Shown: positions 1 to 20,000, counted from the first letter of the stretch. The stretch is DNA of 20,000 nucleotides from an uncultured virus (IMG/VR IMGVR_UViG_3300032053_000046) (IMGVR_UViG_3300032053_000046), one strand, 5' to 3'. Numbers and translations are program-made. Notes: generated by a model from the sequence alone, not told the origin.

Positions 1-2
1 AC

Positions 3-185
3 AGCAGGGAAGGGTTTGATACTGATGTTGTCCAGTTTTTGACAAATTATTCAAACCCGAAGGTTTACTTTGGTGGTATACGGGAAAAGGGTGGTCTTAT
101 TATGCAGTTTGAGACTACAAAGGATTATGGTGTTGAGTATGTAAGGACTGTGTTTGGAATTGAACCAGAAACAAGGGGTGTCTGA
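3..185 (+). CDS. 3' end of hypothetical protein (truncated by window start)
   Basis: Open frame from base 3 (SREGFDTDVVQFLTNY...EPETRGV*); its TGA overlaps the next ATG (TGATG). Confidence 0.7.
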   Translation, partial: SREGFDTDVVQFLTNYSNPKVYFGGIREKGGLIMQFETTKDYGVEYVRTVFGIEPETRGV

Positions 186-631
186 TGGCAGTAGGACTAA
201 ATATTCTGTCGTGTGCGAGTGTTGAGATAATGTGGGAGAATACTATCTTCGAGGGCAGTTCTGGGAAGATATACCCATCTGCTATCAATTATTTGGAAAT
301 GGCAGTTGCTACTTGTATAGGTCGTGGGATCACAGCTTACATCGTGGATAAGGGAATACGTGATGGTGGATTGTTTTTTGATGCGGTGCAGGGTTTTGGG
401 GACATCGGGATAGATGTCTCTGAGCAAGAGGTGAAGGAAGAAGCTGACGATGCTGATTGGATTGTGAATATAGTTTGTACTACGAAGAGTTCTGAGCTTG
501 CAGATGTCCTTACTGCAATATGTGATGATTGTACTATCCTGAAGATGTTGATTGTAGATGTTGCTTTGAATTTTGTAAATAACCCATATCTCAACTCTGA
601 TGAGATTCCAGAAGGAGAGTTGCCTGTATGA
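185..631 (+). CDS. hypothetical acidic protein (148 aa)
   Basis: ORF coupled to neighbours on both sides; D/E-rich; no family recognised. Confidence 0.75.
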   Translation: MAVGLNILSCASVEIMWENTIFEGSSGKIYPSAINYLEMAVATCIGRGITAYIVDKGIRDGGLFFDAVQGFGDIGIDVSEQEVKEEADDADWIVNIVCTTKSSELADVLTAICDDCTILKMLIVDVALNFVNNPYLNSDEIPEGELPV

Positions 632-840
632 CCTTGCTTATTGGAAAAAATTATGTGTTAGACGGTCGCCCTGTGAAGTGTGTGGCTTCGATAACTCGGC
701 CTACTTTTGTGATGGAGTTTCAGGATCAGGAGTCGGTGTACGGTGGTGTGTTTCAGAGAGAGGTTATGGCTGGTCAATCAAATCAGTTTGTGGTATGTGA
801 GTCTTCTCCTATTGTCAATGATATGAAGGAGAGTGTCTGA
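628..840 (+). CDS. hypothetical protein (70 aa)
   Basis: ATGA overlap upstream, TGATG overlap downstream. Confidence 0.7.
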   Translation: MTLLIGKNYVLDGRPVKCVASITRPTFVMEFQDQESVYGGVFQREVMAGQSNQFVVCESSPIVNDMKESV

Positions 841-1355
841 TGGTTACGAAGGAAGATGTTTATGCTTGTAGGTATTGCCTTGGTACGAAGGAGTTCAAGA
901 TTGAAGACGATAATTTTGAAAAAATTAACGCCGAGGCGAGAGCAGCCCGGAAGTGTCTGGGATGTGGCCGGAGTTTGGTTGTAGCGGACATGATTAAGAT
1001 TATTGGCCCATATATAATGATTGAGCCTATTCAAAAAGAAGTTAAAACAAAGGTAGGGTTGATTATCCCCTCTACGTGTTGGCGTGTGTGGAGAATTGGT
1101 AGGGTGGTCCGGCTTGGGGGTCCGTCTGTGTACTGGTCGCAAGGTGGGGGTAAAAGAAACTCGTTTGGTCAGCAGGTAGTGGAGGTGCCAAAGGGACGAA
1201 TGTACCACTGTCCTAACGTGGTTGTGGGGGATATAGTGATGTTCCAGGACTTGGCGGTGCGTTCGATCAATGCCGGGTGCAATGAATATTTTTTGATTCA
1301 TTACGATGATGTGGAGTTGAAGATGGACTCTATGGATGATCTAATGCCTATGTAA
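840..1355 (+). CDS. GroES/Cpn10-like co-chaperonin with N-terminal zinc ribbon
   Basis: Cpn10 pattern IKIIGPYIMIEP..EVKTKVGLIIP..IGRVVRLG..VVVGDIVMF..EYFLIHYDDV; N-terminal CRYC...CLGC. Confidence 0.8.
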   Translation: MVTKEDVYACRYCLGTKEFKIEDDNFEKINAEARAARKCLGCGRSLVVADMIKIIGPYIMIEPIQKEVKTKVGLIIPSTCWRVWRIGRVVRLGGPSVYWSQGGGKRNSFGQQVVEVPKGRMYHCPNVVVGDIVMFQDLAVRSINAGCNEYFLIHYDDVELKMDSMDDLMPM

Positions 1356-1356
1356 A

Positions 1357-1445
1357 TCAATCACTTACAACCCTCAAAAGTTTTTGAAGATTTCTATTGA
1401 CAAGCATCCAAATAAGGTGTATATTAAAGGTGTAAGAGAGACAGG
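1357..1445 (+). repeat. 89-bp direct repeat copy 1 (promoter cassette)
   Basis: 84/89 identical to 8253-8341, with a 62-bp identical core at 1374-1435. Confidence 0.95.
1397..1425 (+). promoter_or_regulatory. sigma70-type promoter TTGACA-17-TATATT
   Basis: -35 at 1397-1402, -10 at 1420-1425; AT-rich upstream tract; AATCAAtcacTTA (IHF consensus WATCAANNNNTTR) at 1355-1367; purine-rich leader. Confidence 0.85.
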
Positions 1446-1496
1446 GGAGAGACGGGAAAGAGACGGGAAAGAGAAGAAAAAATAAGGGAGGTAAAG

Positions 1497-1757
1497 ATGT
1501 CAGAAGCGAAGAGAGTTACGGGGAAGATGAGTTACAAGTCGTACAGGTGCCTCAAGTGTGGGGCGGTGAGTTCGCACCAGACTAATCACTATGGAGAGAT
1601 TTACCCGCGTTGTGGTGAGTGTGGATGGAAGCGACCGTTTGAGAAAGGTCAGCCGCACCAGTGCTTAGATCCAGTGCCGGAGGGGTGGGATGTTCCTGAG
1701 CCGTGGAAGATGGTAAGGCTCAGAGACATTATGGAGTTGGTCAAAGATTTTTCGTGA
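1497..1757 (+). CDS. small zinc-ribbon protein (86 aa)
   Basis: GGGAGG RBS; CLKC...CGEC motifs. Confidence 0.8.
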   Translation: MSEAKRVTGKMSYKSYRCLKCGAVSSHQTNHYGEIYPRCGECGWKRPFEKGQPHQCLDPVPEGWDVPEPWKMVRLRDIMELVKDFS

Positions 1758-1763
1758 TTCTAC

Positions 1764-1792
1764 TTGACATTGCTTCTGGTTTGTGGTATATT
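1764..1792 (+). promoter_or_regulatory. sigma70-type promoter TTGACA-17-(TGn)TATATT
   Basis: Consensus -35 and extended -10; downstream AGAGATGTAAG and purine-rich leader like the other copies. Confidence 0.85.
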
Positions 1793-1833
1793 AGAGATGT
1801 AAGAGGGGAAAGAAGAAAAATTGGAGGTTTGGT

Positions 1834-1938
1834 GTGGGTGTTTTTCTTGTTTTGGTCTTAATGGTTTTTGTGGTTGTCTCTTTGGTTCGCGGGGCTGTCC
1901 GTGACTTCAAAGCCGGATACCATGAGGGGTCCAAATGA
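1834..1938 (+). CDS. small single-pass membrane protein (34 aa)
   Basis: GGAGG RBS, GTG start; MGVFLVLVLMVFVVVSLVRGAVRDFKAGYHEGSK; not in ORF track. Confidence 0.6.
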   Translation: MGVFLVLVLMVFVVVSLVRGAVRDFKAGYHEGSK

Positions 1939-2114
1939 AGAACACCTTTGATCCTGTCAGTTACTTTCGTCCTTTCTTGTGTGGTACTCGAAGAGTGACC
2001 TATGAGGTGGGGCGGTACGTGGTTCGTGGTGCTACGGATGATCGGTTAATTGCCACTTATTTAGACAAGCAATCGGCTATCAATCACGCAGTCAATTCCA
2101 GCAATCGGAAGTGA
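1935..2114 (+). CDS. hypothetical protein (59 aa)
   Basis: ATGA overlap; MKNTFDPVSYFRPF...NSSNRK; not in ORF track. Confidence 0.65.
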   Translation: MKNTFDPVSYFRPFLCGTRRVTYEVGRYVVRGATDDRLIATYLDKQSAINHAVNSSNRK

Positions 2115-2122
2115 GGTTGTTT

Positions 2123-2287
2123 GTGACTGTGAAGAATCCTTCGTGGGCGGTGCAGGAAGAGTTACTGTCTGACGGGTCAAAAGCGTATAATGTGAGGAAC
2201 GCTTACGCAGACATAACAATACATGCACGGAACCAAGAAGCTGCTATACAGATAGAGTATTACCTGAACGAGGGTTCTGTTGACTAA
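2123..2287 (+). CDS. hypothetical protein (54 aa)
   Basis: GAGG RBS, GTG start; MTVKNPSWAVQEELLSDGSKAYNV...; not in ORF track. Confidence 0.65.
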   Translation: MTVKNPSWAVQEELLSDGSKAYNVRNAYADITIHARNQEAAIQIEYYLNEGSVD

Positions 2288-2312
2288 GGGAGTGACGAAG
2301 TGGGAGGTACTT

Positions 2313-2471
2313 GTGATTTGTGATCAATACAAACGCGACCCATTAAACTGTGATGGTTGCGTGCCAGTTTCGTATATACAGTGTGAACGTCCATCACCGT
2401 TGGTATTAACGGAGAAGGTAGAGGAGGATTACGAAGATTACGACTCCCATCCTAATTCTGTGAATTGTTGA
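2313..2471 (+). CDS. small Cys-containing hypothetical protein (52 aa)
   Basis: GGGAGG RBS favours GTG at 2313 over the track start at 2280. Confidence 0.55.
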   Translation: MICDQYKRDPLNCDGCVPVSYIQCERPSPLVLTEKVEEDYEDYDSHPNSVNC

Positions 2472-2493
2472 AGATTTTTGTTGAAGACTTTTA

Positions 2494-2590
2494 TAGAATG
2501 GTGTGGAAATTCCGTCTAAGGGATGCGATCAAGCGACGGCGGTTCTTAGACAACAACCGTATCGGGCAGGTTGCCTTCCACACCATTTTA
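2494..2590 (+). ncRNA. putative structured ncRNA 1
   Basis: 15-bp terminal stem 2494-2508/2576-2590 enclosing GTCTAAGGG/TTCTTAGAC and CAACC/GGTTG helices. Confidence 0.55.
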
Positions 2591-2600
2591 CAGAAGTTTT

Positions 2601-2726
2601 TGGCAGTAGACAACGGCAAAGGCTTGATTTGAGAAGGATGGTTGTGGAGTACAGGGCTTGGTTACAGCAATGTAACTGAAGCATAAGTCTTTTGTTGACG
2701 ATCAGGCTAACGTCTACTGCCATTTT
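2601..2726 (+). ncRNA. putative structured ncRNA 2
   Basis: Perfect 11-bp terminal stem TGGCAGTAGAC/GTCTACTGCCA followed by TTTT; inner long helix; GGTTACA-GCAA-TGTAACT GNRA hairpin. Confidence 0.6.
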
Positions 2727-2733
2727 GTTCTTT

Positions 2734-2899
2734 GAGAGGTTGACAGCTTACAGATCCTCTGACCGTAAATGGCATGTGGGTGATGAGCAAATTTTTCACA
2801 AGGCTAAAACAGTGGGAAAGTTGCAGATTTCCAACTGATAAATCCTTGGCCCCTGCAAGGGCTTCGCTTCGCTCGGCGGTGTTGTCAACCTTTCTTTTT
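2734..2899 (+). ncRNA. putative structured ncRNA 3
   Basis: 14-bp terminal stem GAGAGGTTGACAGC/GTTGTCAACCTTTC plus U-tail; inner arm CAAGG-bubble-CAGT.GGAAA/TTTCC.ACTG-bubble-CCTTG and GCCC/GGGC hairpin. Confidence 0.55.
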
Positions 2900-2922
2900 A
2901 ACTTTTAAGAAAAGGATGTTGT

Positions 2923-3444
2923 ATGTCAACGAGAGCGGTGATGATTGGTCTGCTTGTTGAGTCGGATGAGGACAAGAAGGGGCTTTACGGCGGTTTTGTT
3001 GAGTTGGGTTTTACTTCTCCGAAGATCATTCACCAGTTTAATACTATGCCCGGAAAGGGTGGTGAAGGTGGACGAAGTGATGTTCTTGTTGAGTTTGATG
3101 ACAAGGATATTCCGAAGCTCGCCATACATCCAATGCATCTTCAGGGTGGTTTTTCTTGGGATGATGATTATTTTCGGAATAATCGGGAGTTGATACCTTC
3201 CGAGTCTCTTCAGTATTTTCAAAAACAAGTGACTGAGGAGTCTCCGAAGGTAGAGGTTTTGAAGCCTGAGTGTAAGCTGCTTGAGGGTGATGGTAATGTG
3301 TTTGTTCTTGCCGGGAAGGTGGGTAAGACTCTCAATCGGGCTGGTCTTGGTGATAGGGCAGACGAGTTTTACGAGAGGTTGCCAAGATGTGACGGGTATC
3401 ACGAGGCAATAAACCTGATGAGTGAGTACGTTGAAATCGTATAA
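2923..3444 (+). CDS. two-domain hypothetical phage protein (173 aa)
   Basis: AAGGA RBS; the C-terminal KPECKL.xDGNVF..EYVEI module resembles a widespread small phage/mobile-element domain of unknown function. Confidence 0.8.
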   Translation: MSTRAVMIGLLVESDEDKKGLYGGFVELGFTSPKIIHQFNTMPGKGGEGGRSDVLVEFDDKDIPKLAIHPMHLQGGFSWDDDYFRNNRELIPSESLQYFQKQVTEESPKVEVLKPECKLLEGDGNVFVLAGKVGKTLNRAGLGDRADEFYERLPRCDGYHEAINLMSEYVEIV

Positions 3445-3445
3445 C

Positions 3446-3616
3446 AAGAGAAACAAGTAATAGGGTGTGGCAAAGGTGGGAACATTGTTGACTGCCATCT
3501 TTCGGGATGACTTTCAGCACTTTTTGAGGGAACCCTTTCTTGTCTGCAAAGTGCAAACCAGCTTCCGATAATGTAGGGAGTAAACGTGCAGAACCCTGTT
3601 ATCTTGTTTCTTTTTT
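3446..3616 (+). ncRNA. putative structured ncRNA 4
   Basis: About 21-bp terminal stem 3446-3466/3593-3614 (one bulge); inner helices AAAGGTGG/CCATCTTT, CGGGA/TTCCG and GCACTTT/AAAGTGC; U-tail. Confidence 0.6.
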
Positions 3617-3633
3617 GATTTTGGAGGATTTAT

Positions 3634-3814
3634 GCTACTTCATTGAATATTGAGATCGTTCACGTAGGAGCTTTACATCTTTGGACGGCTTCGGGCTAAC
3701 AAAGTACAGGGAGCGTTATGCTCTGTACCTAAAAAAGCCCCTGTGTAACGGCAGATTATGGTAGACTGTTCTCTTTTCCGAGGATACCGTGCATGGAGTC
3801 TATCGTCGGGTAGC
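3634..3814 (+). ncRNA. putative structured ncRNA 5
   Basis: GCTACTT/GGGTAGC closure; GGGCT-bubble-GTACA..GAGC/GCTCTGTAC-bubble-AGCCC arm; ATGGTAGACT/AGTCTATCGT helix enclosing two short hairpins. Confidence 0.45.
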
Positions 3815-3820
3815 TGAGAA

Positions 3821-3870
3821 AGGGGTGGAGGGAATGACCCTCTGCCCCTCACTTTTTCTTTTCTTTTTTG
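3821..3870 (+). terminator. intrinsic terminator
   Basis: AGGGGTGGAGGG-aatga-CCCTCTGCCCCT hairpin followed by a long T-rich tract. Confidence 0.75.
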
Positions 3871-3906
3871 TGAAATATTCGTATTGTTTTATAGGGAGGT
3901 AGGATT

Positions 3907-4296
3907 ATGAAGTTGATTCCAGTTAAATCTTCTAATGTTAGTTCTTTGGGATACATTGCAAGTAAGCAGGTACTCCATGCCGCGTTTACGAATGGTTCTT
4001 TGTACGAGTACCATGACGTGCCGGAGAACGTGTTTATCGAGTGTCTGGGTGCTCCTTCCGTGGGTTCGTACTTCGCTAAGAATGTGGCTCGGAAGTTTTC
4101 TTTTTTCAAGGTAGAGGATGGGACGTGCCGGGGGTGTGAGTTTCTTGATCTTGTGGTTAGTGATCAGTATGAAAATATCCGTATTCCTATGTGTAAGAAG
4201 TTCAAAATTGAAGTACCAAACCTTGCTCGTCTTGAGGATTGTGATGAGCCTTTCTTTCGGGATAGGGTAGTGTGTAAAAAACCAGAAGGCGTATGA
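3907..4296 (+). CDS. KTSC-domain protein with Cys-rich C-terminal extension
   Basis: PVKSSNVSSLGY..L.AAF.NGSLYEY.DVP..F......SVGSYF..NV is the KTSC signature; the tail has CRGC plus three more Cys. Confidence 0.88.
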   Translation: MKLIPVKSSNVSSLGYIASKQVLHAAFTNGSLYEYHDVPENVFIECLGAPSVGSYFAKNVARKFSFFKVEDGTCRGCEFLDLVVSDQYENIRIPMCKKFKIEVPNLARLEDCDEPFFRDRVVCKKPEGV

Positions 4297-4308
4297 AGGA
4301 ACGGTCTG

Positions 4309-4536
4309 ATGTTTACAGTTGAGATTCGTGTTAATGGTAGTCTTGTGGCATGTGCTACCGGACAGAATACGGGTTGGGCAACTGAGGAAGGTGAAGGTGT
4401 TTATGATTATGAGTATTATCAACCTTCTTTAGAAAAGAAAGTAAAGTCTAAGATAAAGCGGGGGCAGGTGTATCATAACAAATCAGATGGTATTAGGAAG
4501 CTGGTATCTGCTGTTCTCAAGGATGTTGATGTTTGA
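4309..4536 (+). CDS. hypothetical protein (75 aa)
   Basis: AAGGA RBS, in operon. Confidence 0.75.
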   Translation: MFTVEIRVNGSLVACATGQNTGWATEEGEGVYDYEYYQPSLEKKVKSKIKRGQVYHNKSDGIRKLVSAVLKDVDV

Positions 4537-4575
4537 TAAGGAGGATGTATGAATTATCCAAAATAGGAGGACTGT

Positions 4576-4794
4576 ATGCGTATGTTGATGGAGTTTCTTC
4601 TTGTTGTTTTGATTTTGGTTGCTTTTCTTTTTGTGTCTTGGAAGTTGGTTTTGTCAAGGGTTCCTTTTATTGCAGTTCTTTTTAAGAAAGCTGCAATAGA
4701 GGAGGATGTTTCTTTGGCAGATACGGTTTCTAAGGTCGATATGAAGAAAGCAGACAAGGCTTCTAAGAAGGTTGATTCTTTTCTGAGACAGTGA
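4576..4794 (+). CDS. small membrane-anchored protein (72 aa)
   Basis: GGAGG RBS; N-terminal hydrophobic helix; directly upstream of the SPFH gene. Confidence 0.8.
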   Translation: MRMLMEFLLVVLILVAFLFVSWKLVLSRVPFIAVLFKKAAIEEDVSLADTVSKVDMKKADKASKKVDSFLRQ

Positions 4795-4825
4795 TATTTC
4801 ACAATTTTTTTAAGGAGATTCTGGT

Positions 4826-6043
4826 ATGCCAAAGAATGATCCGTCTGTTGTGCCTCTCAAGTCCATTTTGTCTCTTATTGGTCTTGGTGGTGCTTTGTTG
4901 ATTGCTTTGGTTGTTGCTCTTAACATTGTGGGGTTCAATAAGGCCGGTGAGTTTGTGATTGTGCAGGATCTTGGTGGTGCGCTTCATGTAAAGACAACGG
5001 CAGGGCCGTATGGGAAATTTCTTGGTCATGTGGATGTGTACCGTCAGGTAGTGACAGTAGTTTTTGGACAGGCACCGGGACACAAGAGTTTTGAGGCTGA
5101 TGAAGTTCCTGTTATTTTCAATGATGGTACTCGTGCTTTGATCCGTGCTCAACTTCGTGTTTCTCTTCCGTCAAATTCTGAACAGATGAAGGCAATTAAA
5201 AGTCAGTTTGCCGGAGGGTTTGAGCATCTTGTGAGTAACGGCATTGTGCCTGTAGGTGCGAATGCAATTAAACTTTCAGCGAATCTTCATTCAGCACGAG
5301 AGGCTTATACTACTCTTGCTGTTTTGCAGAGTGAGATTGAGGATCAGTTGATGTATGGTACTTATCAGACACGTTCTGTTGATAAGTGGATTCATAGGGC
5401 TGTAGGTGATTCCGAGCGTGTACGAATGACTGAGATTGTGCTTGACAGTACGAATAAACCACTAAGAAATCCTACAGTTTTGGAGCAGTTGGGGTGTCGA
5501 GTAACGCAGTGTCAGATTGACGTACCGAAGTTTGATAATGCAGTGGATGATATGATTAAGAAGCAGAGGGATCAGACATTGCAGACGGAGGTAGCGAAGC
5601 AGAACGCTATCCGTGCGAATCAGGATAAGTTGACTGCGGAAGCTGAAGGTCTTGCTGCTGTGATGAAGGTGAAGTATCAGAAGGAGCAGGAGAAACAAGC
5701 AGCGGTAACTGATGCTGAGAAGGAAAAGGCTGTTGCTTCTTTGATGCGGGATGCAGCGGAGTTTACAAAGAAGAAGCTCATTTTGGAGGGAGAGGGTGAA
5801 GCTGAAAAGCGTAAGTTGATTATGTCAGCGGATGGTGCTTTGGAGAAGAAGCTCGAAGCATACAAGGCTGTTCAGCAGATGTGGTCAGAGGCTTTTTCAA
5901 AATATTCAGGTCAGATTGTTCCGACTACGGTGATGGGTGGGTCGGTTGGTGGTGGAAATGGTGCTACGAACTTCATGGAGATTATGACTGCGAAGGCGGC
6001 GCGTGATCTGTCTTTGGATTTGAGTGTTCCCGGTAAGAAGTAG
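4826..6043 (+). CDS. SPFH/band 7 (prohibitin/flotillin-like) membrane protein
   Basis: N-terminal TM helix, SPFH-like core, long Ala/Glu/Lys coiled coil (AEAEG, EGEGEAEK), Gly-rich tail. Confidence 0.85.
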   Translation: MPKNDPSVVPLKSILSLIGLGGALLIALVVALNIVGFNKAGEFVIVQDLGGALHVKTTAGPYGKFLGHVDVYRQVVTVVFGQAPGHKSFEADEVPVIFNDGTRALIRAQLRVSLPSNSEQMKAIKSQFAGGFEHLVSNGIVPVGANAIKLSANLHSAREAYTTLAVLQSEIEDQLMYGTYQTRSVDKWIHRAVGDSERVRMTEIVLDSTNKPLRNPTVLEQLGCRVTQCQIDVPKFDNAVDDMIKKQRDQTLQTEVAKQNAIRANQDKLTAEAEGLAAVMKVKYQKEQEKQAAVTDAEKEKAVASLMRDAAEFTKKKLILEGEGEAEKRKLIMSADGALEKKLEAYKAVQQMWSEAFSKYSGQIVPTTVMGGSVGGGNGATNFMEIMTAKAARDLSLDLSVPGKK

Positions 6044-6062
6044 TGTGATTAACAGATAACAT

Positions 6063-6097
6063 GAGGGTGTTATTCAAGTAACACCTTCTATTTTCTT
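6063..6097 (+). terminator. probable intrinsic terminator
   Basis: GAGGGTGTTA/TAACACCTTC hairpin followed by TATTTTCTT. Confidence 0.6.
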
Positions 6098-6110
6098 GAA
6101 AGGGTTTTGT

Positions 6111-6623
6111 ATGAAGAAGTTGGTTAATATTCCAGATAAGATCCTGGATAAGAAGATTGACAACAGTGCAAAGCGTATAGCTGATGATTTTGTTGCTACA
6201 AAGAAGGATAAGGCAGTTGTTTTTTGTGAGTTGTTTGCTCAGGGGAAACGTCTTGGGTTGGAGACACCAGAGCAGACCAAGGATTTTCTGAAAAGGTACA
6301 AGTACGTCTCTTTTGGGTGTTTGTCAGATATTCAGGAAGCAACGGAGTTTTTGAAAAAGCAGAAGGCTGTAGAGGAAAACTCTTCTGATGATCTGATTAA
6401 GTGGCGGCAAGCTGTACGGGAGAGACTTATTTCTGGTAGGAAAGTGATTGATGCCCTTGATGTGGATGCAATGCAGAGGAAGAGGTTGTATTATGATAAG
6501 AGGAGAAAACTTTTTGCCAAAAGGCAGAAGGATATTGATTGGTATAATAAGGTCAGTATTGCTCTTGTTAAGAAGATCAAGGGGATGAAGTCTTTTGAGC
6601 GGTTTGATCTTGACCAGTTCTAA
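6111..6623 (+). CDS. basic helical hypothetical protein (170 aa)
   Basis: ATG 6111 preferred to TTG 6096; Lys/Arg-rich. Confidence 0.75.
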   Translation: MKKLVNIPDKILDKKIDNSAKRIADDFVATKKDKAVVFCELFAQGKRLGLETPEQTKDFLKRYKYVSFGCLSDIQEATEFLKKQKAVEENSSDDLIKWRQAVRERLISGRKVIDALDVDAMQRKRLYYDKRRKLFAKRQKDIDWYNKVSIALVKKIKGMKSFERFDLDQF

Positions 6624-6656
6624 TACAAGGATTATCACCTACACTGAGGAGGGGCT

Positions 6657-6938
6657 ATGGTAGCGTCTGTTAATTCGTGGCTTGTGCGGGAGAAGCAGCT
6701 TCGTGGCCGGTTGTCTGAGTTGGTCAACATGAAGGGTTCTTTGACTTCCCGTACATCTTATTACGGGGATGACAAGAAAATTATTGAGCCTACCTATGAT
6801 GTTAAGAAGGTAGACAGGCTGACAACGGATCTTCAGAACGCTCTCTTTACGATTGAGAATGCAATCAAAGAGTCCAATGCAAAGACGATGGTTGATGTTG
6901 ATGTGGATTGTGCCTCTCTGATGAAGCCGATTGAGTAG
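6657..6938 (+). CDS. half-length DIP1984 (DUF6847)-like coiled-coil protein (93 aa)
   Basis: GAGGAGG RBS; the pattern L..EK.LRGRLSEL...YY....IIEPTYDVKK......L...L..IE.AI..SN..T.V resembles, by eye, the C-terminal repeat of DIP1984-family proteins. Confidence 0.6.
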   Translation: MVASVNSWLVREKQLRGRLSELVNMKGSLTSRTSYYGDDKKIIEPTYDVKKVDRLTTDLQNALFTIENAIKESNAKTMVDVDVDCASLMKPIE

Positions 6939-6955
6939 GTGTACGTGGGATAATG

Positions 6956-7137
6956 CGGGATAGACGGCAAGGGTGACAGGGCTTGCTTTGTTGCCGGGGA
7001 ATTTCCTTTACGTCATGGTTGTGGCAATGTAGGGCTATATTTATCTTGTTGTTGCTGACCTTACATACACAAACCTTCATTGGTTGTTGTTAGTTGTTGT
7101 ACTTAGGATTTCCCAACTTGCCGTCTTCCCGATTTTT
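6956..7137 (+). ncRNA. putative structured ncRNA with UUG-repeat loops
   Basis: Terminal stem CGGGA.AGACGGCAAG/CTTGCCGTCT.TCCCG plus U-tail; inner helices ATGTAGGG/CCTTACAT, GGTTGTG/CACAAACC and TGAC/GTCA; TTGTTG runs in unpaired parts. Confidence 0.65.
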
Positions 7138-7164
7138 GTTGTGTAGGTGTGATAGACTTTACCA

Positions 7165-7353
7165 ATGAACGACTCCCCTGATTTTGTTGTTGAAAACTCT
7201 GAGACTTCTCTTGACCTTTCTTCAAAGGCATTAGACAAGAGACGGGAAATTGCTATTGACATTGTGAGACTTCTCATGGATAATCTATATAAGATGTCAA
7301 TGGTGAGTCTTTTGGTCGTGTATAGAGAACTTAAAGGGAGGGTAGATGGGTGA
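7165..7353 (+). CDS. hypothetical protein (62 aa)
   Basis: ORF overlaps the start of the next gene; weak RBS. Confidence 0.55.
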   Translation: MNDSPDFVVENSETSLDLSSKALDKRREIAIDIVRLLMDNLYKMSMVSLLVVYRELKGRVDG

Positions 7354-8173
7354 CGGTCTTACAGACGCAAGAGTCCATAGGGATAATCCTACTATCGGGT
7401 TGACTTTCAAGGAGCAGACAGGTTGTGGGTCATCTTTTTTCTCTATCAAGTTTAATTGGCATGATAAGGTGAAGCTGGTCGAAGTGTTTTGTGGGTCATC
7501 TTCTAAGGGCGGGTGTTCTTCAAATACAAAAATGACGGGGCGGCTTGTCTCTCTCGCTTTACAAAACAATGTCCCTATTGAGGAGATTTTGGATCAGCTT
7601 GAGTCTGAGATATGTCCTACGGCTCGGTATCGTGCAGGGCGTGATGAGGGGTTTAAGAAAACTGGAAATAGTTCTTGTAGTAAGGCACTTGCATCTGCGA
7701 TACGAAAGACTTTACAAGCGCAAAAGTTTTTTGAGGATCATCAAGATGAGTTGAGGGCGATTTTTTCATCCGTAGATGATTTGCGAGGTAAGACCGTAGA
7801 ACTTGCGAAGGATAGGATCGAAAAATCAAGATTGTCTGAGATTTTTGAGAAATCAGAACCGTTTGATGTGTTGCCAGAGGATCTTCTGGTGGATCTTCCA
7901 GCGGACATGAGTGTGGTCAAAGACAATGTTGCTGGAGTGAAAAGTTTTGAAATAAGTGACATTCCTGTAGGATCTCCTTTGTTGGAACCTATTCGGTTGA
8001 GTCAGGCGAAGGAGAGAGCAAAGTTTTTTACGGCTGGTGTGCCCTACGTTGGTGATGAGGGCAAGGGTGAGGATTACTGGATACAGCGGGGGTTATGCCC
8101 TGAGTGTCGGGCTGCGTTGGGGCATGAGGAGGGGTGTGTGATCTGTAGGCGGTGCTCGTTCTCCAAGTGCTGA
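7346..8173 (+). CDS. TSCPD-domain protein (class II ribonucleotide reductase C-terminal/NrdJb-like) with terminal zinc ribbon
   Basis: TGCG, EVF...SKGGC, GRLVSLAL..VPIEEILDQL...CP and SSC..ALA motifs; C-terminal CPEC...EEGCVICRRCSFSKC as in NrdJ tails. Confidence 0.85.
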   Translation: MGDGLTDARVHRDNPTIGLTFKEQTGCGSSFFSIKFNWHDKVKLVEVFCGSSSKGGCSSNTKMTGRLVSLALQNNVPIEEILDQLESEICPTARYRAGRDEGFKKTGNSSCSKALASAIRKTLQAQKFFEDHQDELRAIFSSVDDLRGKTVELAKDRIEKSRLSEIFEKSEPFDVLPEDLLVDLPADMSVVKDNVAGVKSFEISDIPVGSPLLEPIRLSQAKERAKFFTAGVPYVGDEGKGEDYWIQRGLCPECRAALGHEEGCVICRRCSFSKC

Positions 8174-8209
8174 AAAATGTCGAGTTGAAAACAAGGTGAT
8201 TTGAAAGTT

Positions 8210-8240
8210 GGCTGGAGTTGAAATGCTCTGGCCTTTTTTA
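8210..8240 (+). terminator. intrinsic terminator
   Basis: GGCTGGAGT/GCTCTGGCC hairpin followed by TTTTTT. Confidence 0.7.
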
Positions 8241-8252
8241 TTTCGTTTATTC

Positions 8253-8341
8253 TCAATCACTTACAGAGGTCAAAAGTTTTTGAAGATTTCTATTGACAAG
8301 CATCCAAATAAGGTGTATATTAAAGGTGTAAAAGAGACAGG
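8253..8341 (+). repeat. 89-bp direct repeat copy 2 (promoter cassette)
   Basis: 84/89 identical to 1357-1445. Confidence 0.95.
8293..8321 (+). promoter_or_regulatory. sigma70-type promoter TTGACA-17-TATATT
   Basis: Identical to the promoter at 1397-1425. Confidence 0.85.
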
Positions 8342-8380
8342 TGATGAGAGAAAGAGAAACAAGAACTAAGGAGGTAGAGA

Positions 8381-8653
8381 ATGAATCTCAGAGCAAGTAC
8401 AGTACAGGCGATTGGTGAAAAGGTGACAACGGTATGTGAGTTGGGTGGTGTTGGGCTTGGGTATATACTCCCAGAATCTTGTTGGGAGGATGGTAAGGTG
8501 CCAGTTGAGAATCTGGCGTTTCAGTCTGGTGGTAATGGATTCTACTATCCTAAAAAGTTCAAACAAGTTCTTCGGGATGGTGGGCAAGGTTACAAAGATG
8601 TTGTCAATCGGTTGGTTTCTGGTGGTGGTGTTTCTCGTGCTTATTCTCTTTAA
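8381..8653 (+). CDS. hypothetical protein (90 aa)
   Basis: Perfect TAAGGAGGT RBS downstream of the promoter. Confidence 0.75.
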   Translation: MNLRASTVQAIGEKVTTVCELGGVGLGYILPESCWEDGKVPVENLAFQSGGNGFYYPKKFKQVLRDGGQGYKDVVNRLVSGGGVSRAYSL

Positions 8654-8696
8654 GTGTGGTTGTAAGAAATGCTCACCATTTATTAAGGAGTTGTGA

Positions 8697-8924
8697 ATGA
8701 ACAAATATTGTGAACATGTTTTTACTAACGAGAGTGACAGCGAAATGTGTTGTTTGTCTGGTGAAGTATGCCCTCATTTTTTTAAGGACATTGCCAGTAA
8801 TTGTTGCGAAAAACGCGCCGCATATAAGGGGAGTCACGGGCAACAGTCAGGTGGGATAGATTCTTCACGTCCCGGCGTTCTTGAAACGCATTTTCCCGTA
8901 ATAGGGCAGGATGTTTCTTTATAG
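8697..8924 (+). CDS. Cys-rich hypothetical protein (75 aa)
   Basis: TAAGGAG RBS; six Cys. Confidence 0.7.
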   Translation: MNKYCEHVFTNESDSEMCCLSGEVCPHFFKDIASNCCEKRAAYKGSHGQQSGGIDSSRPGVLETHFPVIGQDVSL

Positions 8925-8934
8925 GAGGTAGATA

Positions 8935-9405
8935 ATGAGTCTCGTCAAGATCATTGATGTGTCTGCTGTGATTCGGGAGTTGCTGAATGCTGGTGGGGAT
9001 CACGTTACTCCTCGCCCTAAAACTCCTGATATGCGGGCTTTGATTGTTGGGAAGGAGCGGTTTATTCTTTCTAATGATGAGGCAGTGCATGAGGTTCGAT
9101 CCCGTAGGTCTTCCATGTTTTTAGATTTGGAAGAGGAAGACGGGGTTGCCCTTTTCAATGGTGTTATTGTTCGGAGTTCGGGAAGGGTTGAGGTTCCTGC
9201 TGAGGAATTTTTGCGAGTCTGTCTGGAGGTTTTTTCTGAGGAGTTTGTTGGGGGAGAGTTGGGTGAGTGGGTTCGTCGGTTTGGTTCACGGATTGAGAAT
9301 AACTATGAGGTTCTTCTGGACTCCATAAAAACTCACCTTAGCCTTGACCCAAAAGATTACCCTCGCGGGGTGATCAAGGATGGGGTGTGGTCTGAGTGGG
9401 CATGA
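8935..9405 (+). CDS. hypothetical protein (156 aa)
   Basis: AGGAGGT RBS. Confidence 0.8.
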   Translation: MSLVKIIDVSAVIRELLNAGGDHVTPRPKTPDMRALIVGKERFILSNDEAVHEVRSRRSSMFLDLEEEDGVALFNGVIVRSSGRVEVPAEEFLRVCLEVFSEEFVGGELGEWVRRFGSRIENNYEVLLDSIKTHLSLDPKDYPRGVIKDGVWSEWA

Positions 9406-9662
9406 AACAATACCACTACATTATCTGCTGTGTTGATTCAACTGCTGAGAAGATTCACAGGATGGTGGATCGGGCACGGTCTATTACCTATGAAACTTTT
9501 CGGAAGTATGTAGATACCGGGGAGATTAACCGGCAGTTTGGGTATGGCCGGGAGTGGCTTGTTTTGAAGAATGACTATCATGTATCTTATCACAAGAGTT
9601 TTTACGATGGCGCGCCTTGTGTTTACATGGTACATTCTGCAATAGAGTATATTTATGGATAG
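9402..9662 (+). CDS. hypothetical phage protein (86 aa)
   Basis: ATGA overlap at 9402; DYHVSYHKS...PC.YMVHSAIEY motif. Confidence 0.75.
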   Translation: MKQYHYIICCVDSTAEKIHRMVDRARSITYETFRKYVDTGEINRQFGYGREWLVLKNDYHVSYHKSFYDGAPCVYMVHSAIEYIYG

Positions 9663-9674
9663 GGGAAGCGGTTT

Positions 9675-9917
9675 ATGAATATGAGGAGGTATGAGCATAT
9701 TTTGACGGGTCATGTGCAAGAGGGTGATCTTTTGGTATGGCCAGATCGTGGTGTTGTTGAGCTTGCTCTTGGGATGATTGGGCTTAACATTTACGATCCT
9801 GATACGGTGATTGTTCTTCGGCCAAAGTGCTCTTGTCGTGTTCCTAAAATCCCTGTCGGGTTTACTTCAATGGAAAAAGAAAAGATTCGATGTTGTTCTT
9901 GTGGAGGTAGTCTATGA
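9675..9917 (+). CDS. hypothetical protein with C-terminal Cys cluster (80 aa)
   Basis: CSC...CCSC; ATGA overlap with the next gene. Confidence 0.7.
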   Translation: MNMRRYEHILTGHVQEGDLLVWPDRGVVELALGMIGLNIYDPDTVIVLRPKCSCRVPKIPVGFTSMEKEKIRCCSCGGSL

Positions 9918-10255
9918 GCTTTGAACATCGACAAATGACCGATGATGAGGCACAGACCTTTCTTTCTCTTTTGTTGATCAACGAGAAAGATCCAACGGCT
10001 TTTCAGCTACCTTTGTTTGAAAAATCTGCGCTACTTGCTTTAGAGCTTTTTGCACAAGGTAATCCCGGTCGTGCTGTGTTGTCCCTGATTGATACGATGG
10101 AGGCATACGAAAAGTACCTTCCTGAGAAGATAGACATATCTTTTATTTCAACTTTTGTTTATCCTGACGGTCCATACTCTCAGGTGGGGTTTGAGACTGT
10201 GTGGGAGGATAGGAAGAATGGCACCAAGGTTTGTGGGTACAATCGGATGATATAA
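9914..10255 (+). CDS. hypothetical protein (113 aa)
   Basis: GGAGGT RBS, coupled start. Confidence 0.75.
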   Translation: MSFEHRQMTDDEAQTFLSLLLINEKDPTAFQLPLFEKSALLALELFAQGNPGRAVLSLIDTMEAYEKYLPEKIDISFISTFVYPDGPYSQVGFETVWEDRKNGTKVCGYNRMI

Positions 10256-10265
10256 GGGAGGTTTT

Positions 10266-10598
10266 ATGGCGAACTGGCAGTATACTCTTGACATTGAGAA
10301 GACTTGGAAGAAGTCTAAGAACAAGGAAGTTGCGTTGTCTGTCTTGTCAAATGAGATTGCTGATAAGATGGAAGTTCTTCGCCCATCGTTGGCTATCAAG
10401 TTCAAAGAGGATTCAGGTATACTTTCTGAGCTTGATGATATTGTTTTTGATTTGCGCGATCTTGCCGGGTCAGAGGATAAGGATGACGTTGATATTTTTG
10501 ATGAAATTTTCAGTCGGGTCTACGATTGGGCAGACACCGAGATACTGCCGAAGCAGTGGCCCCCAAAGAAGCTGTGTTGGGTGAAGACGGATTTTTGA
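10266..10598 (+). CDS. acidic hypothetical phage protein (110 aa)
   Basis: GGGAGGT RBS; Asp/Glu-rich helix ending in YDWAD. Confidence 0.8.
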   Translation: MANWQYTLDIEKTWKKSKNKEVALSVLSNEIADKMEVLRPSLAIKFKEDSGILSELDDIVFDLRDLAGSEDKDDVDIFDEIFSRVYDWADTEILPKQWPPKKLCWVKTDF

Positions 10599-10667
10599 AA
10601 AAGCTACCTAATGTAACTTGTTGTTTTTCAACGGGTTACAGTCCTTAAAAGTTTTTGAATATTTCTA

Positions 10668-10696
10668 TTGACTTTTGTTTCGGCTTGTGTTATATT
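10668..10696 (+). promoter_or_regulatory. sigma70-type promoter TTGACT-17-(TGn)TATATT
   Basis: Shares upstream AAAAGTTTTTGAA.ATTTCTA with the repeats; preceded by the inverted repeat TGTAACTTGTTG/CAACGGGTTACA (10612-10640) containing IHF-like sites. Confidence 0.85.
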
Positions 10697-10792
10697 AAGA
10701 GTGTAGGGAAGATGAGAGTGAGGGAAGAGAGAAGAAGAGAAAGATGTGGGATGTAAGGACCAATAAACAATCATCTAAGAGGAGGTAGGGTT

Positions 10793-11767
10793 ATGTCAGC
10801 GAATGTGAACTCAATGTTTTCGGGCCAGGGAATCGTGCCGTGGCACAAAGAGGGGACAGTCGTGCAGGGGATGCTTACTGCTTCTGAGGCAATTCTTGCG
10901 GCGGGGCTGAATTGGGATGCCGTGAAGATGCCGTGTTTCCTCAAGGCTTCTGATGGTTCGTTCTCGGAGTCTCAGGAAAATTTCTTCATCAAGCGTTCTG
11001 ATGTGGCTGGTCTGGACGGGGTGATTGGTGCGGTTGGCAAGCAGTACCTCCCGCTGCAAAATCGTGAGGCTTTCAAGTTCTTTGATACCGTGATTGACAA
11101 AGGTGCGGCTGCTTACGATACAGCAGGTGCCCTTGGTCGCGGTGAGCGGATTTGGGTTCTGGCGAAACTGCCGGATCAGATCAAGGTTGGCGCAAACGAC
11201 ATCATTGACCAGTATCTTCTTCTGAGCAATTCGCATGATGGTACTTCGTCAATCACTGCCGCGCTGACTTCGGTGAGGGTCGTGTGTCAGAATACTTTGT
11301 CAATGGCCTTGGGCCGTGCTTCGCGGATCATCAAGGTGCGTCACACGAAGTCGATGGATGCCGGTTTGCAGGAAGGGTTGCGGGTGTTGGGTCTGGCAAA
11401 ACAGCAGTCGGTTCAGGCCGAAGATGCTTTCTCAAAGATGGCGAGGATTCAGGTTGATACCGGGATGCTGGCTTATTTCCTTGAGTACGTGATTCCGAGT
11501 GCGGGTGTGGGTGGGAATTCAACTCGCTCAATCAACGTGCGTGACACCATCAAGAGTCTTTTCGAGGGTGGTGCGAAGGGTGCGGACTTGCCTGAGTTCA
11601 AGGGAACTGCGTGGGGGCTGTACAACTCGGTAGTTGAGTACGTGGATTACTACCGGAGTATCAAGGGTTCGGCCCGGCTGGAGAACATCTGGTTTGGTTC
11701 GGGTGCGGCGATCAAGGAGAAGGCGTTTGGGCTGGCGGTCCAGCTTGACACCGTGCAGATTCCGTAG
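10793..11767 (+). CDS. DUF932 family phage/plasmid protein (TIGR03299-like)
   Basis: PWH..G, AGLNW, Y.PLQN.EAF.FFD, TAGAL..G..IW.LA, LLLSNSHDG, RVVCQNTL, RHT, GTAWGLYN.V.EY.D and WFG motifs. Confidence 0.9.
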   Translation: MSANVNSMFSGQGIVPWHKEGTVVQGMLTASEAILAAGLNWDAVKMPCFLKASDGSFSESQENFFIKRSDVAGLDGVIGAVGKQYLPLQNREAFKFFDTVIDKGAAAYDTAGALGRGERIWVLAKLPDQIKVGANDIIDQYLLLSNSHDGTSSITAALTSVRVVCQNTLSMALGRASRIIKVRHTKSMDAGLQEGLRVLGLAKQQSVQAEDAFSKMARIQVDTGMLAYFLEYVIPSAGVGGNSTRSINVRDTIKSLFEGGAKGADLPEFKGTAWGLYNSVVEYVDYYRSIKGSARLENIWFGSGAAIKEKAFGLAVQLDTVQIP

Positions 11768-11773
11768 GTTGGT

Positions 11774-11807
11774 GGGGAGGGGGCTGAAAAGCCTCCTCCT
11801 TCTTTTC
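11774..11807 (+). terminator. intrinsic terminator
   Basis: GGGGAGGGGGCT-GAAA-AGCCTCCTCCTT hairpin followed by CTTTTC. Confidence 0.75.
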
Positions 11808-11825
11808 AAGTTTTGTTCTTTGATT

Positions 11826-11843
11826 TGTGTGTGTGTGTGTGTG
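11826..11843. repeat. (TG)9 microsatellite
   Basis: Nine consecutive TG units, intergenic. Confidence 0.9.
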
Positions 11844-11897
11844 ACGCGGGGTTGTAAACCCCTCACTTGTGCTCACATAGAAAGTAGCAGATATACC

Positions 11898-12215
11898 ATG
11901 AGTGTTTCAGAAAAGGTAGTTCCCTTTCACGTTTTTCAGAACCATTGTGATGACCGGCATTTTTCGTATATGGGAGTGTCGGGGAAGTTCTTCGTGACGT
12001 GTAAGAAGGGTTATGACAAATGTAACTTTCGGGTTTGCCCTATTTGGAATTCGGATCAGGTGCAGGGTGTGCAGGATTTTTTGAGAAATGAGCAGGATCA
12101 AGAGCAGATCCTCGAAGAGGAGGAGACTGTACGGGAGGATTTGGGGATGTCCTTGCATGATGTTAATATGCGGCTTCGGCACAACGAGGCTATGCTAAGT
12201 GTGGATGATTCGTGA
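11898..12215 (+). CDS. hypothetical protein (105 aa)
   Basis: ATG 11898 chosen; the track's upstream extension runs through DUF932, the terminator and the microsatellite. Confidence 0.7.
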   Translation: MSVSEKVVPFHVFQNHCDDRHFSYMGVSGKFFVTCKKGYDKCNFRVCPIWNSDQVQGVQDFLRNEQDQEQILEEEETVREDLGMSLHDVNMRLRHNEAMLSVDDS

Positions 12216-12224
12216 GGAGCTTTT

Positions 12225-12452
12225 ATGAATAACCCAGAGCGTGTTTTTCAGCTTTGCGCAAGGTGTCTGGAGATGTACTCCCCGTGTCCTTCCCTGTTTG
12301 TCTATCAGGGCAAGCAAGTATGCCGTCTTCATGGGGAGTATGATTTCTACCCTCAAGTGACGGTTGCGTGTCGTGGTTGCGCGGAAGTTGGTGGTGTTTG
12401 CCAGAAGTGCGGGAAGCCAATTGAGAAGCCGGTTGAGAAAAAACAGGAGTAG
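12225..12452 (+). CDS. multi-CxxC zinc-binding protein (75 aa)
   Basis: GAGGAG RBS; CARC, CRLH, CRGC and CQKC. Confidence 0.75.
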   Translation: MNNPERVFQLCARCLEMYSPCPSLFVYQGKQVCRLHGEYDFYPQVTVACRGCAEVGGVCQKCGKPIEKPVEKKQE

Positions 12453-12457
12453 TTGTT

Positions 12458-12652
12458 ATGGATGTCAAGAAAGCCATAGAGCTTGCCAAGGTTTCTCTGG
12501 AGTTGGACAAGCCTTTTGTGTCCATTACACGAGAAGCGTTGACTGTTCTTGTGGAGGCTTCTAAGTTTCATCCTTCATATCGGTATACCGTGGATGATGT
12601 TGCTATTATTCATACGTTGGTAGATGGCCGTAAGGTAGTTTTACAAAGATAG
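12458..12652 (+). CDS. hypothetical protein (64 aa)
   Basis: AGGAG RBS. Confidence 0.7.
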   Translation: MDVKKAIELAKVSLELDKPFVSITREALTVLVEASKFHPSYRYTVDDVAIIHTLVDGRKVVLQR

Positions 12653-12702
12653 TTGTTAGCCCGGTTCTTGGCTTGGTTACTCAATCTTTTTTCAAAAACT
12701 TC

Positions 12703-12731
12703 TTGACTTTACAGTTTTCAAAGATTATATT
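12703..12731 (+). promoter_or_regulatory. sigma70-type promoter TTGACT-17-TATATT
   Basis: Same -35/-10 family; followed by GGAGGAG RBS and GTG at 12751. Confidence 0.75.
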
Positions 12732-12750
12732 CAAGAGGGAGGAGTCACAA

Positions 12751-12984
12751 GTGAGTATATTGAACGGGTTTAGCAAGGATGTTGAGCAGAGATTATGGAT
12801 TGAGCTTGCTATTCGGGGCAGGTTCGATCTGCTTGAGGTTTTATCTCAGGTCGAAAAGGGAGAGGTTAAGAAGCTCAGGGTTAAGCGCAAGTTGGTAGAC
12901 GATTTGATTTTGCACAACACGGTGATTAAGTACCTTGAAAAGCATGGTGTGACTGTTGTTCGGGAAGATATTGTGAAGGGCTGA
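12751..12984 (+). CDS. hypothetical protein (77 aa)
   Basis: GTG start after GGAGGAG; the track start at 12673 lies upstream of the promoter. Confidence 0.7.
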   Translation: MSILNGFSKDVEQRLWIELAIRGRFDLLEVLSQVEKGEVKKLRVKRKLVDDLILHNTVIKYLEKHGVTVVREDIVKG

Positions 12985-12989
12985 TTGAT

Positions 12990-13385
12990 ATGCCGTCTTG
13001 TTTCATCTGCCATAAGAGTATTGTACAAGATGGTACGCGGTTGTATCTGGACACCGTAGGGCCGCTCACACACGGGGAGTCTGTCTGTGTGGGTTGTGCG
13101 AATCGTGAGGCTCTGAGGAGAAAAGTGGAGCGTTACCGGAAGGTTATAGAGGGTTTTGCTGCATTGGTCAGTAAGACCCCTTTTGATTTTGAGGGGCTGG
13201 ATTCAGAGGCAGTAGCAGAGATTTTTGTAGAGCAGCATAGGTCTAATCAACATGAGATGGTGTTCTTTTTGAAAAAACTTATTGCAAAGCTCGGTGATAG
13301 GGCCGGGAACTCTTGTTATGAGGATGTTCGGAATCAGTGGGCGTTGAATTGGTGTCAGCGGGTGTCGAAGATTAGTGATGTCTAA
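12990..13385 (+). CDS. hypothetical protein with N-terminal zinc finger (131 aa)
   Basis: CFIC...CVGC followed by a helical region. Confidence 0.75.
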   Translation: MPSCFICHKSIVQDGTRLYLDTVGPLTHGESVCVGCANREALRRKVERYRKVIEGFAALVSKTPFDFEGLDSEAVAEIFVEQHRSNQHEMVFFLKKLIAKLGDRAGNSCYEDVRNQWALNWCQRVSKISDV

Positions 13386-13394
13386 GGGGATCTC

Positions 13395-14708
13395 ATGGGT
13401 ATTGGAATAAGAACAATTGCTGATTTAGACAGAGAGTGCCGTCAGTACGGGCTTTTTGTTGAGCCTACACGGAATAGTAAGACAGGTGGAAAGAAGTGCT
13501 CAAAGGATGACTATATTCTAGCACTTCGTAATTATCATCTCAAATTGAGGTATCCTGACGGGCGTATTCCAAAGCATTTACAGATGGTAATGAGGCTGGA
13601 AAGTCCAATGTTGGCTAATCGTTTTAACGCGGCTGCTCCTGATGTGCAGGCTGCGATATGGGACTCTGATGAGTGGGGATTTCAGGAGAAGATGGACGGA
13701 GTTCGTTTATTGCGCGTGTTTGTGCGTGGGGAAGGTCTTCATTTTTATTCAAGAGGTATTTCAGTTCGTGATTATCTGCCGATAGAATACAAAAACATCT
13801 ATCAACCGAATCTTAATCTCGAAGAGTTGTCTTGTCAGTTTGATGAGTACATGGCAGACTCAGAGTTAGTTTGTACGAATCCAAATATCAGCACTGTTAT
13901 GAGGTCAAGGGGTGTCTCGGATACGGAGACTCAGTTGAGTGCTGTAACTGCGTTGCTTGGTCTTAACGATGCTGACTCTATCTCAATTCAGAAAAACGAA
14001 GGTTGTCCACTGAAGTTTTTTGCTTTTGACGTTATGAATTTTAATGGGTCATGGTTGATTGAGGGTGGAAACCGGCAGCTTACACAGATCGAGCGAGAGA
14101 AAGTCACAAGGATTGTTTGTACTGTGGAAAAGGCTGCGGGGCTTAACGTAGAGTTTCTTGAGACGGTTTACGATAAGGTAGGCAAGAAGGATTTTTACGA
14201 AAAGATTATTGCGGCCAAGGGTGAGGGAGTGATTGCAAAGCACGTTAAAGCTCTGTACTTGGCACAAGAGAGTCGTGCTCGCTGTAAGTGGATTAAGATT
14301 AAGCGGACTGTCTCAGGGTCACTTACGGACACTTCGCTAAATGACACGATGGATGCATTTGTAAGCGGGTGGGAACCGGGAGATAAGGGTAAAGCCTACG
14401 AGAACTTGGTAGGGACACTGAAGTTCTCTGTGTGGTTGGTTAAGCCTAACGGGGAACGTGTGCAACATGAGATAGGTAATATCTCTGGACTTGCTTTGGA
14501 TTTCCGAAAATCAATAACAGTTGTAGACGAGCAAGGTCTTCCTCATCTTGACCCGTCATTTATGGGTAAGGTCGCGGAGATTGACGGACAGAATATTTCG
14601 TCAAAGGCTTTGCGGATACGCCATTGTAGATTGATTCGGTGGAGGGATGATAAGAACTTGGATCAGTGTGAGGTTTATGAGGCTATGTTGAAAGATATGG
14701 TGTTCTAA
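13395..14708 (+). CDS. ATP-dependent DNA ligase (phage type)
   Basis: Motif I EKMDGVR, III DSEL, IIIa FAFDV, IV EGVIAK, V WIKIK; OB-fold with motif VI R.RDDK. Confidence 0.92.
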   Translation: MGIGIRTIADLDRECRQYGLFVEPTRNSKTGGKKCSKDDYILALRNYHLKLRYPDGRIPKHLQMVMRLESPMLANRFNAAAPDVQAAIWDSDEWGFQEKMDGVRLLRVFVRGEGLHFYSRGISVRDYLPIEYKNIYQPNLNLEELSCQFDEYMADSELVCTNPNISTVMRSRGVSDTETQLSAVTALLGLNDADSISIQKNEGCPLKFFAFDVMNFNGSWLIEGGNRQLTQIEREKVTRIVCTVEKAAGLNVEFLETVYDKVGKKDFYEKIIAAKGEGVIAKHVKALYLAQESRARCKWIKIKRTVSGSLTDTSLNDTMDAFVSGWEPGDKGKAYENLVGTLKFSVWLVKPNGERVQHEIGNISGLALDFRKSITVVDEQGLPHLDPSFMGKVAEIDGQNISSKALRIRHCRLIRWRDDKNLDQCEVYEAMLKDMVF

Positions 14709-14738
14709 GTAATATTTTTAATAAACAGGAGGTGTGTT

Positions 14739-15365
14739 ATGTGTAAGGTTCTTGGTAAGGTTCTTGGAATTGTTGCGTTGTTTTGTGGGTTGTCTTTTGG
14801 TCAGAGGCAGATAGATTTTGAAGGGGATTTCTTTTTTCTTTCGTATGGTGGGGCTGAAAATACCTGTGGTCTTGGGTGTGGTTATAACAGGATGTATCCT
14901 ACGGGAGGGTGTGCTTTTTTGACTCATCAAGCTCATTGGAATTATCAGGCAGATCCTTCAGTTGGTCAATCGGTGAATTGGAGATTTGTGTTGTTACATG
15001 ATGGGGATTCTATAAGTCAGATAAGGGTCAATAAAGGAGGTGCTGAATTGGATAGGATGCATTTGAGTAGTGATTTTAGCAAGGGAGATACAGTTTGGAT
15101 AGTTTTTACTATAAATGTGAATATGTTACCGGATACTGGATATGCAATTAAGTTCTATGATTTTCGTAGGGGTACGGTCATAATCTCTAAGACTTTTAGA
15201 GTACGGGAGTGGGGAACATCTGCTACTGTTAGAAATACTTTACAATGTAGAAATATAACACATACTTCTGGTGTTGTGAAGTATTCTTTGAGTGGTCGTG
15301 TTGTGCCTACTGTAAAGGGGTTAGTTGTAAAGGGTAGCTTGGTGACGTTTCGGCGCGGGAAGTAG
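14739..15365 (+). CDS. secreted beta-rich protein with signal peptide and T9SS-CTD-like tail
   Basis: AGGAGG RBS; N-terminal signal peptide ending SFG|Q; C-terminal KYSLSGRVV...KGLVVKG. Confidence 0.65.
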   Translation: MCKVLGKVLGIVALFCGLSFGQRQIDFEGDFFFLSYGGAENTCGLGCGYNRMYPTGGCAFLTHQAHWNYQADPSVGQSVNWRFVLLHDGDSISQIRVNKGGAELDRMHLSSDFSKGDTVWIVFTINVNMLPDTGYAIKFYDFRRGTVIISKTFRVREWGTSATVRNTLQCRNITHTSGVVKYSLSGRVVPTVKGLVVKGSLVTFRRGK

Positions 15366-15373
15366 TGTGAGTT

Positions 15374-15751
15374 ATGGTTTACGTTATTTCCTGCAATGCA
15401 AGGGTTTCTCGGAATTCAGTTTTTATTGGTGATGGGTCGGTTTTTGAACAGAAACACAAGCCGTTCCCTTGGTGGTTTTCTTTTAGGTTTTTCAGAGTAT
15501 TAGGAAGGGTGTTTACCAAGAGGATAAGATTTGCCTTTACTAACTATAGAGAGTATCTTACATATATGATGTCTGCGGATGAGCATTTCGCAGCATCATT
15601 TTCTATTTTAGTAGGATTAGCTCGAAAGGGGGACGTTACTCTGGTTTGTGATTGTGTTGATGCGGGAGGTTTGTTTTGTCATGGGTCGGTGATGAAGCAT
15701 TATATCCTTGAGGCATTGAGGCGAGAAAAAGAAATAGACTCTCTTTTGTGA
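15374..15751 (+). CDS. DUF4326-like protein
   Basis: VFIG.GSVF..PF near the N-terminus; L.RKGDVTLVCDC......CHG.V at the C-terminus. Confidence 0.6.
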   Translation: MVYVISCNARVSRNSVFIGDGSVFEQKHKPFPWWFSFRFFRVLGRVFTKRIRFAFTNYREYLTYMMSADEHFAASFSILVGLARKGDVTLVCDCVDAGGLFCHGSVMKHYILEALRREKEIDSLL

Positions 15752-15766
15752 TTAAGTTGTGAGGTT

Positions 15767-16879
15767 TTGAGTTTAACTATGTTAAGATCAACCAAACACA
15801 TTTTGAAGTATCAAACTGGCACTAAATCTAAGCAATTAGACCAGTTATTTCAGGATTATAAGGTTGACTTACAGTTTTATGTGGATCAAATTTGGGATAA
15901 GAAACTTCCACTGAAGAAATTTCTATCTACGAAAGATTGTCCTTCAAATATACTTACACATTCAACATGGAAGTCAGCACTTTATAAGCAAGCATCTGGG
16001 ATTATCAGATCCAATAAGGAAAAGAATAAAAAGTCAAAGCCGGAAATTAAGAGTGTCTCAATTTCTTTGAATGAGTATTTGTTTGACATCGAGTTTCAAT
16101 CTTCCGGTCATTTTGACGAATTTATCCGTATCCGGTTGCCCTATTTTCAGGATGGTAAGCATCGAGCAGTCACAATAAACTTACCGATCAAGTATCACAA
16201 GCATTATCTGAAGTACGCTGATTGGAAGCGTAAGAAGAACATCAAATTAGTAAAAGACAGTGATGGCAAGTATTTTGTGTTTTTGACTTTTGAAAAAGAG
16301 GCACCTGTAATAAAGACTGTTGGTAAATCTTTGGGTATTGATATTGGTTACAAGAAACTTCTTTCAACTTCCGATGGTCAGTTCTTGGGAACCGATATTG
16401 AGAAGGTTTGCACAGATATATCAAAGAAGGTAAGGAACTCTAAGAACTTCAAGCAGAACTTGAGGTTTCGAGATAACGAAATTAACCGAGTTGTGAACGA
16501 GTTAGACCTGTCAAACGTAAACAGCCTTGTCATTGAAGACCTAAAGAATGTGAAGAGAAATACCAAGAAAGATCATCGAGTTTTGACAAAGTTTATGAAC
16601 AAGTTACAGTATTGGGTCTATTTAGCGGCAATAGGTAAGCTGGTGCGAGCTTGTGAGGAGAACGGTGTTCTTCTTACAAAGGTCAATCCAGCTTACACTT
16701 CCCAGACTTGTTCAGTGTGTGGATCAATACACAAGGAGTCTCGTGTGGGCGAGCGGTACAAGTGTATTGATTGTAAAGTGGAGATGGACGCGGATTATAA
16801 CGCAGCCATTAACATTTTGCACAGGGTGGCTAAAGAACCCTGCCAGAAAAGTCTGTCCACTATAAACTGTGGAGGATAG
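15767..16879 (+). CDS. tnpB: TnpB / Cas12f-like RNA-guided endonuclease (IS200/IS605 family)
   Basis: RuvC-I LGIDIG, RuvC-II VIEDL, PAYTSQTCSVCG...CIDC zinc finger, RuvC-III DADYNAAINI; start may be ATG 15779. Confidence 0.93.
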   Translation: MSLTMLRSTKHILKYQTGTKSKQLDQLFQDYKVDLQFYVDQIWDKKLPLKKFLSTKDCPSNILTHSTWKSALYKQASGIIRSNKEKNKKSKPEIKSVSISLNEYLFDIEFQSSGHFDEFIRIRLPYFQDGKHRAVTINLPIKYHKHYLKYADWKRKKNIKLVKDSDGKYFVFLTFEKEAPVIKTVGKSLGIDIGYKKLLSTSDGQFLGTDIEKVCTDISKKVRNSKNFKQNLRFRDNEINRVVNELDLSNVNSLVIEDLKNVKRNTKKDHRVLTKFMNKLQYWVYLAAIGKLVRACEENGVLLTKVNPAYTSQTCSVCGSIHKESRVGERYKCIDCKVEMDADYNAAINILHRVAKEPCQKSLSTINCGG

Positions 16880-16883
16880 GCAT

Positions 16884-17282
16884 TTGAGCCGATTGAGATT
16901 GAAAGTTGATTCCAGCAAGTCAAGTCAGGTCTTTCACTGTATCGTGAAGGAATGGCACTATCTCCTGTACTGTAAGGAGACTGATTCTGTGCAGGTTGCG
17001 GCAAAGGTAGGGGATAGTAGTGTGTGTCTGTCAGTTCCCAAGGGAGTTTTTGATAAGATATTTGAGCCTACAGCTACATCTTCTCTTGGTGCTTTTATCA
17101 AGAAGAAGATGGCTAAGTTGGGTTACTCTCAGCATGACTTAGCTTTTCAAAGTGGTGTAACTCAGATGGCAATATCAAAAATTATCAGGGGTGTGACGCG
17201 GGGGGTTAATTCAGCGACTCTATCGAAACTTGCGGTAGGGTTAGGAGTGACTGAGGATGACCTAAAGAAAACAATGGAATAA
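16884..17282 (+). CDS. XRE/Cro-C1 helix-turn-helix transcriptional regulator
   Basis: C-terminal LG.FIKK....LGYSQHDLA..SGVTQ.AISKI.RG......TL.KLA.GLGV; TTG start 8 nt after GGAGG (track start 16869). Confidence 0.85.
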   Translation: MSRLRLKVDSSKSSQVFHCIVKEWHYLLYCKETDSVQVAAKVGDSSVCLSVPKGVFDKIFEPTATSSLGAFIKKKMAKLGYSQHDLAFQSGVTQMAISKIIRGVTRGVNSATLSKLAVGLGVTEDDLKKTME

Positions 17283-17307
17283 ATCTCAAAGAATATCGGA
17301 GGATTGG

Positions 17308-18303
17308 ATGCTGCCCACTACTTCCATAGTCCTTGATTCTGTGTCTACAACTGATAATTCTCCTGTGGTAACTGTAACTTCGTTTACGGTTAAGGAGGCG
17401 TTGGATTACTTTCGCCCGTTGGCTTTTGGACTTTTTAAGCGATACCCGTCTTTGTGTTACATCATGGAAATTGACGAGTTTATATCTAATTGCTACATTC
17501 ATTTTAAGGAATCTAAATTCCTTGAAAAGTATGGAGTAGTGTCTGACCCGTCAGTGAAAATTTGTACAAAGTTCTATTATCTTCTCCGGGGAATGAAAAA
17601 TAGGGCAGTCGATATTCTTAGAGAGGATTCTCGTAAGATGAAGGTATTGCGAGATACCTTCAGGTGTGAAGAAGGGGAGGAATTGTCGCTTTATGATGTT
17701 ATTCCAGATGATGATAATGTTGATGTTTTGGGTGAGTTAATTTTACAGGAAGCGATTAGTGTTCTTCCCAAGGACAGGCGTAAGCATCTTTTTCACGGAA
17801 AAATTCACGAGGATCACGAAGTTTATATAAACATCAAAGGACAACCCGAGAAAGTAACGGTTTGGTTTTGTCATTATTGGATTTATTACCTTCACTTGGA
17901 GGATTGGTCTAATACAGAAATTGCTGAGTTACTTAATGTGTCTGTCACTAGAATACATCAGATACTTCAGGGCTGTAGGTCCATACTTTCCGGGGTAGAT
18001 AGGGTTGATGGTAGGCGGGAGTATTTTGATGTAGTTTCTATGAAGAACAGAGACAAAGACAAAAAGTTGTGTGCCCCGAGGGGTGGTTTTGATGACTTGG
18101 ATGGGTATTTTGAGGGGTGGGTTGGTGTTCCAAAAAGTAAGTGGGTAGCAGTGACGGATAAGGGGAAAATGATTGATCTTGATAAGCTATCTCAGTCTCA
18201 GAAGGCGAGGATTAAGAGGAGGGCGGTGCGTGATTTGACGGATGAGGAGCGTATTGAGATAGGTATTTCATTGATGAAGTTGCAACCAGTTACTAACAAT
18301 TGA
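17308..18303 (+). CDS. sigma70-family RNA polymerase sigma factor (phage type) with C-terminal extension
   Basis: Region 2-like F..YLLRGMKNRAVDILR; SLYD linker; region 4 LQEAISVLP...WSNTEIAELLNVSVTRIHQI. Confidence 0.8.
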   Translation: MLPTTSIVLDSVSTTDNSPVVTVTSFTVKEALDYFRPLAFGLFKRYPSLCYIMEIDEFISNCYIHFKESKFLEKYGVVSDPSVKICTKFYYLLRGMKNRAVDILREDSRKMKVLRDTFRCEEGEELSLYDVIPDDDNVDVLGELILQEAISVLPKDRRKHLFHGKIHEDHEVYINIKGQPEKVTVWFCHYWIYYLHLEDWSNTEIAELLNVSVTRIHQILQGCRSILSGVDRVDGRREYFDVVSMKNRDKDKKLCAPRGGFDDLDGYFEGWVGVPKSKWVAVTDKGKMIDLDKLSQSQKARIKRRAVRDLTDEERIEIGISLMKLQPVTNN

Positions 18304-18316
18304 GAGGAGAGCGAAA

Positions 18317-18742
18317 ATGCAGACATATCTTTTGCGCCGAACATATAACCCTGTTTGGACAGAGGGAATTTTTGTAGTAAATGACGCCAGATTTTGCTAC
18401 ACCTTGGAAGATGTGGTTCGGCCAAAGGGTGCTGTGAAGGTGTTCGGTAAGACTGCGATACCGGCTGGACGGTATGAGGTGGTGGTAAACTTTTCAAATA
18501 GATTTCAAAGACAGATGATTTTGTTGCTGAATGTTCCGGGATTTGATGGTATACGTGCTCATGGGGGTAACACGGCAGTAGATACAGGTGGATGTTTACT
18601 TTGTGCATACAACAGAGTATCCCCCGGAGTTATTCAGGGTACGGCTGAAAAGGAAGTTACTGCGGCTTTTTTGGCATATTCGATGGAAAAGAACTATATT
18701 GAGGTTATTGATACATTTCCCTACGTTGGAGTAAATTCATAG
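18317..18742 (+). CDS. DUF5675 family protein (putative L,D-transpeptidase-like cell-wall enzyme)
   Basis: FCYTLED, TAIPAGRY, S.RF, VPGF.GIR.HGGN...DT.GC motifs. Confidence 0.85.
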   Translation: MQTYLLRRTYNPVWTEGIFVVNDARFCYTLEDVVRPKGAVKVFGKTAIPAGRYEVVVNFSNRFQRQMILLLNVPGFDGIRAHGGNTAVDTGGCLLCAYNRVSPGVIQGTAEKEVTAAFLAYSMEKNYIEVIDTFPYVGVNS

Positions 18743-19161
18743 TGGAGTATGTGGAGATTTACGTCGATGGGGCGTGTCTAGTGAATCCGGGTCCGGGTTC
18801 TTGGGCTGCGGTTTTCGTTTGTAAAGGTAAGTCTAAGGAAGTTTCAGGATATGTGTCAGAACATACAACAAATAATCGAATGGAGTTGATGGCGGCAATT
18901 CAGGGATTGAGTGCATTGAAGCGTGGTGTTACTGTAGCGACTATATTTTCAGATAGTCAGTATCTTGTTAATACCATGAATGAAGGTTGGAATAGAGGGG
19001 CAAATATTGATCTTTGGGAAGAGATTGACAGGTTGGTAATTCCTCATAAAAAGGTTGTGTGGGTGTGGCAGAAGGGACACGCGGGTTCATTTTACAACGA
19101 GAGGGCTGACCTGCTGTGTCAGATAGCCTTGAAAAACCGTCGCGGTAAGGAACTACAGTGA
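18742..19161 (+). CDS. rnhA: ribonuclease HI
   Basis: YVDGAC..NPGPG, TTNNRMELMA, SDSQY, N.DLW and KGHAG...NERAD; all catalytic acidic residues present. Confidence 0.95.
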   Translation: MEYVEIYVDGACLVNPGPGSWAAVFVCKGKSKEVSGYVSEHTTNNRMELMAAIQGLSALKRGVTVATIFSDSQYLVNTMNEGWNRGANIDLWEEIDRLVIPHKKVVWVWQKGHAGSFYNERADLLCQIALKNRRGKELQ

Positions 19162-19637
19162 GTGAGTATCCTGCACTGGTAATATCATCCCATCTTGCGG
19201 TCCTACACGAAAACTTGGCTGCTTGTGGAATTGACATTAATATAGTTACGGGACAAGAGGACTTATTTGATTTCATTAGGCAATATTCATGCATTTCTTT
19301 GAATAGTCCGGTAGCTCTTTCTAACTTGTCTGTTTTGCAAAGGTATCATTCAAAGTTGTTGAAATTCATAGAGGAAACAAAGATCCCGTTGATATGCCTT
19401 GCATCTGAAGATAATTTTTCACCTGTCTTTCTGTCAAGGTTTAAGACGGTTAAGAAGACACCAGTGATTTTGAAAAGAGAAGCAGATAATTTCAGGTTGG
19501 TGTGTGATGATTTTGTGGAGGGTAATGTTACAGATTCGGATTGGGTAAGGTTAGCAGTCTCATATTACCCTTTACATGTAGCGATAGCCCAGACTAATTT
19601 ATCAACAAAAGATAAAATAAGGCAGATATACTTATGA
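19158..19637 (+). CDS. degenerate AAA+ clamp-loader-like subunit
   Basis: LLKFIEE...LICLAS......VFLSRF resembles the LLK.LEE...ILSRC segment of HolB/RFC; no Walker A motif seen. Confidence 0.55.
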   Translation: MSEYPALVISSHLAVLHENLAACGIDINIVTGQEDLFDFIRQYSCISLNSPVALSNLSVLQRYHSKLLKFIEETKIPLICLASEDNFSPVFLSRFKTVKKTPVILKREADNFRLVCDDFVEGNVTDSDWVRLAVSYYPLHVAIAQTNLSTKDKIRQIYL

Positions 19638-19801
19638 CAATACAAACTACTGATCTATCTTCACACGAGTTTCGGGAATTTTATTGGCAAGAGGAAGCGT
19701 TTGTTTATGACTTGGAGGAGGAAGAGGAGAGTAATGGAGATGAGTATGAGGATGATGTTTGTTATGAGGACATCGGGGATCAAGAAGTAGGGATGGAGTA
19801 A
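19634..19801 (+). CDS. very acidic small protein (55 aa)
   Basis: ATGA overlap; 21 of 55 residues are D/E; not in ORF track. Confidence 0.65.
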   Translation: MTIQTTDLSSHEFREFYWQEEAFVYDLEEEEESNGDEYEDDVCYEDIGDQEVGME

Positions 19802-19803
19802 CT

Positions 19804-20000
19804 GTGAGGGTCTACTTTAATCAAGATACTATTCAGCTTTTGTATTTCTTGTTCCCCGGCTACAAGACGGTAACTGATGTTGAGTGGAGTGGCGCGAGTG
19901 GGAAAGTTATTTATTTTGTTCAGCCGAAGGATAAGATAGTTGAGATTGACAGGCAGATGCAGCATAGATTTACTGATTATGTGATAGTAACAAAGAATGA
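19804..20000 (+). CDS. 5' part of hypothetical protein (runs off window end)
   Basis: GGAG RBS, GTG start, open to the end (MRVYFNQDTIQLLYFLFPGY...). Confidence 0.65.
   Translation, partial: MRVYFNQDTIQLLYFLFPGYKTVTDVEWSGASGKVIYFVQPKDKIVEIDRQMQHRFTDYVIVTKN

Follow-up and report, generated by a model that had tools for sequence, protein, structure and literature searches.

A small phage gene followed by a conserved structured RNA with unpaired UUGUUGU blocks: a probable RNA–protein system of uncultured phages

The window analyzed here is a 20,000-nt stretch of DNA from an uncultured virus (IMG/VR IMGVR_UViG_3300032053_000046), and all positions are counted from its first letter. It comes from the genome of a large tailed phage, and its long open reading frames (ORFs) lie almost all on the + strand. 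These include genes for an SPFH-like protein, a TSCPD-domain protein, a DUF932 protein, an ATP-dependent DNA ligase, a TnpB-like protein, an RNase H, and a GroES-like protein; no tRNA genes were detected in the window. The nearest record, a viral contig of 167,660 nt that carries direct terminal repeats, shows 100% identity to the window over the 801 nt tested. On the + strand at 6657 to 6938 lies the gene that we call P0001, an ORF with its ATG at 6657 and its TAG at 6936 to 6938, preceded by a strong ribosome-binding site (GAGGAGGGG, 6646 to 6654). Its translation is a 93-residue protein that is predicted to fold as a helical hairpin. A structured RNA element of ~175 nt begins 18 nt past the TAG on the same strand and extends from a closing helix to a U tract (6956 to 7137); it is supported by its folding z score and by the covariance model match described below.

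The folding energy of the region from 6939 to 7145 is −68 kcal/mol, against −54.7 ± 4.0 kcal/mol for shuffled sequences (z = −3.35); a single one of the 200 shuffled sequences was as stable. The element is closed by helix P1, whose 5′ strand (6957 to 6971) pairs with the 3′ strand CUUGCCGUCUUCCC (7117 to 7130) in 14 base pairs with one bulged U, extended by a C6956–G7131 pair. Next to it on the 5′ side is the P2 hairpin (6972 to 6995), formed from GGUGACAGGG, a CUUG loop, and CUUUGUUGCC, and containing four G–U pairs. This is followed directly by the 5′ strand of P3 (GGGGAAUUUCC, 6996 to 7006), which pairs with GGAUUUCCC at 7106 to 7114. P1 and P3 thereby share a continuous 3′ strand, with P2 branching off at a three-way junction. 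Within the region enclosed by P3, the P5 hairpin (7027 to 7066) pairs 7027–7034 with 7059–7066 and presents a 24-nt loop. All four helices appear both in the minimum-energy fold and in the model alignment. The P5 loop holds the first of two unpaired blocks, block A (CUUGUUGUUG, 7045 to 7054), which aligns with a UUGUUGU motif that is invariant in the family. The second, block B (UUGGUUGUUGUUAGUUGUUGUA, 7080 to 7101), corresponds to two blocks of the family consensus, B1 and B2, according to the model alignment; the unpaired run UUGGUUGUUGUUAGUUGUUG covers 7080 to 7099. The sequence then ends, past P1, in a U tract (UUUUU, preceded by A; 7133 to 7137) that is a possible transcript end.

A preliminary description of this DNA had proposed a structured element downstream of the gene, closed by a stem and followed by a U-tail, and all four helices of that proposal are found in the sequence. 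The long-range pairing that it suggested between 6996–7004 and 7106–7114 proved to be helix P3 of the family model. It had further named three unpaired U/G runs, two of which are indeed unpaired, but the first, TTTGTTG at 6987 to 6993, is paired because it belongs to the 3′ strand of P2.

The element matches no catalogued RNA family. At the gathering threshold, Rfam 15 gives no match in the window, and a scan of 6600 to 7400 returned only a chance lncRNA row (E = 7.1). Across two sets of 15 and 10 related loci, the same collection yielded only tRNAs, RNase P, and one chance microRNA row, with nothing consistent at E ≤ 1 in the set of 10.

The unpaired blocks coincide with a pronounced local peak of UUG motifs. 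The densest 226-nt bin of the window starts at 6971, with 18 copies of TTG (mean, 7.3) and 11 of GTTG (mean, 2.1). The runs could in principle be a product of chance, arising from G/T strand bias together with a fortuitous fold, and the sense strand is indeed rich in G+T (T 31%, G 26.5%, and C 15%). Strand bias had been put forward at the outset as the ground on which the UUG repeats might be dismissed. The repeats withstand this comparison: on its sense strand, the nearest record carries 226 copies of TTGTTG, which average 0.31 per 230 nt, and the only stretch with at least five copies in all 167.7 kb is the cassette locus, which has eight. Tandem Repeats Finder reported no rows at score ≥30 over 6600 to 7400; hence, the TTG runs are short motifs rather than tandem units. 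Two coding explanations were considered and rejected. A small hydrophobic peptide, “LLLIV”, encoded by the UUR blocks would lack a start codon, has stops just upstream, and would fall in frames that differ among loci, while read-through of the stop codon would end quickly, as the frame past the TAG closes after four codons. Among the papers listed by a literature search, none joined UUGUUG with a phage noncoding RNA.

Related loci were collected by small-alignment scans, which gave 17 distinct viral loci, 1 locus from a bacterial metagenome-assembled genome (MAG), and 67 metagenome loci, one of which is the window's own contig. The set was gathered entirely via the protein, so that an RNA copy lacking the gene would escape it. 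Single-protein scans of viral contigs gave no match, and neither blastn with the region nor tblastn with P0001 and P0016 found a cultured phage with the cassette among 50,697 phage records. The SPFH-like gene upstream has its best relative in locus L008, which shows no synteny with the window.

Across this set, the sequence following the gene is enriched in the motif. The 330 nt that follow the gene hold 4.3 TTRTTR hexamers on average, compared with 0.79 per 330 nt upstream, at least three being present downstream in 62 of 75 loci, and TTGTTGT is enriched 27.6-fold downstream and present in 38 of 65 loci. A closing helix that encloses UUR repeats follows the gene in 53 of 65 non-identical loci, when such a helix is defined as uninterrupted, with a score of at least 8, a start no more than 40 nt past the stop codon, a span of 120 to 260 nt, and at least two enclosed UUR repeats. 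The same test is passed by 6.2% of dinucleotide shuffles and by 1 of 53 upstream controls, and is failed by 12 of the 65 loci. The helix has a median length of 11 bp (8 to 22) and lies a median of 11 nt past the stop codon (range, 3 to 35), enclosing an RNA of 127 to 255 nt (median, 192 nt), and the helix sequences are all different. The motif cluster is absent after the gene in four loci (L027, the bacterial MAG, and L036, L038, and L086), and in L012 a tRNA stands between the gene and the cluster.

A covariance model of the RNA, R1, was seeded with four loci of visible similarity (L032, L041, L037, and L030) in which P1, P2, P3, and P5 were annotated by hand, with the window excluded. R1 nevertheless matches the window at 6962 to 7128 on the + strand over the full model length, with 37.8 bits and E = 2.9e-8. 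Among 85 sources, it gives 23 matches at E ≤ 0.01, all on the + strand and after the gene, and on the nearest whole genome it finds one copy (E = 2e-8), the next match having E = 0.3. In an alignment of 12 members, the best non-redundant ones with the window left out, 86% of cells are paired, versus 60% in shuffles and 42 to 51% when partners are slid by one to three columns. Compensatory changes on both sides occur in 41 of 45 pairs, a count that is favored by an alignment fitted to the model structure; the slid-partner control and the independent closing-helix statistic agree with the covariation result. By helix, family helix 1 (P1) is 94.8% paired with both-side changes in 12 of 12 pairs, helix 2 is 90.7% paired, and helices 5 and 6 show compensatory change in 11 of 11 pairs. 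G–U pairs outnumber A–C pairs by 67 to 16 in this alignment, as expected if the sense strand is the one that folds.

The family consensus begins with P1, a UAGG junction, the P2 hairpin, a YYGAAAAG junction, and the 5′ strand of P3, and continues into P5, which contains a bulge, carries UUUGUUGUURAU in its loop, and is followed by CAAAG. Its 3′ part opens with block B1 (UUGUUGUUGU), a hairpin that varies, and block B2 (UUGUUGUAAC); after these, the 3′ strands of P3 and P1 follow each other without interruption, often with a U-rich tail behind them. UURUURU heptamers in the 12 aligned members fall in unpaired columns in 38 of 38 cases. The family is held together by structure and a short motif, because a sequence-only nhmmer profile found just six non-seed loci and missed the window. 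RNAalifold applied to plain MAFFT alignments returned nothing, or P1 alone.

The homologous genes are thus consistently followed by an RNA that covaries and bears short U/G repeats, which is what the preliminary description had asked to be checked, and we consider it very likely indeed that the conserved RNA–gene cassette is real. An origin by chance is refuted by the independent R1 match, the covarying helices, and the closing-helix statistic, together with the conservation of the element in loci ranging from 27 to 49% GC and the single TTGTTG peak described above, which leaves that explanation a negligible probability.

The RNA travels with the P0001 gene rather than with the gene that follows. 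In a BLASTP comparison (1e-4) of 16 loci, the P0001 family is the only one shared, and the genes after the RNA are mutually unrelated. In 8 of 16 viral loci, the cassette is flanked by genes for recombination or replication, whose products include gp32-like single-stranded DNA-binding protein, UvsX-like recombinase, exonucleases, Sak4-like annealing protein, SbcD-like nuclease, and NinG/Rap. tRNA genes occur in the examined flanks of 11 of 60 loci, nearly all on the same strand as the cassette; in L026 and L082, the cassette sits within tRNA arrays, and in L026 it also lies beside a phage-encoded class-A RNase P RNA. These neighbors point to a role of the cassette in nucleic-acid transactions or translation.

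The replication and recombination genes would also suit a signal that acts as single-stranded DNA, either a priming or initiation site displaying GTT, which is the recognition triplet of T4 primase, or part of an origin in a replication–recombination module. In the window as well, the genes for the TSCPD protein, DNA ligase, and RNase H are near the cassette. A transcript, however, better fits the many G–U pairs on the sense strand, the constant start just past the stop codon in the orientation of the gene, and the same-strand location near tRNA genes, and we judge a DNA signal to be very unlikely.

As for how such a transcript would be made, there is no promoter-like site between the P0001 gene and the RNA in the window, and P1 with its U tract would end a transcript; hence, we infer that the RNA is the 3′ portion of the transcript that also carries the gene. 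An alternative is a cis-acting terminator or attenuator between an early gene and the genes that follow, in which P1 and the U tract terminate transcription while a UUG-binding factor, possibly the upstream protein acting in the manner of TRAP or HutP, shifts the fold and sets the level of read-through. Consistent with this idea, P1 in the window is followed by G and then AUUUUU, block B2 lies directly against the P3 and P1 3′ strands, and the next gene frequently starts 20 to 40 nt past the element. A U-rich tail follows P1 in just 19 of 53 family loci, however, and is missing from the other 34, so that the transcript end is not uniform, and an attenuator would have to serve downstream genes that are mutually unrelated. 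A domain of 127 to 255 nt also far exceeds the needs of termination, and a simple terminator scan makes no call in the window, where the stem encloses about 145 nt. Regulation of termination is an improbable function.

TRAP and HutP form β-rich rings that read (G/U)AG or UAG repeats in 5′ leaders and thereby alter terminator formation. By analogy, P0001 is a candidate for an oligomeric protein that reads short spaced repeats, but it is predicted to be a helical hairpin, and the UUG runs are grouped in three blocks 3′ of the gene. The hallmark of the TRAP and HutP systems, regularly spaced triplets in a 5′ leader and a ring oligomer, is absent from the cassette.

P0001 itself was blank in Pfam and PHROG domain scans, which also revealed no known RNA-binding domain, and the protein is not basic, given that 14 K/R residues equal 14 D/E residues in its translation. 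A word-indexed search found a single close relative, whereas an exhaustive phmmer search with P0001 recovered, at E ≤ 1e-3, 162 cluster representatives, almost all of which are 90 to 100 residues long. In an alignment of 70 relatives, residues R18, D53, K71, and N74 are invariant, and an EPxYDVK...AIKxSNA pattern is conserved. The alignment-based AlphaFold2 model is a two-helix hairpin (helices 5 to 29 and 49 to 76; pLDDT 81), for which four fold searches against the PDB and viral structure sets returned only generic helical hairpins. A UvsY-like identity was considered and rejected, as the corresponding fold matches were weak (E of about 0.9 to 3) and the Pfam UvsY domain is absent in the 70 members. 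When modeled as a homodimer, P0001 reaches an ipSAE of 0.51 versus 0.00 for the best of three controls, with contact agreement of at least 98% between runs and a partner pLDDT of at least 78; in a benchmark of the ipSAE mark, it was reached by 20 of 30 proteins with solved structures that pair two copies of one chain and by 1 of 23 proteins solved as single chains. The models therefore suggest that P0001 probably forms at least a homodimer, in keeping with the oligomeric helical protein that had been proposed for this gene. In this respect it resembles Rop (Rom) of ColE1, a small helical hairpin that assembles into a dimeric bundle and binds RNA kissing loops. The target, however, would be a repeated motif rather than kissing loops, and the fold searches revealed no homology between the two.

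The preliminary description had also likened the locus to type III toxin–antitoxin systems, in which the RNA would neutralize the protein. A tightly linked protein–RNA gene pair on mobile DNA is in line with this reading. In ToxIN-like type III systems, however, a direct-repeat RNA array lies upstream of an endoribonuclease toxin gene, whereas here a tandem array is absent and the RNA is downstream of the gene. Among the matches of the fold searches there was no nuclease-like fold, and the Pfam and PHROG scans gave no toxin match. The analogy is not supported, and we assign a toxin–antitoxin function a very small probability.

Another relationship is the one to the DIP1984/DUF6847 family, of which P0001 had been suggested to be a half-size member, equivalent to one repeat of a putative internal duplication. 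At E ≤ 0.1, 39 of 70 relatives of P0001 match Pfam DUF6847 (PF20935) and 35 of 70 match NCBIfam DIP1984_fam (NF038048). In a scan of 25 members, 9 match DUF6847 at E ≤ 0.01, all on positions 63 to 141 of the 141-position profile, with scores of 17.4 to 22.7 bits, which are under the curated cut-off (27 bits for PF20935; that for NF038048 is 70 bits). P0001 alone gives no match to PF20935 even at E ≤ 10 and none to NF038048. Profile comparison with hhalign places the P0001 family on residues 74 to 150 of a 153-residue DUF6847 protein (E = 1.5e-4; probability, 51%), and the family profile aligns with residues 77 to 153 of 154 in PDB entry 3kdq_A (E = 1.6). In the Atlas, PF20935 is found on 11 to 20% of members in clusters neighboring P0001. 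The support from profiles is thus weak yet consistent and concerns the C-terminal half of the profile alone. Both proteins are helical, and the C-terminal half of DIP1984/DUF6847 is the part that matches P0001 relatives; at 93 residues, P0001 does not have the full-length DUF6847 architecture of about 141 to 150 residues. To regard P0001 as a half-size protein distantly related to the C-terminal half of DUF6847/DIP1984 is reasonable, though weakly supported.

Septicolysin, a name that may be linked to the DUF6847/DIP1984 family, occurs as an annotation only among the papers listed for it. The one paper found to name DIP1984/DUF6847 gives it as a hypothetical plasmid protein (PMC10889530).

The full-length bacterial genes resemble the cassette in one further respect. 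Full-length DUF6847 is present in 4 of 301 Planctomycetota genomes, and a long noncoding stretch follows all four genes, as at the cassette, although the RNAs are unlike. In one of these stretches, a unit bearing a T-arm-like GGTTCGATTCC together with GTTAC/GTTAT (GUUAC/GUUAU) repeats occurs twice, and two of the stretches have ~190 nt conserved in common. R1 does not match the RNAs after full-length bacterial DUF6847 genes, and Rfam returned only chance microRNA rows on the Planctomycetota stretches.

Because the RNA follows the gene in dozens of uncultured phages and belongs to no catalogued family, P0001 and its folded RNA probably constitute an undescribed RNA–protein system; the cassette matches no described system. 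How the two parts might work together is suggested by their arrangement. With the closing helix starting a median of 11 nt past the stop codon, a ribosome completing translation of P0001 would occupy the 5′ strand of P1, so that the new protein would emerge beside its own RNA. The repeated single-stranded UUGUUGU blocks, two or three per RNA, could serve as docking sites for a multimeric binder, which would most simply be the protein translated just upstream, in the form of dimers. The product would be an RNA–protein particle assembled in cis. Direct binding of the RNA by P0001 is plausible, at slightly less than even chances, and for the broader proposal of a two-part phage cassette, in which a hairpin protein and a 3′ structured RNA form a cis-assembled RNA–protein particle, we consider the odds evenly balanced.

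Conserved single-stranded UUGUUGU blocks could instead act by base pairing. In such a scheme, the RNA would be a trans-acting small RNA (sRNA) derived from the 3′ untranslated region (3′ UTR), with G/U-rich seeds that pair with ACAACAA-like sites in host mRNAs, and the protein would be unrelated or a chaperone. The location of the RNA at the 3′ end of a transcript fits this scheme, as do the absence of a promoter-like site ahead of the RNA and the U tract that 19 of 53 loci possess. It would, however, leave unexplained why one partner gene family is fixed while other neighbors change, and at least three identical seeds per sRNA would be unusual. The sense strand of the phage contains only six copies of ACAACAA in 167.7 kb, none of them seen at a start site; hence, the targets would have to be those of the host. 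On balance, we find an sRNA function unlikely. GcvB and DapZ are sRNAs with G/U-rich seeds, DapZ being cut from a 3′ UTR, and they share unpaired GU-rich stretches with the element described here. They differ from it in that neither sequence nor model matches and in that the phage RNA is a multi-helix fold of 127 to 255 nt with a fixed partner gene.

A docking role for the blocks has a parallel in CsrB and RsmZ. These structured sponge RNAs carry GGA in hairpin loops and are bound by dimeric CsrA, which is encoded elsewhere. The likeness lies in several copies of a short single-stranded motif being presented to a dimeric protein; the difference lies in the motif, which is UUGUUGU here, in the candidate partner being encoded just upstream, and in the absence of an Rfam match. 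Among phage RNAs, species 1 and 2 of the T4 tRNA cluster are stable structured RNAs located among tRNA genes, with no assigned function, and we know of no partner protein for either. The cassette is likewise a source of a phage structured RNA and, in 11 of 60 loci, has tRNA genes nearby, whereas the window itself is without tRNA.

Taken one step further, the relationship to DUF6847 raises the tentative possibility that DIP1984/DUF6847-like proteins are an unrecognized class of RNA-binding proteins, each encoded beside a cognate structured RNA in phages as well as bacteria, and that the present half-size member would, while being translated, bind as dimers to three UUGUUGU blocks of the RNA derived from its own 3′ UTR to form a viral RNA–protein particle. 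We hold this generalization with less confidence than RNA binding by P0001 itself. If it is true, the cassette would encode a new kind of viral RNP that takes part, during infection, in replication or recombination, or in translation, or in countering host defenses. The cassette also offers a first functional lead for the DUF6847/DIP1984 superfamily, which has a crystal structure without a known role.

The RNA of the cassette is a well-supported structured family that Rfam lacks, marked by covariation in its helices and by an unpaired motif that does not vary. That gene and RNA are kept together amid changing neighbors is a strong sign of joint function, and at 93 residues plus about 175 nt, the cassette is small enough for synthesis and direct testing to be feasible. 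Its position among tRNA arrays and recombination genes may, in addition, be relevant to the stable RNAs of large phages, which have long lacked an explanation.

The structured RNA that lies 3' of the gene for P0001, the 93-aa helical-hairpin protein of the window, ends in a U tract at 7133-7137, and an additional TTTTGTTGTTG run is found at 7181-7192 (+), barely within the next ORF (7165-7353). The cluster of U/G-rich motifs therefore reaches approximately 50 nt past the U tract of this main element.

The window contains a second structured noncoding element at 3446-3620 (+), which begins directly 3' of the stop codon of ORF 2923-3444 and lies inside a gap spanning 3445-3906. Its closing helix of approximately 21 bp surrounds approximately 130 nt and is followed by a U tract; the entire gap has a fold z of -3.45. 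The protein encoded by the ORF on its 5' side has no relation to the P0001 family, and a search with R1, the covariance model of the main RNA family built from four other loci, gave no match to this second element.

Elsewhere in the window, a phage protein of 405 aa resembling SPFH/band-7 proteins (phrog_11908) is encoded at 4826-6043 (+), and its relatives come from crAss-like phages of Bacteroides, from Vibrio phages, and from one 462-kb uncultured phage. The phage genome also encodes a TnpB/Cas12f-like protein at 15767-16879 (+), which matches PF07282 (E = 2.8e-18) and PHROG transposase families, and the next gene, at 16869-17282 (+), carries an HTH domain.

Noncoding stretches are also present 3' of full-length genes of DUF6847, a family distantly and weakly related to P0001. 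At L104, a two-copy unit lies on the reverse strand approximately 500 nt 3' of the gene, combining a tRNA T-arm-like GGTTCGATTCC with GTTAC/GTTAT repeats, each copy closed by a U tract; an Rfam search of this unit returned no match at E ≤ 0.1. At L106 and L107, a GC-rich stretch of approximately 190 nt with a terminal U tract is kept between two Planctomycetota genomes.

An array of 22 tRNA genes at L026, on a viral contig of 176 kb, also contains a gene for a bacterial class-A RNase P RNA (724-1023, +; 179.6 bits), and a P0001-family gene and its RNA are located in the middle of this same array.
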